Shown here piece after piece: positions 1-38,569 of a stretch of 38,569 nucleotides of DNA. The notes beneath the pieces are model-generated. The model saw only the letters and a list, made by a program, of their open reading frames with translations, searched no databases and had not been told where the DNA came from. The stretch is from a virus. Taxonomy: Duplodnaviria; Caudoviricetes. How positions within the stretch are numbered: position 1 is the first letter of the stretch; every line of letters starts with the position of its first letter. The stretch lies in IMG/VR virus record IMGVR_UViG_3300027265_000007, positions 1-38,569 of that record; one strand, 5' to 3'. Position numbers and translations under genes: made by a program.

Positions 1-650
1 GGGCCAGTCCCGTGTCCTGGCGGGTCATAGCCAAGCATAGTCAGGTCCACCGGCCCCAGCAGCGGTTCCATGCTCACGAACCGGACGGCTGCCGGTGTCT
101 GAAGCAGCAGCGGTATACGCCGATCCGCCGACGCCTGGCCTTCGGCTGTGACGCCCAGCCAGACGTTGGGCAGCGGCCAGTCAAAGCGGACGGAATCCAG
201 CTGACGGTTGCACAGGTCCAGCATCCTGACTCGGACTTCAGCCGTCCGCAGGTAGGACAGCATCCGTTCAGGACGCTTCGTCAGCACCTGGTAGGTGTGC
301 TGGGGCGTGGCCGCCATCGTGGCCCAAAGCCGGTCCAGCACGTCATCAGGAACCTGGTCATGGAACGTGTCGGACAGGCTGTTGATGAAGATACGGCGGG
401 GCTTCTTCCACCGTAGTGCCTGGTCGATCCGCTCAGGCTTCAGGATGATCCGTTCAGACCACATCGTGCGGACGCCAGACTGTCCAGCCGAGTGGACAAC
501 GGCACCGGCAAGTTCACGGTGACCGAAGGACACCAGCCGATCCACCGCCCCAATGGCGTAGCAGTTCTGACACGCCGGTGACACCTTCTGGCATCCATAG
601 GCGAAGTTCAGCGTTGCGTCAGTCCAGGCTATGCTTGTCTTGTCGCTCAT
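1..650 (-). CDS. DUF5131 (phage Gp37/Gp68 family, radical-SAM-like) protein, 3' end runs off the window
   Basis: Not in the ORF track; translated by hand from ATG 650 (ATGA overlap with the upstream stop). Motifs: MSDKTSIAWTDATLNFAYGCQKVSPACQNCYA (CxxxxxxCxxC), WKKPRRIFINSLSDTFH, PQHTYQVLTKRPERM, WPLPNVWLGVTAE, VRFVSMEPLLGPVDL. Confidence 0.92.
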   Translation of the reverse strand, partial: MSDKTSIAWTDATLNFAYGCQKVSPACQNCYAIGAVDRLVSFGHRELAGAVVHSAGQSGVRTMWSERIILKPERIDQALRWKKPRRIFINSLSDTFHDQVPDDVLDRLWATMAATPQHTYQVLTKRPERMLSYLRTAEVRVRMLDLCNRQLDSVRFDWPLPNVWLGVTAEGQASADRRIPLLLQTPAAVRFVSMEPLLGPVDLTMLGYDPPGHGTG

Positions 651-1000
651 CGTGACACCACCTGGTAGTCAGGCGTGTATTCCAGGCGTGTGGACTGTTC
701 GCCACCGGACAGGTTGTTCCGCAGTTCCAGGGCCAGGTTGGTGATCTGGTGGTCACTCGGCATCATCGTGGCCACCTGGATGGCCCCACCGGCGAAGTCC
801 AGCCGGTGGACCAGCGGGGGCGGTCCTTCGGGCACGATGAAGGTGGGTAGGGGCTCAGGATCGGCTTCCAGCGTGTCCTTCATCCAGGCTTCGGCTGTCT
901 GCATGAACGGCACGGAAGACGGGACGCCACGGCTGGACTGAATGTCCATGGCCGCCTGGACGATCTGACGCCCTTGCTGCAACAGGTCCCAGTTCGTCAT
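647..1000 (-). CDS. hypothetical protein (117 aa)
   Basis: Fills the gap between the ATPase and DUF5131 genes with tight coupling at both ends. Confidence 0.75.
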   Translation of the reverse strand: MTNWDLLQQGRQIVQAAMDIQSSRGVPSSVPFMQTAEAWMKDTLEADPEPLPTFIVPEGPPPLVHRLDFAGGAIQVATMMPSDHQITNLALELRNNLSGGEQSTRLEYTPDYQVVSR

Positions 1001-1002
1001 GG

Positions 1003-2238
1003 CTACAGCACCCGCCCGTCTTCGATGACCACACCGGCCTTGTCACCGTCGCCAACACGTTCCACCCACACCTGGAAGTCATTGTCCGTGGCCATGGATT
1101 CCACCAGGGCCAGGTTCTCGGCGTCCAGCAGGGAACCGTCCGTGATCCGGATGACCCGCAGGGTGGGGTTCAGGGCCATGGCGATTGCCAGCGACACCTT
1201 CAGCTGTTCGGCGGAAGACGCCTGGCGGAACGGCACACCGTTGTAGGTCACGCCGTTGTCATCGAAGGACAGGCCATCAATGGGGAACTTGGCGGCAGCC
1301 AGGGCATCGGCCTTGGTCTGGTCCAGGTGGGCTATGGCTTCGTCCAGTTCGTCCCACTCGGCCTTGGCGTCCATCCAGGTCTTCTTGGCAGCGAAGTACG
1401 CCACGCCTTCACGGATGGCCTTGTTGGTGGCTTCGGCTTCGTCCATCTGGACCTTCAGGTGATCCACGTCAGCCTGAATGGCGTCCATGGGCCGCATGGT
1501 GTCCACGGACGCCTGGTAGACCTTCAGCCGGTCCTTGGCCGCCTTCAGTTCGGCGGTCAGGCGGTCAACGGTGGCCTGTTCGTTCCGCACATAGTCTTCC
1601 GCCCTGCCCCGTGCGTTGGCGGCTTCCACGGCCACCTGGTACTCAGACACCAGTGAGCCCATGGGAACTTCCACGGTGGGCAGGTCTTCGTAGGGCAGAC
1701 CGTTGGACGCCATGATGGGCATGGCTTCGAAGGCACCTTTGAAGCGGGTGGCTTCCTGGCCGATCAGGTGCCGCTTGTCATACATGGCCTGACGCTTCAT
1801 GGCCATGGACTCGGGGTCAAAGGGCAGTTCAACCAGGCCCATCAGCGTGGACACCTGGTCCTTGTCCCCCTGCTGGGTGAAGGCCAGCGGGTCAAAGGAC
1901 AGTTTGCCCACCAGCCGGTCCAGCAGTTCCTGGGGGCGGCCCTGGGGGACGCCGTTGGCGTCTTCCACCGTCAGGGACACCTTGTCCCCGTCCCACGTCC
2001 TGGTCACCTTCAGGTCACCCAGGTCCAGCGTCACACGGGCCTGGTCTTCGCCGTCACGGATCGGCCTGGGCGTGGAATGGGTGGCCGCTGACCACTTCAG
2101 GGCCATCCAGATGGAGTCAATGACCGATGACTTGCCCTGGGCGTTGCGGCCAGCCACGATCTGAATGGCCCCGTCCGGCGTGATCTCCACCGCCTTGAGC
2201 CGCTTCACGTTCTCAGCCGTCAACTGAACAATCTTCAT
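1003..2238 (-). CDS. SMC/Rad50-like ABC-type ATPase with central coiled coil
   Basis: Start moved to MKIVQL (2238) behind RBS GGGAAGGTGGG. Walker A GRNAQGKSS, signature-like ASSAEQ, Walker B/D-loop IRITDGSLLD, helical middle region. Confidence 0.88.
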   Translation of the reverse strand: MKIVQLTAENVKRLKAVEITPDGAIQIVAGRNAQGKSSVIDSIWMALKWSAATHSTPRPIRDGEDQARVTLDLGDLKVTRTWDGDKVSLTVEDANGVPQGRPQELLDRLVGKLSFDPLAFTQQGDKDQVSTLMGLVELPFDPESMAMKRQAMYDKRHLIGQEATRFKGAFEAMPIMASNGLPYEDLPTVEVPMGSLVSEYQVAVEAANARGRAEDYVRNEQATVDRLTAELKAAKDRLKVYQASVDTMRPMDAIQADVDHLKVQMDEAEATNKAIREGVAYFAAKKTWMDAKAEWDELDEAIAHLDQTKADALAAAKFPIDGLSFDDNGVTYNGVPFRQASSAEQLKVSLAIAMALNPTLRVIRITDGSLLDAENLALVESMATDNDFQVWVERVGDGDKAGVVIEDGRVL

Positions 2239-2291
2239 GCTGATTCCCACCTTCCCTGATGGATAGTTCTTCGGTTGGTTGTCACAGTACA

Positions 2292-2768
2292 CTACATGAT
2301 AGCGTAGTGCCAGCGTCTTCTGTTTGGCCGGTATCCTTCTTCGCCCTTGTTGCCTTCGGCGTACTCGGATTCGCCGTGCCAGATGATGAAGTCAGGCAGC
2401 GGCAGCTTCGGGGGCGTGGGATAGTCGATCCGCTGCCACTTCCCGAAGTTCACCAGCCAGTAGTACCGGCGAAGACCGGCACCGTTCCCCTGGACCTGGT
2501 AGGGCTGGACCTTGCCCAGCCCTTCCAGGACACCCAGGGCGTTTTCCACGTCCTGTGGCGTCAGGCTGTGTGCCTTGCCACAGTCGGGGCAGGTGATGAC
2601 TTCACCGGCCACCAGACGCTTCCACAGCGTCCTGGCGTCCCCATCGAAGCACCCGCTGTCTTCCGCTTCGGTCCAAAGGCCGATGTAGAACAGCCGTAGC
2701 CACGCCGGTAGGTCCGCCAGTTCACCGTCCGTGAAGAAGGACGGGTCAATCACCCGTTTCCGTGCCAT
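2292..2768 (-). CDS. phage replication initiator N-terminal domain protein (replisome-organizer/Lin1244-like), short form
   Basis: MARKRVIDPSFFTD, LRLFYIGLWTEAEDSG, LVNFGKWQRIDYPTP match phage Rep N-terminal winged-helix proteins. It sits directly after recT. Confidence 0.75.
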   Translation of the reverse strand: MARKRVIDPSFFTDGELADLPAWLRLFYIGLWTEAEDSGCFDGDARTLWKRLVAGEVITCPDCGKAHSLTPQDVENALGVLEGLGKVQPYQVQGNGAGLRRYYWLVNFGKWQRIDYPTPPKLPLPDFIIWHGESEYAEGNKGEEGYRPNRRRWHYAIM

Positions 2769-2773
2769 GGCCG

Positions 2774-3853
2774 TTACTCGGCAGCCTTGGCGGCCTTCGG
2801 GGCCGTCAGGGTCATATCGGGCTTCTGGCAGGAATCACACAGGGTGTGGAACAGGTCTTCTTCCTGACAGTCCGCTGACACCTGCTGGGTAGCCCCACAG
2901 GAACGGCAGTAGGCCGTCTGTTCCTTGGGCTGCTCAGGTTCGGGCTTGGTTTCGGCCTTCTTCTTGGCGGCCTTGGTCTGGGATGCCGCCGCTTCGGGCT
3001 TGGCGTCGGGCTGGGGCTCAGGATCGGTCTGACCCTTGGGCGGGGCATCCAGCATCCCGTCCAGCCACACGGCCCCCGCTGGCTTGCCTTCGATCACTTC
3101 CACTTCGGCGGCCTCCACTTCGGCCACCTTCTGGCGGACTTCCGTGGACACCGGCAGCCAACGCCATTCCTGGCGAACGATGGTCTTCAGTGCCATGGGG
3201 ATGGGGTTGGTCCGCCAGGGGCTGGTGTATTCCCCGTACTTCTTCAGGTCCAGGCCCTTGGCGAACTGGTCACGGTGGGCTTCAATCTGGGCCTTGGACA
3301 TAACCGCCAGGTGGTGGCCGCCGTTGACGAACTTGGCCACCAGATACACATGGGTCAGGTTGTCCCACGTCTGTTCCCCGTCGCCAGGGACGTGGTGCAG
3401 GTCATCCTTGAGCCCGAACGAATACCGGAAGTCGTCACCTTCGAAGACCGGCCTGGCCACGATGGACTTCATTTCACCGGACCGCCTGGACAGTTCGATC
3501 ATGCCCATGTAGCCGATCTGGAACGTGGCTTCAGTCCCGTAGGGGACCATGTGGGCGTTGTTCGGCACAGCTAGGTCAAGGCCCAACTGGGCGGACCGGA
3601 TGACGCAATCCACCAGGGACTCAGGGCTGCACTCCAACAGCTTGGGGTTCTTCCGGATCATCAGGAACGCCACCGTGGCCAGACGCTCAGGTGTCATACC
3701 GGCTTCAGGCAGGGCCTGGGTGATCCGGTTCATGTTCTTGGCGATCACGGACTGGATGGACGCCACCGGCGTCATGGCCGTCTGCTGTTGCGTGGCCAGT
3801 TCCTGTGACTGTTCCCTGACCCGCTGGTGCAGTTCTCTTGGATCGGTTGTCAT
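2774..3853 (-). CDS. recT: RecT family single-strand annealing protein with C-terminal Zn-finger-like tail
   Basis: NPKLLECSPESL, AQLGL, AHMVPYG, FQIGYMG, V.EGD.F, SPW....MALKT, WLPVS. Start MTTDPR (3853) behind GGGAAGGTGGG. C-terminal CxxC...CxxC. Confidence 0.93.
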   Translation of the reverse strand: MTTDPRELHQRVREQSQELATQQQTAMTPVASIQSVIAKNMNRITQALPEAGMTPERLATVAFLMIRKNPKLLECSPESLVDCVIRSAQLGLDLAVPNNAHMVPYGTEATFQIGYMGMIELSRRSGEMKSIVARPVFEGDDFRYSFGLKDDLHHVPGDGEQTWDNLTHVYLVAKFVNGGHHLAVMSKAQIEAHRDQFAKGLDLKKYGEYTSPWRTNPIPMALKTIVRQEWRWLPVSTEVRQKVAEVEAAEVEVIEGKPAGAVWLDGMLDAPPKGQTDPEPQPDAKPEAAASQTKAAKKKAETKPEPEQPKEQTAYCRSCGATQQVSADCQEEDLFHTLCDSCQKPDMTLTAPKAAKAAE

Positions 3854-3876
3854 GCTGGTTCCCACCTTCCCGTGTG

Positions 3877-4860
3877 CTATGCCTTCCCAGGCGTTACCGT
3901 GAACCGCTCAGACGGGTTGTGGCTGGTGTGACGTGCCACCACGTCAGGCACTTCAGCCGTGATCCCGTCCAGGTCAACCTTCTTCTTCGGGAAGCGTGAC
4001 CAGTTGCAGGTGGCGGTTCCCACCTTGACCTTGGCCGCTTCGCCCATCAGGGCCTTCAGGTTGGACTTGGCCCGATCCTTCAGGGCCTTGCCGTTCGCTT
4101 CGGTCTGATGACCTTCCAGGTACTCCGTTGCCCATCGTACAGCTTCGGCATCGTCGGACAAGTCCAGGACAGCATCCTTGTTGGCGTTGGGGAACATGGC
4201 CAGCAGGGCCGACGCTTCATCACTGTGGCCGGTCAGGTCGGGCATCCGGTTGGTCACAACCAGGTCCCAGAATCGGCCTTCCAGTTCGGCCAGGGCGGCC
4301 CCCAACTCGGCGTCCCGCATGATGGTGTAGTACCGGTCATCCTGGCCGCCGATCAGCACGGCCACATCGAAGAAGTCAAAGCGCGTGACTTCCAGGTAGT
4401 GCTGGACCTGAAGCTGGTAGTGATCGGGCACCCCATCATCGGCCCCGTCTTCGCCCCAGGTCTGGCCAGGGAAGAAGCCAGCGGTCTTGATTTCCAGGCC
4501 GCCCCGCCCACGCTCAGGGCAGGTCACCAGCCGGTCAAGGGTTGCCAGCATGAACGGGTATTCCTTGGACCGCAGGACGGCGGATTCCCGCCTGACCTTC
4601 ACGGACGGGTTCCGCTTGGCGTACTCGGCGGCCAGGACCGGTTCAAGGATGTTGCCCCACCGGACGGCTGCCACATCGGATATGTCTTCCGGTTCGGTTG
4701 CGCCGGTCTTCTCCATCCACAACTGAAGCGGGGACTTCCACGGGCTCAGGCCAGCCACCACGGGGGCGTCCGATCCGCCCACGCCGGTCTTCCTGATCTC
4801 CAACCAGTGGGCTTCATCCTTGACCTTCAGACGGTCAAAGGGTGTTGGTGCAGTTGCCAT
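3877..4860 (-). CDS. YqaJ-like viral recombination exonuclease
   Basis: WLEIRKTGVGGSD, SPWKSPLQLW.EKTG, WGNILEP, LATLDR, GLEIKT, YQLQVQHY. Adjacent to recT. Start moved to 4860 on RBS spacing. Confidence 0.93.
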   Translation of the reverse strand: MATAPTPFDRLKVKDEAHWLEIRKTGVGGSDAPVVAGLSPWKSPLQLWMEKTGATEPEDISDVAAVRWGNILEPVLAAEYAKRNPSVKVRRESAVLRSKEYPFMLATLDRLVTCPERGRGGLEIKTAGFFPGQTWGEDGADDGVPDHYQLQVQHYLEVTRFDFFDVAVLIGGQDDRYYTIMRDAELGAALAELEGRFWDLVVTNRMPDLTGHSDEASALLAMFPNANKDAVLDLSDDAEAVRWATEYLEGHQTEANGKALKDRAKSNLKALMGEAAKVKVGTATCNWSRFPKKKVDLDGITAEVPDVVARHTSHNPSERFTVTPGKA

Positions 4861-4884
4861 CGTGCTTCCCACCTTCCCAGGGCT

Positions 4885-5097
4885 CTACAGGCCCCACTGG
4901 TCTGGCGTCCAGACCTTCTGTTCCTTCGTGGCGTGGCCCTGATCGTCCATGGTTGTGATGACGACGATGGGCCTGGGGGCTTCGGGCTTGTTCACCCGCT
5001 TCTCAGCAGCCTGGGGCGTCATACCCCATGCCCTGGCCAGGTCTGCCGTGGTGATCCCACGGGTGACCTTCTTGGCGTGTCTGACTTCTACCGGCAT
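4885..5097 (-). CDS. small helix-turn-helix DNA-binding protein (Cro/excisionase-like)
   Basis: ITTADLARAWGMTPQAAEKRV is HTH-like; RBS GGGAAGGGGTG upstream. Confidence 0.6.
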   Translation of the reverse strand: MPVEVRHAKKVTRGITTADLARAWGMTPQAAEKRVNKPEAPRPIVVITTMDDQGHATKEQKVWTPDQWGL

Positions 5098-5164
5098 TTG
5101 CGTTCACCCCCTTCCCAGGTTGGTTGTTGCGCTCAGTTGGATGATACACAGAACCACATGAAAG

Positions 5165-5300
5165 CGGAAGCCCCGTCAGTCACAGCCTACAGCCCTTCGG
5201 CTTACGGCTTCCCTGACGGGGCAACCTGGACGCTACCTGGGAAGGTGGGCCAGACTCGGGGGCCTGGAACCGGCGTCAGGGGTAGTGTACCCCACCTTCC
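5165..5300 (-). ncRNA. putative structured sRNA or leader switch carrying the anti-RBS sequence CCCACCUUCCCAGGU
   Basis: Non-coding gap with nested inverted repeats (5170-5179/5213-5222, 5211-5218/5274-5281, 5240-5249/5291-5300) and a sequence complementary to the shared RBS of several genes. Function is inferred. Confidence 0.4.
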
Positions 5301-5311
5301 TGTCATTCGTT

Positions 5312-5689
5312 CTACTGTGCAGCTAGGTCCGTGGAAGGCGTCTGGTCAACGTAAGTGACCCCATCGTCCATCATGGCCCTGGCCGTTCTCAGGATGGTGT
5401 CCCAGTAGGTCATCCGGTCCAGGTCTTCCCTTGCTTCCTTCATCAGATGCTTGGCGTCCCTGATCCTGGTTCGGGCCCCACGGGCAAGGCCGCTGGTTGC
5501 ATCGTCAACCAGGCTGTCAATGACCACCTGTTGGGCCATGGACAGTTCCTTCATGCTGTCCATCCGGAAGTCACTGATTCGGGTGATGGCCAGGCCCACC
5601 ACGTCTGACAGGTCCCACTGGTGAATGACCGTGCTGTGGTCTTCGATGATCCGCTCAATGGCTTCCACGGTGTAGTGGTCATGCTTCAT
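5312..5689 (-). CDS. hypothetical protein (125 aa, helical)
   Basis: RBS GAAGGGGG upstream; second gene of the early unit. Confidence 0.75.
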   Translation of the reverse strand: MKHDHYTVEAIERIIEDHSTVIHQWDLSDVVGLAITRISDFRMDSMKELSMAQQVVIDSLVDDATSGLARGARTRIRDAKHLMKEAREDLDRMTYWDTILRTARAMMDDGVTYVDQTPSTDLAAQ

Positions 5690-5692
5690 GGT

Positions 5693-6004
5693 CTACCGGC
5701 CCCCTTCGTAGCAGGACTTCGTGAATGTCAGACCGTCATCAGCGGCTTCAGGGTCTTCCGCCGTGGGACAGTCCATGCCCATGCTGAAGGCCGAACAGGT
5801 GTCTGCCTCCGTGCAGCAGTTCGGCCATGACAGCGGTTGTGACTGGTCTTCGGATTCCTTGGCACTGAAGGCCACGGCACCGGTCAAGAACTTTGCCCCC
5901 TGACTTATCGCCTGGTCAGCGTCAGCCGCTTCAACACAGACGGTCCCCAGATAGCCGTCTTCGAACAGGGCTGACTTGGAATACCCATTGACGCCGTATC
6001 GCAT
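5693..6004 (-). CDS. hypothetical acidic, Cys-containing protein; first gene after the early promoter
   Basis: Start moved to MRYGVNG (6004) behind GGGAAGGTGGG. The track's TTG start at 6073 is the -35 hexamer. Confidence 0.75.
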   Translation of the reverse strand: MRYGVNGYSKSALFEDGYLGTVCVEAADADQAISQGAKFLTGAVAFSAKESEDQSQPLSWPNCCTEADTCSAFSMGMDCPTAEDPEAADDGLTFTKSCYEGGR

Positions 6005-6043
6005 AGTGCCCACCTTCCCAGTGGTAGAACGATTCGTCTGCAC

Positions 6044-6073
6044 AGTATCTTCCCAGTGGACTGTGTGTGTCAA
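6044..6073 (-). promoter_or_regulatory. sigma70/SigA-type early promoter
   Basis: TTGACA (6073-6068), 18 nt spacer, GATACT (6049-6044), just downstream of a terminator hairpin. Confidence 0.7.
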
Positions 6074-6087
6074 CCATCCACACCGGC

Positions 6088-6125
6088 AGAGAAGAAGGCC
6101 CCCACCTGGACAGCAGGGGCCTTCT
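6088..6125 (-). terminator. intrinsic terminator ending the lysis/late transcript
   Basis: 10-bp inverted repeat AGAAGGCCCC (6093-6102)/GGGGCCTTCT (6116-6125) with a pyrimidine-rich tail on the minus strand. Confidence 0.6.
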
Positions 6126-6156
6126 CACACAGGTAGGCAGATGATCTGCCGTGGGC

Positions 6157-6402
6157 TCAGGATACGGGCAAGCCCGTGTCAGCGTCCAGCCAGCCTTCGG
6201 GGACCGCCTGGATGACCACGCCCTGGCCTTCCAGGTAACCGGCCCCGTCCTTCAGTTCGTAGGCGTCCTGATCGGGTCGGCTGCTGTGCCACTTCTTCAG
6301 GACCGTCAGGGCGTCGGGACCCTTGACCGTGGCCATGACTTCGAACGAAGGATGACCGGCCAGGCGTTTGACGATCTGCCAGACGGGGCGGGGGGCAGCC
6401 AT
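6157..6402 (-). CDS. hypothetical protein (81 aa)
   Basis: TGATG overlap with the holin stop. Confidence 0.65.
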   Translation of the reverse strand: MAAPRPVWQIVKRLAGHPSFEVMATVKGPDALTVLKKWHSSRPDQDAYELKDGAGYLEGQGVVIQAVPEGWLDADTGLPVS

Positions 6403-6659
6403 CAGTCAGTCCCGCCGTAGCTGCCGATCCGCTTGGCCACGTCCACGCCCTTCTTGGGGCGGTTCATCCACCAGGCGGCCACGGCTGACACGCCAAGGAC
6501 CACGCCCTGACGCCACAGGAATGACCAGTCCCAGATGCCGCCCTGGGCGTAGACCTGGGCCACGGTGATGAACGCCAGGCATAGGACGCCCATGAACGTC
6601 TGCCAGGCCGTCCTGATGGCCTTCCAGGTGGCTTCCGTCATCCACTCGGGCTTCTTCAC
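6402..6659 (-). CDS. putative holin (two TM segments, r1t-holin-like)
   Basis: Start moved to GTG 6659 behind GGAAGGGG. KAIRTAWQT followed by two hydrophobic segments and a basic tail; follows the endolysin. Confidence 0.72.
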   Translation of the reverse strand: MKKPEWMTEATWKAIRTAWQTFMGVLCLAFITVAQVYAQGGIWDWSFLWRQGVVLGVSAVAAWWMNRPKKGVDVAKRIGSYGGTD

Positions 6660-6672
6660 AGCAGACCCCTTC

Positions 6673-7446
6673 CTATCGGTGGTCAAGGATGACCGGCCAG
6701 GTTGCCGGTCCCACGATCCCGTCAGCGTCCAGGCCGTGCTTCTTCTGGAACGTGATGACGGCCTTCTTGGTGACGGGCCCGTAGACCCCATCATCATCTA
6801 CGCCCACCACTCGCTGGACGATCTTGACGTAATGGCCGGTGTCACCCGCAGACAGCACCGGCAGCTTCTTGTGCGGCTTGGGCTTGGGCGGCCTGGGCTT
6901 CCCAGGCTGGACGTACTCCACACCGTAGAACCGGCACAGCCCCTGGATGATGCCTTCTGCCACTTCGGTCTGGAACACGGGGTCCTTCAGCTTGGCGTCC
7001 GAGACTCTCAAGACTTCCACGATGGTGGCTGGCATACCGGTTCCCCGCAGGACCGCCAGGCCACGCCGGTCCGTATACAGCTTCACGTCATCCCTGGCCG
7101 CCGTGATCGGGTCCAGTTCGTCCAGGATGAAGTCCCCAAGCCGCCAGGACGCCTTGGTGTCATGGTTTGTGGGGGTGATGGCTGCCATGCCATCGAAGCC
7201 CTTGGACCAGTCGCTGTGGACGCTCACGAACACGTCAGCACCTTCAGCGTTGGCCTTCTTCGCCCGATCCGCCAGAAGGATGGTCCGGTCCGTGGTCCTG
7301 GTGGTGAACGGGTCCCATCCCTGACGCTTGGCAGCCGCCACACACTTCAGCGTGATGGCCAGATTGGTGTCATCTTCGTGGACCAGACCAACGGCCCCAG
7401 GATCGGAACCGCCGTGCCCAGCGTCGAAGTGTGGACGATGTACCAT
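6673..7446 (-). CDS. endolysin: N-acetylmuramoyl-L-alanine amidase (Amidase_3) plus PG_binding_1 domain
   Basis: DAGHGGSDPGA, HE, FVSVH, PATIVE; Pro/Lys linker; DGVYGPVTKKAVITFQKKHGLDADGIVGPATW. Confidence 0.95.
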   Translation of the reverse strand: MVHRPHFDAGHGGSDPGAVGLVHEDDTNLAITLKCVAAAKRQGWDPFTTRTTDRTILLADRAKKANAEGADVFVSVHSDWSKGFDGMAAITPTNHDTKASWRLGDFILDELDPITAARDDVKLYTDRRGLAVLRGTGMPATIVEVLRVSDAKLKDPVFQTEVAEGIIQGLCRFYGVEYVQPGKPRPPKPKPHKKLPVLSAGDTGHYVKIVQRVVGVDDDGVYGPVTKKAVITFQKKHGLDADGIVGPATWPVILDHR

Positions 7447-7462
7447 GCCGGTCACCTGCCTT

Positions 7463-7876
7463 CTACCTAGTGGCCACGGCCAAAGCTATGGCGTGGCCTA
7501 TCCACTTGAAGAACCACACGGCACTGGGGATCACGGCGGCTGTCACAAGGATGCCACCCACCCAGATACCGGCCTTCCACATGATTGACACTCGGCTGAC
7601 CAGGACGGTGGCACCGGCCACGGGGTCTTCCTTGCCGCCAATGGCGTAGGCAACCGTCAGGACCTTGTTCACGTCCGGTCTGGTGGGACACGTCAGGGCC
7701 CTGTCAAGGCTTTGCTTGTCCAGGGCTTCCTTCAGACCCTTCAGGATGGTGGCCGTTTCGATCTGTGCCAGGGCCACGTCACTGACCTGTCCGTGTACGT
7801 CGCCAACCTGACCACGGACGTTGGCCAGTTCATCGTAGATTCGCTTCAGGTCTTCCTGTGTCGCTTCGCCAGCCAT
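7463..7876 (-). CDS. lysis-cassette membrane protein (coiled coil plus one C-terminal TM segment)
   Basis: Heptad-like N-terminus, hydrophobic AGIWVGGILVTAAVIPSAVWFF, immediately upstream of the endolysin. Confidence 0.65.
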   Translation of the reverse strand: MAGEATQEDLKRIYDELANVRGQVGDVHGQVSDVALAQIETATILKGLKEALDKQSLDRALTCPTRPDVNKVLTVAYAIGGKEDPVAGATVLVSRVSIMWKAGIWVGGILVTAAVIPSAVWFFKWIGHAIALAVATR

Positions 7877-7906
7877 GTTCCGGTGTCCTTTGGTCGGGAT
7901 CGGTCC

Positions 7907-8755
7907 TTACAGTCCTGCCGTGTTGTCCATCATCCACGCTGCCAGGTTGGTATACGAACCAGACGCAATCGTTATGTCAGCCGGTCCGGTCGAAGGGTTC
8001 ACATGGACCCGTGGGCTCAGGGTTTCACCAGCGGCCATGTACTTGTAACCCCTGATGTTGAACGGCATCCAGTGTGCTGCACCCTCGGACCGCATGACGG
8101 CCCCGATCAGCCGTGTGTTGGGCGTGTCATCGTCGCTGATGCCAGCGTATACGTTGCGGTCACCGTCCGTGTGACAGTGCAGCATGGATTCGATCTTCAT
8201 CATGCAGGGGCGTGGGGCCATGACCCGCCAAAGGAACAGATAGGCCACTTCATAGTTGCTACCGGCTGCACAGTTGTTCAGCGTCTGGTCTTCTGCCTTG
8301 GTTGCCAGTCCCACGAAGCCCTGGCCGTGGGGCGGGAAGTGGACGGCGTTGACCACTTCGGTGATGGCCGTCCCGCTGGTCTTGACCCGTCCGAGACACA
8401 GCCAGAAGACTGTGGGGGCGGAACCGGCCATCCAGTTGCAGGTGGCTTCATGGATTACCTGGGCGTCGGACACGTTGCCCGATCCGTCACAGGTGACCTT
8501 CAGGTGGATGAACCGTGTGGCGTTTGTGCCAAGGGCGGCTAGGTCGAATGTTGCCAGCGGGGCTGACTGGCGGACCAGGTGGCCGCCCATGACGGCTTCA
8601 CCGGCTGTCACCGTAACCACACCACCGGACAGTGACAGGCTCAGGCCGTACACCGCCCAGTTGTAGTCACCTGCCCAGGTGGTTCGTAGGTTGGGCTCAG
8701 ACAGGGCCTTGCCGCCGCCCACGTTGTTGGCACTCGGGAATACCTGTAGGGTCAT
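7907..8755 (-). CDS. tail fibre/receptor-binding protein candidate
   Basis: Last tail gene. N-terminal GLSLS..VTVTAGEAVMGGH anchor-type segment and beta-rich C-terminus. Confidence 0.6.
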   Translation of the reverse strand: MTLQVFPSANNVGGGKALSEPNLRTTWAGDYNWAVYGLSLSLSGGVVTVTAGEAVMGGHLVRQSAPLATFDLAALGTNATRFIHLKVTCDGSGNVSDAQVIHEATCNWMAGSAPTVFWLCLGRVKTSGTAITEVVNAVHFPPHGQGFVGLATKAEDQTLNNCAAGSNYEVAYLFLWRVMAPRPCMMKIESMLHCHTDGDRNVYAGISDDDTPNTRLIGAVMRSEGAAHWMPFNIRGYKYMAAGETLSPRVHVNPSTGPADITIASGSYTNLAAWMMDNTAGL

Positions 8756-8769
8756 CGTTCAGTCCTTCC

Positions 8770-9219
8770 TTACGGTGTTCCGATTGCCACTGACCAGGTG
8801 ATCGTCAGCGTCACGGCGGAAGTCTTGTTGACGGTGGCGGCCAGGACGTACCTGGCAAACAGCGTGGAACCAACCCACAGCCCCACTTCGGCCAGGGTGT
8901 TGCCGTTGGCTTCCTGGCTGCCGATGAACCGCTGGACGATGATCTGGCCGGTCCCCAGTGACCGCTGGCTGATGCCACCGGTGTTCACCTGGGACACCAG
9001 GGCCGTGTCATTGGCGTTGGCTGCCGTGTTGCCTGTGCCCAGGGATATGGCTGACAGCCCGATCCCAGTTCTTGAGCCGTACAGGGCATCACGGATGATG
9101 TTGCGGCCAGCGGCCACCACCAGGTTGTGTCCCTGTTCGGTGTGCAGCAGCCGTCCGGACTCGGCGTCACGGACTTCCACGCACAGGTTCACGCCAACCT
9201 TCAGGGCATCGTTCATCAC
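8770..9219 (-). CDS. baseplate/tail-fibre attachment protein
   Basis: NLVVAAGRN, ISLGTGNTAANANDTAL, EANGNTLAEVGL, LFAR, KTS..LTITW pattern of small phage tail-tip proteins. Confidence 0.7.
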   Translation of the reverse strand: MMNDALKVGVNLCVEVRDAESGRLLHTEQGHNLVVAAGRNIIRDALYGSRTGIGLSAISLGTGNTAANANDTALVSQVNTGGISQRSLGTGQIIVQRFIGSQEANGNTLAEVGLWVGSTLFARYVLAATVNKTSAVTLTITWSVAIGTP

Positions 9220-10637
9220 GCCACCACTTCCGACAGGCCAACCTGGCCGGTTCCTACTTCATCAACCAATGGCGTTCCGGTGAAGGTTTCAACGGTCACG
9301 GTATCGGTCAGCACCACACTGTCAGCCACCGCTTCCACCTTGTTCAGAACCGTGGCCACGTCAGGCTTCACGGACTTCTGGGCCTTCCTGATCTCAGCCA
9401 GCCAGGCAGCCAGGCCGTGAAGCGTGGACCCAGCCGTGATCGTGAACTTCCAGTCCTCTGAAGTGTAAGGGCTGATGTTGACTTCCTGGACCATGAACTG
9501 CCCTTCAGCGTCACGGTCCGGAAGGTCCACGGTGACAACCTGCCCAGGGGCCCAGCCCGTGGTGTAGGTGGCAAAGGACACGGTGACCTTCGGGTTGGCC
9601 CACTCCCGCAGTTGGGCTTCACCGGCAGCTGTGGCCTGATCCAAGTTGGTCAGGCTTTCGTCCGTCAGTGTGTCTTCAATGATGCCGTCCCCGCCGAAGA
9701 TGGCCGCTATGGCCGCCTGGCTGTCTGTGTCATCCACGGTCACGATGATGGGGACTTCAGGCCAGTAGGTGAACAGCAGGTGGACACCGGCACCGATGGT
9801 GGCCTGGTTGTCCTGTGCCTTCAGGGTCCTGGATGACGGGTTGTATAGGTACTGGAACAGGGTGGGGTCATCCACGCCGTCCAGGCCCACGATCTTGGAC
9901 ACGCCACCCACGGTCACCGTCTTGACCTGGTAGGCCGTCTGGTCCGTGACCCACTCCCGTGTGGACCCGTCGCCTACCCAGTCGGCCTGTACCGTGACGG
10001 CACCCTTGCCCACGCCCCCACGAACGGTGATCCGGTTCTTGACGCCCTGCCCGTCTTCACCGATCTGGAAGTCAGTGAACTTGCCGCCTGGCTTCAGGAC
10101 CATGGGTGCCGATTCACCGGCGTTCAGGTCGAAGAAGTGAAGGTCCCCGAAGTAGTCAGGAAACCAGTGCCAGCCCACCTGGTCACAGATGGCCGTGAAG
10201 GCGTCACCAATGGCCACGTCTATCAGGTCCAGGTATTCGATGGACAGGTCACACTCGGCAACGTGCAGCGTCCCGAAGTCTGGGGCGTATCGTGACGCCA
10301 GGTCCAGGAAGGCGTCCGTGGCGTTGACGCCTTCGATCCGCTCAGTCAGCCGCTTGTGGTTCAGCCGCCAGGTGTCATCGTCACAGTCCACCGTCCATAT
10401 CTTCGTGGCAGACACGGGGTCATACGGGTCCAGGACGGGGTTGACCACCCAACCGGCGAACAGGCGGCCCAGGTCATCGTCTTCCACGATCACACGGGAC
10501 CCGAACAGCGGTTTGTCCCCCCTGACCCTGAACCGGCAGGTGTCAATGGCGTAGGACAGGGCACCCTTCAGGTCCAGCGAGGACCCCACATAGTCCCTGA
10601 ACCGGTCTACGCCGTTGATGTAGATGTGCCTGGCCAC
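9216..10637 (-). CDS. tail tip/baseplate hub (Tal-like) protein
   Basis: Start moved to GTG 10637 (TAGTG overlap with the tape measure stop). NRITVRGG, GWAPGQVVTV, FMVQEVNI are hub-like; directly follows the tape measure gene. Confidence 0.72.
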   Translation of the reverse strand: MARHIYINGVDRFRDYVGSSLDLKGALSYAIDTCRFRVRGDKPLFGSRVIVEDDDLGRLFAGWVVNPVLDPYDPVSATKIWTVDCDDDTWRLNHKRLTERIEGVNATDAFLDLASRYAPDFGTLHVAECDLSIEYLDLIDVAIGDAFTAICDQVGWHWFPDYFGDLHFFDLNAGESAPMVLKPGGKFTDFQIGEDGQGVKNRITVRGGVGKGAVTVQADWVGDGSTREWVTDQTAYQVKTVTVGGVSKIVGLDGVDDPTLFQYLYNPSSRTLKAQDNQATIGAGVHLLFTYWPEVPIIVTVDDTDSQAAIAAIFGGDGIIEDTLTDESLTNLDQATAAGEAQLREWANPKVTVSFATYTTGWAPGQVVTVDLPDRDAEGQFMVQEVNISPYTSEDWKFTITAGSTLHGLAAWLAEIRKAQKSVKPDVATVLNKVEAVADSVVLTDTVTVETFTGTPLVDEVGTGQVGLSEVVA

Positions 10638-13399
10638 TAGACAACGCCCATCCGGTGAAGTTCTCGGTAGATTTCCTGGGCGGCAGACCGTGGGTCCTGG
10701 GACCCGTTCACTTCGATCTTGATGGTGTTCCGGTTGATGACCGTCCCACCCGTGGCCACGCTGTTGGGCATACCGGCCAGGCCGATTCCGCCAAGCGACG
10801 GGCTGAAGTTCAAGGCGTTGGCTGCCTTCATAGCTTCGGCGGCCAGTCTCGGAACACCCTTCTTGATGCCGGTGGCGTACATGGCCATGAAGGCCGGTGC
10901 CCACTTGTGTGCCTTGCTGCCTGGGCCTTCCTCAGTCGGGGACTGGAAGCCCAGCAGACGCCTGATCTGTTCAGCCACCTGGCGTAGCCTGGCCGACACA
11001 GCACCCATGCCTTCATGGATGCCTTCGGCAAACGCCTTCATGGCGTTGTGGCCGTTGACCTTCAGCTTCTTGATGGTGGCCTTGAAGGCTTCCGTGGCAG
11101 CGTTCGCCTGGGCGTTAAGGGATGCCTTCAGCGGGGCCAGTTCACGCCTGGCTTCAGCGTCGGCAATCTTGGCCTTCTGGGCGTACAGGGCCAGGTATGC
11201 CTTCAGTTCGGCCTGGGTCATGGATGACAGGGCCGCAACCTGACCGGCTGCCTGGGGACCGGCTGCCTGAAGTTCGGCCATCAGGCCGCCCTGGACGCCA
11301 CGCTGGGCCAGGGTCTTCATCTGTGCAGCCCAGGTCTTCATCTGGGCCACCTGTGCGGCCAGGTTGTCAGCCAGGAACGTCTTGTTGGTCTGGGTGATCT
11401 GGGGGGCGTCAAAGGTGCTGAAGCCGCCCATGATCTCAGACTTCTTGGCGGTCAGGGCATCGGTCCAGGACTGGCGAAGTTCGGTCAGCTTGGCACGGTA
11501 TCCGGACACGGCATCAGACAGGGACTTGAAGGCCGCTTTGCCCATTTCCTTGGCGGACTTGGCAGCCAGCTTCCCGTGGTCCTTGACGGCGTTGGCGAAG
11601 CCCTGAACAAAGAACTTGCCCACGGCGTATGCCTTGGTGGACGGGGACTTGATGCCCAGCACGGCCTTGAGTGCCGTCAGGATGGACGTTCCCAGGCCCC
11701 TGACCTTCTCCACAACCCAGTCCACCATGCCCTTGGCACCGTTCCACAGGCCGGTGACAATGTTGGACCCGATGGACGCCACGCCTGACACGGCTGACTT
11801 GAGCCCGTTCACGATGCTGTTCCAGGCCCTGGTGACGGCACCCTTGATGGCACCCCAGGCCGATCCCACGCTGGACTTCACCTTGGACCAGGCCGAACTT
11901 ACGGCTGACACTACGCCGTGGAACGCCGATCCTGCCGCACCCTTGATGGCCGCCCAGGCACCCTTCAGGGCACCGGTGATGCTTGCCCATGCGGACGTGG
12001 CAGCGGTCTTGATACCGGCCCACAGGCCCTTGAAGAAGGCTTTGATGGGCTTCCAGTAGATGATGATAAGGGCGGCAGCCGCCACAATGGCCATGACAAC
12101 CAGCCCGATGGGGTTCATGGCCATCACGAAGTTGACCGCCGCCATGGCAAGCTGGACGCCCTTCAGGATTGCGCTGATCGTCTTGAAGGCGACAAAGGCC
12201 AGCACAATGTCCTTCACCAGCATCTTGACCATGGGCCCGTTGTCGGACACCCACTTCAGGAACCCCTGGATGCCGTTGAACACGGCTGTGAACTTGTCTT
12301 TGTTGTTGGCAATCACGGTTCCGATGGTGCTGATGGCTTCCTTGGCCCCGTTGAAGGCAGCGGCCAGAATCTTGCCCACCGATCCCATGATGGGCTTCAG
12401 CTTCGGCAGGTTGGCGGCTGCCCACTTCACGCCGGTCTTCAGCATCCCCATTGGGTCAATGCCCTTGGTGTCTGCTCCGGACTTGAAGGACTTGAACAGT
12501 TCGCCCACCAGACGCTTGCCGGTGTTGACGATGGATGACAGGTTCTTCACAAGGTCCTTGGGCAGTATCGTTTCCAGGGCCTTGGACATTCCGCCCTTCT
12601 TGAAGGCTTCACTGAACGCCCCGAACTTCTCGATGATCTTGGGCATGACCGCCTTCAGGTTGTCGAACATGGGTTTGAAGACGGTCCCCAGGGTCATGTT
12701 CACGGTGTCCTTGATGGTGGACACCATGCCGCTGAAGGTCTTGGACTGGGCGTCAGCCATGCCACCGTACTTGTCGGCCACGATCTTCTTGACGGCCTTC
12801 ATGGCGTCATTGACTGAACCCTTGTATGACCCTTGCTTGTCGAACTTGAGCCCCGCACCTTCCAGCATGGGGCGTGATATGCCGAACTCCCGCAACCGTT
12901 CGAAGGCTTCACCGAAGGAACCGGACTTCAGCCTGGCGATTGCGGACGCCACTTCACCGATGGTGGCCTGTGGGTTGGCAGCGGCCAGGTCACCTACCCA
13001 CTTGATGACCTTATCGCCTTCCAGGCCCACGGTCTGAAGGGTCCTGGCAGCGTTGGCTATGTCGGGGAACTCAAACGGCGTGGTGGCAGCGTATTGGTAC
13101 AGGTTCTTGATGATCCCTGACGCCTTGTCGGCATCACGGGTCAGGACCTGGAAGGCTACCTGGTTCTGCTCAAGGACGCTGTTGATGTCAAGACCGGCAC
13201 CCACCGTGGACTTCATCACTTCGGCTATGCCGTTGAAGCCGATGGTGGATGCAGCCATGGCAGCACCGGTGGCAAGGGCACCCTTCAGGGTGTTGCCAAA
13301 GGCTTTGGCGTGGCCTTCGTTGGACTTCAGACCGGCCCTGAACTTGCCGTCCTTCAGGCCCAGTTCTACGAAGACTTCACCTACATTCAGTCCGCCCAT
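10637..13399 (-). CDS. tape measure protein (920 aa)
   Basis: AATTPFEFPDI and QSKTFSGMVSTIKD motifs, hydrophobic segment MNPIGLVVMAIVAAA, 11-residue W/F periodicity, LGIKSPS; follows the tail chaperones. Confidence 0.95.
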   Translation of the reverse strand: MGGLNVGEVFVELGLKDGKFRAGLKSNEGHAKAFGNTLKGALATGAAMAASTIGFNGIAEVMKSTVGAGLDINSVLEQNQVAFQVLTRDADKASGIIKNLYQYAATTPFEFPDIANAARTLQTVGLEGDKVIKWVGDLAAANPQATIGEVASAIARLKSGSFGEAFERLREFGISRPMLEGAGLKFDKQGSYKGSVNDAMKAVKKIVADKYGGMADAQSKTFSGMVSTIKDTVNMTLGTVFKPMFDNLKAVMPKIIEKFGAFSEAFKKGGMSKALETILPKDLVKNLSSIVNTGKRLVGELFKSFKSGADTKGIDPMGMLKTGVKWAAANLPKLKPIMGSVGKILAAAFNGAKEAISTIGTVIANNKDKFTAVFNGIQGFLKWVSDNGPMVKMLVKDIVLAFVAFKTISAILKGVQLAMAAVNFVMAMNPIGLVVMAIVAAAALIIIYWKPIKAFFKGLWAGIKTAATSAWASITGALKGAWAAIKGAAGSAFHGVVSAVSSAWSKVKSSVGSAWGAIKGAVTRAWNSIVNGLKSAVSGVASIGSNIVTGLWNGAKGMVDWVVEKVRGLGTSILTALKAVLGIKSPSTKAYAVGKFFVQGFANAVKDHGKLAAKSAKEMGKAAFKSLSDAVSGYRAKLTELRQSWTDALTAKKSEIMGGFSTFDAPQITQTNKTFLADNLAAQVAQMKTWAAQMKTLAQRGVQGGLMAELQAAGPQAAGQVAALSSMTQAELKAYLALYAQKAKIADAEARRELAPLKASLNAQANAATEAFKATIKKLKVNGHNAMKAFAEGIHEGMGAVSARLRQVAEQIRRLLGFQSPTEEGPGSKAHKWAPAFMAMYATGIKKGVPRLAAEAMKAANALNFSPSLGGIGLAGMPNSVATGGTVINRNTIKIEVNGSQDPRSAAQEIYRELHRMGVV

Positions 13400-13409
13400 G
13401 CCTTGCCGC

Positions 13410-13628
13410 CTATCCGCCGCCCCATGCCATCAGGTCTGCCATCGTCAGCGTGTTGCTCACGTCGAAGTCAGGCCGTCCTTCTTCACTGTTGATCTGGTTG
13501 TGGGCTTCTATCAGGGCCCCCAGCTTCTTCAGTGTGCAACGCCAGAACGTGTGTTCATCCAACCCCAGGACCGTTCGGCCCATGTAATAGAGTGCTGGCC
13601 AGTCTAGGCTGGCCCTTCGGCGTTTCCC
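13410..13628 (-). CDS. tail assembly chaperone C-terminal (gpT-like) frame reached by -1 frameshift
   Basis: Hand translation of the -1 frame: RRRASLDWPALYYMGRTVLGLDEHTFWRCTLKKLGALIEAH...MAWGGG*, stop at 13410-13412. Confidence 0.8.
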   Translation of the reverse strand, partial: GKRRRASLDWPALYYMGRTVLGLDEHTFWRCTLKKLGALIEAHNQINSEEGRPDFDVSNTLTMADLMAWGGG

Positions 13629-14056
13629 TGATCGGCACCCTGGGGCAACTCGATACCGGCGTCCTTGACGGACTCGGCCATCTTCTGGGCGTCTTCGATC
13701 TTCTTCCGGACTTCCTCCGGAACCTGGGACATGAAGGCGTCCATCAGGGCCGCCCCAACGTCACCGATGTTGCCCATGCCGATCCACGAACCCACGTCCT
13801 GCTCAGACGGCTTGCCGTCGAAGAACGTGGTGTAGTCCGCGCTGCCCTCGGGCTTGGCAGCCAGGGTGGCGTGGACCATGAACCGGATGGGCTTTACCTT
13901 GCCCTCATCCACCAGTTCGAAGGCGTGTTCAACGCTGTCATACACGTCTTCGATCTCGGCCATGCTGTTCAGGTCGAACAGCAGGTGGCGGACCTTGCCG
14001 CCCAGCGTGACCTTGGACGGCTTGGGCCGTACCGCTTCCAGCTTGCGTTCCGTCAT
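13604..14056 (-). CDS. tail assembly chaperone (gpG-like)
   Basis: Between tail tube and tape measure; LLFDLNSMAEIED motif; slippery site near the 3' end. Confidence 0.85.
   Translation of the reverse strand: MTERKLEAVRPKPSKVTLGGKVRHLLFDLNSMAEIEDVYDSVEHAFELVDEGKVKPIRFMVHATLAAKPEGSADYTTFFDGKPSEQDVGSWIGMGNIGDVGAALMDAFMSQVPEEVRKKIEDAQKMAESVKDAGIELPQGADQGNAEGPA
13622..13628 (-). other. programmed -1 ribosomal frameshift slippery heptamer G GGA AAC
   Basis: X XXY YYZ heptamer in the correct frame near the end of the chaperone ORF (CAG GGA AAC GCC). Confidence 0.85.
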
Positions 14057-14083
14057 GGGATGCCCCCTTCAGACAGTCCTACA

Positions 14084-14121
14084 CAGACGAACGAACGCCC
14101 CCACCGTAGCAGGGGCGTTCG
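14084..14121 (-). terminator. hairpin/weak terminator after the tail tube gene
   Basis: 10-bp inverted repeat CGAACGCCCC (14092-14101)/GGGGCGTTCG (14112-14121) with a short U-rich tail. Confidence 0.5.
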
Positions 14122-14138
14122 CCGTTGTTGCACTGTGG
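14103..14138 (-). promoter_or_regulatory. candidate phage late promoter (copy upstream of tail chaperone)
   Basis: CCACAGTGCAAC-N18-TACGGT, with TGn extension; same spacing as the copies at 22556 and 31145. Confidence 0.55.
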
Positions 14139-14147
14139 ACACGGGCC

Positions 14148-14708
14148 CTACTCGCTCAGGGCTGCCGCTGTCTCATTGGCGTCCAACTTGTATATCTTGC
14201 CGGTGGACTCGGTGGGTACGGCCTTGGCCGTCACCTTCATGCCGCCGAACTCGGACGCCCCAGGCTCAAGGGTGCCAGGATCGGTGGCCTTGCACTTGTG
14301 CAGGGTGAAGTTCACGCTGCCCAGGCCAAGACCGGCGTAGACCCAGCGGCCTTCGATCTTGAACCACTTGGGGCGGCTGTCCTTGCCCACTTCGTAGGAA
14401 GACACCTGGTTGGGCGTTGCGCCCGTGGTGGTGACTTCCACACCGGCCAGAATGGCCAGAACGTCCATGGACAGGTAGGCCGATTCGATCTCGATCTCAG
14501 CGGACTTCATCTTGGACCACACGTCCAGAAGGGTGCCGTCACCCTCAAGTTCAGCCGTCGCCATTTCAGGCTTGATGCTGACCTTGACCAGACCGGTGAT
14601 CGGTACGCCGTTGCCGTAGGTCGGGCCCACGCCGCTGTCAGCGGTCATTTCGTAGACCATCACATCGGTCAGTTCCATGACCTTGATCTTGGAAGTATCC
14701 AGTGCCAT
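14148..14708 (-). CDS. major tail tube protein
   Basis: 186 aa, beta-rich, TYG.GVPI.GL, AELEGD, WFKIEGR; RBS GAAGGTGA; canonical position. Confidence 0.85.
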   Translation of the reverse strand: MALDTSKIKVMELTDVMVYEMTADSGVGPTYGNGVPITGLVKVSIKPEMATAELEGDGTLLDVWSKMKSAEIEIESAYLSMDVLAILAGVEVTTTGATPNQVSSYEVGKDSRPKWFKIEGRWVYAGLGLGSVNFTLHKCKATDPGTLEPGASEFGGMKVTAKAVPTESTGKIYKLDANETAAALSE

Positions 14709-14730
14709 GTGTAGTTCACCTTCTTTCGGG

Positions 14731-15132
14731 TCAGTCAGGGGTGGCTACTACCACCATGTTCAGCACATACTCCTGCCGCCCCTGGCTGTCTTCACCGATG
14801 GGGGTAGGCGTGGCCGATGCCGTGGGCACGGTCAGGTAGACCTTGCCGCCTTGGCTGATGTGTCGGCCAACGCCATCAGGGAAGAACAGGGCGTGAATCG
14901 CCCAGGCAGCCGTCTTGGCGGCCTGAACACCCTTGGCCCTGACCGTCACTTGAACGGTTCGGGCCAGGTCCGGAAGCCCACTGAAGGCGGAAGCCGCCCC
15001 AGTGTCTGTCAGCCACACAGCCTTGTCAGGCGTTGGGGGCCGCTTGTCCAGGAACACGTCCTGGGCCAAGGCCGTGAAGCCGATCCCTGCATCCACCACG
15101 AAGGTGGCTAGGTCCCTTGTCATTTCGGCCAT
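14731..15132 (-). CDS. tail terminator/tail completion protein (minor capsid 3-like)
   Basis: PPTPDKAVWL.DTG, VQVTVRA, PIGEDSQGR..YVLN; upstream of the tail tube gene. Confidence 0.75.
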   Translation of the reverse strand: MAEMTRDLATFVVDAGIGFTALAQDVFLDKRPPTPDKAVWLTDTGAASAFSGLPDLARTVQVTVRAKGVQAAKTAAWAIHALFFPDGVGRHISQGGKVYLTVPTASATPTPIGEDSQGRQEYVLNMVVVATPD

Positions 15133-15139
15133 TACGCCG

Positions 15140-15499
15140 TCACCCCTTCAGGGCCACACGAATCTTGAGCCCCACCAGTGTGGGAATCTTCGGGGCGTTG
15201 CGCTTCAGTGGTGTCTCAAGGTACTTCCACTGACGCCCGTTCGGGTGGTTCATCTGTTCTTCATGCTGTCTGGCAGCATACAACGAAGCTGGCCCACCGT
15301 ATGCAACCTTCACGGCTGTCTGGCCTGGGACCGGCTCAGTAGTGGCTGACCCTTCAAGGGTTCCGTCCTTGTGTGGGACGATCTTCTGGGACTCAGCCTG
15401 GATAGCGTGGCCAGCGTCCATCAGACCTTCCATGGCGGCAGCGAGGGCAATCTGTTTCACCTTGGCGTCATGCCAGTCCACACGGATGGTGGTGTCCAT
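15140..15499 (-). CDS. HK97 gp10-like neck/tail component
   Basis: VPHKDGTLEGS, YAARQHE, QWKYLETP. Confidence 0.8.
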   Translation of the reverse strand: MDTTIRVDWHDAKVKQIALAAAMEGLMDAGHAIQAESQKIVPHKDGTLEGSATTEPVPGQTAVKVAYGGPASLYAARQHEEQMNHPNGRQWKYLETPLKRNAPKIPTLVGLKIRVALKG

Positions 15500-15802
15500 C
15501 TAGCACACCGCTTCGTAGTGGTCCAGACGCCCACCAAGGTCTGACTCAGGGGTGGCCTGGGCCACGGTCAGTTCCAGCCCGTTGAAGGTCAGCGTGTCGC
15601 CGGTCCTGATCTCGGATTCCGTCATCACGCTGAAGGACGATTGGTATTCCACGCCGTTGATAAGGACACGGCGGGTGGTGGGCTCTACACGGGCCTTGAT
15701 GGTGGCCGTGGACCCGTCCGCTTCGGCATACTCATTCATGCCGTCAGGCCAGTTCGGGCCCTTCCGGTGGGTCATTTCGTCGGTGTAGGCGTGGCCCATC
15801 AT
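15500..15802 (-). CDS. head closure/stopper protein
   Basis: 100 aa, beta-rich, IKARVE, IRTGD, HYE; position after the connector. Confidence 0.7.
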   Translation of the reverse strand: MMGHAYTDEMTHRKGPNWPDGMNEYAEADGSTATIKARVEPTTRRVLINGVEYQSSFSVMTESEIRTGDTLTFNGLELTVAQATPESDLGGRLDHYEAVC

Positions 15803-16311
15803 GCCAGGTCCGCCGTCTTCGCCAGGACCACGGACAGGATACGGTAGGCAGCCGGTGACAGCCTGGGCCCAAGTTGGGACTTGGCTATCTGTTCGGCGTT
15901 GGCGTACTCATTGGCCTTGCCAGCCCCGCCACCGATGATGCCGTTGGCCTGTTGCCGTGCCCTGTGGCGTTCGTACTCTGTGGTTTCCAGCAGGAAGATG
16001 GCCTGTTCACAGGTGGCGTCCTTGGCGTAGGGCTGGATGCCGTCTTCCGTGGCCATCCCGTCAGACCTGCGCCGGTTGGAAGCATCCATGGCGGCAGGGA
16101 CATAGAACTTCCGTGGGAAGGCGTGTGGCTGGCTGGGATCGGCCTTGGTGCCGTCGAACGCCAGGGCGTTGATCTGGCGGGTGGCGGTAATCAGTGCCTT
16201 GCCCTTGGTGGGCTCATCGGCACTGTCCCAGGCATCCGAGTGAAGCCGCCCAGCAAAGTAGGCTTCAGCTTCTTCCGAAGTGACCAGGCTGGTTGTCTCA
16301 GTCACGGCCAT
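15799..16311 (-). CDS. head-tail connector (adaptor; family often annotated DnaT-like)
   Basis: SLVTSEEAEAYF.GR, W, KALITATRQI, FDG.K....Q...FPR, ATCEQA. Confidence 0.8.
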   Translation of the reverse strand: MAVTETTSLVTSEEAEAYFAGRLHSDAWDSADEPTKGKALITATRQINALAFDGTKADPSQPHAFPRKFYVPAAMDASNRRRSDGMATEDGIQPYAKDATCEQAIFLLETTEYERHRARQQANGIIGGGAGKANEYANAEQIAKSQLGPRLSPAAYRILSVVLAKTADLA

Positions 16312-16322
16312 GGTGCTACCCC

Positions 16323-16736
16323 CTACTGCCCATCAAGGTCACGGTTGATACGGATGGGGATGTAACCCCCAGGCGGGACTGTCTCAGAAGTTCCATCAGA
16401 CCTGGCTACTTCGATCTCCAAGCTGGCGTCACGGTGCTGTTCCCCATCTTCGAACCCCACGCCGGTGAACATCGTATCGAACCTGACCCTGACCAGGCCG
16501 CCCACAATGTCCGTGACGTTGCAGGGCGGGATGATCGGTCCGGTATCGCCGTTCCTTCGAAGGATGGCCACCACCGTGCAGCCGGTCAGGTCCCATGCCT
16601 TGAAGCGGTTTCCGGACTCAGGGTCAACCCAGACGATCACGCTGTCAGGGTCACTGTCCGCTGCCAGCTGAAGCATCCGGAAGGACTTGTCCACCACATC
16701 ATGTGCCTTCAGTTCGATCACTGTTCCACCACCCAA
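16323..16736 (-). CDS. BppU N-terminal-like Ig-fold protein
   Basis: WDLTGCTV, VTD..GLVRV, LEIEV..DGTSETVP.GYIPIRI resemble the BppU_N domain. Confidence 0.6.
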   Translation of the reverse strand: MGGGTVIELKAHDVVDKSFRMLQLAADSDPDSVIVWVDPESGNRFKAWDLTGCTVVAILRRNGDTGPIIPPCNVTDIVGGLVRVRFDTMFTGVGFEDGEQHRDASLEIEVARSDGTSETVPPGGYIPIRINRDLDGQ

Positions 16737-19700
16737 TAGTCAGGGCCATCATACTTGACGGTGTGATAGCCGGTGTCCTGTACTTCAACCGCCGTGTGGA
16801 TCGGTGATTCATCCACCATGGTGAACGGGGCCCTGTCCGGTGGGGTCTGGTTGTTGAACAGACGGCGGACGGCCTGAACGTCCACCCGTGATTCCACCAG
16901 ACGCCTGATGGCCTTGAAGGACACTGACCCGTCCACAAGCCGCCGAAGCGTGGGGAAGCCGTCCATGGTGGCAATCAGCTTCCGGATGGTGCTGAACCTG
17001 GCTTCAGTCACGGGGTACAGCGTGATGTAGCCAGGGCTTCCGTCTGATCCGTAGGTGATGCTGGCCGTTTCGGTGTTCACCATCTGGTACACCGTGCTGT
17101 AGTAGCCACGTTGGTTCAGGGTGCTGTTCCACATCCCGCCGTTGGGATCGGCAACCCATATCGTCACGCTGGTCTGGTATGACGCCTTGGTGTAGCAGCC
17201 AACCAGGTTCAGGGTTGTGGACCCACCGTTCAGCCGCCCGTATCCTGCACCGGCAAGCTGGGCCCATGCCAGCTGGGCGTCAATGGTCCCACTGGCCATG
17301 ATGGCCAGGCCAATGCCGTCTTCGGGGTCCATTTCATACTCTGGGATGACCATGGGCAGCACCAGGGCACCGTTGGTGTTCAGCGGAAGGCTGACCACAG
17401 ATGACCTGGCAATCTCCTGGTTGCCCGTTGCCGTGATCCGGTACAGGACACCGAAGACCTGATGACACAGCGTCTGGGTGTTGGTCACGGTCTTGGGTGT
17501 GGTGCCGTTGGCAGCGTCAAGGGTGCCGCTGTCCCGCAGGTATAGCTTTGCCGTCAGCGGGTCAGGGTACTTCCACAGGTGCCGCTTGGTGTTGAAGTCA
17601 GCCGGTGGGTTCGATGGGCTGTTCCAGTCCACGGTGATCGTTGCCAGGGCGGCTTCATCCAGGGTGATCGTCAGAACACCCAGGGCTTCGTTGTAGTGCC
17701 ACTTCCGGTTCCCGCCAAGCTGGGTGGCGAAGGACGGTCCGCCGAAGGTAGGGTCAAAGGTTCCGGTGTACTCAGCCAGGGCCGTGGTTCCGATCCGGAC
17801 GGCGTAGGGCTTGCCCCAGTGGCCCAGATACCACTGTGAATCCTTGTCCACCTGGGCCGTCAGCAGCTTGCCTGACACGTCCATGGACGCCCCGCCCCAG
17901 TTGCCGTTCTGGCGGCTTCCCATGCCGTCATACGCCGCCCCGTTGCCCACATAGATGGGCGTGATGCCGTCCAGGCGTTCCCTGATCCGGTTGGCAGCCA
18001 GGGACACCACTTCATGGGCTTCTGACGTGACTTCGGGCCCAGGGGTGATGTGATGGCTGGTAGCACCCTTCTTGAAGTTGAAGTCCAGCTGGGTTGATGT
18101 GGGCCAGACAGCACGGCGTAGAACCAGCGTCATCTGCTGCTTCATGATGCCGGACAGCATATCCACGCCACCGGCCACATGGACCCACTTGGCCGTGAAG
18201 TCCTGGTACACGTCATCACCCAGTGGGCTGACAGCGTTCTGCCACCGCTGGGCTTCGGTTGTCAGTTCAGAAGCCCTGGAAGGAATCGTCCGTATGGCTT
18301 CGATCAGGCCAAGACGGGCAAAGCCGTTCATCTGGGGGTCCGAGTCCGGATACTGGGACTTGAACCAGCTGACAAGGGCATCCCTTCGGCTGGTGTAGGT
18401 GCTGTCAGAAGGCCACACGGCGGCCATGGCAGCGTAGTAGAACAGGATGCAGCCCCGTTCAGCCACATCGAAGGTCAGTCCTGCCACGTTTGAATACAGG
18501 GTATTGACCGCCCCATCGAAGACGGCTTTGGCTTCCGTGTCCCACTGGTTGTGTTCCAGGTACACGGCCCAGTCCTTGACGGCACGTCCGTTCAGGTTCA
18601 TGCCGCCGATCAGGTCACGGGTCCGGTTCGGCTTGTACGATGCCAGGGCCGCCGTGGACAGCGGGTAGTAGCCAGGGAAGACCCATGCCACGGGCCTGGT
18701 CACGGATGACCCAACCTGTATAACCCCGAACCGCTCACGGACGGAATCATTGGTCACGGCCACTGACTGGCCTTTGGCTTCCAGGATGACCATTCTTCCG
18801 AACTGGCCGGTGGTGGCCCTGGTGACCCAGGCCGCCTGTATGTTGCTTGCCGTGTGGCCGAAGGTATCCACCACGAACAGGTCAAGGACGGCCAGGGCTG
18901 ACGCGCTGACGTTCTGGGCGGTCATGCTGATTTCCGCCTGGCCAGGGTACAGGTCGGCGTCCACGGTGATCTGGAACCCTGCCACCGTCACAACCCCATG
19001 AACCCTGATCCGCTTGCGTACCTGGTCGAAGGTGACCTGCCTGGTGGTGAAGGCGTTGATGTAGGTCCTGGTCCCGCCGTTGACCGCATAGGCGAATCTC
19101 AGCTGACAAGACGGGGAATCAAGGCTGACCACGTTGAAGTAGGCGTAGGCACCCGTGATCGTGGCGTTGGACGCCAGGGACCAGTCCCACCTGGTGGCGT
19201 GGTCTGTGGATGAACCAGACGAACCGTCGAAACGGGCATACGGGGTGGTGGACCAATACGGCTGCTGAATCCAGCCGAACGGCGAAGTTCGGCACTGTGC
19301 CAGCTGGCTTTGCACCAGGCTGTTCTGAAGCCGGTTGACGGCCAGGTTGCGGAAGCCGGTTGCCCATCGTTCCAGGGCAGGGCTGTTCCGGATGACGTGC
19401 AGACCTTCTTCTTCCCACCAGGCCACTTCGGCTTCCATGGGGTTGTTGATGAAGTCGTCACCCAAGATGTAGTCAATGGCCTGTCCAGGATCGTACATCC
19501 GGACCCGCCGCAGTTCGTAGGCCCGTTCGTAGGGGGCTATGGCATTGGACTGGATGATAGACACATCCACTTCAGCTGACCGGCTGAAGGCGTTGTCACC
19601 GTAACAGGCTTCGATCATGTAGACCCAGCTGCCGTCCAGGGTCACGGGCTCAGTGAAGGACAGCGTGGCGGCAGGAAGCACGGCCACCAGGTGTTCGTTG

Positions 19701-20473
19701 ATTATGTCGGTTGTCTTCGGACGCCTGATGACCCGCCAGAACTTCACGGCGGCCACCGTGGTCCAGGACAGCGGAACCTGTGTCTGGGTTGCCGTTCCTA
19801 CCGTCAGGACGCTGGCCGCCTTGGTCTGGCCGGTCAGGACCTGCCCTGACAGAACGCCACTGACCTTGGCCTGGACGGTGTAGGTGTCCCCTGCCGTGTC
19901 GCCGGTGACATACCCAATGCAGGTGATCCCGTTCCACTCGGCTACCTGGGCCCCGTTGCGCTTGATGACCATGGACTGGATGTTGGCCAGCGTGGCGTCC
20001 GTGGCGAAGACCAGGTGGGCCCTGGTTCCCCAGCGTTCGGCCATCAGGCTTGGCCTGGTGTCCGTGATGGACCGCACCAGGTCATGGTGGAACAGCACCC
20101 CAGCGTCATCCAGGCGAAGCGTGGCCGCCCAGTCAGTTCCAGGTTCACGGTCATAGGCACCGGCCCGTGCCTTGATGAAGACGGTGACGGGGCTGGTTCC
20201 CACGGTAACCGTCAGCGGCTGGCCCCATCCTTGCCATGTGGCCCCGTTCGCAGACAGGGCCCACACCGGATAGGGCCGCCCGTCCATGATGGACAGGATG
20301 ACTGGGCCCGATCCGGTGTCACGCTGCAAGGTGAAGGTGGTCTGGGCTTCTGTCTCAGACGTGGCCGCTTGGGCGTCCAGGGGACCGATCTGGATAGGGA
20401 ATGACTTGTCCCCGCCGATGACCCCCTGGCCGCCACTGACAACCTGGCTGCCTATGTAGCCCCTGACAGTCAC
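16718..20473 (-). CDS. large multidomain virion protein (1251 aa), putative fibre/appendage component
   Basis: GTG start overlaps the upstream stop. N-terminal domain shared with the upstream gene, FN3-like segment (VPLSWT...YMIEA), Trp/Tyr/Thr-rich beta regions and a helical middle. Confidence 0.7.
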   Translation of the reverse strand: MTVRGYIGSQVVSGGQGVIGGDKSFPIQIGPLDAQAATSETEAQTTFTLQRDTGSGPVILSIMDGRPYPVWALSANGATWQGWGQPLTVTVGTSPVTVFIKARAGAYDREPGTDWAATLRLDDAGVLFHHDLVRSITDTRPSLMAERWGTRAHLVFATDATLANIQSMVIKRNGAQVAEWNGITCIGYVTGDTAGDTYTVQAKVSGVLSGQVLTGQTKAASVLTVGTATQTQVPLSWTTVAAVKFWRVIRRPKTTDIINEHLVAVLPAATLSFTEPVTLDGSWVYMIEACYGDNAFSRSAEVDVSIIQSNAIAPYERAYELRRVRMYDPGQAIDYILGDDFINNPMEAEVAWWEEEGLHVIRNSPALERWATGFRNLAVNRLQNSLVQSQLAQCRTSPFGWIQQPYWSTTPYARFDGSSGSSTDHATRWDWSLASNATITGAYAYFNVVSLDSPSCQLRFAYAVNGGTRTYINAFTTRQVTFDQVRKRIRVHGVVTVAGFQITVDADLYPGQAEISMTAQNVSASALAVLDLFVVDTFGHTASNIQAAWVTRATTGQFGRMVILEAKGQSVAVTNDSVRERFGVIQVGSSVTRPVAWVFPGYYPLSTAALASYKPNRTRDLIGGMNLNGRAVKDWAVYLEHNQWDTEAKAVFDGAVNTLYSNVAGLTFDVAERGCILFYYAAMAAVWPSDSTYTSRRDALVSWFKSQYPDSDPQMNGFARLGLIEAIRTIPSRASELTTEAQRWQNAVSPLGDDVYQDFTAKWVHVAGGVDMLSGIMKQQMTLVLRRAVWPTSTQLDFNFKKGATSHHITPGPEVTSEAHEVVSLAANRIRERLDGITPIYVGNGAAYDGMGSRQNGNWGGASMDVSGKLLTAQVDKDSQWYLGHWGKPYAVRIGTTALAEYTGTFDPTFGGPSFATQLGGNRKWHYNEALGVLTITLDEAALATITVDWNSPSNPPADFNTKRHLWKYPDPLTAKLYLRDSGTLDAANGTTPKTVTNTQTLCHQVFGVLYRITATGNQEIARSSVVSLPLNTNGALVLPMVIPEYEMDPEDGIGLAIMASGTIDAQLAWAQLAGAGYGRLNGGSTTLNLVGCYTKASYQTSVTIWVADPNGGMWNSTLNQRGYYSTVYQMVNTETASITYGSDGSPGYITLYPVTEARFSTIRKLIATMDGFPTLRRLVDGSVSFKAIRRLVESRVDVQAVRRLFNNQTPPDRAPFTMVDESPIHTAVEVQDTGYHTVKYDGPDYWVVEQ

Positions 20474-22518
20474 TAGATGTTCTCACGCTTGATGAAGGCG
20501 ATTCCCAGGGAAGACTGGTAGGCGTTCGTGTACGGGTCCCCGCCGAACGGCTGGCAGCTGTTGACCGGTGCCAGACCGGCAGCATGGGCCTGGGTCCACG
20601 GGGTGGTTTCCAGGGTGGTAGTACCGGCTGCATCACTCAGGATGAAGCGGACTTCCTTGGCCCCAGCGTTGTCCCTGGTTTCCATGGCTAACTGGTAGTA
20701 GGTGCCAGCGGCCAGCAGCTTGCCAGCTGTGGTCATGGCACCGTCAGAGTTGGTGAAGGTGTGGGTTGTGAAGTCGTAGAAGTTGGTCCCGTTGCTGATG
20801 CTCAGGTACAGGTTGGCCGGTGACCAGCCGTAGTACACCCAGGCACGGGCCATCATCAGCACGTTGGGGTTCACGGGAACGCCGGTGCCGCTGTCCCCAC
20901 ACTGGGGGTCACCGGCGTTGGTCTTCCAGTTGCCCAGGACGGCCATGGTGGATTCCGCCACCCATCCACTCGCCAGGGCTTCAGGCGTGAACTTGACGGT
21001 GATCCGCTCAGGCGTGGCGAATCCGGTGGCCGTCTTCCCGAACCACAGGGCACCACGGTTGTCAGACCCGTAGGACGTGACCTTCAGCCTGTTGGGGCTG
21101 GTGGTGGTGGCCGCTGATCCGCTGTTGGCCACTGACGTTCCCAGCCATGTGGTGTCCAGGGCCTGTCCCGCTGCAAAGTCGTTCAGCTTGAGCGTGGCTG
21201 CCGTGGTAGTGAACTGGGCGGACGTGCTGATGACCAGGTGGCTGTGGGCATCGTCCACACGAACGTGGGCGTAGTAAGCCGTACCGGCAGCCAGGCCGCT
21301 GATGCTGACACCGGCAGCCATGGTAGCGTGGGTCCGGTCAGCGTATCCGGACCAGTCGGCGGGTGGCGTGGCAGACGTTGTGACAGCCACCTTGTACGTC
21401 AGGGTGTCCCCGTCAGTGTCTGTGGCGGCTGCCGTGACGGTGGCGGCTGACTGGGATATGCCACTGACCGTGGAAGCCGTGCTGAATGTCGGTGCCACGT
21501 TGGCCGCCGATGTGGTGAACTGCACCGCCGAAGACGTGACCACGTTTCCGTGGGTGTCGGACAGCCGCACATACAGGTCATATTGCGTCCCCGCCGTCAG
21601 TGAACCAACGGTCTGGGGGCTGGCAAAGGCGGGGGCACCGGTCCAGTTCGGGGTGGCACCACGGGCCATCACTCGATAGGTTGCCGTGATCCCGTCGCCT
21701 TCCGGATCGGTGTAGGTGGCCGTGACCGTGGCACCCGTCTGGGTGATGCCGGTCACGGACGGACCCGCCCCGAAGGTAGGCGGAAGGTTGATGGCAGATG
21801 ACGGTGTGGCGGTCTGCATCTGGCTGACCACCTTGTTGCCGGTTGCGTCAGTCAGCTGCACCCACGCATAGGCGGCCACGCCGTTGGTGCCTACATACCA
21901 CTCATCACCATCGAAGGCGGCAGCAGCGTTCCAGTCAGACGTTGTGGGGGCCGTGGTGTTGGCCTTGACGATGGCCTTGGCCGTGACGGCTTCACCGTCG
22001 CCACCAGACGCCCAGACGGCTTCCAGGTGCAGCTGGCCGTCCCCACCGGTCAGGACCGGTCCGGTGCTGAAGACCGGCTGGGTGTCAGTGAACACGTCAT
22101 CCACCACGTCCGTGGGAATCCGGAAGGTCACGGTGGCGTCATCCATCGTCAGTGCCCCAGCAGGGGTGATGGCTTCGGCGGCTTTGACCCGTGGATTGGC
22201 CCAGAAGATGGTATTCCTGGCGTTGATCGGGCCCACCAGGTTCAGCGTCTGGCCCCACCCAGCCCATGCGCCTGGGGACCCGTTGCTGTCCGGTGCCAGG
22301 TTCCAACAGTCAGCCGATCCGCCGCTGACCTGGATGGGGAAGCTGCCGGTACGCTTCTTGGCGTTGACCGCCCTGACCGCCAACTTGATGGGCGTCCCTT
22401 CACGGTCAGCCCCGATCTGAAGGTCACCGTCAGTGATTGGGTTGTTGACAGTGACCAGGGACCCGTCCATGGCACCAGCCGTGGGGGTCCCGTTATAGAT
22501 GCTGATGTTGTCAGCCAT
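20473..22518 (-). CDS. fibronectin type III/Ig-like repeat virion protein (~681 aa)
   Basis: Start moved to MADNISIY (22518) behind GGGAAGG. Three ~95 aa repeats (P.F...SV.GI.Q..ATVTA..TD..GD...Y, GL.AGT.Y...VR..D.H) and a beta-rich C-terminal domain. Confidence 0.8.
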   Translation of the reverse strand: MADNISIYNGTPTAGAMDGSLVTVNNPITDGDLQIGADREGTPIKLAVRAVNAKKRTGSFPIQVSGGSADCWNLAPDSNGSPGAWAGWGQTLNLVGPINARNTIFWANPRVKAAEAITPAGALTMDDATVTFRIPTDVVDDVFTDTQPVFSTGPVLTGGDGQLHLEAVWASGGDGEAVTAKAIVKANTTAPTTSDWNAAAAFDGDEWYVGTNGVAAYAWVQLTDATGNKVVSQMQTATPSSAINLPPTFGAGPSVTGITQTGATVTATYTDPEGDGITATYRVMARGATPNWTGAPAFASPQTVGSLTAGTQYDLYVRLSDTHGNVVTSSAVQFTTSAANVAPTFSTASTVSGISQSAATVTAAATDTDGDTLTYKVAVTTSATPPADWSGYADRTHATMAAGVSISGLAAGTAYYAHVRVDDAHSHLVISTSAQFTTTAATLKLNDFAAGQALDTTWLGTSVANSGSAATTTSPNRLKVTSYGSDNRGALWFGKTATGFATPERITVKFTPEALASGWVAESTMAVLGNWKTNAGDPQCGDSGTGVPVNPNVLMMARAWVYYGWSPANLYLSISNGTNFYDFTTHTFTNSDGAMTTAGKLLAAGTYYQLAMETRDNAGAKEVRFILSDAAGTTTLETTPWTQAHAAGLAPVNSCQPFGGDPYTNAYQSSLGIAFIKRENI

Positions 22519-22555
22519 GCCTGGTCCTTCCCTGAAGCCTGGGTGATCGTGTCCC

Positions 22556-22592
22556 AGTCTATGGCGGCCCACCGGCGTTGCTGCACTGTGCT
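22556..22592 (-). promoter_or_regulatory. candidate phage late promoter (copy upstream of the FN3 gene)
   Basis: AGCACAGTGCAGC-N18-TAGACT. Confidence 0.6.
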
Positions 22593-22599
22593 TGGGAAC

Positions 22600-22673
22600 A
22601 GCAAAGGGCCCCAGGCTGTGAAGCCCAGGGCCCTTGCGCCCCCATGAACGGGGGGCATCCCGTTATGGGTTGC
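22600..22673 (-). terminator. tandem hairpins/terminator after the capsid genes
   Basis: AAGGGCCCTGGGCT-tcac-AGCCTGGGGCCCTT followed by TGCTGTT, preceded by two shorter hairpins. Confidence 0.55.
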
Positions 22674-23066
22674 CTACTCGGACGGGGCGTCCCCGCCGAT
22701 GGTGTAGCCGTGACGGCGGAACCAGTCCACCAGGTGCCCGTGTTTGGGATGATCGGCAGGGATGGCACCGTTGCCGTTGACGAACGTGATCCCAGCCGTG
22801 TCGCCAGTGAACTGACGATTGGGGCTGTAGACCATCGTGGTCTTCGGGGCCTTCTCGGCCTTCGGCTTCGGCGTGTCATCCTTCGGGCTGGCGTCCTTGA
22901 CAGCCTGGTTGGCCGCCTTGGCAGTCGCCTTGGCCGTGTCAACGGCAGCGGCCAGGTCCTTGTTCTCCGGATCGGCCTTCAGGGCGTCCTTGGCCGCCTT
23001 GACCGCTTCACCGGCTTCCTTCGCTGACGCCTTCAGGGCGTCCAGGTCGGGCTTCGTGTCGCTCAC
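22674..23066 (-). CDS. capsid-associated small protein with Ala/Lys-rich N-terminal extension
   Basis: GTG start 9 nt after GGGAAGG. C-terminal VYSPNRQFTG.TAGITFVNG.G...LVDWFRRHGY resembles the small gene usually following this MCP type. Confidence 0.65.
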   Translation of the reverse strand: MSDTKPDLDALKASAKEAGEAVKAAKDALKADPENKDLAAAVDTAKATAKAANQAVKDASPKDDTPKPKAEKAPKTTMVYSPNRQFTGDTAGITFVNGNGAIPADHPKHGHLVDWFRRHGYTIGGDAPSE

Positions 23067-23132
23067 TTGAACCATCCTTCCCGTGAACTCAGGGGGGCCC
23101 GTAGGCCCCCCTTATCACGTCCGGTGTTGGAC

Positions 23133-24137
23133 CTAGCCCACCTTGACGTTGCGGAAGGCACCAGCGGCCTTGGTGGCCTTGAGAGCCACGCAAGCCACCA
23201 TTTCCACTTCGCCGGACTTCACGGCACCAGGGGTGCTGAAGTCAGGAAGGTAGGTGTTGATCGGGGCGTCCCCAGCCATGGACACAGCGTGAACGCCGTC
23301 CAGGCCGAACCGGACGCCGTAGATGTCGGTCAGGTTGGTGATGTTGCCACCAGCACCTGCGCCGTCAGCGTCACGGGTTTCCACGGGGATGATCGGGTTG
23401 GTGGACCCAGGCTTGTCGCCCATGTCGATGAACGGAATGGCGTTGTACCGCTCCACCTGGCGTCCGAAGGCGTCCATGGTGACGTTGTAGGCCGTCGCAC
23501 GTCGGGCCACAGCACGGAACTTCGCAATCATCTTGCTGTTCATCAGCAGGGCGTCACAGCCGTCCATCAGGGCCAGCCATGCGTCCAGAAGGTCCAGGAA
23601 CTCCACATAGTTGGACGTGATGTTGGCGGACGTGGACAGGTCCACATAGCCAGCGGTCACGCCGTGGCTGACCGGCAAGAACTCGGTGGTGCTGCCCGTG
23701 ATGGCCTTGTCCAGACCATCGAAGGCGTTGGCATCGTCGCCCACGTCACCGTTGATGAACAGGTCATGGAACTCAGCACGGGCCGCCTTGACCTTCTGCT
23801 GGGTCTGGAACGTGACTTCGTTGACGATGCCACCGGTCTTGGCCAGAACTCGGTCGATCTCGAACGATCCACCGAAGATGGCCAGGTCCACCGTGTAGCG
23901 GGTCTTCAGGGCCTGTTGCGCCGTGTACTCGGAGTTGAGCGCACGGGTTCCAGCCGTGGGCTGGGTGGTAACACGGGTGTAGCCGTAGGTCAGCGTAGCC
24001 CCACCGCCAACCGGCGACACGGCGTCATCGAACTGGATGTTCTCCAGGATGAAAGACGCCTTACGGAACTCATCAATGACGCCCACCTGAACGGCGTCCA
24101 TCAGGTTCACCTGAACCTGGGCCAGTGTCAGTGCCAT
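23133..24137 (-). CDS. major capsid protein
   Basis: MALTLAQ, FDDAVSP.GGGATLTYGYTR, RALNSEY, DLAIFGGSFEIDRV, FINGD, FDGLDKA; RBS GAAGGTGA; follows the scaffold. Confidence 0.92.
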   Translation of the reverse strand: MALTLAQVQVNLMDAVQVGVIDEFRKASFILENIQFDDAVSPVGGGATLTYGYTRVTTQPTAGTRALNSEYTAQQALKTRYTVDLAIFGGSFEIDRVLAKTGGIVNEVTFQTQQKVKAARAEFHDLFINGDVGDDANAFDGLDKAITGSTTEFLPVSHGVTAGYVDLSTSANITSNYVEFLDLLDAWLALMDGCDALLMNSKMIAKFRAVARRATAYNVTMDAFGRQVERYNAIPFIDMGDKPGSTNPIIPVETRDADGAGAGGNITNLTDIYGVRFGLDGVHAVSMAGDAPINTYLPDFSTPGAVKSGEVEMVACVALKATKAAGAFRNVKVG

Positions 24138-24189
24138 GTGCTTTCACCTTCTTCCTTCTGATAGCGGGACGGCCCTGGGAAGGGCCAGT

Positions 24190-24927
24190 CTATTTGCCGT
24201 AATGGGCCCCAACGGCATCCTGAAGGCCAACCGGCTGACCGGCACCTGCACCAGCGGGGTTCCCGCCCGTGCCGATTCCGCCCGTGCCGCCCTGACCGCC
24301 AAGTGCGGCCTGTCCACCGAGTCCGCCCTGTCCCATGGCCCCCACCACAGGCTTCAGTGCTTCGATCTCAGTGGCCAGTTCTTCCTTCGTGGTGCCCTTC
24401 AGGGCCAGTACCGGTGCCAGGTCGGGGTTCAACTTGGCGTCCTTCAGGGCTTGCCGCCGCACGTCCAGCAGGGCCGATTCAGCCGCCTTCGTTTCCGCCT
24501 GGGTCAGCGTCTGAACACGCTCAGTGGCCTTGGCCAGAATGTCCTTCGGCGTGGGGGTGTCCCCAACTTCCAGACCCATGGTCTTGGCCAGCGTGGTCAG
24601 GGCTTCGGCAGCTTCAGCACCATCGGTGTTGTCTGCCTTGGCCTTCAGGGCGTCCAGGTCACCGTACTTGTCGGTGATGGATGCCAGGGCCGAACGCTTG
24701 GCCTGGGCCTTTGCGTCACGGATCAGGGCATCCATACTGGCCTGGCTCATGGTGACCACGCTCTGGCCACCACCACTTCCACCGGCTGACCCACCCTGGC
24801 CGCCGTCGCCGCCGTCAGGGTCCACATCGAAGCGGACACCGAACGGTGCAGCACCTTCGAACCCTAGACCGGCCAACAGGCCGCCACGGTTCTGGTGGTG
24901 CAGGTGGTGGAACAACTTGTGCTTCAT
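24190..24927 (-). CDS. capsid scaffolding protein
   Basis: Start moved to MKHKLF (24927). Gly-rich linker, TMSQASMDALI, KYGDLDALKAKA, helical body, Gly-rich tail ending LQDAVGAHY. Confidence 0.85.
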   Translation of the reverse strand: MKHKLFHHLHHQNRGGLLAGLGFEGAAPFGVRFDVDPDGGDGGQGGSAGGSGGGQSVVTMSQASMDALIRDAKAQAKRSALASITDKYGDLDALKAKADNTDGAEAAEALTTLAKTMGLEVGDTPTPKDILAKATERVQTLTQAETKAAESALLDVRRQALKDAKLNPDLAPVLALKGTTKEELATEIEALKPVVGAMGQGGLGGQAALGGQGGTGGIGTGGNPAGAGAGQPVGLQDAVGAHYGK

Positions 24928-24980
24928 TGGGGCCTTCCTTCTCCTGGTCTTGACCGTGCCAGTCAACGTACCTGTGGAAA

Positions 24981-25018
24981 AAGGTAGCATGACGCTACCT
25001 GTTGTCGCTCAGTGCAGC
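24981..25018 (-). promoter_or_regulatory. candidate late promoter with inverted motif, overlapping a terminator-like hairpin, upstream of scaffold/MCP
   Basis: GCTGCACTGAGC (reversed motif, 1 mismatch)-N20-TACCTT with TGn extension. Hairpin AGGTAGCG-tca-TGCTACCT plus T-run at 24978-25000. Confidence 0.45.
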
Positions 25019-25332
25019 TAGAACACATCGTCCTCTGTTGCGCCTTCAGGGTACAGCAGGGCATCCAGCATCGCCCGTGGGTCTTCGCCCGTGCGTTGCA
25101 CGTCCACGTCCACGAAGGCGACACGGGCCAGCAGGTAGAAGGCTACGGGATCGGACAGCAGGTCACCGTCAAGGAACGGCCCTGAAGGCGTGGCACGGAT
25201 GACCGGACCGGCATCCAAGGCAGCATCACGGATGACCTGGACGGCCAATGGGTCACCAGACAGGGCCCCGTCTTCCAGGACCAGTTCACCTTCCCAGCCG
25301 TCATCGTGGGTCACCCACAGCACGATCCTCAT
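25018..25332 (-). CDS. small acidic protein coupled to the MuF-like gene (candidate immunity/partner)
   Basis: TGATG overlap with the upstream stop; 104 aa, Asp/Glu-rich. Confidence 0.65.
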   Translation of the reverse strand: MRIVLWVTHDDGWEGELVLEDGALSGDPLAVQVIRDAALDAGPVIRATPSGPFLDGDLLSDPVAFYLLARVAFVDVDVQRTGEDPRAMLDALLYPEGATEDDVF

Positions 25333-27581
25333 CAGCCCACCCCCGCCAGTATGCCGAGGCTGAACTCAAGAAGGTCAGCCTGGTCCGGATCGGTCAGCCA
25401 TGCCGCTTTGCCAAGGGCCATATCATCAAACGCACACGTCAGGACTTCCAGATACCGGCCAGACACGTCACCGGCGTAGGACTTGCCCATGTACGGTTCT
25501 GGCCAGCGGTCCTTCCTGGCCCGTTCCCTTGGCCCGTAGCCACGGCCACCGGTCAGACTTCGCAGGGACACCAGCGGTTCCAGCGTTCCGTCAGGGCGTG
25601 AGCATCGGCGGTTGTAGAACGCTTCTTCAATGTCAAAGAAGCCAGGGATGGTGTTCTGCCAGTGGTGTGCCGTTTCGTGGACACCGGCGTTGCCCCCGTT
25701 GGCTGAACGGTTTGTCTTTCCGATCCTGGCCCACCGCTCAGACCCACGGTAGAAGCACCTTCCGCTGATCTGGGTGTAGCGGATAAGGCCGCCCTTCTGC
25801 CACCAGGACCTGGGGTAGAACGGGGCTATGGTGTCAAGGACCACCTTCCGGACCGGCTTGGTGGTGTTGTCCCATGGTATGTGCGATTCGTCGGCCCCAA
25901 AGGTCCTGACTTCGCCCAGGACTTCGTACCGCTTCAGGGACTTCTGGCGGATCAGGTCATCCAGTTCAGCCTGGGCAACCCTGCGCCGGTCCTGGATGCC
26001 GCCATAGTCGGCATCAGTCATGGTCTTCAGGTACTCCTGCTGAAGCCGCTTCTTCTCGGTCATCCAGTCGTCATACTCGGGGTGCTTGCCCAGCACGGCC
26101 CTCATCTTGGCCTGGTGGTCATCCAGTGCCGTCTTGGCCGCCAGGACCTTGCCACCACCGGCCTTGGACTGTTCATCGTCAATGGCCTTGAGCCGTGCCC
26201 GTGCCGCTTCTATCTCGGGCCCAAGGGCTGCCCCGCGCTTCTGGGCTTCCACTTCCACCATGTGGCCGATCCGCCGTGCCTGGACTTCGGCAGCCGTGTA
26301 GTCCGGTGCCTTCATCTGGTCCAGTTCGGCCTGGATTGCTTCGGCCTTGCCAGCCAGGTTCTCAAGGGTCTTCTGGGCACCGGCCAGGTTGTGTTCAGCG
26401 TTCCGTGCCGAATCCTCAAACCACTTACGGTCCTGATCGGTCCTGGCATCCTTGGCCATCAGCCTGGCTGACTTGACCCTGCCTTCATGGAACTGAACGT
26501 CCTGGACGGCCTTGGCCTGGGCCACCTTCATCCGTTCCAGGTCAGCCTTCTTCCGGTTGTAGGCTTCCGGATCGTCACCCATCAGGCCCTGAAGCGTGGC
26601 TGACTCAGCCCTGATGGCCTGGATGGGGTCACCGTCAACCGGCTTGGGTTCGATCTTGGCCACCGGCACGGGCTCAGTCTTGGGGTTCTTCTTCACGGAC
26701 CCTTCGCCCAGCTGTTCCTTCAGGGCTTCGATCTGGTCGTCAATGTCTGGGACGTGCGGGATCAGGTTGTGACGGCAGTTCGGATGCCACAGGCCACCGG
26801 CCCTGGCTTCATCCACCGTGGGATATGCGCCGTTGGATGACCCGTCCAGGTCCAGCAGCTTGCCCTGCCACGGGCCGCATATATCGCACGGTCCCTGGGC
26901 TGTGACGTGGTAGGACACTTCCCCCAGATGGACGCCACACTGGGCCAGGCGGTTGGCCGTGGCCTGTGTCTCGCACTCCCGAAGGATGGTCCTGGACGCC
27001 ATTTCGCTGTACCGGCGAAGGTCCCAGGCACGCCCCGACCGGTCTTCGAAGAAGAACAGGCCCTGTTCCCCAAGGGTTGCACGAAGGTTCCTGGCCATGG
27101 ACTGTGCCGTGTCCGCCCCCACAAGGGCAGACCTGGCAGCCTGGACCTGGGCCCGTTGGAAGTCGTCATCCACCCGCCGCCCTATTCGGGTGATGTGATC
27201 CCTGAACGGGCTGTAGGCGGCTTCGGCCAGCAGGTTGATGGATTCCAGGTGGATAGGGGCATCGAATCCAACCTGCCCCTTGATGGTGGCACCCAGGACC
27301 TTGGACAGCCGGTCATCACTGACTTCCATGGCCCCTTCGTAGACCGTCCTGGTGGACTCCTTGGACCAGTCCTTCACGGCCCCGTCCAGCGTTTCCAGGG
27401 TGGCCTTGATTTCCACCAGGATGGCAGCCAGCTTCCTGGCCGTGCCTTCGTTCTCGGCATCCAGGGCAGCGTTCAGCTTCTGGGTCACTTCGATCTGGGC
27501 GTCAGCCAGCAGCCGGTAGATTCGGGACTGTTCGGCGTTGGTCAGGTCCAGCAGCCTGTCTTCAGGTGTGCGTGGGGGCAT
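25332..27581 (-). CDS. minor capsid (MuF/Phage_min_cap2-like) protein with coiled coil and C-terminal HExxH domain
   Basis: DRSGRAWDL..Y.EM..RT, CDICGPWQGK, GLWHPNCRH in the first ~280 aa; VHETAHHWQ, PYMGKSY, YLEVL at the C-terminus; follows the portal gene. Confidence 0.85.
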   Translation of the reverse strand: MPPRTPEDRLLDLTNAEQSRIYRLLADAQIEVTQKLNAALDAENEGTARKLAAILVEIKATLETLDGAVKDWSKESTRTVYEGAMEVSDDRLSKVLGATIKGQVGFDAPIHLESINLLAEAAYSPFRDHITRIGRRVDDDFQRAQVQAARSALVGADTAQSMARNLRATLGEQGLFFFEDRSGRAWDLRRYSEMASRTILRECETQATANRLAQCGVHLGEVSYHVTAQGPCDICGPWQGKLLDLDGSSNGAYPTVDEARAGGLWHPNCRHNLIPHVPDIDDQIEALKEQLGEGSVKKNPKTEPVPVAKIEPKPVDGDPIQAIRAESATLQGLMGDDPEAYNRKKADLERMKVAQAKAVQDVQFHEGRVKSARLMAKDARTDQDRKWFEDSARNAEHNLAGAQKTLENLAGKAEAIQAELDQMKAPDYTAAEVQARRIGHMVEVEAQKRGAALGPEIEAARARLKAIDDEQSKAGGGKVLAAKTALDDHQAKMRAVLGKHPEYDDWMTEKKRLQQEYLKTMTDADYGGIQDRRRVAQAELDDLIRQKSLKRYEVLGEVRTFGADESHIPWDNTTKPVRKVVLDTIAPFYPRSWWQKGGLIRYTQISGRCFYRGSERWARIGKTNRSANGGNAGVHETAHHWQNTIPGFFDIEEAFYNRRCSRPDGTLEPLVSLRSLTGGRGYGPRERARKDRWPEPYMGKSYAGDVSGRYLEVLTCAFDDMALGKAAWLTDPDQADLLEFSLGILAGVG

Positions 27582-27591
27582 CAGCCGTCAC

Positions 27592-29136
27592 CTACTGCTG
27601 GGGCTTGTCAGGACCGGCCACGGGCTGTGCCTGTCCCGCCCTGGCCGCCGCCACAATCTGATCCGGTGTGGGTGGTGCAGGGGCCTTGGGCTGGTCACCG
27701 TCAATCGCCTTCAATTCGTCCTTCAGGGCGTCACCCTCAAGACCGTAGACAGCCCTGATAGCGGCTTCCTTGGACCGTAGCTTGGCCCCGAACATGGCGG
27801 TTTCAATGGTGGCGTCTTCGGCACGGTCCTGTGGCAGACCGTCCTTCCACTCCACTTCCACGGTGGTGATGGTCACGCCGTCCAGGGCGGCAGCAGCGTA
27901 GATGGCAGCCATCAGGGCTTCATCCAGGCTGTTCCGCATATCGGCCACCTTGAGCAGCGGGGCCATCATCAGACGCTTCAGGGCCGATCCGGACTCAGCC
28001 TGGGCCTGTTTGAACAAGGCGAAGGCAGCCGGTGAAGTCTCGGACAGGAGATACACCAGGTCCATGATGGTGTCGATCTCCCTGAAGGACGCTTCCAGGT
28101 TGCCGTCCCAGGTGATGTATTCGATCTTGGCTTCATCAGGAAGGCGGCCAAAGAACTTGCCGCCGATCTTGACGGTTGCCTGGCCCATCCCACCGCCACG
28201 CTGGGCGTTCGCCTGGGCCTGTGCAGCATGACCGGCAGCCGTGCCGCCGGTGACCATGTTGTTGGGGCCCTGAAGGTTCGGGTCAGCGTGTTTGTCCAGG
28301 ACGGCACTGATCTGGGACATACGGATTTCCACTTCATGGATCAGCCCGTCAATGTCCCTGTAGTCATCGGTGCCGTAGATGGAATCAGAAGTCAGCCCGT
28401 TCTGGGCGGGGTGCAGCAGCATGACGCCTTCGGGCAGGGTGGTGACGTTCTCGGCAATCAGGGTCTTCAATACCTTGCCGCTCATCACCCAGGTCTGTGT
28501 GACGAAGCGGCCAGGTTCGAAGACCTGGGCGTGGCAGTACCGGCGATTGACCGGCACACCCAGGACCTGTTCCCGCCTGGTTTCGATCCACGCCACCACA
28601 TGGCCGGTGATCTCGGTCACGTCGAACGGGTCAACGATGGGGAACCATCCACCGGCCACGTCACCGGCTTCCCCGATCAGGGGCGGCTGGGCCACGATCT
28701 TGGCCGGTTGGCCGTCCTTCTTCACGGCCTTGAGTAGCCCCACGCCGAAGCGGGACATATCCAGCACGTCTGACCCCAGGGCACTGACCAGGCGGCCCTT
28801 CTTCATCAGGTCATCACACCAGGGCTGTGCAGCGTCATCCACCTTGATGGTGGGGGGCTCAGACAGCATCAGGGACTTCCACAGGCGGGACAGGCGACGA
28901 TGGAAGTTGACCATCAGTTCCACCTGGGTGGCAGCGGTCAGCAGGTCATCGAACCTGGCCACCTTGCCCCAGTCGCCATACGCCTGATCGTGTTCCCCGT
29001 CCCACAGACGCTTGTTCTGGGCCATCCGGTCAAGGCGGCCCAGCTTCTGGTTCCTGCCGGTCTGTACTTCGCCTGGGGGTGGGAACTGGACACCAGGTGC
29101 CAGTATCTGTTCCAGGCTTGTGATGAAGTGTGCCAT
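27592..29136 (-). CDS. portal protein (SPP1 gp6-like)
   Basis: LWDGEH, VNFHRRLS, YGTDDY, LDKHADP, EYITWDGNL, ESGSALK, WKDGLP; follows terL. Confidence 0.92.
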   Translation of the reverse strand: MAHFITSLEQILAPGVQFPPPGEVQTGRNQKLGRLDRMAQNKRLWDGEHDQAYGDWGKVARFDDLLTAATQVELMVNFHRRLSRLWKSLMLSEPPTIKVDDAAQPWCDDLMKKGRLVSALGSDVLDMSRFGVGLLKAVKKDGQPAKIVAQPPLIGEAGDVAGGWFPIVDPFDVTEITGHVVAWIETRREQVLGVPVNRRYCHAQVFEPGRFVTQTWVMSGKVLKTLIAENVTTLPEGVMLLHPAQNGLTSDSIYGTDDYRDIDGLIHEVEIRMSQISAVLDKHADPNLQGPNNMVTGGTAAGHAAQAQANAQRGGGMGQATVKIGGKFFGRLPDEAKIEYITWDGNLEASFREIDTIMDLVYLLSETSPAAFALFKQAQAESGSALKRLMMAPLLKVADMRNSLDEALMAAIYAAAALDGVTITTVEVEWKDGLPQDRAEDATIETAMFGAKLRSKEAAIRAVYGLEGDALKDELKAIDGDQPKAPAPPTPDQIVAAARAGQAQPVAGPDKPQQ

Positions 29137-29144
29137 GGTGCCCC

Positions 29145-30368
29145 CTACAGTCCTGCCGGTTTGTCCGTGACCACGCCCCCCACGCCACGCTTGGAGTGGG
29201 TAAACACGCCATACCGCAGGGCATCCATGGCGTGATCGTGCAACTTCAGGGGCTTGTCTTCGCCCTTCTTCTGGGCCGTTTCATCCCAGATGTAGGCGGC
29301 AAACTCCCGCTGCACGTTCTCACACTCAGGTGCCACCAGCAGCGTTCCACCTGCCAGTTTACTGCTGACCACCCTGATTCCGTCCAGCACATCGTTGTCA
29401 GCCTTCATCACACGCCACCCACGCTGCCGAAGTTCGGCTATGAATGACGCTGCCGAAGGGTCAACCATCAGCATGTTCGGGATCAGGCCGTTCAGCCACT
29501 TCAGCAGGTCATCGGCGTATTCGGCATCCGTCTTCTGCCGTCGCTGCTTGGCACTGTCCCAGTAGTATTCACGAAGGCACCAGACACGGCCCTGGAAGTC
29601 CTGGCCCATCAGCAGGAACACGCACGGGTTGGACGTGCCGTAGTCACATGCCACCCAGAACGAACTGAACTGGTCCAGGGCCGGTGGTTCCTTGACGTGC
29701 ATGACCGGCTGGAACTGGCTGTAGATGACGCCTTCAGCCAGAACCCACTTGCCTTCGATGAACCGCTGGTAGAACAGGCCCGAATACAGGGACTTCAGCG
29801 ATTCCTTGTATTCGTCGTCCAGGGCGGGGTTGTCGTCCAGTTCGAAGTGCCACCGCTTCAGGATGCCCTTGTCCAGCAGTTCCTGGTTCTCTAGGTACTC
29901 CTGCAACGCCCAGTGGTAGGGGTTGTCTGGGTTCATGGTCCAGAACGCCTTGGACCCAGGGATAGACATTCGGGACAGGGCCATCCGGACGGCATCAACG
30001 GGGTACAGGGTGACTTCATCAGCCAACCAGCCGCCCACGGTCATACCACGGATTCTGGATTCGGCCTTGGCATCGTTCAGGCCCACAACGTAGACCAGGG
30101 CGTTGCCGATCCCCAGGTGACCACGGCCCTGGTTCAGCCAGCGAACGGCGGGGGTCATGTCCATCAGGGGCTGGATGACGTTACGCCCCACGGTGTCAAA
30201 CGTCTTGCCGGTCAGCAGGAACGGTCCCCGCTGTGTCTGGGTGAACTCTAGCCACCGAACGTCACATGACCAGGACTTGCCTGACCTGACCGCCCCATCG
30301 GCGGCGTTGATCCTGGCGTCACTGTTCAGCAGGAAGTCCATCTGCTTGGGGCTCAGGTCCAGCGTCAT
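29145..30368 (-). CDS. terL: terminase large subunit (PBSX family)
   Basis: Walker A GAVRSGKS, IRGMT...ADEV, TMNPDNPYHW, DDNP.L, DYGTSNP, VDPSAASF, DHAMDALRY. Confidence 0.96.
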   Translation of the reverse strand: MTLDLSPKQMDFLLNSDARINAADGAVRSGKSWSCDVRWLEFTQTQRGPFLLTGKTFDTVGRNVIQPLMDMTPAVRWLNQGRGHLGIGNALVYVVGLNDAKAESRIRGMTVGGWLADEVTLYPVDAVRMALSRMSIPGSKAFWTMNPDNPYHWALQEYLENQELLDKGILKRWHFELDDNPALDDEYKESLKSLYSGLFYQRFIEGKWVLAEGVIYSQFQPVMHVKEPPALDQFSSFWVACDYGTSNPCVFLLMGQDFQGRVWCLREYYWDSAKQRRQKTDAEYADDLLKWLNGLIPNMLMVDPSAASFIAELRQRGWRVMKADNDVLDGIRVVSSKLAGGTLLVAPECENVQREFAAYIWDETAQKKGEDKPLKLHDHAMDALRYGVFTHSKRGVGGVVTDKPAGL

Positions 30369-31057
30369 GCTGCACCGGCCTTCTGCTTGGACTGGGCGTC
30401 CCTGGCCGCCTTGATGGCGTCCACCAGGGCGTCCAGGCTGCCGCCTTCGTTGCCTTCGGCACGGCTACGGCCCCAGCGGTCAGGGTGCTTGCGCTCTAGG
30501 AACCACGCCGATCCCTGCCAGCCGAACCCGCCTGACCGGACTTCGGCCAAGGCTGCCATTTCGCCCATGGCGTCAGCCTGTTCCGTGACCATGGCGAACT
30601 TCAGATACAGCAGGTCAGCCTTCGTGCGCTTGGATGGCGGCTTGGCTTCGGCCTTGATGCCCTTGTCAATCCAGGCGTACCAGGTCCGTTCCTTGATGCC
30701 CAGGGCCTTCATCACCGTGGTGTTGTAGGCACCCAGGGCCAGCCCACGGGCAACTTCAAGGATCAGGTCATCAGACAGCTTGGTGGGGCGTCCTGGCGTC
30801 CGCTTGCACAGGTCCGCTATCGGATCGGGCCGGTCCTTCTTGCCCTTGTCGGGCTCATGGCTGCTGTGATCTGCCGGTGCTTCCGTCCTGGTGCGTTCAT
30901 CAGCCAGCACGGGAAGAAGGTCAGCCGAACAGTGGGGGCACTTCGCTGGGTAGGCCACATGGGTCTTCGTGGATTCAGGAAGACGGGCCACACGCTTCTT
31001 GCACTTCGGGCACATGACCCGTGGTGATGTTGTCTTGGTCTTCTGGCGTTCTGCCAT
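30365..31057 (-). CDS. terS: terminase small subunit with N-terminal Zn ribbon
   Basis: GRPTKL, HTH ALGIKERTWYAW, WQGSAWFLERKHPDRWG; ATGA overlap with terL; CPKC...CPHC at the N-terminus. Confidence 0.8.
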   Translation of the reverse strand: MAERQKTKTTSPRVMCPKCKKRVARLPESTKTHVAYPAKCPHCSADLLPVLADERTRTEAPADHSSHEPDKGKKDRPDPIADLCKRTPGRPTKLSDDLILEVARGLALGAYNTTVMKALGIKERTWYAWIDKGIKAEAKPPSKRTKADLLYLKFAMVTEQADAMGEMAALAEVRSGGFGWQGSAWFLERKHPDRWGRSRAEGNEGGSLDALVDAIKAARDAQSKQKAGAA

Positions 31058-31144
31058 TCCGGTTCCTGTCTCAGACAGTCAAGGCCCGAAGGCCCCAGGG
31101 AAGTCCCCTGGTCTACCCCCGCCCGTTGGCGGTTCACAGGTACA

Positions 31145-31181
31145 TGTCTACATCAGGAACGCCGGTCCGCTGCACTGTGCT
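31145..31181 (-). promoter_or_regulatory. candidate phage late promoter (copy upstream of terS)
   Basis: AGCACAGTGCAGC-N18-TAGACA; the 13-mer is identical to the copy at 22580-22592. Confidence 0.6.
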
Positions 31182-31188
31182 GATACGC

Positions 31189-31236
31189 AAAGGACCCCAG
31201 CCCCCGCCAGGATCGGCGGCCTTCGGGGCTGGGGTC
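31189..31236 (-). terminator. terminator-like hairpin closing the middle-gene transcript
   Basis: Perfect 12-bp inverted repeat GACCCCAGCCCC (31193-31204)/GGGGCTGGGGTC (31225-31236) followed by CTTT. Confidence 0.6.
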
Positions 31237-31281
31237 ATGCTCATTTCACGGCTTCGGGCTCAGGCCCTGGCCGGTGCTGCC

Positions 31282-31935
31282 TTATGCCGTCAGCTGTGCC
31301 CTGGCATATTCCGTATAGGACGGGTCAATGTCGAACCCAAGGGCACGGCGGCCATTGTCCACAGCAGCCTTCAGGATGGTCCCGCTACCGGCGAACGGGT
31401 CAATAACCAGCTGCCCAGGCTCAGTGGTGGTCAGGATGACACGCCTAGCCAGTTCATAGGGAATCGGACACGGGTGTGGGTTGTCGGCTTTGCTGACGTT
31501 CTTGACCTGGTTGATTTCCCACCAGTCATACAGCCGTGCCCGTTTCCCAGCAGCGATCCTGGCCGCAATCCGCTTGTCAGTTGGGTTCTTGTAATCCTGC
31601 CCAACACGCCGAAGGTCCGGTATCGCCCCCCCCCACCATGACACCAGCCGTGACTGTTTCGCCGTGTTCGATGGGTAGACCCACGAAACCACCTGGCTGC
31701 ACTGGCCAAGGATGGGGCCCAGAAGGTTGATGGTTTCCTCTGGGTAGTGGATGACACACGCCCGACGCCCAGCGAAGGCCGCCCGTATCAACTCGGCATA
31801 GTCATCCTGATGAAGCTGGTCCCTGTAGGCATCGTAATGATAGCCCTGGTTATACGGCGGGTCCGAGAATACCAACGCCGAAGGTTCGAACCGGTCAAGG
31901 TGCTGGCGGAAGTCGCCGTCTATCACTTCCCACAT
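31282..31935 (-). CDS. DNA N4-cytosine/N6-adenine methyltransferase (beta class), orphan
   Basis: Catalytic FSDPPY near the N-terminus, HPCPIP, SAM-binding VIDPFAGSGT and GFDI near the C-terminus. Confidence 0.93.
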   Translation of the reverse strand: MWEVIDGDFRQHLDRFEPSALVFSDPPYNQGYHYDAYRDQLHQDDYAELIRAAFAGRRACVIHYPEETINLLGPILGQCSQVVSWVYPSNTAKQSRLVSWWGGAIPDLRRVGQDYKNPTDKRIAARIAAGKRARLYDWWEINQVKNVSKADNPHPCPIPYELARRVILTTTEPGQLVIDPFAGSGTILKAAVDNGRRALGFDIDPSYTEYARAQLTA

Positions 31936-31977
31936 GTCGCTTGTCCCTTCCCAGGTGGATGCTTGTGGGTGATTGTA

Positions 31978-32394
31978 TCAGCCATCTGAAGGGTCAGCAA
32001 CCAGCCCGTAATAGCCACGCTCGGCGTTCTTCTCCAAGACCATCAGCCTGGCGTTGTTCAGCACTTCGGGCCCGTAGCGGTCCACCAGCAGCCGTTCCAG
32101 GGTTTCGATGGAGTGGTGCAGGTCCAGCAGTTCCAGCAGCCACATACCGTTCTTGGACTTCTCCGGATCGGCCAGGTCATCGGCCAGTTCCTTGGCTTCA
32201 CTGAAGACGTGGGTGATCTGGTCTTCCACGCTGTTGTCAGCGAAGGCCAGCAGGGCAGGGAAGCCCATGGGGATGTGGCAGCCAGGAATGGCGTTCTGCT
32301 TCCAGTGGGCCAGCCGGTCATTGGCCATATCGGCCTTGATGGCTTCGGACTCCACTTTGGCCTTGTGCTTGGACAGGTCCAGCAGTTCAGCCAT
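31978..32394 (-). CDS. MazG-like all-alpha NTP pyrophosphohydrolase family protein
   Basis: Start moved to MAELLD. Q..H..SEAKEL, ELLDL....ET, EKNAERGYY acidic helical pattern. Confidence 0.5.
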   Translation of the reverse strand: MAELLDLSKHKAKVESEAIKADMANDRLAHWKQNAIPGCHIPMGFPALLAFADNSVEDQITHVFSEAKELADDLADPEKSKNGMWLLELLDLHHSIETLERLLVDRYGPEVLNNARLMVLEKNAERGYYGLVADPSDG

Positions 32395-32734
32395 TGTCCA
32401 CCGTCCGGTACTCGGCATAGCCGCCCACTTCGGCACGGGCCTGAAGTTCGGCCAGCAACTCAGCCGTGGTGGCCATGCCCAGGTTCGGGCCCATCTTCGC
32501 CACCATGCGTTCAATGGCGGCTTCCGCTTCGGTGGTGGCGTTCAGGCGATCGGCCACGGTCATGGCTTCGTCTTGAGTCCAGCCAGGCGTACCTTTGGCA
32601 GCGTACATCTGCCCGTCCTTGGTGACCCACCACAGACCATCAGCCCCGCCCTGTGACGGGCCCTTGGTTGCACAGTCATGGCAGTTGCAGAACACCACGC
32701 TGAACGGCCCTTGATTCGTCCCTGTCTCAGCCAT
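32387..32734 (-). CDS. hypothetical protein with CxCxxC motif
   Basis: RBS GGGAAGGAAG; overlaps both neighbours. Confidence 0.7.
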   Translation of the reverse strand: MAETGTNQGPFSVVFCNCHDCATKGPSQGGADGLWWVTKDGQMYAAKGTPGWTQDEAMTVADRLNATTEAEAAIERMVAKMGPNLGMATTAELLAELQARAEVGGYAEYRTVDNG

Positions 32735-32921
32735 CGTTCTTCCTTCCCAGTTGAATCTTCAGGTTCCGCCAATACAGGTGGCAGAACACCCAGACCTTGC
32801 CCATCCAGTTTACACGGGGCGGTTGGCTGTGCCAATCAATACACCAGGACGGCGGGAACGGTACGCCTGGCGTGGGTCCGTCCTTCCTGGCGTCCAGGGG
32901 TTCGATCATATCTGCCACCAC
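32727..32921 (-). CDS. hypothetical protein (64 aa)
   Basis: Fills the gap with short overlaps. Confidence 0.5.
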   Translation of the reverse strand: MVADMIEPLDARKDGPTPGVPFPPSWCIDWHSQPPRVNWMGKVWVFCHLYWRNLKIQLGRKNDG

Positions 32922-33127
32922 TTGAGCCCATGGGCCGTGTCCATGGCCATGTAGTCACACTTCGGGCATCCGTTCTTGACCCGTAGTGACCATGGCTTCA
33001 GGTCCTTCCGCTTGCCAACCCACCCACAGTGGGTGCAGACGAATGACCGGTTGAAGTACCGCCACGCCTTGTTCCCGTACCAGCCCAAGACACAGCCCAG
33101 GAAGGATGCCACCACGGCGGTCATCAT
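32906..33127 (-). CDS. small membrane-anchored Zn-finger protein
   Basis: N-terminal hydrophobic segment, CTHC...CPKC; ATGA overlap. Confidence 0.6.
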   Translation of the reverse strand: MMTAVVASFLGCVLGWYGNKAWRYFNRSFVCTHCGWVGKRKDLKPWSLRVKNGCPKCDYMAMDTAHGLKWWQI

Positions 33128-33279
33128 CGGTTCCGCTTCCTGGACTTCTTGGCCATCTTGGACCGTGCCTTGGCCTTGGCGGCCACCTTGGCGGACTTGT
33201 GGCCGCTGGCACTCGGATGGGCGTTGGCTGCCTGGGCGGCTGCTATGGATGCCGCCACCAGGCTCATTCGTGCGTTCAT
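33124..33279 (-). CDS. small basic protein (51 aa)
   Basis: TGATG overlap; ends KAKARSKMAKKSRKRNR. Confidence 0.6.
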   Translation of the reverse strand: MNARMSLVAASIAAAQAANAHPSASGHKSAKVAAKAKARSKMAKKSRKRNR

Positions 33280-33587
33280 CAGCCCACCATCTTCTTGGAC
33301 GTGGACCACCTGGCAGCGAACGTGGCCCACATCCGACGCTTGCCAGCCCAGAACTTGCGCCACCGGAACCGGATGAACTCAGGCGTGGTCATGGCCGCCT
33401 TCAGACCGGCCATCAGTGCCTTGTGATCGGACCCGCAGTTGATGTGGGCCCCGTACACCGTGCCGTTCCACTGATCGGTGACGTACATGGCCGGTTGCCG
33501 CCGTGGGATCGGCTTCCCGCAGACCACACAGATTGACGTGTGGGTGCCCACCTTCCGACGCCTGGCCCTACGCTGTTCCCTGCTCAC
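33279..33587 (-). CDS. hypothetical Zn-binding protein (CxxC...HxxC)
   Basis: Start moved to GTG 33587 behind GGAAGGTGA; CVVCGKPI, AHINC. Confidence 0.65.
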   Translation of the reverse strand: MSREQRRARRRKVGTHTSICVVCGKPIPRRQPAMYVTDQWNGTVYGAHINCGSDHKALMAGLKAAMTTPEFIRFRWRKFWAGKRRMWATFAARWSTSKKMVG

Positions 33588-33754
33588 GTCTTCACCTTCC
33601 GCCAATTGCCGTATGGGGCAACAACACAACCAACGCCGTCCAGCAGCACCAGGACGTTCCGTGGCCCAGGACCACAGCCCTGGGCCATCTTGAGTCCGGT
33701 CAGCCCGTACCACGGGTGGCTGTGGTCACGGTTGACGTACTGAAGGATCGTCAC
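33584..33754 (-). CDS. small hypothetical protein (56 aa), below the ORF-track cutoff
   Basis: Hand translation MTILQYVNRDHSHPWYGLTG...GPGPRNVLVLLDG...VAPYGNWRKVKT*, with GTGA overlaps at both ends. Confidence 0.65.
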   Translation of the reverse strand: MTILQYVNRDHSHPWYGLTGLKMAQGCGPGPRNVLVLLDGVGCVVAPYGNWRKVKT

Positions 33755-33987
33755 ACCAGCCGCCCTTCATCGTCATACCGGTCAGCTGGAACCGCCACCA
33801 TCAGTTCATTATTCAGCGTTCTGACACGATGGCCAGGCAGCCGCTGTGACTTCATGCTGGTGACGGCACTTCCAGCCAGCGTCACCCGCCTGGCCTGTCC
33901 AAACTCCCCGCTGAATCGCCCAACATCACCGTACCTTGCCCCACGGCCAAGGATCGGGCAGCGAATCCACTTCATGCGGACGCTCAC
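33751..33987 (-). CDS. hypothetical protein
   Basis: GTGA overlap with the upstream stop; RBS GAAGGGGG. Confidence 0.55.
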   Translation of the reverse strand: MSVRMKWIRCPILGRGARYGDVGRFSGEFGQARRVTLAGSAVTSMKSQRLPGHRVRTLNNELMVAVPADRYDDEGRLV

Positions 33988-34490
33988 ACTAGCCCCCTTC
34001 GTATGGCTTCCCTGGCTGCCAGGTCCACAATGTCCCGCCACATGCCATGGAAGCTGTTGCGGCTGACCAGGAAGTATCCTTCAGCCGGTTTGCCGGTGAC
34101 CGCTGCCACTTCCATGGGGTAGCGTACCTGCACGGGCCCAACCCAGCCACGCCGTCCACGGTAGTTCCGGTACTGACGGCGAAGGCGAAGGACCACCAGC
34201 AGGTTGGGTGCTGATGATCCCAGCATGGCTTCAAAGTCCTTGACGAACATCAGCCAGGGTTCACGCTGGGCCAGTTCGGCCAGCTTCAGACCCTTGGCTT
34301 CAGTGGCACTGGTCTTCCCGCCGCGCTGTCCGCCAACCATGACCGTCCTGGACTTGCCGCCCATGACTTCTTCCCTGGCGGCTTCGTAGGCCAGCAGCCG
34401 GTCTTCCCAGAACAGCAGCCAGCCTTCAACGGCTTGGTTCTCCTTGGTCCTGATCCCCACCACGTCAGGCGTCATGGTCACCACGTCCAA
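33984..34490 (-). CDS. putative phage late-transcription regulator (ArpU/RinA-like)
   Basis: WLL..EDR..AYE..REE, TSATEAKGLKLAEL, WL.FV and a C-terminal HTH-like segment resemble Firmicutes phage activators; located upstream of the packaging module. Confidence 0.5.
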   Translation of the reverse strand: MDVVTMTPDVVGIRTKENQAVEGWLLFWEDRLLAYEAAREEVMGGKSRTVMVGGQRGGKTSATEAKGLKLAELAQREPWLMFVKDFEAMLGSSAPNLLVVLRLRRQYRNYRGRRGWVGPVQVRYPMEVAAVTGKPAEGYFLVSRNSFHGMWRDIVDLAAREAIRRGLV

Positions 34491-34891
34491 GGATGGGCAT
34501 GGCCAAGGACAGTCACTTCAATGTCGCCAACTGGGTAGCCGTACACGCCCATCCTGGCTTCCAGCCAGCACACGGCCCCGTCAGTCTCTCGGATGGCCAT
34601 GGTCCGCTGGATGCCATCGGCACTGAAGTGTTCAAGGTCATGGTGGGTTCGGCAGATACGAACCGTTGGGCCCGATCCGCCAGGGCGTCCGCCCATGCCT
34701 TTGGTGACGATGTGGGCGGGGTCAAGTATGACCGGATAGGGAACCTGTGCCTGTTCTGTGGCCGCGCATACGGGGCAGGTGTAGGAACCGGCCAGCACCA
34801 GGTCACGCTCACCCAGTGCCAGCGTCTGTTCCACGTTCAGGAAGCCTTCGGGCAGCCACCAGGGAAGGCCCTGTCCGATCCCGCCCGTCAT
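34478..34891 (-). CDS. HNH-like (His-Me finger) endonuclease
   Basis: Start moved to 34891 (ATGA overlap). CPVC, DPAHIVTKGMGG, ICRTHHDLEH. Confidence 0.7.
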   Translation of the reverse strand: MTGGIGQGLPWWLPEGFLNVEQTLALGERDLVLAGSYTCPVCAATEQAQVPYPVILDPAHIVTKGMGGRPGGSGPTVRICRTHHDLEHFSADGIQRTMAIRETDGAVCWLEARMGVYGYPVGDIEVTVLGHAHPWTW

Positions 34892-35085
34892 TTGGCTTTC
34901 ACCTTGACGTAATTGGAAGCGATATTGGCCAGTGCTGCTATTGAACCGCTGAACAGGCACTGTCCCCTGTCATCCAGGACGGTGACTTCTACTTCTTCGG
35001 CGTTGATGTGGACGATCTCCGGAAGCCCCAGGTGTTCGTTCCGGAACGTGATGATGGCCTTGTCAGCCTTCACCGGTGACCCCAC
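34888..35085 (-). CDS. hypothetical protein (65 aa)
   Basis: Overlaps both neighbours. Confidence 0.6.
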   Translation of the reverse strand: MGSPVKADKAIITFRNEHLGLPEIVHINAEEVEVTVLDDRGQCLFSGSIAALANIASNYVKVKAK

Positions 35086-35558
35086 TTGATGACTCGATAC
35101 CGGACCTTGTGGACGCCACGGAAGTGCAAGGCCCTGGCCGTTGCCGGTGCCAGGTCCAGGACACGCCCACGGATGTAGGGTCCACGATCTCTGACCACAG
35201 CACGGACCGTGCGGCCCTTGTACTTGATGACCAGGACGGTGCCCAGGGGGTAGTGCTTGTGGGCTACGGCCATTTCCCTGGCGGTCAGTGGCTTGCCATT
35301 GGCCTTGTTGTGGCCAAGGAGTCCGTCACCGATCCCGTAGGTGGAAGCCTTGCCGGTCTTCCAGTGGACCTTCTTGTGTGGGGGCATCGGCACCCGAACG
35401 GGCATGGCGTGAAACGTGGCACCGTTGGCCTTCGCCACCATGGCATCCACCCTGCCAGCGTAGTACCCCATAAGCCAGATGCCGATGACCACGATGGCCA
35501 CGAACGCTACGGTGACCGTCTTGGCCCAGGCCGGTGTGGTGCTGATCCGCTTGTCCAT
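35070..35558 (-). CDS. RlpA-like double-psi beta-barrel lytic transglycosylase with N-terminal TM anchor
   Basis: GKASTYG, AVAHKHYPLGT, VVRDRGPYIRGRVLDLAPATARAL; hydrophobic TVTVAFVAIVVIGIWL; start moved to 35558. Confidence 0.85.
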   Translation of the reverse strand: MDKRISTTPAWAKTVTVAFVAIVVIGIWLMGYYAGRVDAMVAKANGATFHAMPVRVPMPPHKKVHWKTGKASTYGIGDGLLGHNKANGKPLTAREMAVAHKHYPLGTVLVIKYKGRTVRAVVRDRGPYIRGRVLDLAPATARALHFRGVHKVRYRVIKWGHR

Positions 35559-35623
35559 GTGCTGTTCCTTCCGGTAGGTGACTTCTGACCCTATGACCCG
35601 TGGAACCCGCCCATATTCCCCCA

Positions 35624-36001
35624 TCAGAATAGACCTTCCTGTGATCCATGCTTAGGCAGCACCAGCCGCCATTCCTTGTACCGCTTGCCCTGGGCTGTGG
35701 TCCACCGCTCATCGAACGTCCATCCCATGTGCTTCAGGTCACGGATGAAGTCACGGACGTGGACGCTGTTGGTGTAGGGCACCAGGTCCCATGTGGACCA
35801 CCAGGCAGCCGATCCCTGGGCGTGTGTGTCGATCACGGGCCCGTCCATCATGGCCTGAAGGACCTTGGCTGAATCGGTGCCAGGCTTGGGGCTGGTGCCA
35901 AGGCTTGGGGTCACCAGGTCAGCGGGATGCTCATGGCGTCCGGACGGGCTGGTGTCATGCGTGACCCAGGCGTGACAGGCTTTGCAGTAGGCATCAGCCA
36001 T
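35624..36001 (-). CDS. hypothetical protein (CxxC...H N-terminus, winged-helix-like C-terminus)
   Basis: CKAC; IRDLKHMGWTF...YKEWRL. Confidence 0.6.
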   Translation of the reverse strand: MADAYCKACHAWVTHDTSPSGRHEHPADLVTPSLGTSPKPGTDSAKVLQAMMDGPVIDTHAQGSAAWWSTWDLVPYTNSVHVRDFIRDLKHMGWTFDERWTTAQGKRYKEWRLVLPKHGSQEGLF

Positions 36002-36003
36002 CG

Positions 36004-36267
36004 TCAGCACCCAGCCGAAGGGTCAAAGAACTGTGTCCGGTGCAGGTGGGACACGATCCTGGGGTCATCCAGGGCTTCAGCCACTACCTTGGCGAAGGCT
36101 TCAAGGACTGAAGGGCTGACCACAGCATCACGCTCAAGGGCCGGTCCTTCATGGCTGAAGTCATACCAGGGTTCCACGCCCTGCCCTGGCTTACAGTCGA
36201 ACGCCACGAACGGACGGCGTTGCGAGTCGATGGACAGCCTGACCGTGACCTTCGGATCATCAGCCAT
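36004..36267 (-). CDS. hypothetical protein
   Basis: Start moved to MADDPK behind GAAGGG. Confidence 0.6.
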   Translation of the reverse strand: MADDPKVTVRLSIDSQRRPFVAFDCKPGQGVEPWYDFSHEGPALERDAVVSPSVLEAFAKVVAEALDDPRIVSHLHRTQFFDPSAGC

Positions 36268-36706
36268 TCTGGACGCCCTTCGGAATCTCGGGTGTCTCGC
36301 ACACAGCGGACGGCCCGTGTTCGATGCAGATGGGGCCGCCACAGACGCCTTCGATGCCGGTTGACCAGTGGCACAGCGTGTTCTTCGGATGGTCCACAGG
36401 CGTCATATCCACGCCCAGGACACGAAGGCACCACGCCAGGGCGTGGATCGGTTCGTGGTTCAGGTCACCGGCGTCCACAACCGCCTTGGCTGCCAGGACC
36501 AGTTCAGCCCACTGGGTCACGTTGCCTTCAGCCAGGTTCGGGGCGTTCTCACACGCCAGGTTGGCTGACGGAAGCCCAGTCAGGGCACTGGTCACGATCT
36601 CGGCGTCAATACCGCGAAGGTCACCGATGCTGAAACGCATACGGTCAATCAGCGGACGCTCAGTGTTGCTGTCGATCTTGAACGCCCAGTCCAGCGGTCT
36701 GTCCAT
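36260..36706 (-). CDS. hypothetical protein with C-terminal Cys/His cluster
   Basis: Start moved to MDRPLD behind GGGAAGGTGGG; CHW....CGGPICIEH. Confidence 0.7.
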   Translation of the reverse strand: MDRPLDWAFKIDSNTERPLIDRMRFSIGDLRGIDAEIVTSALTGLPSANLACENAPNLAEGNVTQWAELVLAAKAVVDAGDLNHEPIHALAWCLRVLGVDMTPVDHPKNTLCHWSTGIEGVCGGPICIEHGPSAVCETPEIPKGVQNG

Positions 36707-36760
36707 TGGTTCCCACCTTCCCGTGTGGTGACCGGCCCCTTGCCAGTCCACCTGATTGTG

Positions 36761-36973
36761 TCACCCATCCGTCTTGGACGCAACAACGAATGTCCAAGCG
36801 GGGTAGGCGGCCAGGAGTGTTCCAGGCGTCCGGTTGTCCGGACAGTCCAGGTGGACCGTCACGCCTTCGCCCTTCAGGATCAGGGTCTTGGTCTGGCCGT
36901 TCTCGGTCCACTCAGTGTGGATGCCAGCCAGGCGAAGGTCACCGGACGCCTTCAGGATCGGCCTGGGGCTCAT
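36761..36973 (-). CDS. hypothetical protein (70 aa)
   Basis: ATGA overlap; RBS GGGAAGG. Confidence 0.65.
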   Translation of the reverse strand: MSPRPILKASGDLRLAGIHTEWTENGQTKTLILKGEGVTVHLDCPDNRTPGTLLAAYPAWTFVVASKTDG

Positions 36974-37326
36974 TCGCCTTCCCTTTTACATGGGGGCTGC
37001 ACAATCTCACGGTACGGGCCGAATGACAGCATGGCGTAGCCGTCCTGAAGACCCCATCCGGTCAAGATGTGGGTGATGGTGCCTAAGCACTCACGTCCGG
37101 TGTAGTGACCATCCCTGGTACTGACACCACCACTCTGCAACGCCGGTGGCTTGTACTCACGAAGGTACAGCGTGTCACCCACCTTGAAGTCACGGTCCAT
37201 CTTCCTGACTTCAGCGGTCTTGGTGCCTTCGATGACAGCCTGGAAGTGTTCGGGCCACGTCTTCAGTTCATGGACCGCAGGTGCCGAGTTATCCACAGTT
37301 TCCACAGTATCCACAAGGTTTCCCAT
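36970..37326 (-). CDS. DUF3850/ASCH (PUA-like) domain protein
   Basis: HELKTWPEHFQAVIEGTKTAEVRKMDRDFKVGDTLYLREY, YTGR, ITHIL, GYAMLS. Confidence 0.9.
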   Translation of the reverse strand: MGNLVDTVETVDNSAPAVHELKTWPEHFQAVIEGTKTAEVRKMDRDFKVGDTLYLREYKPPALQSGGVSTRDGHYTGRECLGTITHILTGWGLQDGYAMLSFGPYREIVQPPCKREGE

Positions 37327-37435
37327 GCCCTTCCAAGTTACGATTACATTACGTTGTGTTGTGTTCAGTTCATTTACCTTATGGGTGGACTTGTCCTGGA
37401 CAATCCCTAGACGCGACCAGGACAGACGGTCAGGA
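37289..37435. repeat. putative replication origin: three tandem DnaA-box-like 9-mers, AT-rich pentamer repeats, ~11-bp iteron-like repeats
   Basis: TTATCCACA, GTTTCCACA, GTATCCACA at 37289-37315; run GATTA CATTA CGTTG TGTTG TGTTC AGTTC ATTTA CCTTA; minus-strand 11-mers TGTCCTGGTCG, CGTCTAGGGAT, TGTCCAGGACA, AGTCCACCCAT. Confidence 0.6.
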
Positions 37436-38041
37436 AGCCTTGGTGGACCGGCACGATGGACACGCCAGGTGACCGCCCCGCCATTCGGATTCCGTCCCGC
37501 ACTCCACGCACGTCCGCCACACCAGCGGTTCCTTGAACATCAGTGCCTGGTACGCCCGTTCCACACCGGCAGCCGTGGACGCATAGCAGCGTTTCGGGCT
37601 ACGGGATCGGCTCAGTTGCCTGACACGGACGTGGTACACGTCACCGGCGTCAGCTATCTGGTGGTGGGTGTGACCGGCAGCCAGCATCCTTCGGACCTGA
37701 CGCTTGGCCACCGTGGCGTCCATCAGCACGTCAGCGTCAAAGGGCTTGGTGGTGACGCCTTGCAGGGCGTCCAGCGTGTCAGCGTGTACCCACCGGCGTC
37801 CATGGCGTTCAGCGTTCACGATGATTATCAGGGCGGCCCGTGAACGGCCAGCAGCCACAGCTATGGCCCGAAGGCTCATCCCTTGGGCCTTCAGGGCGGC
37901 TATGGCTTCCTGGGCCTTGCTGACGGGCACCCTGGGCCGGTGGGTACGCTTCCACTCGGACAGGGCCAGCCGACACGGTAGGCATCGGCATGGCCCGTCC
38001 CAGTAGCGGTTCACGGTGCCGTGTGGATGGGTGACCGGCAT
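37430..38041 (-). CDS. Zn-finger plus tandem HTH DNA-binding protein
   Basis: HGT..RY..GPCRCLPCR, GMSLRAIAVAAG, GHTHHQIADAG, CVEC...CPSC. Confidence 0.72.
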   Translation of the reverse strand: MPVTHPHGTVNRYWDGPCRCLPCRLALSEWKRTHRPRVPVSKAQEAIAALKAQGMSLRAIAVAAGRSRAALIIIVNAERHGRRWVHADTLDALQGVTTKPFDADVLMDATVAKRQVRRMLAAGHTHHQIADAGDVYHVRVRQLSRSRSPKRCYASTAAGVERAYQALMFKEPLVWRTCVECGTESEWRGGHLACPSCRSTKAS

Positions 38042-38268
38042 CAGAAGAAGCCTTCAAACGGCATGGACACACGGCCACACTTGGCACAGGTGGCGTTTGT
38101 CTCAGGCAGCCGCACTTCATCCAGCCCGTTCACCATGGTTTCCAGCGGATCATCCGCCTTCACGAAGCGTCCGCAGTTCGGGCACACCCGCACGAACACC
38201 ATGGACTCATCGGCGTCACCGTAGCTGACCCTGGGGCCGCCTTCGTATTCGTACATCAGGCAACCCAC
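38041..38268 (-). CDS. small Zn-ribbon protein
   Basis: FVRVCPNCGRFVKAD, NATCAKCGRV.M.FEGF. Confidence 0.7.
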   Translation of the reverse strand: MGCLMYEYEGGPRVSYGDADESMVFVRVCPNCGRFVKADDPLETMVNGLDEVRLPETNATCAKCGRVSMPFEGFF

Positions 38269-38546
38269 TTCACGTTATGCCGGTCAATGTGCGTGACCTT
38301 GAACCGGCCAGGCCCTGGGTCACTGTGGTAGAAGACACACCCATCCTTGCCTATGTGGGCGTAGCAGCGTTCAACGGCGGTCAGGTCTGGCAGGACTTCG
38401 AACTGATCCAACAGCATCCCAAGGACTTCGTTGGCGTCCATCCAGCCCTTGGCCACATAGTCGCAGACCGGTCCTGACCAATCGGGCCCGTCCCACTCGC
38501 ACAGTTCGGTGAACTCCCCTTCGAAGATGAATGTCCCGTGGCCCAT
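38256..38546 (-). CDS. hypothetical protein (96 aa)
   Basis: TGATG overlap with a gene entering from the right edge; overlaps the next gene. Confidence 0.65.
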   Translation of the reverse strand: MGHGTFIFEGEFTELCEWDGPDWSGPVCDYVAKGWMDANEVLGMLLDQFEVLPDLTAVERCYAHIGKDGCVFYHSDPGPGRFKVTHIDRHNVKWVA

Positions 38547-38569
38547 CAGGCACCATCCATGATCCGGAA

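Follow-up and report, generated by a model that had tools for sequence, protein, structure and literature searches.

Among described systems, the closest to the locus analyzed here are the start-associated sequences (SAS), which were described in cluster K mycobacteriophages by Pope et al. 2011 (PMC3203893) and precede non-structural genes. In four K1 phages, one reversed SAS copy was reported away from gene starts, and the sections of that work dealing with it leave open whether the motif is bound by an RNA or by a protein (PMC3203893). Passages of later papers still call the role of SAS unknown (PMC11373665, PMC12699233, PMC7302621, PMC12859693), SAS-like motifs have been described in Microbacterium cluster EF (PMC7302621, PMC12859693), and late transcription in phage Adephagia appears to begin in the 92-93 gap (PMC11373665). 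The initial annotation of our locus, which stated that no described system with this layout was known, therefore has to be amended, given that many start tags together with one reversed copy were already in print for K1 phages, without a function (PMC3203893).

The second group of relevant systems consists of base-pairing RNAs. The c4 RNA of P1/P7 and sar of P22 block translation of phage mRNAs near the ribosome-binding site via pairing loops, StxS of Stx phages acts in trans by base pairing on stx1AB and on host rpoS under lysogeny, and, as described in the relevant parts of the source, these three RNAs act on one or two messages each (PMC12197685). In trans-encoded bacterial small RNAs (sRNAs), one short seed serves many mRNAs through occlusion of the ribosome site (PMC12197685). 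By title and start of abstract, the literature searched, with most subscription journals outside its coverage, yielded no phage RNA that represses a tagged set of its own phage's genes.

Here we analyze a viral DNA record (IMGVR_UViG_3300027265_000007; the whole linear stretch of 38,569 bases is referred to below as the window) with an estimated completeness of 58% and a GC content of about 62%, in which a tag at the ribosome-binding sites of non-structural genes is matched by a complementary word, the seed or anti-tag, in a non-coding gap. This tag/anti-tag feature is real and far beyond chance. Our preferred reading, to which we assign a probability of about 0.55 on the strength of sequence and modelled folding, is that the gap encodes a late trans-acting antisense RNA that would repress early translation via the shared tag.

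A tag before non-structural genes

All assignable genes of the window (Pfam and PHROGs families) are located on the minus strand, as are all tags, promoters and hairpins described below unless indicated otherwise. The order on this strand is small genes and methylase, terminase, portal, head, tail, lysis, two unknown genes and the gap, followed by a 70-aa gene, yqaJ, recT, a replication-initiator-like gene and an ATPase. The capsid protein is closest to those of Streptomyces phages (48%) and the endolysin to those of Bacillus-group phages (<37%); an ASCH/DUF3850 protein is encoded at 36970-37326. The 70-aa gene had been labelled HTH; for this label, the searches gave weak Atlas look-alikes, and Pfam and PHROGs returned no family.

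The tag precedes the genes for an AAA/SMC-like ATPase (2246-2256), RecT (3861-3871) and the YqaJ exonuclease (4868-4881), the 70-aa gene at 5097-4885 (5110-5120), the gene at 6004-5693, which is the first one past a sigma-70-type promoter (6008-6021), the DNA methylase gene (31946-31956), and a gene of no family starting at 36706 (36712-36722). Perfect complementarity to the seed extends over 14 nt before yqaJ and the gene at 6004, and over 11 nt before the other five, so that all seven coordinates given in the initial annotation were reproduced; a shorter, 9-nt tag (32742-32750) precedes the gene starting at 32734. For the statistical comparison, the longest exact complement to the seed within 25 nt upstream was determined for 43 gene starts that were chosen by eye with ribosome sites in view, namely, 19 non-structural ones and 24 from the structural/lysis block, a set that leaves out several small right-arm ORFs. 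A complement of at least 10 nt was found at 7 of the 19 non-structural starts compared to none of the 24 structural ones (Fisher p = 0.0016). The longest complement was at most 7 nt at each of the 24 structural starts; the initial annotation had noted a shorter GAAGG-type core in the structural ribosome-binding sites it considered. CTGGGAAGG occurs 9 times vs. 0.72 expected, a count not reached in any of 100 shuffles.

The exact 11-mer of the tag occurs six times in the genome. Five copies are on the coding strand, each followed by an ATG after 4-7 nt, and the sixth is the reversed one at 5239-5249; two further 11-nt variants stand 9-12 nt before an ATG. Hence the motif is not equally frequent in both orientations away from start codons; an equal frequency was what the initial annotation had named as contradicting a regulatory RNA. 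The same distribution bears on the possibility that the tag is a DNA operator bound by a phage repressor in either orientation, the reversed copy being one more site beside a promoter. Such a reading could draw on an 11-nt piece of the leader of the gene at 6004 that is directly repeated (6014-6024 and 6049-6059), which places part of a tag inside the sigma-70-type promoter, and on the inverted pair that the gap copies form around a −10 element (5240-5256 and 5284-5300). However, the uniform placement of the five exact sense copies, with one copy reversed, and the location of several tags inside operons rather than at promoters make an operator very improbable.

The tags are predicted to form hairpins with a GGGA loop, and the upstream CT/AC and the hairpin form are common to them. 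In predicted folds, GGGA is unpaired (all four bases at 0.9 or above) in five of the seven tags vs. 2 of the 24 other GGGAAG sites. A 6-bp hairpin with a GGGA loop is also present at 3879-3894 (minus strand), where yqaJ ends and shortly before the recT tag, and is a possible second docking site. Upstream of the methylase tag, there is an extended −10 (TG-A-TACAAT, 31972-31977, minus strand), so that the methylase likely has its own promoter. Conceivably, the tag hairpin could be read by a phage or host translational-regulator protein, with the tag complement of the gap RNA competing or remodelling rather than repressing directly. The GGGA-loop hairpins, the ASCH/DUF3850 protein and the location of the tag of a related phage (see below), which stands apart from the Shine-Dalgarno by about 10 nt, would fit such a role. 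Yet an RNA sponge for a protein would present the tag in sense orientation instead of its complement. The CsrA-type sites have an A-N-G-G-A core, and by eye this core is found in one of the seven tags only. We consider a protein reader to be quite unlikely.

The tag itself is a good Shine-Dalgarno. It pairs with a typical 16S tail motif about as well as the capsid and tail-tube sites do. In the whole window, GAGG is avoided on both strands (18 seen vs. 99.7 expected), and GAGGT and AGGAGG are absent, so that the canonical Shine-Dalgarno core is hardly used. Restriction-type words are depleted on both strands as well (CGCG, 16 vs. 193 expected; GCGC, 48 vs. 215; CCCGG/CCGGG, 0 vs. 97), and many 6-bp palindromes are absent from the window, suggesting that the host possesses numerous restriction systems. 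In unrelated low-GC viral loci with capsid homologues (L040, L044 and L048), GAGG is nearly missing too (0-0.2 per kb).

A locus similar to the gap was not found in scans of viral contigs, metagenome and genomes using yqaJ, capsid, endolysin and DNA patterns, and blastn of the gap against 194 loci returned the copies in the window itself and three chance 17-mers only. Among later loci screened by tblastn and motif look-up, none covered the gap. Close relatives were found as proteins, for the 70-aa gene (80% and 69%), yqaJ (63%) and endolysin (69%); three such protein-level relatives probably belong to one syntenic contig. One relative, contig L335, contains homologues of four tail and lysis genes, arranged as in the window, and ends before the gap. 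Past its lysis genes, an extended −10 is followed by a first gene with the tag in a 7-bp leader hairpin; a separate Shine-Dalgarno stands about 10 nt farther downstream. The single tag base that differs within this stem has a matching substitution on the opposite arm, which amounts to one such pair in a single relative. In L335, GAGG is not avoided (37 vs. 37.3 expected), so that GAGG avoidance alone does not explain the tag.

These observations weigh on the null explanation, whereby the tag is no more than the strong ribosome site of this phage as shaped by GAGG avoidance, and its reversed copy arose by chance or is left over from an inverted gene start. GAGG depletion could alone standardise strong sites, and pairing with the 16S tail is like that of the capsid and tail-tube sites; however, the tag persists in L335 where GAGG is not avoided, its shared bases extend upstream of the Shine-Dalgarno core, and the reversed 11-mer, which is expected 0.03-0.05 times per strand under Markov models of orders 1-4 (0.001-0.002 times in 1500 nt of non-coding DNA; 0.002-0.005 for the reversed 13-mer), lies in a predicted RNA with a fold z of −3.9 behind the third-best promoter match of the genome. 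Chance or a relic is thus improbable.

The seed and its surroundings in the gap

The seed is located at 5235-5251, where, as initially annotated, the plus strand is the reverse complement of the antisense RNA word, and is predicted to form a 4-bp hairpin with a UCCC loop at 5242-5239; outside this loop the seed is predicted to be paired, which leaves four seed bases open. When every 17-nt word of the coding strand was compared to 42 starts, only words beginning at 5246-5256 matched at least four starts, with a maximum of seven. The runner-up anti-tag word, matching three starts, belongs to a hairpin in the capsid-gene leader (24168-24190), the only other UCCC-tetraloop hairpin on the coding strand, which is complementary over at least 10 nt to three tags. 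Thus, the antisense copy previously noticed upstream of the major capsid protein gene is real; in abundant late mRNA, it could add to the anti-tag pool, or else it could be a processing or stability hairpin. A plus-strand gene using the reversed seed copy as its ribosome site was rejected because no start codon follows.

Upstream of the seed, we identified a putative late promoter consisting of an upstream element (5309-5320), which shows 9 of 12 matches and overlaps the stop codon of the ORF 5689-5312, and, 19 nt farther, the putative −10 TACACT (5284-5289; 5 of 6 matches to TAGACT). Both the possible −10 and the degenerate late motif of the initial annotation are accordingly present. The motif was trained on two sites, before the small terminase gene (31145-31180) and before the gene starting at 22518 (22556-22591), that are its only exact occurrences (12-mer, 18-nt spacer, TAGAC; 0.01 expected for the 12-mer). 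Both precede late-side genes, and from this position we infer that they are late, activator-dependent promoters. The gap site is the third-best match on both strands of the genome (14/18), one match ahead of ten placements at 13/18, and has a spacer of 19 nt compared to 18 nt in both training sites.

Degenerate copies of the 12-mer at 14127-14141 and 25004-25018 (minus strand) were rejected as promoters, with −10-like hexamers that are sequestered in hairpins and background scores; both directly precede terminator-like hairpins, and the 25004 copy matches better on the opposite strand. A 15-bp palindromic operator form of the late motif was rejected as well: the five sites with at least 12 of 15 matches compare with a mean of 2.1 over 40 simulations, in which the maximum was also 5, and these very sites had supplied the consensus, so that the count lends no support.

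With the start set 7 nt after the −10, the predicted RNA comprises 115 nt (5163-5277), with both ends putative. Its 5′ multi-hairpin domain is closed at the predicted start, the first base opening the closing stem, and is followed by a long GC-rich hairpin. The minimum free energy (MFE) is −59.7 kcal/mol (z = −3.93), with none of 200 shuffles equally stable; for the whole gap, the fold z is −3.79. No RNA data set was listed as containing the locus, and contigs from two RNA-labelled runs showed no part of the gap, which speaks neither for nor against expression. In the window, Rfam yielded no matches at gathering score and ARAGORN none at all; two weak, unrelated Rfam matches (E = 0.16 and 0.78) fall outside the gap, which matches no covariance model of c4 or the other Rfam antisense RNA families. 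The terminator-like stem initially annotated at 5170-5222 exists, with a 10-bp GC-rich base, but it lacks a U-run and was not called by the terminator scan; by eye, other intergenic hairpins of this genome are equally U-poor.

Three features go beyond the initial annotation, namely, the hairpin form of seed and tags, pairing between the seed and a tag in cis, and a sense copy of the tag, or decoy, at 5290-5301. No start codon follows the decoy, which fills the spacer of the putative late promoter; in RNA that reads through the gap, it is predicted to fold onto the seed. Such RNA would come from the sigma-70-type promoter at 6044-6073 (TTGACA-18-GATACT), which is likely early. While the RNA ends at 5160 or before, the predicted decoy-seed pairing comprises about 9 bp, and it weakens binding of the seed to all seven tags by 4.3-5.2 kcal/mol, also in prediction; an RNA begun at 5277 does not include the decoy.

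Several other elements were observed in the same region. A 34-codon ORF (5202-5306, minus strand) starts 5 nt past the stop of the ORF 5689-5312 and crosses decoy and seed, with no ribosome site. CGTTCTAC is found in the leader after the early promoter (6024-6033), reversed at the stop of the ORF 5689-5312 (5305-5315), and upstream of the −10 in L335 (near 6400), and may be an operator or a second pairing site.

Predicted targets and the proposed switch

When the 115-nt RNA was cofolded with 42 leaders, the top five partners were all tagged genes, with energies from −27.3 to −15.0 kcal/mol: the gene at 6004, the strongest predicted target (−27.3), recT (−20.0), the 70-aa gene (−18.7), yqaJ (−17.6) and the gene at 36706 (−15.0), followed in sixth place by the gene at 32734 with its 9-nt tag. 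The ATPase (−10.5) and the methylase (−7.2), the weakest of the seven, ranked below the leaders of the tape-measure gene (−14.3), the gene at 35624, the portal gene (−13.1) and the gene at 15132. The initial annotation proposed a genome-wide duplex scan with the tagged ribosome-binding sites as the expected top hits. On the coding strand, the top three sites are indeed tags, but tags make up only 6 of the top 25, and the methylase tag is absent from these.

Five distant tags match the seed at a position where the seed has the U of the family and the tag of the adjacent 70-aa gene has G; thus, the seed follows the distant tags better than its cis neighbour. Such complementarity to separately encoded mRNAs at the ribosome site is a feature of trans-encoded base-pairing sRNAs.

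The main competing explanation has the gap acting in cis, as the 5′ leader of the operon comprising the 70-aa gene, yqaJ and recT. The seed would have two alternative partners, the sense copy, in which case the ribosome site stays accessible, and the tag at 5106-5120, in which case it is blocked; the state would be set by translation ending at 5312 or by the start site used. In modelled RNA running to 5100, pairing of the seed with this tag over about 13 bp gives an MFE of −109.9 kcal/mol vs. −99.6 kcal/mol for the decoy form, and it dominates every modelled RNA that reaches 5100. The stability of the whole-gap fold, the terminator without a U-run and the weakness of the separate promoter possible for the 70-aa gene, yqaJ and recT, a −10 (TATCAT) at 5141-5146 with no clear −35, all favour such a leader. 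Against it, the seed mismatches the tag of its neighbour and matches the five distant ones, the complementary runs reach 14 nt for the gene at 6004 and yqaJ vs. 11 nt for this neighbour, and the tags 26-31 kb away would be left without a reason; in addition, the possible −10 at 5141-5146, though weak, could supply the downstream genes with a message of their own. We regard a purely cis-acting switch as rather unlikely, and cis and trans roles may both hold.

For the preferred reading, a late RNA acting in trans, we envisage the following course of events. The tag stands at ribosome-binding distance before seven non-structural genes, and the structural genes have at most 7 nt of it. A phage activator, for which the HTH-containing ORF 38041-37430 is one candidate, would fire the promoter at 5320/5289 together with the terminase-side promoters, giving rise to an RNA that begins around 5277 and extends as far as the hairpin at 5170. 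The UCCC loop of this RNA is predicted to kiss the GGGA loops of the tags and to extend into an 11-14-bp duplex over the Shine-Dalgarno, and the open GGGA in five of the seven tags is in line with loop-loop kissing and subsequent strand exchange. Read-through RNA made early, starting at the 6073 promoter, would carry the seed with the sense copy folded onto it and would, for this reason, not silence itself, the sense copy being omitted by the late start. As the likely outcome, the recombination and replication genes and the methylase would be shut down as packaging begins.

The proposal of the initial annotation, that an RNA of about 110 nt shuts off the early genes through one common seed, is supported in part: the promoter rank, the match of the seed to the tag consensus, the top five cofolding partners and the strand bias of the tag all agree with it, whereas the ATPase and the methylase are predicted to bind no better than some structural leaders, and the cis fold is predicted to be the most stable one in read-through RNA.

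Comparison with SAS phages and with phage antisense RNAs

Sequences matching the cluster K late-leader gap occur in 186 mycobacteriophage records, and we examined this gap in 13 phages (7 chosen among the matches listed, 5 named in PMC12699233, and Adephagia). In six of these, Anaya, Adephagia, Tiri, Peanam, Validus and Amelie, the gap contains a reversed SAS with 1-2 mismatches; two (Ekdilam and Unicorn) have a pyrimidine-rich variant at the same place, and the late-leader gap of the remaining five (LeMond, Keshu, Pixie, Kratio and ZoeJ) lacks the reversed copy. In Anaya, the reversed SAS is located in a 385-bp non-coding gap, and in Adephagia, it occupies a hairpin loop of the 92-93 gap, with a conserved TAGACT about 95 nt upstream. 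The whole genomes of Pixie, Unicorn and Ekdilam contain no reversed SAS (exact 9-mer), that of AnnaSerena has 10 forward and 0 reversed copies with 2 mismatches allowed, and the one antisense copy in ZoeJ is the own tag of a leftward gene. Hence an anti-tag is a common, though not a universal, feature of SAS phages.

In a six-phage alignment, the anti-SAS is an unpaired loop on a long stem, and two-sided changes occur in 3 of the 30 predicted pairs, one of these in the anti-SAS stem, so that covariation is modest. The late-leader gap as a whole (L318:380-780, L314-L325 and L415) is a conserved multi-hairpin non-coding region with a terminator; TAGACT is invariant, with a palindrome just after it, in 12 of 12 aligned cluster K phages. 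The region corresponds to no Rfam family, and some records annotate an ORF across it. In Kratio, a reversed SAS is found elsewhere (L327, 790-845), around position 816 within the annotated 5′ part of gene 4, where it occupies the loop of a roughly 15-bp stem; this stem is long and perfect and lies between tRNA-Trp and the terminase gene, and the true start of gene 4 may be downstream of the annotated one.

The window and the SAS phages have in common an asymmetric G-rich motif in ribosome-site position before non-structural genes, in one orientation, with a single reversed copy, and the reversed copy is found in a hairpin loop downstream of TAGACT, the −10 hexamer of the putative late promoters of the window. 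The differences are that the motif has another sequence and 7-8 copies in the window vs. 11-19 for SAS, that the seed belongs to a short promoter-hairpin unit among early genes whereas the reversed SAS stands at the head of the late operon, and that the seed has a 4-nt loop and a sense decoy compared to an 11-nt loop in cluster K. SAS is described as conserved beyond 16S pairing; in the window, the upstream CT/AC and the hairpin form are what the tags share. The tag does not match the 13-bp cluster K consensus, and no ESAS-like 17-bp inverted repeats were seen by eye in the leaders. In sequence, the tag of the window falls outside the cluster K SAS family, but it repeats the SAS layout. The SAS phages are not relatives of the phage represented by the window, so that the parallel is evidence for this type of system and not for the element of the window itself.

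By analogy, we tentatively suggest, at somewhat less than even odds, that unrelated phages run the early-to-late switch by an RNA-only repressor, with hairpin-tagged early genes and a late RNA bearing the mirror loop, complemented here by a spacer decoy that would lock the seed in early transcripts, and that this is the missing function of SAS. If so, a question open since 2011 would gain a concrete answer, and silencing of bar-coded own genes by an RNA with one seed would represent a mode of temporal control absent from the literature searched. The phage of the window is uncultured, but Adephagia, which is cultured and for which RNA-seq exists, has the same layout with an 11-nt loop, so that the idea is open to direct testing. 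Should the decoy-in-promoter design be real, it would yield a regulator that is active from one start site only, and the tag/anti-tag pair could be put to use as a small orthogonal device that switches several genes together.

Compared to c4 and sar, which address one antirepressor message in the context of lysogeny and immunity, the RNA of the window would address seven unrelated tagged genes with one seed, late in the lytic cycle. StxS RNA arises from a phage late promoter. Like the predicted RNA of the window, it is short, linked to a late promoter and pairs in trans, but its targets are not tagged early genes. Compared to trans-encoded bacterial sRNAs, the predicted pairing is perfect over 11-14 nt, the targets are encoded in the same genome as the RNA, and they carry a shared tag that is identical in place to the Shine-Dalgarno.
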